From assembly GCF_038025025.1 (NCBI RefSeq), contig NW_027117349.1:1302001-1366000 (forward strand): DNA of 64,000 bases, read 5' to 3'. Within the stretch, counting starts at the first letter, position 1. Every line of letters starts with the position of its first letter. A model generated the notes under the pieces. It saw nothing but the letters and a program-made list of their open reading frames with translations. It ran no database searches and was not told the DNA's origin. Shown here piece after piece: positions 1-64,000 of this stretch. Both the position numbers and the translations under genes were made by a program. This stretch comes from Phyllosticta citribraziliensis. Lineage: Eukaryota.

Positions 1-132
1 ACCAAGCCAAACCTAGACACCACACTATCAATTTGCTTGCCCGTCTGCCTGCCTGCCTGCCTGCCTGCCCACATCATGCTTCGCCCCCCAATGCCGTGTC
101 TACAACCCCCACTAACCACTAAGCGCCGCAAG

Positions 133-1401
133 ATCTATGCCACCTCGGAGGAGCGCAAGCAGCGGAACCGGCAGGCCCAAGCCGCCTTCCGCGAGCGTCG
201 CACCGAGTACATCAAGCAGTTGGAGAGTACCATCAAGCACCACGAGGAGACCCTGCAGACCTTGCAGCAGAATCACCGTAGCGCCGCTGATGAATGTCTT
301 ATGCTGAGATATAAGAACTCTCTGCTCGAGCGCATCCTGCTGGAAAAAGGTATCATCGCCACCCATCCATTCACGTCTGCTCTTCTAACCGACCGCTTCC
401 TCCCAGGCATTGACGTCCAGGCTGAGCTCCGCGCAAAGACGGGCAGCCCGCATCTGGGGCCTACCCGCATGCCTCCTCCAGCAGGATCTGCAGTGCAGCA
501 GCCGCCGCCAATGCAAAGGGCCATAATGAATAGGCACCATCAGGCGCGGCGCTCATTTGCAGCCATGCCCCAAAAGGTCGACGTTGATGCCGCTGTCCAA
601 AACCATTCACCGCAGTCCCAACCTACTCCTGCTTCACACATGTCCTCTCCGTCCACCACGGCAACAAAGTCCCCAAACTTTGTGCCGTCGGTGTCTCCCA
701 ACGTGGGCCCAGTGTCTCAGCCTCAAGCGCAGCAACAACAGCAACAGCAACAACAACAACAGCAGCAGCAGATCAGACCGCAACCGCCCCGTCAGCAGTA
801 CAACCCCCTGCCGCCGCCGCGACCCTCGGCAAACACGCAGTTCAACGCCTCCAATGGCGTTCCCAACGCCTCGCCCGTCAACACTCCGGCAGGGGGCAAC
901 CCCATGGCGGGCAGCGCCAATGGCGCGTCCAACTATTACCCATCGCCATTCCAGAGCCATATGGACCAGCTCGGCAAGTTGACCCCTCCCCCAAACGTAT
1001 GCTTAGGCATAGGACTCTGTTCATCCTAGAGTGACTCCGTGAGTACAGAACAGGAATATGATGCGCAAAACGACATGATCGACGACCGAGACCCGAGCGA
1101 ACATTCGGCCGGCACCGCCGCATATCCACAACCGTTCCCACCGCAGCACATGCGCTCGCAATCGACGCCACAGCTCCAGGCCCAGGGCTCTGGCCAGCTT
1201 GTGCCGCAGCAGTACACGCCGGGCCAAGACCAGTACACGTCGCCTGCAGCCCTGCAGCCCGCAGATGCACACAGCGGCTACGCCATGTCCGGCAACATGA
1301 ACCAAGGATTCGACCCATACGACCCCATTCTGGACGCCGACCCATTCGGCCTGTCGGCCAGCATGCACTTCCCAACCCAATTCTCCTACCAGACTGGCTG
1401 A
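133..1401 (+). CDS. bZIP transcription factor (YAP-like basic region), 5'-partial; exons ~133-349, 407-973, 1049-1401
   Basis: Basic region and zipper RKQRNRQAQAAFRERRTEYIKQLE...LRYKNSLLERILLEK. Acceptor CTAAC...AAG at 132. A 57-nt GT-AG intron at 350-406 and a GC-AG intron at 974-1048 join MDQL/EQEYDAQ. PolyQ tract; stop TGA at 1399-1401. The first exon lies upstream of the window. Confidence 0.85.
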
Positions 1402-2212
1402 AGGGAGCACGACACCACCATGTGCGTCATCGGCGGCACAAGCGTCGAGTTGGAGGCATTTTTGGATCTTTCGTCACCTTTTTTCAGCGGGCGTTGACTG
1501 GCATGGAAAGGGAAAAACGGAGGCAAGGAATGGACAGAGGAAGAAAAGCAGGAAAAAAGGCAAGAAAAGGGGAGGACAAGTTCAAAGCCAGCAGCAGCAT
1601 ATCCGTGTCTTTGTCATGCGACATGGCAGCGCAGTAGCCTGTCGCAGCAGCCGTCGTCACAAAAGTGAGGCTGCGACGCTCCGGCCTTGTGCCGTTCTAG
1701 GTACATGTAGCTTTGTCTATTGAGAGACAAAAAAAAAATACCAATTCGCCAAAGTTGCCGGGCAGCCTTTGCGCGCCTGGCGGGGGAGGCGACAAAACCA
1801 ACTTGGAAACCACGAGTCGTGATAGTCGCGATGCGACCTGACGGATGAATTGCTGGCGATAGGCGTGCCAGAGGTGTGAAACGCGTGCTGGCGGGCGGAT
1901 TGTGAGTGGACAGCCAGCGCTGGAGCTGGAGAGGGCGTCCTCGTCTTGTTCCGCTCCGCGCCCGCTCGCTTACATGGCCAGGCTTGGCATAACCACAATG
2001 AGATATTTCGTCACGTTGCCCGGCCCGTCAACAACCTCTCATCGTCCTCCCTTGACGGCACCGCGACAAAACCTTTTCCGCACCCCAGCGCGCCATTCGC
2101 ATCGAGAGCTCAGGTCCTCTTAACACAGGATCGACTCTCGTTTGTTTACCCCGGTCGAGACCAGAGTGCGCACCTAGAAGGACAAGCGCGAAAGGCGCTT
2201 TCATCCAGCACC

Positions 2213-3554
2213 ATGTCCGGCTCGATTGCTTCCAAGGTCAGTCCATCACCGCAGCCCCCAAGAACAAAGCCGTCCGACGGCTCGGCGTCCAATGCGTCGC
2301 TTCGTATCGTGAGAACCGCCCGCTGACGCGCAATGGCTGCAGAACGTCTACGAGCTCCTGGGTACCTCCACCTGCCTCCCCGCGAAAGCTTTTCGCTCAA
2401 CGCTTCGGACACGCCATCTTACGCTCACTCATAGGCAACGACCCGGAGCAGGATTCCGACAGGGAACCTGAGCCTCCCACCAAGGCCATCGAGAAGACGC
2501 TCCCTCGCTCCGGCAAGCGCTCTGGCCCCGAGCCCACCAAGGAGCCCCGCACCGCCGGTGCCAACACCCGCAAGGAAGTCGGCGGCAACGAGGGTGGTAC
2601 GTGCAAACAATTGGCAAAGTGAGAGCGTTGGGCCTCTGCCTCAACACAACCAGCTCACTTTGGCCGGCCCGGCTTTCATCGCATTCCACTAACGTGCTGC
2701 AGCTTTCCGCGACCGCAATGCTGGTAGGGACAGCAACCGCAGCAAGCCCGCTGACGATGGCGTCCGCTCTGACCGTCACCCCCGTACGTCGCTCGTTTGA
2801 GCATTTCGACAATATGCTAATCATACGCAGGCCACGAGGATGGCGGCCGTGGCCGTGGTCGCGGCGGCCGTGGTGGCCGTGGTCCCCGCGGTGCTCCCCG
2901 TGACGACCGCCACTCCAAGACTGGCATCTCGTAAGAGCCACACTCTTGTTGAATTCTCTCTAGCTAACTCCTCCCAGTGACCACCCCAAGCAGGCCGAAA
3001 AGGGCTGGGGCGGTGACGACGGCAACAAGGAGCTTGCTGACGAGATTGCCGGCGAGACCATTGCCAAGGAGGAAGAGGGCGCCGACATTGACGCCGAGGC
3101 CAGCGCCGCTGCTGCTGCCCAGGCCGCCGAGGACAAGGTCAAGAGCTACGACGAGTACCTCGCCGACCTTCTCGAGAAGAAGGCCCAGCTGAACGCCGGC
3201 GTCGCCATCCGCAAGCCCAACGAGGGTGCTGGCAAGAAGTTCCCCGAGGGCAAGACGGTCGAGCGCGTCGAGGAGGAGTACTTTGCCGGCGAGAACAAGG
3301 AGAAGAACCGCGAGCGCAGCAAGAAGGAGAAGAACCAGATCGACCTCGGCGACATCTACGGCCGTGGCGAGGAGCGCTCCGGCGGATTCCGCGGCGGCCG
3401 CGGTGGCCGTGGCGGCCGTGGCCGTGGTGAGGGCAGCTTCCGTGGCGAGGGCCGCGGCCGTGGTGGTCCTCGCGGCGGCGCTCCCCGTGGCGCCCCCCGT
3501 GGCGGCGCTGTCAACATCAACGACTCCTCTGCGTTCCCTAGCTTGGGCGCATAA
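2213..3554 (+). CDS. STM1: Stm1/SERBP1-like ribosome- and nucleic-acid-binding RGG protein; exons 2213-2236, 2343-2361, 2435-2596, 2703-2783, 2831-2930, 2978-3554
   Basis: The spliced product reads MSGSIASKNVYELLGNDPEQD...AFRDRNAGR...RGG...DDRHSKTG...GWG...KSYDEYL...RGG repeats...AFPSLGA*. All five introns have GT/AG ends and keep frame. Strong high-expression codon bias. The ORF track misses it. Confidence 0.88.
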
Positions 3555-4550
3555 ACGAGCCGACAGCGCACACGCACGCCTCGTCCAACCCCACCCAACC
3601 CAACCCGAAAGCCAGACATCTTCTTCGTTGTTGTTGTTGTTGTTGACGACTTGAATGGAGCACGCACCACAAAATCAATCAATCAAGCAAGCAGCTGGGG
3701 GGGGGGGGAGCAAGGCCTCGGGCAAACGGGAATGGACGGACGGGACGGACGGACGGACGGACAGATATGCAAGGGCAAACCAAAAACACCTTGTTTTTTA
3801 ACTTAGGGAGACGTTTTGATTGAAAAAGTGGCAAGCTGGCAGTAGTAGTCTTCCTTTTTCTTTTTCCATGTTGCCTGCCCCACCACTACCCACCCCTACC
3901 GGTACCTCGATCAGTGAGAATGAGATTACAAAAAAACATGCTTTTCCCCCTTTGGATTGTGTTGTTGAACGCTACGTCGTTTGGACCGAGCGGAGCCAGG
4001 TTGGTTGAGCTGAGCTGAGGTGAGATGAGACGTGCAATGTATCGCGTCCATGCTGCCTCCACTCCACCATGACCTATGCACCTGTTCGACACTGCATCTA
4101 GGTAGACCGACTGCTCGATGAGCTGTGCCCGCGACTACACACGGTGGTCAAGCCTGTCAAGTTCCTTCGAAGCCCAGCTATCCTGCCTCCCTCTTCCCCC
4201 CCGCCCTTCCTTCCATCCTTTCTCCCTCTCTTCACCAAAACAAGACCTTGGTACCTTAGCTATCCCCTGAAAAAAAGAAAGAAAAAAAAGAAAAGAAAAG
4301 AAAAAAAGAGACAGAGGGCGTGGTTTGGCCTTCTATAGACGGACTGAACTGAACTGGGCAAAAGCACGACGCACGCGGTCAATCACTCCGTATGTCCGCC
4401 CGCCCGTCCTCTCTCTCTCTCTTTCACCCTGCACGGCGCGCTCGTGCTGCTGGATGGCTACGGTGCGTGTCGATCTGATCTGATCTGATCGGGCGTAGAA
4501 GATAGAGATAGACAAAGAGATAGAGCAGGCAGTGCGGGAAGGAGGGTGGT

Positions 4551-4666
4551 CAGGGCAGGGCAGGGCAGGGCAGGGCAGGGCTGGCTGTCATGGTGGGTTC
4601 TGTCATGTAAGGTTGGTTGGTTGGTGGTAGTGGTAGTGGTAGTAGTAGTGGTAGTAGTAGTGGTAG
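4551..4666. repeat. Microsatellite cluster: (CAGGG)6, (GGTT)n, (GTA/GTG)n
   Basis: Direct reading of 4551-4581 and 4611-4666; the source of the spurious poly-Thr ORF. Confidence 0.85.
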
Positions 4667-5094
4667 CCAAGACGATATTAGACGAGGCAAGGCAGGGCGG
4701 GAGTGGATAGATGGATTCCGAGTGCTTACTAAAAATGTTTATAGACGTAAAGAGTCATAGAAATTGTAGATTGACAGAGGCGTGATTTTGTACAAGCGAT
4801 GCGCGTAGAGATTCTCTTCCATGCATACCTATGTACAGGGAGGGGATACCACCACTCTTTCACGGCAACATGAGAGAAAAGGCGCCATTTGCATCCAGCC
4901 CGGCTGATCAGGCAGTCAGGTCACCCAAAACCGGGTGTCTGGCATAAAATGAATAGCTCCAGGCATGAGGAAAGACCTGGCTGTTACGAAATCCTTCCTG
5001 CGCGTCTGCAGTAGAGAGGTTAGCTCGTCAAGTATCTCGTACCCGGGACGTCCTTTTGGTCGTCCATGGGCGTGATATCGAATGAAAAACAACT

Positions 5095-7453
5095 TTACCG
5101 GTCATCATCTGCGCTTTTCCATAGTCTGAGTTCCAAATTCTTGCGATTGATGTGTAAAAGCCTGTGGCGATTCTTTCGGATAGACCACTCCCAAATTTCT
5201 GCTAGAAAATTTCACGTAAGCAAAAGCACGGCGCCATTAGCATCTTTAGAGGTGCAACTCACAGTATTTTTTTTGCTTTTCCGGAGGCTCCGTCGCACAC
5301 AGTTTGGACCATAGCGCAGGGTCCGTTTCGAACAGATTGGCTTCGGCGAACGCATAGATATTGCCTTCATATCTCGTGGTCGAGCTTTTGCCAGCAAGCT
5401 TCTCAAAACCTGCCTGGATTCTTGGCATGAGCTTGCTCTCACTCCATTTAAACAGTTCGACAATCGCCTTGCTGGTGTACGGGAAGAGTGGCCAGTGTTT
5501 CCATCGAATTTCGGCTTCTATGAGGTCACGGTAGACACCAAAAGCGAAGCACGGCATGTTGAGGTAGTCGAGCATGACGCAACACAAGTAGTTGACGTCC
5601 ATGTCTTGGTCCTGAAAAAAATCCTCGACTCCACTGTCCGGCGGCGGCTTCGAAAGTAAGAACTGCCGGACCGAGTCGTGGGCTAGTTGAACGCGTTGGT
5701 GCTCTGCGTCGTAGCTGATGAGGCTGCCGCATCCCTTCAATATGTCCTCTGTATCGCTGGGTCGTATTCGATCCTCTAGGGCTACGGGGTCCGAGGTGTC
5801 GAGAGTCATGGCCTCAGTCAGCTCGTCTAGCTTCATTGGCCTCACCGAAAATCGGAGCCATGCGAGAGCAGCGCGAATGAAGGGAGCGAAAGCCGTCGGA
5901 ACGCTTCGCAAAGCTTCAAGGTAGTGGTCCTCGAGACTTGGCGGCATGGAGCTCAGCGCAGCTTCCACGTCTCTTGGAAAAAAGGCCTTGTCTTTCAGTA
6001 ATTGTAGTTGGCACTCGGCCCAGCGAAAGCTTTGAGTCTGTCAGATGGCTTTTTGCTTATTTCGGAGAGGGGTAAAGCTCACGATCCATGCGCATTCGAC
6101 AAAATCTCGTCATGGATTCTCTTCTGTAACCTGGGCCTGAGCTTACTTAGTCGAGCATCTTGTTTGATCGTCATGACGACGTATCCTGCAATGTCTGAAT
6201 TCACCATAGTTTGCTCCATGTCTATGAGCACAGGCGCAGACCCCTTGAGCTTTAGGACGGGATTGAGAGCTTTGGTACAGGAGATCATGATTTGGAAGTT
6301 TGGTATTCGGGCGATGCTCCAAGAGATGGCGTCGAAGAAGCGGTTGATATCCTCGCCTCCAACTTCGTTCACTGCGTCCAAGAAGAGTGCGACCTTTTTG
6401 GGAAGAGCACAGACTTTTTGCAATAGCTCAAGGAAATCAGCTAGGGGCGGCTCTGTCCTTGTTCCTTGAGGTTGCCTGATGAAGTCCTCGTAAAATGGCT
6501 TTACAAGGTCCTCGGCATCCGGGAATTGGTCCAAGAGTTGTCGGATGCATGATTTCATCATGTTGACAGCGCTTTGGGATGTACTTTCGGAAGATGAGCA
6601 GTAGAAGTATGCGACAGCGTCTTCTGCTCCCAGTCCGATCCCTTTCCGGAGATGATCAATTGCCGACGAGAGGAGCACGGTCTTTCCCATGCCAGATCTT
6701 CCAAGAAGCCAGAGGATTTTCTTTCTCTCAGAAGGCTCTGCTTGTATCCACGTGCTGAATTCATGGTCCAAGAACCATCTCCCTGATCCACTGGTCTGCT
6801 TCTGGCGAGACAGGTGGTGAATAGCAGTTGGATCGAAAGTGTTCAGCCAGCTCTTCATTGCTTGCCTCACATTCGCCTGTGCTGCTGCGTCGCGCTCATC
6901 TCGTCGTTGAAATAGCATGTCTTTGACATCAGAAACGTCTTTACTGGTATTCTTGGTGTATTCGAGGACTTTGGAAGTTATGACTCTGCAGATGAAGATG
7001 TTAGTGGACCAGTGACGTCGAGGAAGCGAATGCTAACCTTTGATCGGAATCAAGGGCTAACTGGAGTATCGGAAGAGCGTTGTCAAATCGTCTCAACTGC
7101 GCAGCAGTCTTGTCGTCGATGATTTTTCCGAGAACGAACTTCCCCAAGATTTTGTTTCCCGACAACTGTTCAAGTCTGAGGTTCAGATCTCGTAGTGCGG
7201 CGCGGCTTGTCTCCAGCGGCCCGTCAACACAAGCAAGCGCAGAGAGGCGTTCCGCGTCATCTTTGTCGATTTCCGCCTGCAATTTGATAAGATCAATCAG
7301 ACCTTTGTATGATGAAATCTTCTCAGTCAAGGCGTTGAGTTCTTTGGAAACAGCTCGATCCGAGTGTATGTGCTTTCGGGCGATCAAACACGTCTTGGTG
7401 GTCAGTTCGGCCAAAGTAATGCAGCTTGCTATCAATCCGATAAGCTCTGCCAT
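5095..7453 (-). CDS. NLR-like STAND protein: HeLo-like helical N-terminal domain plus NACHT NTPase; exons 7453-7038, 6985-6083, 6029-5263, probable 5201-5095 (3' end uncertain)
   Basis: N-terminus MAELIGLIASCITLAEL, Walker A GRSGMGKT, AYFYC, Walker B VALFLDAVNE, winged-helix GSFRWAECQL formed across an intron, LPxxLxxxY-like MPPSLEDHY and LAHDSVRQFL. Introns keep frame. Confidence 0.85.
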
Positions 7454-9540
7454 GCTGAAAAGAACGTCTCAAAGTCACCATATGGCGGACTAAGACAGAT
7501 GAGTGTTGGTGTCTTGAATTGCCAAACGGCAGCGAGTTCGCAAGGCTGTGATTCTAGCCCCCATTTCCGCTAATGTCAGCCTCATTCTTCGTTGCACAGC
7601 ATCGTTGTTGTGGAGTGAGCAGCCGGTTCATTGGTCGATCACGCGGAGAAAAGTTCGAGCTTTGGCGAAAGCTCCGTGAAGCAAGATTTTGGCGGAGGTT
7701 GAGAAAGATGTAGAGCAGGACAACATGCCACTGGCCTTTCGGCCACAGCAGATTAGTTCTCTGGCGGCGTTGGCCGTTGAACGAAAAGGCTGGCCCGAGA
7801 GAAGAAAGCCTCAGAAACGCGTGAAGGAGACATGAACGGTGGCCAAACAGACAGCATGAGCAGTGTATTGGCGATGCAAGTCGGAAAGAGGGTATGTTGA
7901 TGGTCAGCAAGTGCACAATGCTTCATGACACGCATTTGAAGTGCCGTACTCGATAGAGAAGTTAGCGGCCTTGATGTTGCAAAAGATGCGATGGATAGAA
8001 GACGTCGGAGTTTGGTTTGTGTGCAGCAGCAGGTTGGGTTTAGCGTCTTCTGTTTTCGGCAGGAGGGCTCGACCAGGAACTCCCTCCTCCAGCCCGGGCC
8101 GCTCCCGTCCGGGTCTCCATAACCTGGTTCCAACGACGTCAATCTCTCAGCAGGCCCATCTGGTCAACCACGACCACACTCTGCCCGTCGTGAGAATCCC
8201 CGGTAAGATGGACTGGACGATGCGGAAATTCGTGCCAGCCGGAATGCGGTGTTGCCCGTGGCACGTCAGGCGCGTTTCACGCGTTGCGTAGCGCAACCGC
8301 TGTACACTACCGAACTGCCTCTCCACGGCTCTACTACCGCCAAGTTTCCCAAGCCTGCATTCGAGGAAGACGGAGGACGCCCTTTTGTCTACCAGGCGTT
8401 CGACGGTAGGAGTCGTGCTGACCTGATCGGCTCAAGACAGCTCCACCGGACGCAAACGACTACAAGAGCCAAATTTTGCCCGCCACGCTTGCGTCTGTAT
8501 AAGCCCCATTGCTTATCGCTCTCCAAACAGCAGTATTGGATACGGCCTATCCAAGTCTGAATTCAATGACCGTTCGCTCAAAGAATCTCGGCCGCTTTCA
8601 CGTCAAGCCATCTTCAAGTCGTTTTCAGCGGGGCAATCGCAAGCAAGCGGAGGGAATGGAAGAGTGGGTCTCTACGGCATCTTGAAACAAACGAACCAGC
8701 ATGAAAGAGATCCAGACCGAATGTCGGATTGGTTGTGGGCTGCAAGACTCGTGGTTCTGCAAAACGGCTCCGTACACGCGCATCATCAGCAACTACACTT
8801 GCACGGACTGACGCCTGGTAAAATAAGCCATGGCATGGAAGAGGTACAACTTCGGCCTCTGTGACGGGTGTTGGCTTGCTCCTTATCTTCTTATGAGAGG
8901 ACCCTAGATGCCCCTCGTCTCCCTCTCTTGATAACTGCCGATTTAAGGCTTGGTTTGTTTTCCGAATTCCGTATTGTGTGCCACGATTTTTTGCGCTAAG
9001 TCAAGGACTATTGTCCAGACTGCCGCGTAGGTACCGGGGTTACCGACAGGGCGCCGACAAGAAATGACATGAGCGCCTTAGTGCATCACTAGGCTACCAC
9101 AGCTCCAATACCTGTCAAGAGCCTTGCCAAAAGCCCCGTACACCATTGGCTTACCCTCAAGGCTTAATTTCCACGTGTGTGCTCTCAGCTCGCCTCCCGC
9201 TCTGCCGCCGCTGTGCCGTCGCGGACTTTTGAAGCCAGGGAGACGTACTTGACCGGCCTTGTCGAGAATTGGAGCCATTGCGCGCGGAGCTAAACCATGT
9301 TTGGCTTTCAAAGCCTACAGAATATCTTTGAATACCCTGGAGCGTTCCAGAGCAATGGGTTCTTGTGGCTGTCAAGGAACCCGACAAGAAGGACTACCAC
9401 GGGTAATCCCTTGCCACATTGATCCCTGAACGTGACGCATTGACGATGTCCAGCAAAGGACAGTCGTCTTACAAAAGTCCCACCAACCATCGCGTCATTG
9501 CTTTGAGTACAGGTCGCTCTCTTGACACATTCTTTCCAGC

Positions 9541-12500
9541 ATGCATTGCTCTTGGTCGAAAGTCTTGTTAAGCGCGCAAGCTCTTTTTGGTTTTGCTGCT
9601 GTTGGCAATGCTCAACAATATGCAGGCTCAAACATTTCGAGTACCCTCCCGCTCGTTCCAGGAACAGAGCTTGCCTTTTTCAACATCAAGTCTCCCAAGT
9701 CCCAGAACACGACCCTGATCAATTACGCATCCCTGAACAGCACCAACAATGGACGGCCAGACCCGAAGAAGTTGAAGCGTGCTGTGATTGTGCTTCACGG
9801 ACTGAACAGGGATCCGCAGACATATATTTCTCAAATGTAGGTGCAAACTAATAGAACCCACACCCTGGCGCTTACTTCTCTTAGGCTTGTTGCTTTGAAT
9901 ACACTGACAGTGCCTGGGGTCAACCAAGACACTGTGGGCATCATTGCTCCTTACTTTGCCAATGGCGACGACAAAAACACCGGCTACTATCCGTGGGTCA
10001 ACAGCGCCTCCGTCTCGAGCGCCATTGTCTGGAAGGGCTCTCAGTGGGCCAGTGGGCAGTACAATCAGTACCCATCTTCGGTCCAGACAATCTCTTCTTA
10101 TGCAGTGATCGACCAAATCATCCAATACTACGACAACAAGGCAATGTTCCCCAATTTGAACCAAGTAAGACTGACCTTTCTATACTCGTGCGGGGATAAA
10201 TCTAACATCAGCAGATCGTTGTCGCCGGGCACTCTCTTGGGGCGCAAATGAACCAGAGACATGCTGAAGTCAGTACGGTGTCGTCTTCGACCCCAGTTTT
10301 TTACTGGATTGGAAATCCCAATTCCTGGGGTTGGTTGAGCACTGATCGTCCCCTGGATTACTCGTCGTGCGTCCCTTACGATGACTGGCGAGATGGCTTG
10401 AATGCCTACCCTACGCAGTACAATGTTGCTCTCGTAAATACCAGTTCTGGCATCGACCGCGCCGGCGTGTTGGCAAACTACAGGAAAAAGAATCTCGCAT
10501 ACGCTCGCGGTCTTATGGATTTTGGAGACGATGCAAGCAACTGCGGCCCGGGCACCACAGGAGCCAATCGTAACGAGAGATTCTTCAACTTCATTGCTCG
10601 CTTTCCGCAGCCCCCGAAGCTGAATACCATCGACTACATCAATTGTGGTCACGATTCCGGATGCATGTTCGCTTCCCCTGCCGGACAGGCACGCCTGTTC
10701 CTTGACAACTTCAGCGGCAATGGATCAAAGGCCTATGATTTTGGCTATCCTCGGCAACAGGCTGGCGACGACCCGTACCCCGATCCCAAGCAAAATTCGA
10801 CTGTGTCATCTGCAAACGCTGGCACCTACAACGGGATGACGTATCAGGGATGCTGGACGGATCAGACACCCTCAACATTGTCAGTCAGAGTATCTTCTGG
10901 AAACAACAACTCGATTGAGACCTGCACCGCTGCTTGCTCTGCACAAGGGTACAAGATTGCTGGACTTGAGAATGGAGCAGACTGCTGGTGTGGCAACACC
11001 ATTGGGTACAATGCCTTCAACACGACGGACCGTGGATGTAATCTGGCGTGTTCAGGAAACAGCAAGCAAATCTGCGGCGATGCGATGCGGCTTTCACTTT
11101 TTTCCAGTGGTCCTATGGTCCAGGCTATTACTCCGTCTTCTCCCAAGACGGCTGGAAACTTTGGCCTCGTTGGTTGCTACTCGGACACGCCGGCAAACAG
11201 GGGTCTCACTGGTAAAAGCACGTCCGTTTCCAGCATGACTGTTGAGAATTGCGCCTCGTTCTGCGCTGGATATAAGTACTTTGGAGTCGAGTACAGTCAA
11301 GAGGTTAGTCAGAACCACGTCTTCAAATGTCAGAGGCTAATGTCATCTAGTGTTACTGCGCAAACAATGTTGGCTGCTCAAGCACCGTTTCGCTATCTGC
11401 CAATTGCAACATGCAGTGTGCGAGCAATAGCACCCAGTACTGCGGAGGAAATGGCTTTCTCAATCTCTATGCGCTACCATCGGCGCCCTCGCCGTCGTCT
11501 ACCAACTGCTCGGCGACTACTACTTCCAGTGGGAGTGCCGCCTCCTCCACTGCTACAGGCCTGTCCTGTCCCTCGTCCAACGGAGTTGTGTACAACACTA
11601 CCATGGGAAGTGGGTTCGTGATCGAATGCTACACAGATCGCTGTAAGTCCATAGTCATAATCGAATGTACATGATGCTAACCCCTTTTTCAGATGCTGGT
11701 GACATGGGTTCAACAACTACGGCTTCCTTCGAAGACTGCATTGCCGTGTGCGACGCTGCCTCTGGATGTGTTGACGTGTCTTACGTGTTTGGAGCCTGCT
11801 ACCTCAAGAGCTCGGCAGGTGCCCCTCAGACCAATAGCAATGTCCTCGGAGCCCGTCTCATTGCCCGTAACGGCACATATGTCTCATCCGCCACCACCAC
11901 GTCGGCCTCCGGCTCGAACGCTACGGCTACGGCTACGGCTACGGCTACGGCTACGTCGGCGCTTTCCACCTCCTCTGCTGTGGCGTCAGCCTCCCCCATT
12001 ACGTGTCCATCCGGTGATGGATCAATCTACGCAGCTGCCAACAACAAGACTTTTATCATTGAGTGCGGCGTAGACCATGTTGGCGGTGACCTGGGAGCAC
12101 CGACCTACCCCTACGATTTCGGTCTCTGTATTAATCAGTGTGCGTCGACCACCGGCTGTGTGGACGTCTCCTTCAATGGTGGACCATGCTACATGAAGGG
12201 CAGCGTTGGTGCAGCAGTGTCCAACGCAGGTATCTGGGGCGCGAGACTGTTTACAGGAAGCTCTGGCATTGCTTCCTCGTCGTCAGCTCCCGCTTCGGCG
12301 TCTCCGACTGTGACTCCTGCGTCGAACTCGAGCTTGAGCTCATCATCAGCCTCATCGGCCGTGGTTTCCTCTACCAGCACACCAACAGCATCTGCAACTC
12401 CCGCTGCCCTCCCCTCAGGCGTCGTCTCGCTCGGCTGCTACGTCGACAATGGCAACCCACACCCCCTGCCGACCCAGGTTTACGGCAACAGCTCCAACAC

Positions 12501-13074
12501 GCCCGCGCTCTGCGCCTCCGCCTGCCGCGCCGCGGGCTTTCAATTCGCCGGGACGCAGTACTCGTCGGAATGCTGGTGCGGCAACACGCTGCCCGCAACC
12601 AACACGTCGCTCTCGGACTGCTCCATGACATGCTCGGGCGACAGTTCGCAAAAATGCGGCGCCGGTTACCGCATCTCCGTAACCAAAGACACAACCTGGA
12701 CGCCCTCCTTCTTCGCGCGTGCCAGCTACGGCACGTGGAGCCTGGCAGCCTGCTACGTCGACGGCGTCAATGGCGCGCGCACTCTGCCTAGCCAGATGGG
12801 CGTCGACGTGGCCAGCGCGACGGTAGCCAAGTGCCTGGACGCGTGTGCGGCGGCTGGCTTCGCTGTCTGCGGCGCTGAGTACTACCATGAGTGCTGGGCT
12901 GGCGCCAACTTGCCGGCGAGTGCGCTGCTCGCCGCTGGCGCTGATGCGCTGAGTGCTGGGTGCAATTATCCGTGTGCGGGCAATTCGACGGAGGCGTGTG
13001 GGGGTGCTAATCGTGTGCTTGTTTATGTTAATAATGGGACGGCGGCGGCGGGGAATTCGTCGAGGGTGGGTTGA
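9541..13074 (+). CDS. Secreted alpha/beta-hydrolase-fold protein with four WSC domains and two PAN/apple-like Cys modules; exons 9541-9836, 9885-10164, 10215-11303, 11351-11642, 11693-13074
   Basis: Signal peptide MHCSWSKVLLSAQALFGFAAVGNA, VIVLHG, nucleophile elbow VVAGHSLGAQ and GHD. Four GC(Y/W)xD...C...C...G(L/V/T/A)(E/Q)...C(W/Y)C...C...C WSC patterns. Two repeated CPSxxG...FxIEC...CIxxC...GCVDVS...CY(L/M)K modules. Ser/Thr linkers. Confidence 0.85.
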
Positions 13075-13623
13075 GCGTGTGATGGGATAGGGGTTTAGGT
13101 GTTTGGGTGTTTGGGTGCTGAGATTTGTTGTTTGTTTTCTCTCGCAATCTTATGCTGACTATTAATTCTCTGTGGTCAATGGCGCAGCAGTCTCTGCGCC
13201 AGAGGAAGATATATGGATTGCGCGACAACGGACACTCTTACCAGTCTTGTAGTAGTTCACCTAATTGCAGGATTGCAGTATATTCCCAGCTTTCAGTTAT
13301 TTGTACATGCAGGCAGGACAAACCCTCATCTGAAGCATGCTCCTCACCTCCCGGCAAATCAATTCGAACAGATAGAGTTGCGGCATGGCCCGGAAGTCCG
13401 TCCGAAAATCGAAGTCCGCGCAGGGTTGAACGGACGGGCGTTAGGTGCTCCGTGCGCCAGTGATCTGCGTCCCCGCGTGGAGATGTCATCATTGCCGACT
13501 CAATCATTCGCCAGACTTTCCACCCACCAATCCATAAATGTCGACTCTGTCGCCTTTCACACGTCGTGAACGAATCCTCTATCCTACCACTCGCCCGTTG
13601 TAACTCCACAGCTCTCGCTCGCT

Positions 13624-14256
13624 ATGGGCATGCCCGTCAACGACGCCCCGCCGCCCGCCACAAACGGCGCCGCCGCTGAACCCAACGCGCAAGCACCCGA
13701 CGCGCAAGCTTCCTCAACTGCCAACAACACCACCACGACTAACAGCGACGGCATACCACGCTCAACGTCCGACCTCCCGCCCGCCGCGCTCGACCTCGCC
13801 GCCAAACTCTTCGACCTAGCACGCGCCGGCGACGCCGCAACGCTCAGCGCCTACCTTTCGGCAGGCGTCCCCGCTAACCTGACCAACCACGCGGGCGACA
13901 CGCTGGTGATGCTGGCCGCATACCACGGGCGGGACGCAGCGGTGCGGGCGCTGCTGCAGTGCGGCGCCGACGCCAACACCATCAACGGGCGCGGGCAGAG
14001 TCCGCTGGCGGGCGCCGTGTTCAAGGGACACGTCGACGTCGTGCGCGCGCTCGTCGAGGCGGGCGCAGATGCGGAGGTCGGCGTGCCGAATGCGAAGGAT
14101 ACGGCGGTTATGTTTCGGAGGGAGGATATGTTTGCGGTGTTGGGTGTTGAGGAGGGGAGGGAGGTGCCGGGGATGGTCAGGCAGATGGTGCCTGGTGGGG
14201 CCACGGATGGAGAGGGTGGTGAGGACGGGGGTGCGGGCGGTTCTTGTCCGATATGA
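13624..14256 (+). CDS. Small ankyrin-repeat protein (about 3 repeats), intronless
   Basis: LFDLARAGD, GDTLVMLAAYHG...VRALLQCGADAN and GQSPLAGAVFKGHVDVVRALVEAGAD are ankyrin consensus motifs. Confidence 0.88.
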   Translation: MGMPVNDAPPPATNGAAAEPNAQAPDAQASSTANNTTTTNSDGIPRSTSDLPPAALDLAAKLFDLARAGDAATLSAYLSAGVPANLTNHAGDTLVMLAAYHGRDAAVRALLQCGADANTINGRGQSPLAGAVFKGHVDVVRALVEAGADAEVGVPNAKDTAVMFRREDMFAVLGVEEGREVPGMVRQMVPGGATDGEGGEDGGAGGSCPI

Positions 14257-14687
14257 GGGGCTGGGGTAATGGCAATGGAGTTTGGATTTGTCGCGGGTTG
14301 TAGGGTAGCGCTGTCTTTTCTTTTTTGGTACATCTTTTTAACCCTCGACCGTTCATCATTCTTGAAAATATTCATGGATTGGAATTATTGATTCCCGCAC
14401 GAGTCCGACGAATTCACCCGATAAGTATTGGAGTCGCGGGACTGACGAGATACAAACGATTCAATCACCAACCTTCAAAGTGAGACTGCCATTGGATTGT
14501 GCTGGTCGAACGTTTGGAGGGTACATGTACCTTCCTCCCTTTCAGAACAGCCCTATCGGTGAAACCCCGGAAACGCGTCCAACGTCTGCGCGTCACCTTA
14601 CCGCCCTCCGCTCCACTTCATCTGCTTCTTGAGACAGACGTCCGACCACCAATTACCAACTACGAGAAACCTCATACCGTTCTAGCA

Positions 14688-16255
14688 ATGGCGTCGCCCC
14701 CCTCCAATTACAACCTGTCGAAAAAACGGCCCTCATTGAGCGGCTCGCTGCCCGCAAATCCCAGCAAACGTCGCAAGCCGTCGACGGGCCCTTCAGGTCT
14801 GCGCCAGACATCGTTCCCGCCCGAGTCGTCGGAGCAGCGCGCCGAGTTCTCGCGGTCCCCCAGCGTCGACAGTAGCTTCACCGCGAATACCAATACGACG
14901 CGGAGGAAGGGGAAGAAGGGCAAGGGCGACGATGACGTGAGGAGCACGACGGGCACGAGCGTGCGAGGCGGCAAGGCGGCTGGAAGTGAAGCTGCGGACA
15001 AGGATGCGGAAGAGGAGGAAGACGATGAGGGTGGTGAGGCGTTGGATGCGGTCATGGAGGGACAGGGCGAGGCGGACGAGAAGCAGGAGGCAGAGCATCT
15101 GAGGTGGGCATGTCCAACGCACGCGAATGCTGTGGTTACTAATTTGGGCTGGCAGGATGCTCATCGACCATCTCGATCCTGATCAATCTGATCGATACGC
15201 CAAGTACCGCGCCGTCAAGCTCAAGAAGGAGATTGTCCGCAGGGTACGTCTGTCTTCAATCCTATCTGCAGAGCGGCGAAACTGACCAGGGGAATTAGAT
15301 CACGAACCAGACACTGTCGCAGTCGGTGCCCCAGTCCGTGGTCACGACCATAAACTCGTACACCAAAGTCTTCATCGGCTCCCTGATCGAGCGCGCTCGC
15401 ACCGTCCAAGAAGAGTGGCAGGCCGCGTCCGAATACGCACCCATCAACGACCCTCGCTACGCCGTCCTCAAACAAGCCCAGCAGCCTCCCGCTCCACCAC
15501 AGCAACACTCTGCACCGCCGACTCCGCATCCCCAAGCTCCTCCTCCCACAGCGCCGTCGGCCCCCCAGACGCCTGGCGGCTTTCACAATCCGTACGGCTA
15601 CTCTCACCTGCACCAGCAGCCGTACAACTCGGGCTCGACGCCCCACCAGTACTCGAATGTGCGCTTGCCCGGCCAGCCGAACAGCGCGTCGAGCACGCCG
15701 CCCACTCCGGGCCCCGTCTCGTCGTATATCCCGCAGCCCAGCAGCCCGGCTCCGCCGCCGACGGGCAGCGGCGCTGCGACGCCTACGGGCCCACGCGCAC
15801 ATACGCCGAATCCTGCTGCCTCGCAGCCGTCCAACGCGCCAAATCAGCCTCAACCCGCAAACGCCAACGCCAACGCCAATGGCACGCAGTCCACAAGCGT
15901 CACGACGAGCATCGATAGCACCGTCTCGTCGTCGACCGACACCGCCGCCGCCAAACCAACCAACGCAAACAACAACTCCAATCCCAACCCCACAAACACC
16001 AACACCAACAACACAGCCCTCCCCTCCTCGCCACCCCCATCCGACCCCGCCTTTCCCAAGATCCCGCCCGACGCGCCGCTGCGCGAGCGGCTCAGCGAGT
16101 GGGACCGCGGCCCGCTGACGCCGGACCACCTGCGCGAGGCGCTGCGGCGGTATAAGCGCGACCGCGAGGGCGGCGCCATGGGGTTTTTGGGGCTGAGTCT
16201 GGAGGGCAGGGAGAGGACGGCTGGGAGGATGGGGGGGAGGCGGTTGTTTAGGTAG
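14688..16255 (+). CDS. TAF11: TFIID subunit 11 (hTAFII28-like histone fold); exons 14688-15103, 15156-15243, 15299-16255
   Basis: Spliced DQSDRYAKYRAVKLKKEIVRRITNQTLSQSVPQSVVTTINSYTKVFIGSLIERARTVQEEW and C-terminal GPLTPDHLREALRRY match the TAF11 histone fold. Confidence 0.9.
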
Positions 16256-16666
16256 GTAGGTGGATTGGGTTGTGTGGTGGTTGGTGCTTTGGTTGAAAGG
16301 TGGAGAGGGGTGGAGAGGGTTTAAGAGGGTTTGAGGGTGGAGGGGAAAGCAGTCACGGGCACAGGTAGGTAGATAAGGGGCAAACGGGAAGCATCAGATG
16401 CGTGCATACATCCATTCATAACATTACAACTGGAGAAGAAGCACAGGTCATAGCATGTGGATATCAAATTTTTGGGAAGTGCAAGTAGCCCGTTTTTGGT
16501 ATGTAGTCATTGCTACTACTTCGTCCAGCTACCTAGTTGCCACAGCCAGCCAGCTAAACGTCACCACCACCGGATGAGATTCGTGTGTTTTGGAGAGAGA
16601 ACAGAAGAGGGAAAAGAGGACCAGAGCACCCGGAAACGACAAAAAAGCAAGAGACGAGAAAATTGC

Positions 16667-18063
16667 TTAGTTGTCGGCGAGGGTCTGCTTGAACTCGGCA
16701 GCGAGGGCAGGGGCCTTGGGCTGCTCGACCTTCTGCTGGCCGAGCTTCTGGGCGGCGAACTGCTTGGCGTAGGGGTTGAGGCGGAGCAGGACCTGCTTGT
16801 TGCGGAGGGGGTTCTTCTTCTGGACGAGGGCGCGCTTGGTGATGGCGGCGCCCTTGACGGGCCGCAGCACGCTCTGGATCTCGGAGCTGTTGATGAGCTT
16901 GGAGATGTCGGCCTGCTTGACGAGGGGCGCGGGCAGGAGGTAGTCGCGCTTGAGCGCCGACGGCTCCGTCGTCGTGCCGTAGATCTTGTCGAGCGCCGCG
17001 AAGGCCGACGAGGTCCACACGATGAAGCGGCCGAGGTGGCCGCCGGGGGCGAGCTGCAGGAGGTTGAGCGAGTAGACGGACGACGACTCGACGCCGGGGA
17101 TGTTGCGGAACGCCTTGACGAGGTCCTTGCCGTCGGTCTCGGGGTCGTAGACGACGAGCGGGCCGCGGCGCTGGCGGTGGCGGCGGCCGCGCAGCTTGCC
17201 CTTTCCGGCGCGCAGCTTCTTCGAGTTCTTGGCCTTCTCGATGTCGGCTCCGGCGCCGACCGTCTTCAGCAGAGCGACGGCGGTCGAAGTCTTGGTGACG
17301 GCCGAGTTGGCAAAGGCCGACGACGAGACGACGAGGGGAACCTCGGGGACGGTGGCGACCTGGTGGCCGCGGGCGAGGAGGAGGGCGGCGTTGGAAGACG
17401 CAGCCAGGGCAGAGGCGGTAGCGAAGCGCCTGTTTTGCGGTTAGAGGTCGTCCTTGAGCGTCTGAACGCCGGAGAAACTCACTTCTGGCCCAGGTTGATC
17501 TTCTGGTGCCACTTCCTCCAGACCTTGGTGGGAGCGAACATGCGACCAGAACGGCACTGGTTACCAAAGGCGGCCTGACCAGCACGGTGGGTACCACCAC
17601 CAGAGACACGGGGGATACGAGCGACGGCACGACCTGCAATTCAATCCTTTCGTCAGCCTCCGCATCGTGGTGTTGAGAGCCTTTGCAGCCCGCCAGGAAA
17701 AAGACCGCCGTCCATCGCGCACTGTCCAATTGTACGGGTTTTTTCGCGATTTTCAACGGGTTGGCGGGCTGCGGGCGGGAAATGTCGACAACGTACCGGT
17801 ACCCCAGGACTCGGCGGAGGTCTGGTGGCCAGCCTTCTCGCTCACGGCGTACGGCTGCCTCTTGTTCTTGGCGATGCCGACGTGGACGGTCCTGCAGAAT
17901 TGCGCGTCAGCGACCGAGCAGAGGGCGTGATGGAAATGGGCGTGTTTGCGTACTGGACAATGTCCGGGCGGATGGGAGCCTTGAACACCTCCGGGAGGGG
18001 GTGCGTCTGCTCGCTGGGCTTGCCATCGGCAGCGATGATGGTGACAACCGGCCTGCTCGTCAT
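16667..18063 (-). CDS. RPL4: 60S ribosomal protein L4 (uL4); exons 18063-17954, 17891-17797, 17633-17483, 17429-16667
   Basis: MTSRPVVT...[11 protein letters not shown]...[34 protein letters not shown]...[14 protein letters not shown]...[17 protein letters not shown]. Three canonical introns; strong codon bias. Confidence 0.97.
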
Positions 18064-20572
18064 TTTGTCTGCTGTGCTGGGCTGGGGGGTGGGGGTTAGT
18101 AGACCGTCGAAGTTGGAGGTTGCAAGTCGTTGGCGGTCATGGTCGAATTTCGTGCGCCTCGCCTACGTTGCCGCATCGGGTCGCTAGCGCCGCGGTCACG
18201 CCGCCCGCTCTCCCAGGCCTCGCGCTGCCGCGACCATCACATCGCCTTGTTCACAACCACGCAACTGGCATTCTTCCGTTCAATCACTCGGAATATCTCG
18301 AGGCAGCTCTTCCGTTGCGTTGACTCAAGCTCGTCTGGGGATATGACGATCAGGTCTCGATTTACAGCTAAATCATCTCTCCTACTCTACTGCCAAGGTC
18401 GTCCACAATTCAGGAGAAGTCGAATTCATTGCAGGCAATTGGCGCTTGGTGCAGCTGCTTATGTCCCTGCTCATAGCATCCCCAAAGCCCGGATTACGTG
18501 ACAAAGACCATGCTCAAAGCCTCCCGGGTTTAGTCAGGACATGATTCACACACGCCTTAGCTGACAAGAGCTCGCATCCCACCAGCTCGCTCCATCCACA
18601 CTGCATGCAGCCATGTTTTAAAGACTGGAGATCGGGTTGAAATCTCCAGGAGCATTTATCTGGTTAATGTTGGCCTCTGGCTGAACGCCATTGTTTTTGA
18701 GCTCGCCTGCTTGGTCCCTGGATTTGGCACACGTATTCGATTAACCCTGTCGATTGACTTCAAGCCAGACGCCATCGGCCAATGCAAGATTGGGTGCGTT
18801 CTTGGTCATCTCGTGCTCTCGTTTCCTCGTTCGTAACTCATTCATCCACGCGCATTGAATTCAAGAGCCAGGGGTAAGGTAGATGATGAGGGCCACAGAC
18901 AAGAACTTGCCCGTGGCAACTCTGATAAAAGCATGGATGAATGAGGGCCAACTTTGCATTGTGTCGTGTGACTGGCTGGTGATGGCGCAACTGCAGACGA
19001 ATGCAGACGGTTTCGAGAACTGCGCTCCCGTTTTAAACAGCCAAGGCACATCAAAGCTGGGGTCGACTGGATACTGTGAAGGACGAGCTAGTGGCGATTG
19101 TCAAAAGTCTGGCCGCTCCCTGCCGTTGCACCCCGCAAGCACTATTCCGTAGTGGCGTCGATCTCCCGCTTTGCAGAGCAGCGCAGAGTCTTGAACCCAA
19201 GCGCGATAGCATTAAAAACGATAGTGCCGCTAGTGTGCAAAAGGGAGCAGACTGGAGAGGGACATGACTGGAATTAGAGCCCGAACAAAGAAACAAAAGA
19301 CGAGGCTGGGCGGCAAGAGCAAGGTTGATGTATTGGAAGTCAACAAACGAGAGATGAATTGGGCGAGGGGCAGGGAGTGGTCGACTGCTGTCAGGCTAAT
19401 GTGCAAATAATGTGCCTTGGGAGTCTAAGCAGCGCGCGGATCAACGGCGCAAAAATGGCGGTGGATGAATCAAAGGCTGGCCGGCAGGATGCAAAGCAGA
19501 TTTGAAGACACAAAGTCAGTTGATTATTTATAGCAGCCGGACATGGGTGTTGTCGGTACGGGACGAGTCGGGTCGAAGACGAAGTCGAAGACAAAGCCTG
19601 AGGCCACAGCGGGTCGAAAAGACGAGATATGAAAGAATGCAAGGCCAAAGAGATGAACTCATGATCGGCACTTGGACGCTTGTCGTTATTTGCGATGAAA
19701 CATGGCACGCACGCTCGGCGACGGCGCAAAAGAGGCGCGCAAGCTCCGTAGACATCACAAAGAGCAGAGACGCCTGGTGGCAGCGAGCAACTGTGTGTTT
19801 CAGGTGGCGATCCTGCGCGCCTCGAGCGAAATGCAGACGTGTGTAATGTAGCTAGGAGCATGCAGCGTGGCCGAGGTCAAGTCAGTCAGTCAGCACGCAC
19901 TGATTGTTCTCTCCACCGCGGCGCCAAATTGGCCCAGGGGCGAATAGAGTCGCTGTTCTAAATTTGGCCCATGCCACTCGCAGCCTAGTGGCCCAGTGAG
20001 GTGCAGGTGCAACTCCGACTCCGACTCCGCCTCCTCCCACTTGACGCCCGCCTGCCATCACCACCACACCCACCATCTCACCACATCCTCCTCCACCACC
20101 ACCACCGCTCCTCTCCGTCCTCAGCTCCAGTCCTCTACGACAACCACCGCCGCGCCGTCCGCATCCACACCCACAACCTCTCCCCCGTCCTCTTCCTAGT
20201 CCCTCCTGGATGCCGAACACCGACGCTCAGTCCCTCCGCACGCCGTGCAGGCTGTTACGCCTTTGATCTCCTCCGCCAACTCTCCTTTTCCCGCCCTCTG
20301 CTACAACTCCACCAGCCCGCCCGACGAGCCCGCACACACGCACGTCTCTGCGAGACCGTCGCCTCTGATCGCCTGCCTCCTGCGCTGCGTTGCGCTGCGC
20401 TGCCCTGTCCTGCGCCGCACGCTGCTCTACCCTACCTACCTTCTACCGCGTCCTTTGTTCGTCCTGACTCGACTGCACCCCACTGGCGCCGCTGCATCGC
20501 CATCCATTCCTTTGCGCGCTTAATTGAGATCCGGCATCTCGTTTCAAGCCTGCCTGCCTGTCCGCTTCTCCG

Positions 20573-20830
20573 GTACGTCTGTCTGCTCACCCGCCTCAAC
20601 CTCTGTACCCTTGCAGCGACCTTCGTTTCACCTTGTCTGTTGTGAGCCCGACAGCACGTCGCCTGGTCTACGGGCCCTGCCGCCGACACAACATGTGTCC
20701 AACCGCCCGCCCTCTCTCCCCTTCTTGCTTGCCTGCTCGCCATTCATTCACTTCGTCGCTCATGTCTTCAGACCAAACCGTGTTGACCGCGGCTTCGACC
20801 TCACAGACTAACCGTCCTTTTACCCTCAAG
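20573..20830 (+). other. Probable 5'-UTR intron of the phosphatase gene
   Basis: GTACGT donor at 20573, CTAAC branch at ~20808, pyrimidine tract and AAG acceptor at 20830, 139 nt before the ATG. Confidence 0.6.
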
Positions 20831-20969
20831 GTCCTTTGTTCCATAAATAACGTCTAATTTCGATTCCCCTCCCAACCGCGCCGCTCGACTTGCGCTCTCC
20901 ACTTCAACTTCACCCTTGGCCAAAGCCATCCTTCATAGCTTCTTGACGCCGATTATTTCTCTCCCGACG

Positions 20970-23900
20970 ATGCCCGTCCAGACCACGGCGCGACCTCACG
21001 ACGCTGCTGCGGCCATGCCGTCCTTCATGTCAGTATACGGGCAAGACCCAAAGAGCAACAAGGTCGTCGCAGGAGATGCCGCCTCTCGGACTGCCGCCGC
21101 TGCACCCGGTCAATTGCTCAAGCGACCGGCAACGAGCAGCGCCGTCTTGTGCGGCTCAAACGCAAACTTTGCGACTTTTCATCAACATAGGGGCAGCACC
21201 TCCACGTCCGCATCTGGCTCCACAGATTCGTCGCCCACCACCACGATTTCCACCATGGACGGCTCCTCGTTGACTGAACCTTCCCCCGGACCGTCCCCCG
21301 CATCGCCAGCGGCCAAGGCCTCGCCTTCTTCCTTTTCCCCGGACTTTCGGTCACGAAGTGCCATTGACAAGAACAAGCCCGGATCGGCCGACGGACCATT
21401 CTTCGAACTGCAGCGCCCAACTACACCGGCCAAGAAACCTCGAAACCTCAAAAACCTAGCCGTCAACACGTCTGGGTCACTGGGACTGGGTCGTCCCGCC
21501 ACCACGGCGAACCTACCGGCTGTACAAAATGCGCCGCCATCGTCATCATCGGCACCTTCGTCGCCATCCTTCGTAAAGCCACCTACTCCTCCCAGGCGCA
21601 GGCCGAGTAACCTAGCTCTAACGCTGCAGACTGGCAAGAACAATGCCTTGCCAACTCTCGAAATTCCGCCGACTCCATCCGTCAAGAGACCCAACACGCT
21701 GCGCCACTTTCAATCCTCGCCTTCGCTCCCGTTGTGTTCCCCCTGTGTGGCCCCCACTGGTGGTATGCAGTTGCCTCCCCCGAGCCGATCGAAGCCCCCA
21801 CCGCACGGTTTTGCCGAAGTTCCCATGGAGGCCGAGGAGGAAGAGCAGGAGCCCAACTTCGACGTTCCTCAGTCGCGAGAGGAAAAGCCGGCCGCTTATC
21901 CCAATGGACCGATTTGCATTTACGAGTCTGGTGTCTATCTCTACTTTGAGCCGACTGCCGAGCAAGCGTCCAATTACGACGTGGTTCTGAACGTTGCAAG
22001 CGAGGTCGTCAATCCTTTCGTCAAAAATGCCGATGAAACAGCAGGGAACGCCAATCTCGTTTCAAAGAAGGGTTTGCCGCCACCTCGCGAGTCCAAGCTT
22101 TTGCATTTGACCGACCGTGCTTTTGCCGAAGCGGACTCGGTGCCACAGACGGCATCCGATGCGCAGCCAAGTTCTCCGACCACGCCCAAGGCAACGCCCA
22201 TCTCCGGAATCACGCAAGACGAGTCCCACCAAAAGCCCGAGTACATTCACATTCCTTGGGAGCACAACACCGACATTGTCCCTGATCTGCATCGCTTGGT
22301 CAAGTTGATAGATGATCGTGTGCAAAAAGGAAAAAAGGTCTTGGTCCATTGCCAGTGCGGTGTCAGTCGCTCTGCCAGCTTGATTGTTGCCTATGGATTG
22401 TACAAGAATCCAGGCATCAGCGTCCAAGAGGCGTACGACGCGGTCAAGAAACGTAGCAAGTGGATTGGGCCGAACATGAACCTGATCATGCAGCTCCAAG
22501 AGTTTAGAAACGGTTTGCTTCGGAGTAGCGGTCATGGTCAAGCGTTTAAGCATGGCATCACGAGAAGAGTTTCGCCCAACCCGGCAGCATCTAGAGGCAA
22601 AGATCCGTTTGGCGACGAGGGATCCGGGTCGCGAACGCCCGCCACTGCGCCGCTGCCCGAGGAGTACGACTCGCCAGCGAATCCGCAAAGGGCCAGTACT
22701 GGCAACATGGTCATGGTCCCACCGGGTCCGACGTCTGCACCTTCCAGTGGGTGGAGTCCTGGGTTCCGCCGCACTTGGGATGCCTCCCAGGCGCCCCTCG
22801 GCTCACCCGTCGAGCAGCCTTTTGTGGACCCAATGGGCCACGTCATTCCCGTCGTCACCATTCAAAAGGAATCACCCGAAACGATACGGGAAGACCCGTC
22901 AAGGGACGGATCCAAGGGCAGATCGAACAGTCAAACAACTGTTCGACAGGTTTTTCACAAACCCAGTTTGCAACTTTCCAAGGACCAAGACGACCAGGCT
23001 AATGTGACGGAATTAGCGTCGGAGAAGCAGGGCGACCAAGCCAGGTTAGGCTCCGTCTCAGCCCCGTCCCTCAACAGGCCAACCACGTCCACGTCGAGCT
23101 TGCACGAGCGTCGCCAAAACAAGCCCAAGCCTCTCAACGAGCCCTTCTCGCCTCGCACAGCCTCGTTCAATCTTGCTCCAACCTCGGAATCAGATCATGG
23201 AATGGTCTCACCAAGAAATGGCAACTTTGCACTCCATGATCGCGCAAAAGGTGAGAGGCCAAACGACTCGGTCATCTCCATGTCGGATTGTTGCAAAGGA
23301 GGAAACAAGAGAAACACGACCGCTGAACCGCTTGCGTCCCCCAGATCCGAAGAATTTCACATGGCTCCGTTTCTTCCCAGTCAGGAATCTGACGATGATT
23401 TTGGCTTGCTTTCGCCGACGCGATTCGAGTTCCCCAAAAACCCGTTCGAAGGAATAGCCGCCTTTGCGCCGAGCGTGGGCCTTTCCGAAGACACCGGTCT
23501 GCGTGTGCACCCCATCCTTCCTGCTGCAACTGAGCCGCAACCACCTGCGTTCTCGCAGTTTGAGAATTTTGGGTTCATTGGCCCAGAGTCAGCCTCCCGT
23601 CCTCGGACGCCCTACCAGCTGGTCAAGAACAAGTATCCTCCTTCAGAGGAGCCCAGCCCGATGGCCATCGCAATCACCCAAAAGGACGCGGTCGCCTCGA
23701 AAGAGCCGTCGGCTGACACGGACCACCTCTCCGCAGAGCGCCCCAAGTTGCTGCGGGCGAAATTCTCGAACCCAGACCTACAGACTCAATTTCGTCTGCG
23801 CGCTCTCCAAGGTCAACTAGAGTCTCAGTTGCCTGACCACGCCGACCAAGACGTAAATGGCGAATCTGACGCGTTGTCTTCCCCTCGGGCCCACGAGTTT

Positions 23901-24116
23901 ACTCAAAACCCGTTTCACGTCGACCTCGAGGCCGGCATCATGTCTCCGCCTTCGGTTCGTGCAAGCCTGTACCTTCCAGACAGAACCGCGCTGCGCAAAC
24001 CCGTCAAGGTTCAGTCCGATTCGGCCCTCAAAACTCGACCACTCAAGATGGATCCAAGGAGCCCTGCCCATGCTGGCGTCAGCCCCATCACTCGAAACAT
24101 CTGGGATGTGCTGTAG
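20970..24116 (+). CDS. Dual-specificity (MAPK) protein phosphatase, Pmp1/Msg5-like, intronless CDS
   Basis: Catalytic loop VLVHCQCGVSRSASL, AYDAVKKRSKWIGPNMNLIMQL and YPNGPICI. MAPK docking D-motif-like KKPRNLKNLAV and RRRPSNLALTL. First ATG at 20970. Confidence 0.9.
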   Translation: MPVQTTARPHDAAAAMPSFMSVYGQDPKSNKVVAGDAASRTAAAAPGQLLKRPATSSAVLCGSNANFATFHQHRGSTSTSASGSTDSSPTTTISTMDGSSLTEPSPGPSPASPAAKASPSSFSPDFRSRSAIDKNKPGSADGPFFELQRPTTPAKKPRNLKNLAVNTSGSLGLGRPATTANLPAVQNAPPSSSSAPSSPSFVKPPTPPRRRPSNLALTLQTGKNNALPTLEIPPTPSVKRPNTLRHFQSSPSLPLCSPCVAPTGGMQLPPPSRSKPPPHGFAEVPMEAEEEEQEPNFDVPQSREEKPAAYPNGPICIYESGVYLYFEPTAEQASNYDVVLNVASEVVNPFVKNADETAGNANLVSKKGLPPPRESKLLHLTDRAFAEADSVPQTASDAQPSSPTTPKATPISGITQDESHQKPEYIHIPWEHNTDIVPDLHRLVKLIDDRVQKGKKVLVHCQCGVSRSASLIVAYGLYKNPGISVQEAYDAVKKRSKWIGPNMNLIMQLQEFRNGLLRSSGHGQAFKHGITRRVSPNPAASRGKDPFGDEGSGSRTPATAPLPEEYDSPANPQRASTGNMVMVPPGPTSAPSSGWSPGFRRTWDASQAPLGSPVEQPFVDPMGHVIPVVTIQKESPETIREDPSRDGSKGRSNSQTTVRQVFHKPSLQLSKDQDDQANVTELASEKQGDQARLGSVSAPSLNRPTTSTSSLHERRQNKPKPLNEPFSPRTASFNLAPTSESDHGMVSPRNGNFALHDRAKGERPNDSVISMSDCCKGGNKRNTTAEPLASPRSEEFHMAPFLPSQESDDDFGLLSPTRFEFPKNPFEGIAAFAPSVGLSEDTGLRVHPILPAATEPQPPAFSQFENFGFIGPESASRPRTPYQLVKNKYPPSEEPSPMAIAITQKDAVASKEPSADTDHLSAERPKLLRAKFSNPDLQTQFRLRALQGQLESQLPDHADQDVNGESDALSSPRAHEFTQNPFHVDLEAGIMSPPSVRASLYLPDRTALRKPVKVQSDSALKTRPLKMDPRSPAHAGVSPITRNIWDVL

Positions 24117-25440
24117 CCAGCATGAGCGAGGCTTTCTACCCACACTTGAAGCAGTTGCCCACCGTGTTTGGTGGTGGCACTCTACGAAAGTCGTGATTTG
24201 GCAGGGACCTCTCAAGTTGTCGGGGGCTCGAAGACGACTAGCTAGAGTCTGAATGCCATTCTTCTCGATTCAAACGGTGGCCCATTCTTCAAAGAATGGC
24301 CCACGCGTGATGACAAGAAGCAGCTTCGAGACCTGACTGACTCCAACCCTTGCGGCGCGTGCCGCATGGCAAAGCGACCACAAAAGGCAGAGCCCTCATC
24401 CAGTTTCGTCGAAGTCAGTGTGCTTCTTCGTTTTCCTTTCGACTTCCAAGCCTTGCATATTTTATTCCCAACCCCTCACCATCGCTCACCTTTCCTATCA
24501 CCACCTTGAACCTCTCAAGCCTGCATTTGGGCTTCTCATCTCTTATTTCTCTCTCGGGTCCGCACGTCACTGCGTTCCAGAGCGCGGCGTTGGAGTTTCC
24601 AGAATTTTCCTTGAAGCAGGCCTCTTTTCACGCCTCTACTTTCGACCAGCACGCAGGTTGCTGCATTTCCTTTTGAACCCACCCGGCTACGAATGATCCG
24701 TAGACTCTACATTCGCTCTCATCCCAGTACCCCATTGCCGTTTTCCTATCAAGGGCCTCTATTCCCTTCGACTGTCTTGACTTTTGATCCATTCGGTTTT
24801 TTCCTTGAGCATGAACATACAATCAGGCGTCATTGGGTTGTTGCTGGCTGCCGTGAGCTCTTCACGCGAGGCATCACTGAAGAAAAAGCCATTTCCAGGC
24901 GTGATGTTCCTTTTCTGCGTTTGCTTTTCCTTTCTCTCTTGCAATACAGGTGTGCGGTGTGCTGGATGGGAAAAACGCACGGAGATACCAAGGACTTGAC
25001 TGGATGGTTGGACAGATGGATGGATGGATGATGGATACCGCTCGTTCGGCCCTTGGTGGAGTAGCTTTGCTTGCTTTGAAAACAGTAGCAAATGAACATT
25101 AGCCAGTTGGTGTCTACTCGTATGTGATTTGGTTGACTGTGACATGGATGCTGTTGGTGGTCGTTGGCGGTCCAGGATCATGAATCAATGCCGGCCAGAA
25201 CCGTGGCGGGTACGGGTAGGGCTGAGCACGTGATGGGGTTGGGCTTGTTTACTTCTTGCGTCACACGGGCCCGTCCCGTCCTTCTCCACCTCCTCACCGC
25301 ACTCCATCTACTCCTTCGCGAACGCCAACTCCGGCTGCGGCGCAACGTCCATCGTCAACTTCGCCTTCCTGTCGTTACTTCGCGATTCACTTCTTTGTAT
25401 CTGGCCTTTGATTGATTGATTCTCCTTCGCGCTTCTCGCA

Positions 25441-27310
25441 ATGGTTTTGACGCGTAGGCGGTCCTCGAGGCTCGCCAGCACGCCGCGGGTACGCTCCTTT
25501 TCCTCATACGCGCCGCAGCGCCCGAACAGATGAGTAGCAACTGACCGAGTCGCAGCGCGCCAACATTTCCCCCGCTACCGAGATGGCCTCTCCGGCGCCT
25601 ACAGCGACCCCCAAGATGCCCGCTCTGGGCGAAGTCGATGAAAGCCCTGATCCGGCACCTGTCAGGCCCGTCTCTACTCCCAAAGCCTCCGAGACTGTCG
25701 GCAAGCGCACTCCCGCCACCGAAGCTCGCACCCCGACGAACAAGAGCCCTATCGCCCCCAGTCACGTCGAGATGCATCCACAATTCCATCATCACACCAC
25801 CGCGAAGCCGTTGCAAGAGGCCCGCTGGCTCGGCTTCATGAACATGGGTCCTCAGACGGAGCCATCGAAGAAGGGATTGAGCAAGATTCCCACCACCCAG
25901 GCAACCCCGACCAAGTCTCAAGAGCTGAGCAGGACCTTTTCCCCTCCCGACTTCAAATTCACCTTTCGCAACCCGGAGCTCGAGCTCAGCCCCAAGGCCA
26001 AGAAGATGATGGAAGAGAGCAGGAAGGACGTTGAGAGGATTCGCGCACAGATGGCGGCCAACCCAGAGCAGTACGGCTTGCAGACCAACGAGGAGCTCCG
26101 GCGCAAGATTGTTCAGCCCAAGGGCAAATCCAACAGATTCAGTGATGCTCATGCGAAGGCCTTTGCGAAGATGGAGTCGATTGCCAACCACCCGTCCGCA
26201 TTTCGCAACGGCCCCAGCCGTCTCAAGCCAAGTGCCGCGGCTGGATCACTGAAGCGCTCTCCATCCAAGGCCGAGCTTGACAAGGTTGAGAAGACGACAC
26301 CCAAGATGTCGCGCTCGAGGAGCAATGTTTCGCTGCAAAATTCGGACGGCAAGGAGTCTGCAGGTCCGGCCAAGCGCGTCAAGCGGAGCAAAGATGACGA
26401 CGCCTCTGCTGCCCGGCCTGCTCCTCGGAACGGCAACGACAAGGGCCTCGAGTCCAAGAGCACCGTTGCGCCGCGCACTGGCATTCCACGCCTGAACCAT
26501 CTTACTACGCCGACCAAGGCCTCTTTGGCTCGCTCTCAGAGCGTCAAGACGCTGAAGAAGACTACACTCATCACAGACGTTCCCAAATCTCCATCGGTGC
26601 AGCACTTTACAACTCCATCCAAGGCCAAGTCGACTTTGCTCGAGGGAATCCGCAAGGTCGGCCAGTCCGTCTCGCGTTTGCCGACCGTCAAGTCCATTCT
26701 GCGTAGCCCTGTGCGCCAGTACTCGGACGACCCGGCCAAGATTGCTGCCGGCACGCACCGTCCCCAGCTGTCCGACCTCAACAAGAAGCTTCCTGCAGTT
26801 CCAGCCACCGAGCCTGTTCAGAAGCGCGTCAATTTCAGTGACAGTATCCTCGCCAGAACCAGTGATGAAGAGCCCGCGACCCCCACGGCAGCCTCGGCCC
26901 GTGCCACGTCGGACGACGTTTCGTCTGACGTAGTTTACCCCGACCTCTCCCACACATCGCCTTTCCGCAGGGCGACTGGCGACTTTACCTTTCGCGCAGA
27001 GACGGCGCTCAAGTTTGGCCCGTCCAAGCCCACGATTCGCCACGTGCGTCCCAGCGACACTAATGCTGGTGTTGGCGGTGCGTCTACATTGAAGGACGAC
27101 CAGGCCGCGAAGAAGCGCAAGGTTGACGGCGCTGGCAAGCTACCCGAGAGCGACAAGGAGAATGAGGCAGAAGAGCGTCCTGCGAAGAGGAGCAAGCCGA
27201 ACACGACTCCAGCTGCAAAGAGCAAGACGCCCAGCCGCAGCAATGCCGCGCGTGCTGGCCTCAGCCGGAACAGGCTCAACCTCCTGGCCACGCCCAAGCG
27301 CCGTGGTTGA
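25441..27310 (+). CDS. Basic, disordered S/TP-rich protein, candidate spindle/microtubule-associated; exons 25441-25488, 25556-27310
   Basis: ATG 25441 exon (MVLTRRRSSRLASTPR), intron GTACGC...CTGAC...CAG in frame with the 575-aa ORF. Motifs RFSDAHAKAFAKMESI, KSILR, KRVNF and DKEN. Confidence 0.8.
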
Positions 27311-28361
27311 GCACAGCAGGTGGGAGGGCTGCGGAGGAGGTTAGCGAATGACGTCCAGGTGGTGGCACGCCACGAGCAGGTTTTGGCCAGGGTTGGCTTG
27401 GACATCCCGGACGGCGAGCTGACGTTTTGATGTTTGACGCTGCTGACTCTCTGCTGGGCACGGGGCCAGCAGCGTCGATGGTTTTCTCACGTCGCAACGA
27501 TGCAAATGACTTTTTTCGGCTGCATCTTGTGCTTCTTGGCCCAGTGACGGCCTCGGCCTTGTTTCTACACGACTAATTTCCTTGTTCGGCGCGGCAAAAG
27601 GAGCACGGCGAATGGCAATAATGGTTGGATTTCTGGGGGCGGGCGTATTGCTGGCTAGTGGGAGATGATGCCTGATCAGGTTGGGTTTTGTTCGCGGTGG
27701 TCCGATGCGCCAGGGCTGGACATGTTGCAAGATTGACTTGAGGGTTCGGATAGGTGACTACAACGGAATGCATACGATGTTCAAAATAATTTTGTTGATG
27801 GTGGTGACCAGAATGTAGAGCGGGCGGGCACGGCCCCGACGCGGGCAGCCGAAAAGTGGCGTCTTGAGGGCAGCCTCGTCCTGCCTCTCATCCTCACCAC
27901 CAGCCAACGATAACCCAAAGCCCTACATCCATCCCATCCCGCCAGCAAGGACTTTGTCCCGCCTCTCCCTCCCTTTGCCTCACCCATCCCACCACACGGC
28001 CGTCCCGCTCCCTCTCGCAACCGTGGCGTCGTCCGTACTGTCCTTCTTAGCTCACGCTATCAACCCATCTGAGCCGCAACCCGGCTCTGCGACGACACCC
28101 TTTCCAAGTCGCCCACCGCTTGCGCTGCTGAGGTCCAAGGTCGACGACCTCCTCACGCGCTTCAACATCAGCGCCCCACCCCAGCTGTCCTACCTGCTCC
28201 CGCCCGTAGGGCCAACCGGCCTGCCCACCACGTCATCGTCCCTCGACCAGCTCGTCACTGCCGTCGCAGCAAGATACTCGCAGGACCCCGCCTCTTTTGT
28301 GGCCGTCCTCGTCGCCACACTTTTGGCCGGTCTGCTCGTCGGAGCCTTTAGCTTCCGTAGA

Positions 28362-29540
28362 ATGTCGTGGAGCAATCGCTTTGGCTCATGGAGCGGGCGA
28401 TTCAGTCCTTTTGGCCGCGGCGATAGCAGCAACAAGGAGGTGTCGGACGCCGACTTCAGCTACATCACAAACGAGGACCTGGCCGCCAGCCAGAAGAACC
28501 TGGGCGCGGCGCCCAACAGCAACTCTTCGTCCACCGACGACCTGGCCACCAACGAGACGAGCCGCGACGCTCGAGGCCAAAACAGCTATCCTGCCCACAG
28601 CGGCGCGCCCGGTCGCGACAATGCCAACGGCGACACGGACGTCGTCGTCTTCAAGCACAAGCGCGTGAGCTACCCCGTGCATTTCCCGCGGGGCTCCATC
28701 GACGACGATTCGCTGAGCATACGCGGGATGCGCGAGGCGGCGGCGCGCAAAATGGGCGTCGACGATCCGCGCCGCATCAAGCTGTTTTACAAGGGGCGGC
28801 AGCTCGAGGACGACCGTGCAGCGGTATTCTACGGGCTCCGGTCCGACTTGGAATCGGAAGTCATGTGCGTCGTCGGCGAAAAACCGTCATCGAGCCGCAA
28901 CAGCAACATGCACGCCAAAGCAACGACGACGGAAGCCCGCTCCTCCAACAGCTACAGCGACGACGAGGCTTCGTCGGACGACTACCGCTCTTCTACACCC
29001 GCCGGCGACGCCCAGGCCCAGAACAAGCGCAGCAAGAAGCGCAACCGCCGCGGCGGCCGCAAGCACAAGGGCGCGCGCGCCACGTCCGAGGTCCCGCAAC
29101 CCACGACGACAACAAACCAGCGCGCCGGCACCTACATGGGTGGCGCCGCGAGCTCCGAATTCCTCGGCGTGCCCGCCTCGACGGCGTTCCCACCGCGCCC
29201 AACATCATCCTCCTCAAGCCGCCCCTCGCCCGCCAACAAACCCACCCCCACCGCCAACGCCGGCCCGATGGACAAGCTCGAAACGCTGTCGCACAAGTAC
29301 CACGGCGAGCTGCTGCCGGGCTGCCAGGAGTTCCTCGCGCGCCCGCCGCCCGACGCCGCCAAGCGCGATTTCGAGCACAAGCGCCTCACCGAGACGATCC
29401 TCGCGCAGGTGCTGCTGAAGCTGGACGCCGTCGATACGAGTGGCGATGAGGGGGCGCGCGCCAGGAGGAAGGAGTTGGTGAGGGAGTGCAATGCCATGCT
29501 GAATCGCTTGGATGCTGTTGTTAAGCCGGCGGCGGCGTGA
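28362..29540 (+). CDS. BAG-domain Hsp70 co-chaperone with a ubiquitin-like domain (AUG-initiated form; possible upstream extension from 28023)
   Basis: C-terminal FEHKRLTETILAQVLLKLDAVDTSGDEGARARRKELVRECNAMLNRLD is a BAG domain. Ubl-like RRIKLFYKGRQLEDD. The first in-frame ATG is 28362. Confidence 0.88.
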   Translation: MSWSNRFGSWSGRFSPFGRGDSSNKEVSDADFSYITNEDLAASQKNLGAAPNSNSSSTDDLATNETSRDARGQNSYPAHSGAPGRDNANGDTDVVVFKHKRVSYPVHFPRGSIDDDSLSIRGMREAAARKMGVDDPRRIKLFYKGRQLEDDRAAVFYGLRSDLESEVMCVVGEKPSSSRNSNMHAKATTTEARSSNSYSDDEASSDDYRSSTPAGDAQAQNKRSKKRNRRGGRKHKGARATSEVPQPTTTTNQRAGTYMGGAASSEFLGVPASTAFPPRPTSSSSSRPSPANKPTPTANAGPMDKLETLSHKYHGELLPGCQEFLARPPPDAAKRDFEHKRLTETILAQVLLKLDAVDTSGDEGARARRKELVRECNAMLNRLDAVVKPAAA

Positions 29541-29776
29541 TTTGAGCATGAGAGGAGGAATGGACGCATAGCGAGCGTGAGGAAGACGGGTGGGATTGGG
29601 GTTTGATATGTAGATTTTGAGGAGGGGTTTGGATGGATGGATGGATGGATTCGCCGTGATGGGAGGAGACGTGGAAGGGAGTAGAATACCGGCGGATGAA
29701 TGAATGGACAGAAGGGTAGAAGTGAGAAGCGAGAAGCGAGAACGAAAGACTAGCGGAAGAGCATTAACCCACTTAT

Positions 29777-29811
29777 CTACCTACCTACCTACCTACCTAC
29801 CTACCTACCTA
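29777..29811. repeat. (CTAC)n microsatellite between the convergent BAG and Zn2Cys6 genes
   Basis: About 8.5 perfect CTAC units. Confidence 0.9.
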
Positions 29812-30970
29812 TCTTGCCGTCCATGTTGTCTGCCCGTGTGCCCGATCTAACTCTCTCCTCCTCCTACCCCTACATATCCATCTGTTCTTCCCCATACTCC
29901 ACGCTCCCCTTCCAAGAAGTAAAAGCGGGCTCGGTTCGTTCGCTTTACTGAGCTAGTTGGTTGGGTGCTGCAGGACGAAACAACTAATAAGTACGCCCTT
30001 TTGTTGTACGTGTGTGTATGTGTGTGAGATGAAAGGAAAAAGGAGAAAGAAGAAAGGGGGGATGCGCCGGAGACTGCCTTACCGAGTGAGGATTTTTAGA
30101 TCAAGACAGAGGTGTGTGTAATAACGGATAATTAACATGCGATTGGTGATGCGAATGTTAATTAATCTGCCGTTGTTCAATTCATACCGTCTACCGCACC
30201 CCTCCGTCTAATGGATAGGTGGCTGAATAAACGTGGAAAATTTTATCAAGAGGTGGTGCAGCACTATGTGATATACTGATCATCACCACCAACAGGATAA
30301 TTAAATAGATTTGAACAGTGCTTCAATTCTACCTCGTCTACCTCGTCTCCATCTCACCACCACCATAGCCATCATCGTCATAATCGTCGTCATCACTCGT
30401 TCATCTGTCTGCAAACGACCTATCCCGTACCCGTATCCATACACGCAACTACCCGCCCGCCCACCATCCATCCGTCCATCCGTCAAACCGTCCTACGGTC
30501 GAAAACAACAACCGACGAGAAATTTTGCCAGCTAACCAGTCCGCTCCGCTCCCGCCTTACATCAAACGCCAAAAAAAATATGAAAAGCCTAGCCAAAGAC
30601 GCGTGTACACGAAAAGAAGAGGAAGAGAGAAACTGGAAAGGGAGATGTGCGCCGAAGAGATGGGGGGAAAGGAGAAAGATGGAAAGGGGACATGACGCCT
30701 GCCTGCCTGCCTGCTTACCGGTCCAAGAAAATGAGACAAGGAAATGGAGGAGGAGAAGAGAAGAAAAGAAAAGGACAAAGGATGATGAAAGAAAAGAGAA
30801 GAAAAGTGAAGTGGGGGTATCACAGTCCGAAGAAAGCCCTCCTGCCTGTCCAGCCAGCCAGCCGTTCATCCATCCCACTCAAAAAAGGCACGATGCTCCA
30901 ATCATCGACATCGTCATCCACGCCCTCTGCCACGGGCCGTACCAAGCGCCTTGTTCCGGGGCAGTCACGC

Positions 30971-33900
30971 TCATCTAAACCCAAGACCAAGCCCCATACC
31001 CATGCCCATGCCCTGACCGAGCACGCCAACGCCGCTGCTGTTTTGATCCGCAAACATGCCTGCCCACTCGTCGCCGCTGAACAAGTCGTCGAGCCCCGTC
31101 GCACCACCAGCGCCCATAAGATTTTGCTGCTGTTGTTGCTGTTGCTGGCGCATGACGGCCGCCGGCGCGCCAGAGCCAGACGACGAGGACGACGACGGCA
31201 GAATGCCGCCAAACAAGTCACCGGCCGCGCCGTTGGTTTGGGCTTGTTGTTGCTGTTGCTGCTGCTGCTGCTGCGACGGCGGCGGCTGCGCAAACAAGAA
31301 CGGCGTCGGATCATACATTTCGAGGTCGACGGTGGCGCCGTGCGAGGGGTCGTGGTGCGGCGTGGGCTGCTGCGGCAGGGCGTTGAACTTGTTGGCGGCG
31401 CCGTTCGTCTGGTGCGTGCTCGCCGCCGACGAGACGGGCGTGCCTTGGCCGCTGCGCTGCGACGAGCTGGCGAAGCTGTCGAGGTACGAGTGCGTGCTGG
31501 CGCTGGCGTCGTTGGGCGTGATGTTGCTGAAACCATTGTTCTCGAACGTCGTCATGGGCTGGTTGGGGTACGCCAGTGGGTCGTTTGACGGGAACATCAT
31601 GGCGGAAAGATCGGGAATCGGCGGGTTGAGGCCGTTGATGCGGTCGATGAAGTTGCTCTGGACGGGGCTAAAGGTGTATTGATGGTGCGGTTGTGGAGCC
31701 TGGCTAAACACTGGGCTCGGAGTGAGGTTCGTCTGGAGTCCCCCAAAGTATCCATTCGACGAGTTCGGCGCAGGTGTGTTTTGCTGGTAGCCAAAGGGAC
31801 TAATCTCAGGGACGACACTGAAGTGAGCTTGAGCAGGTGAAGATTGCGAGTTCTGCATGTCCAAATGCGGTGGAAAAGATGCGCGATGAGTTTGCTTGGT
31901 CTCATCTTTGGCAGGAGAGGTGTTTTGGGGAAATGTTTGTGCGCGTCTAGGTCCGTTTTGGAAATCGTTCGACTCGGAAAGGGGGTGTTCGGACTTGATC
32001 ATTGGTGCGCGTTGGGGCGATTGTGCCCTCCGCTTGCGCGATGCAACCGCCAAAACGTTTTCACGGCTTCTTGCAATCCGGTCAGGTAGTTGATTGAAGA
32101 CGGCCTACCCTTGTCAGCGGGAATCGCAAAATATACGGCATCACAAACCTTGAGCGTCCTGGTACAGCGATCAGCTGCCATGCTGCGCTTGGCGAGGCTT
32201 TCCAAGACCTCTTTGCCCTCGTAAGCCTCCTTGAGAACCTCGTTGCTTGTAGGCGATTCAGGATTCTCCAGGGCAAAGTAGATGAGTGTCATGATGGCAA
32301 AAAAGGTCGTGTACATTGTAAACCAGTAAGCCCCGTTGAGCATGTCGCGCTTCTTCATTTCCACTGTAATGTGGATAATGTTTCTCGAGACGCTTATGCA
32401 AGCCGATGCACAGGCATAAGCTCTCTTGTCAAGCGAGCTGCAATTCGGGGATTTTGAGACGTAGTGGAGGAATGGCCTGTACAGCATCATTTGCGTGTGG
32501 GCGTACGCCATGCGCAGCAGCTGACGGACACTGGTTTGGTAAGCCTTTGATGTGATGCAAGGAATAGCTGCCACCTACCGAGTTATCATGGGAGTTGCTT
32601 CTCCGCCAGGCTTCAGTCCAGGGGGCAGGTTCTCCATCCAATCCTGGAGGTCCTTTTCAATTTCCCGAATGTCGGCGTAAGAGACAGTGTACGAGGCAAT
32701 TTGCTGGCCGTGTTTTTCCTGCGTCTTGGTTTTGATTGGGTACACGACGCGGACGACCTTGGACAAAATGTCAATCAGGGTGCAGTGCGCATTGCACGCC
32801 GTAATGAGCGAGATGGTGTTGGGTGGTGGACGCAAATATTCCGTCTCGGTGATATATTCGTCGTCCAGCTCTTCGGGTAGATCCTGGTCAACCTCGTCAA
32901 AGTTCAGAGTGTGGGGCAGTCCGAGTAGCGCCCCAACGTAGACGTCCATTTTTCGAATGACCCAGAAACTCCTCTTCCGCATTTCTGTTTCAATGGGGTT
33001 GAACCTGTCATTCATGGAACGATGCAGACCCATGCGCAATGCGGAGCGAAGCGCCACTCCAATATACGCATAGCAAGTGGAGAGCTTGGCCGACGATTGG
33101 AGGAATAAAATCATGAAAATGACGGCCTGAAAGCGTGAGAATTGGCAGGGTAAACGGAATTCGGCAAACCTACCTGCAGCCCATTGAGGTCGCGGCACAT
33201 GGCAATGTCCAGGATGCCTCGAGCCGCCTTGAAGTATTGTACTCTATGACTCGTTAGCTCCAGGGATTATTTTTTCCACAAATTTATGCTTACCCATCGT
33301 TGATCGCATTCTCGTAGCCGACTTCGTCAAGCTCATCTGTAGGACGCGCAAACAGAGATCCGAGAGCTAGTACAGTGTAAAGGAGCGGCAGGAAGCTGTG
33401 TTCCTGCGCGCCATAGTCGTCCGGCGACTTGTTGTACATTTGCTCTAGGTTTCTCCAAAAGGTAGGAAGATGGACTATGCGAAGCAAAGAACTAGCATCA
33501 TTGATGGCGGCGTCACAGAGCCTGATTGCCTTGTCCTTCGGCGGAAGCTCCGCGCCCCCTGGCAAGGTGGAAATTTCAAAGTGGGACGGCGAGTCTTGTG
33601 CGCTCTTGGGTGACTCAAAGACGTACGAAATGGGACGGGTGGCCGGGAACGGAGAAGACTCGCTCTCGCCGTTTCCCATGAAATCAAACTTTTCCCTCAT
33701 TTTTCGCACAAAACTGAGACCGGAGGAGTGGCCGTGGTAATCCCAGTAGCCGTGCTCGTCGAGATCCAACTGTCCAGTTGCACGCACCATGGATTCCAGC
33801 TGCCCCTCTTCTCTTTGCTGAGCCTGGGGGATGAGGTTGTTTGCCTTGGGTGTGATTTGAGCAGAGTTGACGCTGGTGGCATTTTCAGAGGGAGTGTATG

Positions 33901-34419
33901 GTTGACTCTGCTGCGTTTGGGGCAGAACGCCCTCCTGCAGGCCAGCCGCAATCGCGGGGTCGTCGAGGTTGACGTTGGGCAAGATGGCGGCGAGCAATGC
34001 CTCTGCGCGTTTGAGGCGATTCTCCAAGGCTTCGACGTACTGCGGCGCGGCATTGCGTCTGCGGTTGGAAGGTTGGTCGTACGTGCACTCTGAGGGGCAT
34101 CTCGTCAGCAAATTGTGGCATGGCGGACGAACGCATGAAACGAACCATAGCTGTAGACTGTGCAATGAGTACAAGGCTGCTTCCCGTCGCACTTGATCTT
34201 TTTTCTTCTGCACTCGTCGCAGGCCCTGGTTACCCTCCGCCTTTTCTGCATGGGGACGGCGGGTCGCGGAGCGGTGTTTTCAGGTCCGGTCTCGGTTGGC
34301 GACTGCGGCGCGGAGTCATGGAGTTCCGTTTCGCTGTCTGGGTTGATCGACGTCCCCAACGAAGCAGCGGGGTCATGGGCGCTGGCGGAGTCGTCGGCAG
34401 GCATCGTGTCGGTGTCCAT
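30971..34419 (-). CDS. ASG1: Zn(II)2Cys6 transcription factor with a fungal-specific TF middle domain, ASG1-like; about 6 exons; start codon uncertain
   Basis: [55 protein letters not shown]...[22 protein letters not shown] and [11 protein letters not shown]. PolyQ C-terminus. Introns near 34146-34091, 33293-33242, 33173-33126, 32578-32525 and 32148-32106 (approximate). Confidence 0.85.
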
Positions 34420-36714
34420 TGAGGTGGACACGGATTTGGCGGATGTGGTGGTGTCGTGTGGTCGCAGCTGAAGCGAGCGAGCTGACGTATGGGCCTTGGA
34501 TCAAGACCAGATTGGGTGGAGGGGTCTGGGTGTGGGATGTTCTGAAAGAGGCAGTGGATGAGGAGACCGAGAGCGATTTATTGCAGGCCGGGCAGCATGT
34601 CAGCGGAGTCGTGTGGAGACGGGGCGGCCAGGACAGGCGCAGGCGCAGGCGCAGGTGGCGGTGATGCAAGAGAGGCGGGCTTAAGGCTATCGCCGAGAGG
34701 TGAGGACGCTGGCGGGGGGTGTAAAATTTTGGGATTGGGCTTGACTCGAGGCGCAACGGACGGTTGACCAGGAGAGCGAGAAGAAGGAGAAAGAGAAGAG
34801 CGAAGAAGACGTCCTTGTCGTCGAGGGCGTGGCATGGCCCCGCCTTGTGGGTAGGGCTGTGTCGAGCCGAGTGCGGTCGTCGTCGGTCGGTGGCAGATCC
34901 GCTTACTTGGTCCCGCGGGATTCGCCGCCGAGTCAGGCACTGCGCAGAGGGAAAAAGCTTGGCCTGTACGATATGCCCACGAGAGTCTTGCATCCCCGCA
35001 CACGCCAGAGACTCGGGTTGCATCATGGCGGCCATGACGATGCGATGGAGCGTTCAACTCCAGTCTGCTCCAGGCGGGCCGGAGGCGGCCGTTGATTTCG
35101 AGTGCGACCCCACCCGCACGCACTTGGACCTGACGTGGATTCGCTAGTGAGGCCCGGTTCGAGCAAGTCGTCCAGCAGGCCAGCGTCTCGTGTTTTCGAG
35201 AATTTCCCTCTCGACACGCCGGGAATAACGATGCACCCACTCTGCTGCGCGTGCTGCGTCGCTTCATCTTTGAGTCGCACACGGAGGGCGCGGAAAGTGG
35301 AGACTCTCAGCACCTCGCTCGCTTGCACAGGACAAGAGGGCAACTGGCGCGAGCGCACGCGTCGTTCCAGAGGGGAGAAAATGCCTCTCCTCTTCATCGC
35401 TCTGGCTAGCCCTCGCCCCGCTGATTGGCTGCCCGTGGTCCAGCAAGACGTCGTCCTTCCTGGCTACAGATCGTCCTGACTAGGCCGCCGATCACGTCGC
35501 TAGCCACAACCATCAATCCCAGATCCAGGCCCTTTTTGACGACGCGGTGGGTCGTCCGTCGCCGTTTGAACATCAACGCCGACTGAGAAATCACTCGGAA
35601 TCTTTCCGTCAGCGCCCTCACGCTGCCCGTGCCTCTTCCCGCCCGTCTTCACCACCATCTGTTTCAGGAAACGCTTCCGCTGCACCTTGGTGGTCGCCGT
35701 CGAGGCTTGCTGCAGTTGCCAAATATAAGCTTCACGTCAGCCCGAGACGCCGTTTTCATCCTGCAGCTGAAATGAGGTCACTGGCTGCCAAAGTCGCCGA
35801 GCATGCATTGCTTGACTGTCCATGAGGTGAATCTGGACCACGTCGAACTCATTGTGAATCGACAAACGACCATTCGTTCATCGCGCCTCATCCAAACATT
35901 GGCTCCGTCTTGTCCATCCGTCGACTTGGCTGGCCTGGTTCATGATGAGACCAAGTTGAGTCTTGAGTGTGGAATGTGGACTGGATCCAAACATCGACGC
36001 GTATGCTGTTTTGAGTCAGGGGCACTGCCAACATGACGGCGACGTGACGGAAGTGCCTGGTGAGACTGTGCCAAACACCATTGAGAGCTCCATCTCCCAA
36101 GTCACAGCCTCGTTGAGCACACTGCGTTTCCCGTGGCCATCGAGATTGCATAGGCGAATGCGTGAATTTTGGAGTGTGTTGTCAACGGAGATCGAGTCTT
36201 AGCTTTGCCCTGCCACAATGCTGCTGGCCAGGTCGAAAAAGGGGGATTCAATGTTGCAGCAAGGCATTGGATAAAAAATCAACCGAGTCTGAGTCTGAGT
36301 CTGAGTCGGTCACAAGGAGAAATTAGAAACAATCTGTCGCGGCGTTGGAAAGTGGGAGCGATGAGGCAGGGCGCCAGATGTGCGTTCTGCAGCAAGCTCT
36401 GTGCAGCGGACGGAGTCGAAAGTGGAAGTGGAGGGGCAAATGTCGCCGGCCATTTTGGATGCAAGTAAGCGATGAAGAGACCAAGGCGCACAACGATCGC
36501 GACGGATTTGGTGTCGAGGTAAACCAACACATTGAATTGGAGACCTCAGGTGGTTGTTCGGGATCGATGGCTGGTCACGTGGAGCGGAACAACCTCTTCT
36601 CCGAGGCCCCAACTCGCTTCGCGAAATTCCCACTCCGAATTCGACGGCGGCGAAGACGACCATCGACAACGACATCCAACTAACCCACCACCACCCGACA
36701 GCAAACTGAGCAGG

Positions 36715-37565
36715 ATGTCGACCTTCGAGCCAGTCATCGTCATCGACGGCAAGGGTCACCTCCTTGGCCGCCTGGCCTCCGTCGTGGCCAAGCAGCTGCT
36801 CAACGGCCAGAAGGTCGTTGTCGTCCGCTGCGAGGCCTTGAACATCTCTGGAGAGTTCTTCCGCGCCAAGTGTATGTGCACCAACCGCGACCGAGTCGAA
36901 ACCACGCGGAAATTCCGAGTTTTGGATGGAATCGGACTACTGGCAAGATTGGACTTGAGCTAACGCGGACCAACAACAGTGAAGTACTCGGCCTTCCTGC
37001 GCAAGATCACTCGCTACAACCCCACTCGCGGTGGTTAGTACAGAACCCGTCGAATCTCCGGACGCCTCGAACGCGATACTGATGGAATAATCACCAGGTC
37101 CCTTCCACTTCCGCGCTCCCTCCAAGATGTTCTGGCGCACCGTCCGCGGCATGATTCCCCACAAGACCGCCCGCGGCGCCGCTGCCATGGAGCGCCTCAA
37201 GACCTTTGACGGTGTTCCTCCCCCTTATGACCACGTCAAGCGCATGGTCGTTCCCCAGGCCCTCCGCGTCCTCAGGCTCAAGCCCGGCCGCAAGTACTGC
37301 ACCGTCGGCCGTCTCGGACACGAGTTTGGCTGGAAGTACCAGGACGTCGTTGCCAGGTTCGTACACTCGGAAATGGAGGAAACGGTAGTAGTGGACAGAC
37401 TTGTACTGACGGGTCGTGACTCACAGGCTCGAGGAGAGGAGGAAGGTCAAGAGCGCCGCCTACTACGAGCGCAAGAAGGCTCTCAGGAAGCAGCTGTCGG
37501 ACGCGAACAAGACGGCAAAGGTCGACGACAAGGTCAAGGCCCAGCTCGCCGAGTTCGGCTACTAA
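36715..37565 (+). CDS. RPL16: 60S ribosomal protein L16 (uL13/L13a); exons 36715-36871, 36980-37033, 37098-37356, 37427-37565
   Basis: [32 protein letters not shown]...[29 protein letters not shown]...[17 protein letters not shown]...LAEFGY*. Confidence 0.97.
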
Positions 37566-39265
37566 GTTACGGACGGTTGGGCCAATGGTGGCTTGGTATC
37601 AACTCCTGCATGGGTAGTGGGCACGGGTCGGCGTGTGTGCATGGAAACGGGGAGACGGTTATGAGCAAGGTCCCCGCTTTCGAGATTCTGAATTGCCGGC
37701 GGCACGATCAAAAAATCCTACGATCAACTGGGAGGCGCTCGTACGGACATACAAATCCAGATGGCTTCTCATACCCTTTTTTTGCTTCTGCCCACGGGTT
37801 GTAGTAGAGGTTCAAAATGGAAACTACTGAAAGCAATGGTCGAGTGCAGGCTGACAAGACTTGCGACTACACTTCTATCAACTGGGGATGGAATAGGTCA
37901 AAGACGGCGTAATTGAGACGGAACGAGGTCCATTTTTCATGGACAACAAGCATCATGACTACGACCAGAGCTTTGAATGTTGAAGACGCCACAACTGGCA
38001 AAACAACAAGATGTAACGTCGAGACGGTGAGAAACGGACAGGTCATTCTGGCTGGCATTCGTGAATTCTTCGGACCAAGTGCGCCTCTGACTCGCGTGAG
38101 ATCGACAGCTCGCTTCCCCACACTCCGCCATTCGTCACGTCAGGCCAGCGCCCATGATCTGACTTTTCCAACGCTTGTGGGGGAATGTGGACTGACAGCA
38201 CCGCTGACGGACAAGGTGACAATTGTTGTACCCTTGGCCGACCCAATGGTCTGGTGGATAATTCAAAGCTGAAGAACGAAGAGCTCAATCAACTGTAGCT
38301 CTGTATGGTACATGCGGGATACGCTCGTCAACGTCTCATCTCCACTGATGCTGGATGAACAACAGTGGAATATGGTCTGCACCACGCCACTGCGACGGCG
38401 AGATGAAAGTAGCCCACAGCACTCAGCCAACTTCCTACGTCCAATTCTCACTCCTCCCTCGCAAGCAACACACAAACACACCATGTCCACAAGCTCAACA
38501 AAAGCCAAACACAAACAAGCCAGCCCGCATTGGCCCGCCCGTCCCGCTGTCGTCGCCAGCCAGCCAGGGCGGGCGCCGCGCGCCGAGGCGTGGTTCCGCT
38601 GCAGCTCGCTCATTCGTTCCTTGGTTGTCCGCTCGACCCTCTCCACCCGCATCCGCAACTCCAGCTCTCAACCCACACCTTGCTCCACACTTTTCCCCGC
38701 CCGCTCGCCAGCCAGTGCCGCCACCATCACCACCGCACCACCACGCCTGACGTGACGAGCTGCCAGCAACCGCACGCCGCACCCGGCATTCTCTCATCTT
38801 TCAATTCGAAGAGTGCTCTGGAGCAGCTTCTGTGACCACGTCGACGACGCCAGCGGCCAGGGAAATACATCACTGCCTGCTGCTCAGTGACCTGCCTAGA
38901 GCAAGCAAGAGCGGGGAACGTCGGACACGGAAGTCGATCGAGTCGAATTGGCGACACCACGGCGGGACCTGCAGGCCACATTACCTCATACCCTGCAGTC
39001 TGCCAACGTACACAGCGTGCCATCCCTACCTACGACACATACCTACCTACATATCCGACAGCCGGCCACCGCTTTTGCAGCTGCCGCTCGTCCGTCCTTC
39101 TTGTGACTTTGTTGCCCGCCTACCGACCTGTCAACAAACCAAGCCAACTGCCATCTCGTCTGCCCACCAACATTGCTCTTTTCATCTTGTCGAACTAAGT
39201 TTCCTTGACACGCAGACCGGGACACAATCACTCGCTCTGCCTACTTACTTTCCCCTCATCTCGCC

Positions 39266-41800
39266 ATGGCACCACCAGACGGCGGCGACGTCAAAGGGCC
39301 CCTCCGCGCCGCACAGCAGCCACCGCCAGCTGCCGCATCGCACAACCTCGACCACGACGACCATGAGCACGACCACCACACTCTTCTCGCAACCGCCACG
39401 TCCCGCCTGCGCACACTAGCTGCACAATTCCTGCACTCCACGACGCCCGGCTCCTCTGCTGCCAACAACACCCCTAACAACAACAACGATCAGTCCGAGT
39501 ACGTCAACGACGACGACTACTACGACGTCGCCAGCGACGCCATCATCCAGATTGATCGCGTGCGTAGGTATGCGGGGAAGACCAAGGCCGCAGACGCGGG
39601 GCCTAGGGATTTTCGGCATCGGTATAACTACCACACGCTGAGCCCGACGGCGTGGTTGCCGCGGGCCGCTGCCATTGAGCCTGGTGTACGTTCTTCCTAT
39701 CCACATTCTGTCTTCCTGGAACGGCTGGAGCGGCGAGGAGGACACCGTTTGTTCTGCCTGCTGACTTTTGACTGGTAGGCTCTCGCCGTGCACCACACCA
39801 CCGCCAACGGCCGGCTGCTCCGCCGCACGTATGCCGAAGTGGCAGATCGGGCCCGTGGCCTCGCGTACTTTTTGATGAAGCATGGCTACAAGCGCGTAGG
39901 CATTTTGGCGCCCAACACGCCTGCGTTTTTGGAGGCGACCTTTGGAATAGGTGCCGCGGGAGGCGTCAACGTCGGTAAGTAGTCTCTGTAAAAAAGACCG
40001 TGCAAGTCCAGCGAAAGCGCGGAGATGTATCGCTGTTGAGACTGACTCGGACCCAGCTGTCAACTACCGCCTCAAGCCCTCAGACATTACATACATCTTC
40101 GCGCACGCAGACGTTGACCTCATCATCGCCGACGCCGAGTTTGTCCACCTCCTCGACACGTTCCGCGAAGACCGTCCCGCTGTCACTATTCTGGTAGACA
40201 CGGATACCGACGCCACCGAAGGCGAGCTGAGTGGGCCATACGACGATGCGGTCCTCGAGGGTCTCTTGCACGACCGCGAGACTGGTGGGCGGGGATGGAG
40301 CGGGTTGCAAACGCAGACCAAGAGCGAGAACGACGTGATTGCATTGGCGTATACGAGTGGGACAACGGCGCGGCCCAAGGGCGTCGAGTACACGAGTCGA
40401 GGCGTGTATCTGGCGGTGCTGGCAAACGTCATCGAGAGCGGCTTGAACTGCTACCAAGGCCGGTGTAGGTATCTGTGGACGCTGCCCATGTTCCACGCGA
40501 CTGGTGCGTTGTCTCCCTAGCTGACATGAGCAAAAACGCAGCGAGCACTTACTGTTGAAATGCAGGCTGGACTTTTCCCTGGGCGGTCACGTCTGTTCGC
40601 GGCACGCACTATTGCCTGCGCAAGATTGACTACCCGGAAATCTGGAAGCTGTTGAAGGAGGAAAAGATTACGCACTTCAATGCTGCACCTACCGTCAACA
40701 CGCTGCTATGCGCCGCCGACGGAGCGCAGCGTCTGGAGCATCCCGTACGCGTGACGGTTGCTGCGAGCCCGCCAACGGCCCATCTTTTTGAGACCATGAC
40801 ATCGCTGAACCTGCATCCAGTGCACGTCTACGGCATGACCGAGACCTACGGTCCAGTGACGGTAGGATACCACATGCCCGAGTGGGAAGAGCTGCCAGGC
40901 AAGGAAAAGTACGCCAAGATGGCGCGTCAGGGACACGGCTTCGTGACGAGTCTGCCGGTGCGAGTCATCAAGACAGACCAGCCCGAAGGTCTGCTGGTCG
41001 ACGTCGCAAAGAACGGCGTCGAAATTGGGGAGATTGTATTTGCGGGAAACATCTGCGCCAAGGGCTACTACAAGGATCCGGAAGCCACGCGAAAGCTGTA
41101 CGCGGGCGGGGTGCTGCATTCTGGCGATCTGGCCGTGTGGAACCCGGATGGCGCAATCCAAATCCAGGATCGGGCAAAGGACATCATCATCAGCGGTAAG
41201 TAGGGCTTTTCAACTTGTGGATGTCATGGAGGTCGGTCGGTGGACGGCGACTAACTTGTCCGACGCGGGTGATTCCGGACCCTGCTGGGGTCTGAGGATG
41301 ATCATCTTTCCAATGTGGGGCATACGGGCGGCTGCCGTTTTTTTTCTTTTCCCCCCCTTGTATTCGATTCCGTGTTTGAATCGGACGAGGGCCGTGGAGC
41401 GGCCACGACAAACGCGCAGCTCACGTAGGGCTGCGCACGAGATGCGACGGGTGTGCGGATTGCGGTGGCTAACGGTTGGCCAGGCGGCGAGAACATTTCG
41501 TCTGTTGCCTTGGAGAGCATGCTCGTGACACACCCTGACGTGCTGGAGGCGGGCGTCGTCGCGGTCGCTGACTCACACTGGGGCGAGAGACCCAAGGCGT
41601 TTATTACAGTCAAGGCGGGCCGGACGCTGCGCGGCGACGAAGTCATCGAGTGGGCCAAGCATCAGAGCGAGATCAGCAAATTCATGGTGCCGCGCGAGGT
41701 CGAGGTGGTCGGGGAGCTGCCCAAGACGTCGACGGGGAAGGTCAAGAAGAACATTTTGCGCGAGTGGGCCAAAGGCGCCGACAGGACGGCGGTCAAATGA
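39266..41800 (+). CDS. Acyl-CoA synthetase / AMP-binding ligase; exons 39266-39685, 39779-39974, 40057-40503, 40566-41195, 41484-41800
   Basis: AMP-binding motif LAYTSGTTARPKGV, LPMFHATGW, YGMTETYGP, SGDLA, DRAKDIIISGGENIS and LPKTSTGKV. Confidence 0.93.
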
Positions 41801-42763
41801 AGTGACGGACGGGCGACGCGAGATGCAGATGGGCAAGGCGGGCCGGGGCCGGGGCGGAGGGGTGGAGGGAGCTGGGTGATCAGCAGCGAGAGGACAAGGA
41901 GGAGGCTGAGCAAGCAGGGCGAGCGACGAGCGACTCTGGAGAGGCCATCTGTCATGTGCGAGCACGAAGACGCGCGGGCTAGGCTGGCGGGCTGGCGGGC
42001 TGGCGGGCTGGCGGGCTGGCTGGATGGGCTGGGCGGGCGGGCGGGATGGCGGAGACTGGCGCAAGGTAGTTCTCTTGGTGCGTTTGTAGAAGACTGGAGT
42101 GAGAGAACGGAACGGAGGTCGACGATGACGACGGGGTTTTGGAACTGAGACGCGAGGGTGTATTGTGTCGTGCGCGCGTGCAGGGTAAAGGTTGATGGCG
42201 GTCGCGGGCGGCACTTGGCGAGGAAGAGGTCGGCGTGCGGGTGGGGAGGAGTTGAGCTGAGCCGCGGGCGAGAGAGGGCGAGTTGATGGCGATGATGACG
42301 AGGAGAAAAAAGGCCTGTCAGTGATGATGGGGTGAGTGTGAGTGTCCGGTGGGCGTGGTGGTGAGGGCAAAAACTCGAGGGAAGCTCATTTTGCGCGGCG
42401 GCTAGGGCCAAAGGGGCAGGCGGTGAGGCTAGCCTCCGCCCGGAACGGCTGCCACCTGCGGGCGTGAATCGAGACGTATAAGACTGCGCACCGCGCGCAC
42501 GTCAAGCGCCAATGTGACCAACGCCCCCATCACCAATCCGCCGCCCGAGCCCGTTCCCCGTTTGCCCGCCAACCTAACATCCATCTGCCACCACCACCAC
42601 CACCCTGGCCCGTACCTTTTTCTTCTCTGCCAACCTCTGCGCCCCTCGGCTCCCGGCCTCGGCCCTCGTTGCCTGCGAGCATGCGACTGTGATGATACCT
42701 TTCCGACCACCCGCCTCTCTCGTCGCATCCTGAAGCTGATCGCCGCGGTCACGACTTTTTGAC

Positions 42764-45700
42764 ATGGCGTCGCGGTAAGTTGCTGCCAGCCAATCACGCG
42801 ATCCCATTGATCGCTGGCAGGGCCCCGAGGCCCCCCAACCGTCGATCTCGCCCGCTGACTGTCTTGTTTTTACAGCCTGGACCGCTTAGTCACGTAAGTC
42901 TTCGTCGCTCCTGTCGCGACACCACAACAACACCGCGACTGACCTCCCCATCCAGCCTCCTCGAGACCGGGAGCACCCAGCTCATCCGCAACACCGCCGC
43001 CCAGCAACTTGCCGACATCCAAAAAACTCACCCCGAAGAACTCTTCAACCTCTTAACCCGCGTTATTCCCTACTTGCGCTCTAAGTCATGGGACACGCGA
43101 ACCGCCGCCGCCAAGGCCATCGGTGGCATTGTCGAAAACGCTCAAAAATTTGACCCCAACGCCGAAGATGATTTAATCAAGTCCGAATCCAACGGCCACT
43201 CGAATGGCGCCGTCAAAAAGGAGGAATCCGTCGAATTGCCTCCCCTGCCCGAGGACCAGCTTTCCCTGGAGACGCTCGACATTGCACTGATCCTCAAAAA
43301 TGGCAAGCACTTGCTCGGCAGCGCGGGCAAGGAGTACGACTTTAAGCTTGCAGCCATGGACCCCGCCGAACGCCTGGCCTACCAAAAGAGAAGTCTCAAG
43401 GCCCGCCTGGGCATCGGAGGCGAGTATTTTGAAGAGGACCTGGTTACCCAAGACGACATTGCCCCCGCTGCATCCAGAGGAAGCATGCCCCCACCGACTC
43501 CTGGCATGCAAAAAATCGACACCAAGGTCCCGCGCACCAACAGCGTGTCATCTCCGCCTCCGCAGTCGGCAACCTCTCCAAACGAGCAGCACATGCCCCA
43601 AACGCCCGTCGACGAAAATGGCCATCAGCTCAGCAAACGGCAGCTCAATGCGCTGAAGCGCAAGAACAAGCAGCACCTCAAGGGACAGGCTAGCAAAGTC
43701 CGCATCATTGACATTGCAAATCGCAGGCCCAGCCACGACCACAACGAAACCCCGGCTGAACCTGTGGCCGTCAAATCCGAAGTTAAGAGCGAGGATGGCG
43801 ACAGCAAGGTGCAGGACTACTTTTCTTTGGAGCGCGCCGGCGACGACGATGACAGTAGAGTTGTCTCCGAGTTCAAAGGCGCACCAATACCCGAAAAGCC
43901 CGTGATCCAGTCCGAGGCCGAAGAGGAGGGCGTGGAGTGGCCGTACGAGCGGCTGTGCGAAATCCTGACGGTCGATCTCTTTGATCCCAACTGGGAAATT
44001 CGGCATGGCGCCGCTATGGGGCTGCGAGAAGTCGTCCGTGTGCACGGTGCGGGTGCTGGCCGCCGACGAGGCAGGAGCAGAGCGCTCAACGACCTGCAGA
44101 ATCAAAGGTGGTTGAATGACATGTCATGTCGCATATGCTGCGTCTTTATGCTAGACCGGTTTGGCGACTACATATCAGATAATGTCGTTGCGCCCATCCG
44201 AGAGACTGCTGGTCAGACCCTCGGTGCAGTACTACAATTCCTTTCACCAGAACTCGTCCGCGCCGTCTACACGGTCCTCTACCGCTTGGTGATGCAAGAT
44301 GAGTTTAACGAAAAGCGCGTCTGGCAGGCCTGCCACGGAGGCATGATTGGCATGAGATATCTCGTCGCCGTCCGGAACGATCTACTCTTGACAGACTCCT
44401 CCCTCATGGACGGCGTCCTCAACGCTGTCATGCGCGGACTCGGCGACTTTGACGACGACGTGCGGGCCGTCAGCGCCGCCACCCTGATACCCGTGGCCAA
44501 GGAGTTTGTAAATCTCCGGCCTGCCGCCCTCAACAGCCTGATTGGAATCGTGTGGGATTGTCTGTCTAACCTCAGCGACGACCTGAGCGCTAGTACCGGT
44601 TCAGTCATGGATCTGCTGGCCAAGCTGTGCAGCTTCAACGAAGTCCTGGACGCCATGAAGCTGAATGCCGCCAACGACCCGGAGCAGTCGTTTACGCAGC
44701 TCGTCCCTCGCCTCTTCCCTTTTCTCCGCCACACCATTACCAGCGTGCGGTCTGCCGTGCTCCGCGCGCTCCTCACTTTTCTCGACATTGAAGGCGACGG
44801 GACCAAAGGATGGGTCAATGGCAAGGCGCTCCGCTTGGTCTATCAAAACCTGCTCGTGGAGCGCAACGAGGGTGTTTTGAGGCTCTCGCTGCAAGTTTGG
44901 AACAGACTTGTCGACGCGCTCTGTGCGCAGAGTGCAGACATGTTTGCCACTGAGTTCCAACCACATCTCGACCCGCTCGTTGCACTGACGGTACATCCCG
45001 TTGGTGTGTCCCGCCATCCGATCCCCATGGATACCACCCTCTTCATCAGACCCTCGGGTCAGTCATATGCTCCGACATCGCACGCCACAAAGCGCGTATC
45101 TCCAGCTTCGGCGCCTGCCGAGCCAGCGACGAAAAAACGGCGGAAGGTGGAGAAGCAAAAGGAAAAGGAGCCGCCGCCTCCTTCGGCCCACAACATCGAT
45201 GCTCCCATGATGGAGGGAGATGTCGACCTCGTTGGAGTCGAGACGATTATCCGCTCAAAGATTCTCGCCGCCCAAGCGCTGGGCAAGGCCATAGCGTCGT
45301 GGCCACACTCGTCGCGCCAGGGCGTGTTTGGTCCTCGGCTCTTGTCCCAATTGCAATCGCCCTTTTCCTCCACGCAGCTCACGACGTGCATGATTGCCGA
45401 AGAGTTTGCACGGTCTTCCAAGGGCCAACAAGACGACTTGGCCAAGGAATCTGTCAAGATTCTGCGCACCATGGTCGAAGACGAGCGGCCCGGCTGCTAC
45501 GGCGATCTCACCAGCTACCTCACAATCGTGCGCGCTCAATGCCAGTCCCTCCTCAACTCGTTCCGCGATTTGGGCCACATTTCTTCTTCGAAACTGCCGA
45601 ACCTGGCGGTGGTGGTGCAGGGCGAGCCAGACGCGAGTCAGTTCGCCTTTGGCATTGCCGACGGCGAGAAGATTGTCGGATCCGAATTCGAGAAGCTTAG

Positions 45701-48700
45701 GAAGGCTCTCACTCCGGCCAGCCGCGTTGCAGCGCTCCAGCCACTGCTTGCCGCCCAAACCGACGTGCGAGCTGCCATTGACGAGGCAAAGTCTGTCAAG
45801 CAGGAGAGGGATGTCCGCATCAAGGCCGCCGCAGCAGGTGCTGTTGTTGCGTTCCGCGAAATCCCCAAGAAGCCGGCTTTGACGATTAAGGGCCTCATGG
45901 ACTCGGTCAAGAATGAGGAAAACCTAGATCTCCAGAGACGCTCGGCGGCCGCTGTTGCAATTCTCGTCGAGCATGTCGCAACGCATGGCAAGCGCGTCGT
46001 CGTGGAAAAGGTTGTCGGTAACTTGGTCAAGTTTTGTTGCATGGAGACTGCAGAGACGCCCGAATTCCACCCCAACGCCGATGTCGAGGTCGGCATTCTG
46101 TCGCTCAAGAAGGAGGAGGATGTTCGAGACCACCCCGACGCCGCGAAGTTCGAAAGGGAAGCCAAGGCCGCTCGCATCACTAGGCGTGGTGCCAAAGAGG
46201 CGCTGGAGCAGATGGTCGTCAATTTTGGCGGCGAGCTGTTTGAAAAGATTCCCATTCTCCGCACGCTCATCGAGGAACCGATTCAACGCGCTTTCGCCAG
46301 CGACGAGCTCCCTGCTGATATCAAGGATCCAGACAGCTCTTTTGGACAGGAGGTCGTCGATGGCCTCTCAACATTGCGGGCCCTGGTTGGAAGATTCCAC
46401 CCCAACCTCCACGCCTTTGTCCTCGAATTGTTGCCGCTCATTGCTAGGGCGCTGCAGTCAAGACTTTCCGTCCTGCGCTATGCTGCGGCAAAGTGCTTTG
46501 CCACAATCTGTAGCGTTATGACTGTCCAGGGCATCACGATGCTGGTCGAAAAGGTCATGCCGGCCATCAGCAACCCGGTTGACGTCCACTGTCGCCAGGG
46601 GGCCATTGAGTGCATCTATCACCTGATCCATGTAATGGAGGACGGTATCCTTCCCTATGTCATCTTCCTCATCGTCCCCGTTTTGGGCCGCATGAGCGAC
46701 TCGGACAACGACGTCCGTCTCATTGCCACCACCACCTTTGCCACTTTGGTCAAGCTTGTTCCTCTCGAAGCAGGTATCCCGGATCCGCCAGGGCTTTCGG
46801 AAGAGCTGCTGCGCGGCCGAGACCGCGAGCGCAAGTTCATTGCGCAAATGCTCGACGCCAAAAAGGTGGAGCCGTTTGAGATTCCCGTCGCGATCAAGGC
46901 GGAACTCCGCTCGTACCAGCAAGAGGGCGTCAACTGGCTCGCCTTCCTCAACCGCTACCACCTCCACGGCATCCTCTGCGATGACATGGGTCTGGGCAAG
47001 ACGCTGCAGACGATTTGCATCGTCGCGAGCGACCACCATAACCGCGCCGAAGAATTCAAGAAGACGGGCTCTCCCGACGTGCGGCGCCTGCCTTCTCTCA
47101 TCGTCTGCCCGCCTACGCTCTCGGGTCACTGGCAGCAGGAGATTCGCTCGTATGCGCCGTTTCTCAAGCCCGTGGCGTATGTTGGTCCTCCATCTGAGCG
47201 TGCGCGTGTGCGTCCGGAGCTGGATAACGCAGACATTGTCATTACCTCGTACGACATTTGCCGCAACGACATTGACATCCTTACCCCCCTCAACTGGAAC
47301 TACTGTGTGCTTGACGAAGGCCACCTCATCAAGAACAGCAGAACCAAAACTACCCAGGCCGTCAAGCGCCTCCATTCCAACCACCGGCTCATCCTCACTG
47401 GTACCCCCATCCAGAACAACGTCTTGGAGCTCTGGTCCTTGTTCGACTTTCTCATGCCCGGCTTCCTGGGCTCGGAGAAGGTGTTTCAAGACCGATTCGC
47501 CAAGCCCATTGCTGCATCGCGCTTTTCCAAGTCGTCGTCAAGGGAGCAGGAAGCAGGTGCGCTTGCTATTGAGGCGCTGCACAAGCAAGTCCTGCCGTTC
47601 TTGCTGCGCCGTCTCAAGGAAGAGGTGCTTGACGACCTGCCGCCCAAGATTCTGCAAAACTACTACTGCGACCTGTCAGACCTGCAGCGCCGGCTCTTTG
47701 ACGACTTCACACGCAAAGAGGCTAAGACCCTCGCGGAGAAGGCATCGTCAGAGGACAAGGAGAGCAAGCAGCACATCTTCCAGGCGCTGCAGTACATGCG
47801 CAAGCTGTGCAACAGCCCGGCCCTCGTCATGAAGCCCGAGCACAAGCAGTACCAGGACATCCAATCGCACCTGGCCAAGACCGGCTCGACGCTCCGCGAC
47901 GCCACGCACGCCCCCAAGCTGACGGCCCTGCGCGACCTGCTGCTGGACTGCGGCATCGGAACGCAGCCCTCCGAGTCGTCATCCGGCGGCGACGTGCCAG
48001 CCGCCTCGGAGGCCGTCAGCCCGCACCGGGCGCTCGTCTTCTGCCAGATGAAGGAGATGCTGGACATGGTGCAAGACACGGTGCTCAAGAAGATGCTGCC
48101 GTCGGTGCAGTTCATGCGGCTGGACGGCGGGGTCGAGGCGTCGCGGCGGCAGGAGATTGTCAACAAGTTCAACAGCGACCCCAGCTACGACGTGCTGCTG
48201 CTGACGACGAGCGTCGGCGGGCTCGGGCTCAACCTGACGGGCGCCGACACGGTCATCTTCGTCGAGCACGACTGGAATCCGCAGAAGGACATGCAGGCCA
48301 TGGATCGCGCGCATCGCATTGGGCAGAAGAAGGTCGTCAATGTCTATCGCATCGTTACGCGGGGGACGCTGGAGGAGAAGATTTTGAAGTATGTCATCAT
48401 CCCCTGGTCTTCCTTGCCTTTTCCTCTTCATTTCTCCCCTTGCTACTAACAACGCGTTGGTATTGGAACACATTGCTAACATACCACCCCCACCACAGCC
48501 TCCAACGCTTCAAAATCGACGTGGCCAGCACCGTCGTCAACCAGCAAAACGCCGGCCTCGGCACCATGGAAACAGACCAAATCCTCGACCTCTTCAACCT
48601 GTCGGCCGACGGCGCCGACGACCCGCTCGGCGCCCCTGGCGGTGCTTCATCAGCTGGCGCTCCTGGTGGCGCTGGCCAGCACGACATTTCGGAGGAAGAC

Positions 48701-48835
48701 GCCGTCGATGCCACGGGCGAGGTGCGCGAGAAGGGCAAGAAGGGCTTCTTGGATGAGCTGGGCGAGCTGTGGGATGAGCGGCAGTATCAGGAGGAGTTTG
48801 ATTTGGACAACTTTTTGGCGACGATGAAGAATTGA
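42764..48835 (+). CDS. MOT1: TBP-associated SNF2-family ATPase Mot1/BTAF1; exons 42764-42774, 42876-42893, 42956-48388, 48499-48835
   Basis: Spliced N-terminus MASRLDRLVTLLETGST, HEAT-type repeats, GILCDDMGLGKT, LDEGH, LTGTPIQNN, HDWNPQKDMQAMDRAHRIGQ and acidic C-terminus ELWDERQYQEEFDL. Confidence 0.97.
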
Positions 48836-49635
48836 TGATGGGGTGGTGGGTGGGTGGGAAGAAGAGGGGGTGGGGAGAGGCGTCAAAGGGACAATCAAAA
48901 AGGAAGGATCGAAGGGAATCTGGGTTGGTTGCGTTGATTGGTTGGGTGCATTGCATTTGCATGCTTGACGGAATGCTTGCTTCTATGCGTAGGGCCTAGC
49001 CTGCCTGCCTGCCTGCACGAACAGGACAGGTCAGAGCTATACAAAAGGAAAGGAAAGGACGTAGCTGCTGCTGCTGCTGCTGCTGAAGAAGAAGGAAAAG
49101 GGCGGGAAAAGGAGGTGCTGGTAGTTCTGGATGAACAGCAGAGTGCAGTGCAGTGTATTAAGCCAAGAGTCGAATTGAATTCAATCATAAGATCAATTGC
49201 TTCCTTCTTTGGGTCGTCGGTCTCTTCTCTGGTCTACCGTCGTCGTTGTCGTCGTCGAAGTGGAAGAAGTCTTGTCATCGTACGGATGCCTGTTTGTCCC
49301 ACAGGCAGCATGGGACGGGTCTGTGTATTTGTCTGTAATCTGTATGGTCCTATATATTTAATGTCTATTTCGTACTATGTGCATATCGATCTATCTATCT
49401 ACAAAAGACCATCGGGGACAGACGATAGAGACAGCTGCTGCGCCTGGCTGCCTGCCTGCCTGCGCCTAGATTGTAGAGCCGCGCCGCAAATGCAATGCAA
49501 TGTCGCTCCGTGGTAATATCCAGCTCCAAATCCAAACTCGAAATTCCAATTCCAAACTCCCAGCCATGCCACGCCACTCCAGCCCTTCATCGACATCCAC
49601 ATCTCACTACATCCCCCACCCCGATCCAGCCCTCT

Positions 49636-51863
49636 CTAGTGCTGGCCCCCCATCAACCCACTCTTCTCCTCCGCCGCAACCCTCTCATACACGACCGCAC
49701 CCCCATTCCCACCCCCATAAACCCCGCCATCAGCAACGAGCCCCGTATCGCCACAAAACTGCACCTTATACCGCTTGACCAACTTATCCTTCTCATCAGC
49801 AGCGCCCTTGCCATGCAGCTGCGGCAGGCGACCGGCGGCACCGCCCGCCGCGCCCGCGGCCACCAGGCAGACGGGGTTGAGCGGGTCCCAGGCCGTGGCG
49901 TGGCGGCTGTCGGCGCGCAGGCCCTCGAGGCAGTACCAGGCGGCGGCGGCCAGGACGAACGTGAGCAGCGGCAGCAGCGTGGCGATGGACGTGGGCGAGC
50001 CGGACCAGCCGAGGCGCCAGGCGCTGAGGGAGCCCGGGATGGCGGCGCGCGTCAGGGCGTGCGCGCCGAGGTCGCGGTAGCGGATGCGCGCCATGGTGCC
50101 CTGGTACTCGAAGACGCCGCGGAGGGCGTCTTCGAAGATGGGGATGATGTTGGACGCGTCGACGGTGAGGCTGGCGGCCGTTCCGCTGACCGAGAGGACG
50201 GCGTCGAGGAAGGCGTTGCCCTGCTGCCGGCGTTAGTATGCCGTGTCATGACTGTGGAGGGATGGGATGAGCTCGCCATGCACGCGCTGGCTGCTGTGGA
50301 GATGGGGCTGGGGTGTACGCACCGTGCTTGTGTAGGGGTCTATGAGGGCGTGGAGGATAGATTCTAGAATCTCAGGCGGGACCTTCGACGAAGAGCCCTC
50401 CAGTGGCCGCACCGAATCGACCTTGATCATACCCCCGTAATTCATGTACGTGACGTTGTTGGTCGTCAAGTACGGGTTGATTGTGCATGTCATGTTGCCA
50501 AAGACGTCTGTATAGGTGCCGAAAGATCGCAGGTACAAGGTCCATTTCTGCGCGGCGGCATCGTCCCCCATGCAAATGTAGACACCCATGCTGGCGTTTT
50601 GGGGCGTCACAAACGTGTCGTTCTCTCTCAGAGGGTTTACGCACTCGGTCGTGTCGTAGGTGAATGTGTACAAGCCCATTGTTTGGTCATCGTATCCATT
50701 TGAGACACTCGTCGGTTCCTCGTCACTGCGAGAGATGGGGCTTTCTTGTCCGGTGGTATTTTTGCATGATATGTCGACGGAGAAACCCTGCTGCTCAAGC
50801 GTGTAGTTGTAGCTCAGGGAGGCGTAATGGTCCGAAAGCAGCGTGTAGCTCAAGGAGGCGTGATCATCCGAGAACGGCGCGTAGTCCACGTCGTCCACGA
50901 AGGCCAAGATTCCGAGTCTACCAATAGGCAGCACCCCCCCTGTTGAGCCGTCAAACACGGTGTCGGCCACTCGGGTGTACGTGACGTATGTGTTGTTCTT
51001 ATTTTCCAAGAGTGAGGTGCTCAAGGCGCTCACCATTCCGGAAGTCATGAATGCAACTTGATCGACCGCCCAAGCACACGAGGTATAGAAGACAGACCCG
51101 GGCAGAGTGGGATTAGGGTTCGTGTATTCCCACCAACCACACGTAGTCAAGTCGTCATTGTTTTCCTTGACTTTGTTCTCCTTGTACCACTCTGCAAATT
51201 GGTCCGTCTGCACGTGTATCTCGGATCCAGCGAGTGCAACGCTTTGAATGATGGGCTTTGGGGTCAACAGCGTCGTGTATGCCGAAGTCAGAGAAGATGC
51301 CGTGATCCACATGGCCAATGAGAACAGGGCAAGGTATGGGCTCTTGACATCCAGAAAGAGTTTGTGGTAAGACAATTTACTCCAACCTGCAAATTGTCAA
51401 TTCGTTGTATCCTCAGGGTCCAAGGCTGGATGTACTCACCCTCGATGGTAGCCAGGCTCGTACTCGCCTGGATCTTTTGCTTGACCATCAAGTGCAGTAG
51501 TTTGTCGAGCAGGAAGAGCGTTATGTATGCAAGCACAGACCCAATGAGTGTCAAGATGAAAGTCTTTTCTTTGGTATGGTTCTCGACCCAAAGACCAGCG
51601 GAGACTGGTAGAGCAAATGGCTCCCTAGCACCGCAAGCCCAAAAAGCAATGGCCAGTAGAACGAGGGTCACCAGGCTGCCAGAGTAGAGAATGTATTTTG
51701 GAAAAAGCCTAAAATCTGGTCAGTCCAATGGTCCAACGATGGGCAGACCAGGAACGCCTTTGTTAAGAAGTAAATAGAAAGAGGTTTAGACGTACCTGAT
51801 GCGTTCATTTCCGGACGCATGGTGAGCCGGAGAGGCCATGTAGGGAACTTGGAACGGACTCAT
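49636..51863 (-). CDS. Uncharacterised multi-pass membrane glycoprotein; exons ~51863-51796, 51708-51440, 51386-50323, ~50221-49636
   Basis: Splice sites join MSPFQVPY...RIR/LFPKYILYSGSLVTLVLLAIAFW...TIE/GWSKL...YTST/GNAFLD. Three N-terminal hydrophobic helices, a Cys- and N-glycosylation-rich luminal domain, and a C-terminal TM helix followed by WDPLNP. Confidence 0.7.
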
Positions 51864-53200
51864 TGGGCTTTCTGAAGTGAAGATCTGGCTATTCTCAGGC
51901 CCGGGTCACGATCGGATCTTTATAGATGTGCGTTGATTGAGGGCGGCGGCAGGCTCTGCCGCAACCAGCATCCAGTTGCTGAAACGGAGGATCCCATCAG
52001 ATTCATCAGCCACCACCACCGACACCAGATGTCCGACATCGTGAAGGCCAAGAGATAATACAATGCGATTCTAGCAGGCGATGTGGACCAATCACAGCAG
52101 CCAGCGAAACTTCAGGGTCCGGAGAGGTTGGTGGCTTCCACTCAGCTGAACGCCACGCCAAGACAGGCGGTCTTCTCAGGGAATACTAGGAAAAGCGCGT
52201 CCGCTCCTAGGGCGATTTTAGCTAGACATGGCCGGTAACCTAGGAGAGTTCGTGATCCTGAAACCGAGGAAAGCTCTGAGGAAGTCGGTGCGGTGGGTCG
52301 CAGTGAGTTCAAGCATCGGTTCATGCCGCCCAGAGCAGACCGTGAGCGGGCAGGGCAAGCCAGAAGAGCCACGCATTCTGTTAGCACGTTTTGGCAGACG
52401 ACAGGCCGTTGAAAGTCTTCCCGTTCCGAGATGTTTCTCTCCTTGGCAGTCTTGGTATCTCATCCAATCCATTGTGGCTGTTGCTGCTCGGCCAGTGTTG
52501 TTCTTGTTAGCTGTGTACGCTGCTCTTGTTGTTTCGACAAACGGCTCACTGCTGGCGGGTGGTGTCGATGTCATTGTTGAAGTTAACATTGCAAGGTGGG
52601 CATGTTGTGTTGGAGTGAGAAGAAGGAAGGGAAGAGCAGGCGGTCGAAAGTTCTGCCGGAAGGTGCGCACGCCTTGGTTGGCAGATCCCTGGTGTGTCAG
52701 CCTGTGGCACGCCGTTTTTTTTTGTTGCAAATTATTGGACTGTCAGAGTAGGAGCAAGGCTTATTGCCGCAACTCGTCGCATTAAAAACGAGTACCGACA
52801 GCGAAAAGGAGAGCATTTGCACGTTTTTGACGGCGAAATGGATCCTGAGCATTTCAGCTGCCTGTTGCATGATCCAGAGGCCTTCAGGTTCCTCAGAAGG
52901 TAGTAACCGGAGGCGTTCAAGAAGGCCGTGGTCGTATGCGCCATGAATTTGTACCAAGCTCTGGGCCAAGGAGACATGGACACCACGCCAAGCTGAGTGA
53001 TGGGCGACAGCCAAAGCAACGATGCATCCAGTTCAACGGCAGCACTAGTTGACACTCATTAGACTTGGAATGATCGCTGTGAATTATTTTGTACAAACCA
53101 ACGCCCTCCATTGAGTGACTGACCAAGCCCAATGCTTCACTACACTGCTCCTGGTATCTTGAATGCTGCTGAAAATGCTTCTGATTTTTTGAGACACTCC

Positions 53201-54982
53201 TTAGTCATCGTCCACTCTCGCACGTTTGGAAGATCGTCCATCAGGTTCGGCTCCGTGACGCTTGCTCGAGCCGGCGGCACCGCTTGTAGCCTCCGAAATC
53301 ATTTGACTGATGTTGAAGGGATCATCGGTATCCTTTTCAAACTGCACCGGGCCCTCGCGTTCCTTGGATGTGTTAGTCTTGCGCGGTAGAATGGTGAAAA
53401 ACGGATCGACATGACTTACATCTGCCGTTTCTGTGCCCTTGAAGCCCTCCTTTGCCTTGCCCAAGACCTCGTATCGACTCGTCTTGGTGATTCGATCGTA
53501 CGTCTCGCCTCCATCATCCTCGTCATCGTCTTGATTCACCTTTGGTCGGTAGATGCTGTTGATGGCGTCCTGTGCTGCAAACAGCGGTTTGTCATAGGCC
53601 TGGTCCTCGTTGAAGCCAGTGTCGAAGCCGCTTGTCTGGTTGAACAGACGCGAGTCGTACATGGTTTCCGCGGACTGCGATGGCTTTGCGATACCAAGAG
53701 CAATCTTTTCCGAAATATCGCGATTCTGCTCGCGCGCCATCATCTGGATACGGCGCTCCGTGCCCATGCGCGACTGGCGCAGTTGGCGTTCTGCATCTCT
53801 TCGCCTTTCCCGACGCATGGCCTCGCGCTCCTTGGCTGCCTCCTCGTCTTCGATTCCTTCCGAGTGGGAAGAGTATTCTGAGGGAGATCTGCTCCTCGAT
53901 CTGGATGGTGCGCGACCTCCGGAGCCCCTGCGCCCACCGCTGGCTTGCTCGCGAGCCTTCATGGCCAGCTGCCTCAAATGCTCCTCCTTTTGCAGTTTTT
54001 CTTTTTCGGCCAACTTCTGCTGCATCATCGCACGCTGCTTGACCTCCTCTCTGGCATGGCGATCGGCGGTAAAGAGAGCCTCGGCGAATTGTGCAAACTT
54101 GTCGTTGATGGTCACATCTTGCAGGCCACGCCCATCGGCTGCAAGGCGCTTGTCGAGAGGGACAGTATAACCCTTGGGATTCTTCCAGTTTGAGACGGGC
54201 GGGGGGATTTTCCAGGCCTCTTGGTCCTCGGCAGTCAGCTTTCGCGGCGGCGAATGCATGACGGGCGGAGGAGGGCTCGGGGGTCCTCGCGGAATTTTCT
54301 TGTGCTTGAACTTGGGCGGCTCCATGGGATCCTGTTGCCTGTCCACAATCTTGATGATTCGATCTTGCTTCTGCGTGTGGTCTCCCATCTGATTCGCAGG
54401 CGTGTAGCGCACGTAGGTAGGAGCTTTGCGAGTGGTGCCCTGGACAGTCTTTGGTTTTTGTGCTGCTACAGCGCCTGACACCAGCTTTGCGAGGGCGTCC
54501 TCCGTCTTCTTCTTGGTTTCGGCGACTTGTTCTTCGGACGGCCGCTCCAACGAGAGCTCACCCATGTCGGCCCTCTGGCGGAGAGGGATGAGGTCTTTGA
54601 AAGATGCTTGGACGATTCTGTTTTCGCTGTGACCCCTCCTTGCGATTGCGTCGTATTTGACCTTGCCTTCGGCGTTGACCTGGATAGCGAGGGCGTTGGA
54701 GCTGCCGCCGGTCTTGCGGCCCATGTCCAGCGGGTATTGAGCGACGGGAATCTCCGGAAAAGCGCCTCCATCGCCATAGTCTTCTTGTGAGCGTGGGCGC
54801 CATCCAGTGCGTTGGCCGTAAGGCGGAGGGCCAGTTTTCCTCAGGACGACCTGGGAGTTGTCGAGCTCGGCAGGGCCGACGACGCGTGGGCCGCGGGGCT
54901 GGGCGTGAGCTGGGAGCTCCTCATCATGACCGGTGTACTTGGGTTTTGGAAGGGCGCGCGAGATTGAAAGACCGGTAGACAT
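53201..54982 (-). CDS. PRP45: Pre-mRNA splicing factor Prp45/SNW1 (SKIP); one 57-nt intron at 53419-53363
   Basis: DYGDGGAFPEIPVAQYPLDMG, DPMEPPKFKHKKIPRGPPSPPPPVMHSPPRK, signature SNWKNPKGYTVPLDKRLAADGRGL and REGPVQFEK. Likely ATG at 54982. Confidence 0.95.
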   Translation of the reverse strand: MSTGLSISRALPKPKYTGHDEELPAHAQPRGPRVVGPAELDNSQVVLRKTGPPPYGQRTGWRPRSQEDYGDGGAFPEIPVAQYPLDMGRKTGGSSNALAIQVNAEGKVKYDAIARRGHSENRIVQASFKDLIPLRQRADMGELSLERPSEEQVAETKKKTEDALAKLVSGAVAAQKPKTVQGTTRKAPTYVRYTPANQMGDHTQKQDRIIKIVDRQQDPMEPPKFKHKKIPRGPPSPPPPVMHSPPRKLTAEDQEAWKIPPPVSNWKNPKGYTVPLDKRLAADGRGLQDVTINDKFAQFAEALFTADRHAREEVKQRAMMQQKLAEKEKLQKEEHLRQLAMKAREQASGGRRGSGGRAPSRSRSRSPSEYSSHSEGIEDEEAAKEREAMRRERRRDAERQLRQSRMGTERRIQMMAREQNRDISEKIALGIAKPSQSAETMYDSRLFNQTSGFDTGFNEDQAYDKPLFAAQDAINSIYRPKVNQDDDEDDGGETYDRITKTSRYEVLGKAKEGFKGTETADVSHVDPFFTILPRKTNTSKEREGPVQFEKDTDDPFNISQMISEATSGAAGSSKRHGAEPDGRSSKRARVDDD

Positions 54983-56098
54983 GGTGTCGGGGTGAGGATA
55001 GATGAGGTTGTCTGATACGGGGACCGACGTCCAGTGTTGGAGATGGAGTCGAGGCGACGGGCAAAAAGCTGCGTCCGTGCGCGCCAAGAAGCACGCCAGG
55101 CACCAAGGCTGCAATGATGCCAGGTACAGTGAGTGCAGTACTGTCGTCTGTCTGTCTGTCTGTCGATGCACTTGGAAATTAAACACACGAGACAGGCTGT
55201 ACGATGTGATTGCGTGCGGCTGCTCGAATATCTCTAGCGAAAACTTTCGTATCGACTGTGGTTTGGACCAGTCTCTCCGGACCAAGCAGTGCAATTCGCG
55301 ATATTTGGCGAGATTGACATGAGCAAACGAGGATTTGACAGTCGACAAAGGCAATGGGGGTGGAGGAATGAGAGGCTTGACAGTTGACGGAAAAAAGGGA
55401 GAGTCTAATGCCCTTTTCGAACATCAACCGCGTTTTGCGGCCAACTTTAACAACGGTACGACGGTTAAGCGCGCCCAGCCAGCAGGAAGAACTGCCATTG
55501 CGACGGGCCAAGAAGAAACTCGAGTAGACAGGTGTGTACCGTCTTTGGCATAGGTACATGAATAGAAAACAGACAAGCAGTCAAGACGCATAGCCCGCGG
55601 GTACCTGAGACTTGAATCCTTTGGTTGAGGAGGAGACGACTAGAGCAGATGGCCAGACAGCCAGGAGGAAGCCACCCAGACCCAGACCTAGACGCAGAGA
55701 ATAAACCACAGCTCGACCGCACCGCACCACACCGCACCTTGGTCTGACTTGTCTCGCCTTCATTCTTCTTCCTCTTCTTCACCTCTTGGTGAGCCCCAGG
55801 TCGTCCATCCATCCTAGCGCTCCCGTCACCTGCGACGGCCTCTGCTGCACGGCATTGCTTTAGCCTTGGTCGCTGCGCTGCAACCCGTTCCTGACGCCCG
55901 CCGCGAGAGCAGACGGCGCCCACTCGATGGCTTCTGCGTCTGCTTCCTCTTCTGCCTCTTGATTGCCCTGGTGTTTGCATTCCACTCTTCGTTTTCGGCC
56001 TGGCCCTGCTGTTCTTGACACCAGACCAGACCAGACCAGACCTGACCTGACCTGGACCCGGCGTGCACCCCTCGCCAACGCACTGAGCGACAAGGATA

Positions 56099-64000: not shown

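Follow-up and report, generated by a model that had tools for sequence, protein, structure and literature searches.

A candidate GUG-initiated, membrane-anchored isoform of a UBL-BAG co-chaperone in Phyllosticta citribraziliensis and related fungi

The 64,000-nucleotide stretch of Phyllosticta citribraziliensis DNA analysed here (contig NW_027117349.1, positions 1,302,001 to 1,366,000; hereafter the window) carries on its forward strand a gene that is, from its modelled structure, that of a UBL-BAG co-chaperone, with a BAG domain and, N-terminal to it, a ubiquitin-like (UBL) domain both found. The features of the locus, in window coordinates, are as follows.

27908..28022, + strand: 5' leader of the BAG mRNA, ATG-free in all frames, its 5' end approximate (27908 or slightly upstream); from RNA contigs and the list of ATGs
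28017..28031, + strand: initiation context GCAACC GTG GCG TCG, with A at -3 and G at +4; from the sequence and context counts in orthologs
28023..28025, + strand: GTG, proposed near-cognate start of a long, membrane-anchored isoform; the homologous codon is GTG or CTG in orthologs, and coding-type conservation starts here
28023..28361, + strand: N-terminal extension of 113 codons, ATG-free in every frame; from in-frame purifying selection and ortholog indels in multiples of three only
28293..28355, + strand: predicted transmembrane helix SFVAVLVATLLAGLLVGAFSF, long-form residues 91-111, followed by RR; from hydropathy, AlphaFold2 and conservation in orthologs
28362..28364, + strand: the mRNA's first AUG, in the context AGA ATG T, at which a soluble isoform is proposed to start, the Met being invariant in orthologs; from the list of ATGs and the alignment
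28362..29540, + strand: frame common to both isoforms, 392 codons and the stop; from the open reading frame
28635..28874, + strand: ubiquitin-like domain, long-form residues 205-284; from the AlphaFold2 beta-grasp and Foldseek
29265..29531, + strand: BAG domain, a three-helix bundle, residues 415-503; from Pfam PF02179, AlphaFold2 and a PDB profile match
29541..29765, + strand: 3' UTR with (GGAT)n and (TACC)n repeats, contigs ending at 29740-29765; from the sequence and RNA contigs

The BAG domain is matched by Pfam at long-form residues 420-498 (PF02179, E 7.8e-21, 74.8 bits against a cut-off of 23.4), and AlphaFold2 models helices at 415-439, 445-469 and 476-503, all with pLDDT above 95, as the three-helix bundle; among PDB entries, the profile also hits the BAG domains of BAG-3, BAG-4 and BAG-5 (E 3e-7). 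Residues 205-284 are predicted to form a beta-grasp with pLDDT above 90, a region that Foldseek places with ubiquitin and UBL chains at target TM-scores of ~0.8 and a probability of 1.00, and the Pfam ubiquitin match by sequence lies under its cut-off (16.7 vs 25.4 bits). The protein is predicted to be an Hsp70 nucleotide-exchange factor, Hsp70 binding and nucleotide exchange both being expected from the domain.

Upstream of the first AUG, the BAG frame is unusually long and open. It is free of stops from 27819 to the stop codon at 29538-29540 (+), is closed upstream by a TAG at 27816-27818, and holds no in-frame ATG between that TAG and 28362, as a preliminary description of this DNA had claimed for the stretch leading up to 28362, the open stretch being now extended back to 27819. 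ATG is absent from all three frames between 27813 and 28362, a gap of 549 nt that is the third-longest of 904 in the window (mean gap 70.7 nt) but that, in a C-rich stretch and by itself, is only moderately unusual; it becomes significant because of the comparative data given below. Within it lies the GTG at 28023, 339 nt or 113 codons before the ATG at 28362. The strong context and the 113 additional residues that the same description had assigned to this codon were both confirmed, and the two positions concerned, A at -3 and G at +4, are those that matter most in Pezizomycotina (PMC5487733). The hydrophobic helix and the RR that it had placed directly before Met 28362 are likewise there: SFVAVLVATLLAGLLVGAFSF, at 28293-28355, gives the highest hydropathy found over 19 residues (Kyte-Doolittle mean 2.44), and residues 89-117 are modelled by AlphaFold2 as a single helix.

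Transcript evidence consists of RNA contigs from four runs belonging to three studies, which begin at 27908 (X1), 27912 (X6), 27949 (X7) and 27952 (X2), in each case upstream of GTG 28023 and not downstream of it. In all four runs, joint-free contigs bridge both 28023 and 28362. One of them covers 27908-29740 with neither mismatch, gap nor joint, and no upstream ATG-bearing exon is seen in it; its sole loose end is 22 letters long, which we take to be a sequencing adapter. Because the contigs run without joints from 27908 or 27952, the mRNA appears to be intronless, to begin upstream of the GTG, and to lack an AUG before 28362. The label of X1 and X2, 'RNA?', is a guess; these two runs were taken to be RNA on the grounds that the intergenic stretch interrupts their contigs and that the two genes differ in depth. 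All four runs are assembled contigs, a form of data unable to fix the transcription start site (TSS), exclude rare spliced forms or show minor 5' ends, and the stretch ~27769-27907, uncovered in all four, is a weak hint of where the TSS lies. No contig in any run begins inside the extension, 28023-28361.

Coding-type conservation begins at GTG 28023, and the pattern of substitution indicates that the extension is evolving as coding sequence under in-frame purifying selection. Pooled over 10 locus pairs, pN/pS is 0.27 when read in the BAG frame but 1.47 and 1.97 when the frame is shifted, with 229 of 386 mismatches at codon position 3; pairwise dN/dS of the extension ranges from 0.08 to 0.55 (15 pairs). 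Indels within the extension are multiples of three in six cases out of six, as compared to 4 of 20 in the 120 nt upstream. Neither stops nor frameshifts were found in relatives, and a related strain differs across the extension by 11 substitutions (6 synonymous, 5 non-synonymous) and 0 indels, with the GTG kept.

The comparison set comprised 79 orthologous metagenome loci, ten of which (L023, L032, L043-L047, L049, L060 and L072) have no N-terminal region or motif and were excluded from all counts. A start of the [V/L]-A-S type, an open frame and the helix are kept together in 52 of the 79. Eight have a helix-bearing open extension with neither an in-frame ATG nor a V-A-S type start, three (L018, L052, L054) have an in-frame ATG, five have no in-frame helix, and one is truncated. 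The 52 loci and the window reduce to 41 unique sequences, in which the homologous codon is GTG in 36, CTG in 5 and ATG in 0; the -3 position is A in 39 and G in 2, and +4 is G and +5 is C in all 41, counts that overstate independence because the sequences are related. Conservation of the GCG TCG directly after the GTG extends to its synonymous sites. Nine loci have an in-frame stop no more than 10 codons before the start; such a stop is visible at some distance upstream in 39 unique sequences, of which 30 have no in-frame ATG between stop and start and 9 have one, 3 to 84 codons upstream within the open frame. The extension is present at least in Dothideomycetes, Leotiomycetes and Lecanoromycetes. 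The helix is kept in every lineage that has the extension, despite little sequence identity between lineages, and the hydrophobic stretch adjoins the Met in 39 of 39 unique sequences examined.

Between the two starts, ATG is nearly missing from the orthologs as well. Across the 41 sequences there are 3 ATGs, all out of frame, where ~84 (84.1) would be expected from composition, and an equal-length downstream control holds 94. Likewise, the 60 residues before the helix-end Met contain no Met in 198 of 200 database orthologs, the upstream Met of the remaining two being only the first residue of the model, whereas the 60 residues after it contain 47 Met. The helix-end Met itself is part of an invariant M114-S115-W116 (alignment A1, 28 proteins). 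Because ATGs are nearly absent between the starts and the Met is invariant, the depletion may be read as the mark of leaky scanning. The conservation of Met 28362, flanked by invariant S and W, could instead have a structural cause, and the avoidance of ATG could serve solely the productivity of the mRNA, the short form being a by-product.

Annotation of the orthologs follows this arrangement poorly. Many NCBI models begin at the downstream Met, and the claim that standard annotation misses the extension is borne out for that reason; others add upstream ATG-bearing pieces that are not homologous to one another. In NCBI models of two Leotiomycetes, Bisporella sp. (P0185) and Calycina marina (P0203), the same extension starts with Met, as it does in several JGI-sourced proteins (e.g. 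P0206, P0212), JGI being a source whose first residue is the literal reading of the first codon. An alternation of ATG- and GTG-using species, suggested by proteins beginning with M or V, was considered and rejected: the initial residue depends on which source a record comes from (M in lgn and ena, a literal V or L in jgi), and the DNA of the 41 unique sequences, in which ATG never stands at the start codon, contradicts it.

The reading that we favour, with a probability of roughly 0.7, is that a single intronless mRNA would yield, by leaky scanning, both a GUG-started membrane form of 505 residues and an AUG-started soluble form. The interpretation put forward in the preliminary description, of which this is a restatement, is supported, each of the tests run against it having come out in its favour, and leaky scanning is the part that we infer. 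The Dothideomycete mRNA would start near 27908 and be AUG-free for ~450 nt. Part of the scanning ribosomes would initiate with Met-tRNAi at GUG 28023, in its optimal and conserved context, to give the 505-residue protein, whose 113 extra residues end in the transmembrane helix. Ribosomes passing the GUG would find no AUG in any frame before 28362, and initiation there would produce a 392-residue soluble form without the helix. The UBL and BAG domains of the long form would, under the positive-inside rule, face the cytosol or nucleoplasm, as in Schizosaccharomyces pombe Bag102 and yeast Snl1; net charge in the unique ortholog sequences is -0.6 before the helix and +2.3 after it, a bias in keeping with a putative location in the ER or nuclear envelope with the domains turned toward cytosol and nucleus. 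Use of the GUG, accumulation of both forms and the cellular site of each are predictions from sequence and transcripts. A downstream hairpin that might aid recognition of the GUG was also looked for; the signal was weak (mean z -0.90 after a near-cognate start vs +0.15 after ATG), and it is not counted as evidence.

Two rival explanations accept that the extension is translated and differ over the short form. The GUG might be the sole functional start and the membrane form the sole functional product, with Met 28362 an ordinary internal residue and the short form low-level noise. Such a reading would suit the conservation of the helix in every extension-bearing lineage, the invariant and possibly structural S and W that flank the Met, the true ATG that starts the extension in some Leotiomycete lineages, and the precedent of membrane-anchored Bag102 and Snl1, which are single products (PMC3907333). 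Near-cognate initiation, however, uses Met-tRNAi and is less efficient than initiation at AUG (PMC5666671), so that the majority of ribosomes should scan beyond the GUG to the following, in-frame AUG and initiate there; selection against every intervening ATG (3 vs ~84, and 198 of 200 proteins Met-free) is also hard to explain if only the long form matters, and we regard this reading as unlikely. Still less probable is that both forms exist and the short one derives mainly from a second TSS inside 28023-28361 in place of leaky scanning. Alternative TSSs do sometimes make fungal dual-localised proteins (PMC7049704), and minor 5' ends are invisible in contigs, but no run's contig begins inside the extension, and an internal TSS needs no removal of ATGs from it.

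The other two rivals deny that the GUG starts a protein at all, and both seem to us very improbable. If 28023-28361 were an untranslated part of a long 5' UTR, conserved for RNA-level regulation, then the synonymous-site conservation of GCG TCG would find a ready explanation, as would a predicted RNA structure downstream of the start that is slightly stabler than shuffled sequence (mean z -0.90). A pN/pS of 0.27 vs 1.47/1.97, the enrichment of third-position mismatches and the restriction to in-frame indels all argue against it, as do a helix conserved with little sequence identity between lineages, a frame open in 52 of 79 loci, and an ATG that starts the same extension in related lineages. 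A normal AUG for the extension could in principle lie on a longer transcript or in an upstream exon that escaped notice, in keeping with the upstream ATG-bearing pieces of some NCBI ortholog models and with the in-frame ATG 3 to 84 codons upstream in 9 of 39 unique sequences. Those pieces, however, are mutually non-homologous, a stop lies at most 10 codons upstream of the start in 9 loci, the frame in the window is closed by TAG 27816-27818 with no in-frame ATG afterwards, and contig 27908-29740 is joint-free with an adapter-like loose end.

A literature search returned no prior report of a non-AUG-started fungal BAG form. Wei et al. 2013 (J Biol Chem) reportedly lists conserved near-cognate extensions in Neurospora, and that list might include this gene; BAG is not mentioned in the available sections of PMC5487733 or PMC7049704. 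Non-AUG extensions that add a targeting signal are known as a class, as is alternative initiation in human BAG-1. The present locus offers a deeply conserved case, with codon position, context and helix the same in three fungal classes, and the predicted biology of the one BAG co-chaperone reported in these fungi would become that of a pair, one form membrane-bound and one soluble, in place of a soluble protein. The locus also exposes a systematic annotation error, whereby many gene models begin at the downstream Met or invent upstream pieces, and it has a bearing on plant-pathogen BAG1 experiments built on the short model. For filamentous fungi, the locus provides a clean natural reporter of start-codon stringency. 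A more speculative proposal, which we consider possible but on balance doubtful, is that in much of Pezizomycotina the choice of start codon on a single UBL-BAG mRNA replaces the two-gene division of labour between Bag101 and Bag102, that stress relaxing stringency moves the co-chaperone to the membrane, and that studies of 'soluble' BAG1, including the links of BcBAG1 to ER stress and BiP, missed the isoform that explains them.

The longest form of human BAG-1 starts at a CUG codon, and its extension carries a nuclear localisation signal and repeats, whereas that of P. citribraziliensis carries a transmembrane helix. Human BAG-1 (L, M, S) is otherwise, as predicted for the protein here, a UBL-BAG Hsp70 nucleotide-exchange factor, and a single mRNA yields its several isoforms through alternative initiation of translation; these differ only at the N-terminus, and in localisation (PMC8384158). 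Neurospora cpc-1 shares with the present gene near-cognate codons conserved Pezizomycotina-wide with A at -3 and G at +4, as well as purifying selection on the extension in the main frame (PMC5487733); it differs in having uORFs and several candidate codons and in adding no targeting signal, whereas the present gene has a single dominant codon, lacks uORFs and would add a membrane anchor. Fungal dual-localised aminoacyl-tRNA synthetases, made from near-cognate and AUG starts, show the mechanism proposed here, a near-cognate start in strong context supplying a targeting signal through leaky scanning, and weak AUG and near-cognate codons have been repeatedly swapped in their evolution (PMC7049704), but the signal is a mitochondrial presequence and not a transmembrane anchor on a chaperone cofactor.

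Among fungal BAG proteins, Botrytis cinerea BcBAG1 is the product of a reported single BAG gene with UBL and BAG domains, as here, is linked to ER stress, the UPR and BiP, and is described as a protein of 298 residues without a membrane segment (PMC6467101); Leotiomycete orthologs, including those of other Botrytis and of Sclerotinia species, have the same extension upstream of the annotated Met. Saccharomyces cerevisiae Snl1 is a BAG protein held in the ER/nuclear membrane by an N-terminal transmembrane segment (PMC3962485; PMC3907333), but it has no UBL domain, unlike the protein here (PMC3907333), and the available sections of both papers make no mention of a non-AUG start for it. S. pombe Bag102 combines an N-terminal transmembrane segment with UBL and BAG domains, resides at the nuclear envelope and ER with its domains toward cytosol and nucleus, and has a soluble counterpart in Bag101 (PMC3907333). 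A single N-terminal transmembrane segment of the Bag102/Snl1 type would be present in P. citribraziliensis only if the GTG-started form is made, and its helix would follow ~90 residues, as compared to a position inside the first 31 residues of Bag102. The two predicted products match the Bag102/Bag101 pair in architecture, a likeness that does not imply orthology. What fission yeast accomplishes with two genes, one mRNA with two start codons would accomplish here.

The preliminary description of this sequence had read the BAG frame as open far upstream of its first ATG, and all of its observed details (the open frame, the GTG context, the 113 added codons, the succession of helix, RR and Met, and the lack of an earlier ATG) hold. 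The reading frames concerned are as follows.

25538-27310, + strand: upstream neighbour ORF of 590 codons, with a transcript reaching to ~27765, transcribed in all four runs
27819 to the stop at 29538-29540, + strand: open stretch of the BAG frame, beginning right after the TAG at 27816-27818

The first ATG in the BAG frame lies at 28362, and a start at the GTG at 28023 (context GCAACC GTG GCG TCG) would add 113 codons whose C-terminal end, SFVAVLVATLLAGLLVGAFSF-RR, immediately precedes the Met. A scan of the window found no ATG in any of the three frames from 27813 to 28362, a gap of 549 nt that ranks third in length among the 904 such gaps in the window (mean 70.7 nt). At 27813-27818, adjoining the opening of the frame and outside every RNA contig, a start is followed directly by a stop (ATG-TAG). 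The long form contains a BAG domain (Pfam E 7.8e-21), together with a ubiquitin match whose Pfam score is under threshold. An AlphaFold2 model (input alignment of 28 sequences, mean pLDDT 65.9) folds residues 89-117 of the long form into a long helix, 205-284 confidently into a beta-grasp and 415-503 into a three-helix bundle; the beta-grasp matches ubiquitin and ubiquitin-like (UBL) chains with target TM-scores of ~0.8 in Foldseek, and a profile of the protein matches PDB BAG domains.

Transcript evidence comes from four sequencing runs aligned as assembled contigs: X6 and X7, RNA-Seq data on a related strain, and X1 and X2, which derive from the organism itself and show 0 mismatches. The label of the latter two, 'RNA?', is a guess, and they are treated as RNA because their contigs are interrupted precisely at the intergenic stretch and the two genes differ in depth. 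All four runs leave ~27769-27907 without contig cover: the contigs of the upstream gene stop at 27762-27768, and those of the BAG gene start at 27908, 27912, 27949 and 27952, in every case upstream of 28023, which speaks against a transcription start downstream of the GTG, and end at 29740-29765. Against an upstream ATG-bearing exon stands the X1 contig at 27908-29740, which is unspliced and free of mismatches, gaps and joints, and whose sole loose end, of 22 letters, is presumably sequencing adapter. Because contigs run jointless from 27908, the BAG mRNA is taken to be intronless, to start 5' of the GTG and to be AUG-free for its first ~450 nt, the start position being approximate and rare transcript forms being able to escape assembled contigs. 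The end of the upstream neighbour's transcript lies ~140 nt from the start of the BAG mRNA; the neighbour's ORF is rich in Ser, Pro, Lys and Thr and looks low-complexity or disordered. The 3' UTR of the BAG mRNA carries (GGAT)n and (TACC)n microsatellites at 29621-29656 and 29766-29822, which were left out of the read comparison as repeats.

Selection on the extension is of the coding type. The related strain differs from the window by 11 substitutions within it (6 synonymous, 5 non-synonymous), with 0 indels and the GTG kept, so that no frameshift separates these close relatives; between the same two strains the intergenic stretch 27300-27700 holds many indels. Across 15 pairs of orthologous metagenome loci the extension has a dN/dS of 0.08-0.55; the first 120 codons past the Met, for which 12 pairs gave a value, have ~0.00-0.14. 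In 10 locus pairs pooled pN/pS of the extension is 0.27 in the BAG frame versus 1.47 and 1.97 in the shifted frames, third codon positions hold 229 of the 386 mismatches, and indels are divisible by three in 6/6 cases within the extension and in 4/20 within the 120 nt that precede the start. Thus, coding-type constraint begins at the near-cognate codon.

The closest protein matches are Dothideomycetes BAG-domain proteins (best, Botryosphaeria dothidea, 50% identity), and many of these share a homologous extension with the hydrophobic helix immediately followed by an invariant M-S-W; the A-S right behind the start position is likewise invariant among the matches. A start-codon difference between database proteins beginning with M and those beginning with V or L (P0003-P0362) was rejected, as the first letter tracks the data source: lgn and ena give M, and jgi takes the first codon at face value, so that the initial residue in such collections is no guide to the start codon. 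The DNA of 79 metagenome loci was therefore used instead. Open extension, helix, Met and a near-cognate start of the (V/L)-A-S type are jointly kept in 52/79. These 52 and the window yield 41 unique sequences, in which the homologous start codon is GTG in 36, CTG in 5 and ATG in 0; 39 have A and 2 have G at position -3, and every one of the 41 has G at +4 followed by C at +5. An upstream stop is visible in 39 sequences, 30 of which have no in-frame ATG between stop and start; in nine (L005, L007, L008, L012, L021, L030, L055, L075, L076) the stop is at most 10 codons away, so the near-cognate codon alone can open the frame there.

The remaining loci are more varied. Twelve have a helix-bearing extension with another type of start: an in-frame ATG in three (L018, L052, L054), no in-frame ATG in eight, and one truncated locus. 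In one lineage the codon right behind the in-frame stop is ATG in L052 and L054, ATT in L059 and GTA in L053. An open, helix-bearing extension before M-S-W, lacking both an in-frame ATG and the V-A-S motif, is found in L024, L029, L038, L039, L041 and L050, the frame opening right behind the stop in L024 (ACG) and L050 (TTG). Five orthologous loci (L027, L028, L061, L067, L073) have no in-frame hydrophobic extension 5' of the Met, and may have lost the anchor or contain a missed intron; ten lack the region or motif. L019 has an in-frame ATG 3 codons 5' of its conserved GTG (..CAT ATG CCC ACC GTG..), and its lineage may have gained an AUG start. Synonymous sites of the GCG TCG behind the GTG are conserved within Dothideomycetes. 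Predicted RNA structure at +7..+66 past the near-cognate start is slightly stabler than shuffled sequence (mean z -0.90, 41 unique loci), and the same comparison past the ATG gives a mean z of +0.15.

By their named matches, a second group of loci belongs to Leotiomycetes (Lachnellula, Rhynchosporium, Botrytis, Sclerotinia) and a third to Lecanoromycetes (lichen fungi); in both the start takes the form AAG GTG/CTG GCT TCC. Among Leotiomycetes, the NCBI models for Bisporella sp. and Calycina marina, like JGI-sourced proteins (e.g. P0206 and P0212), give the homologous extension a true ATG start, which supports the extension being protein. Across the three classes, many NCBI models either start at the downstream Met or have upstream pieces without mutual homology. 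We put at roughly 0.85 the probability that translation of the extension begins at the putative GTG start. Scoring of 39 unique sequences placed a hydrophobic stretch next to or across the Met in every one (Kyte-Doolittle mean, median 1.78); net charge is -0.6 on the N-terminal and +2.3 on the C-terminal side of this stretch, from which the positive-inside rule predicts cytosolic UBL and BAG domains.

Near-cognate codons use Met-tRNAi with an efficiency below that of AUG (PMC5666671), and therefore many ribosomes are expected to scan beyond the GUG. Summed over the 41 sequences, which are related to one another, the stretch from one start to the other holds 3 ATGs, all out of frame, versus 84.1 expected by composition and 94 in an equal downstream length. 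Similarly, of the 200 database orthologs in which the helix-end Met has 60 or more residues ahead of it, 198 have no Met in the 60 preceding residues, and in the other two the only one opens the gene model; the 60 residues that follow the helix-end Met contain 47. Avoidance of AUGs could serve just to keep translation productive, and AUG clearing together with an invariant Met is the pattern expected of leaky scanning if the downstream start is in use. That leaky scanning yields both a membrane and a soluble form is, we infer, likely, and the earlier proposal of a GTG-started membrane form and an ATG-started soluble form finds support in conservation, coding selection, the transcript and ATG depletion.

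A literature search found no published link between fungal BAG genes and non-AUG initiation. The longest human Bag-1 form starts at CUG. Human Bag-1 isoforms are described as arising from one mRNA by alternative initiation, with different locations (PMC8384158), and Neurospora cpc-1 (PMC5487733) and dual-targeted fungal tRNA synthetases (PMC7049704) are documented cases of conserved near-cognate extensions. Botrytis BcBAG1, reported as the sole BAG gene of that fungus and tied to ER stress and BiP, is a 298-residue UBL-BAG protein with no membrane segment as described (PMC6467101). Yeast Snl1 is presented as a BAG protein that is anchored in the membrane and lacks a UBL, and S. pombe Bag102 as a protein of the nuclear envelope and ER that combines a transmembrane segment, UBL and BAG, with domains exposed to the cytosol and nucleus (PMC3907333). 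Soluble Bag101 is, in the same account, a separate gene (PMC3907333); thus the membrane and soluble forms, which at the present locus would share one mRNA, are in S. pombe split over two genes.
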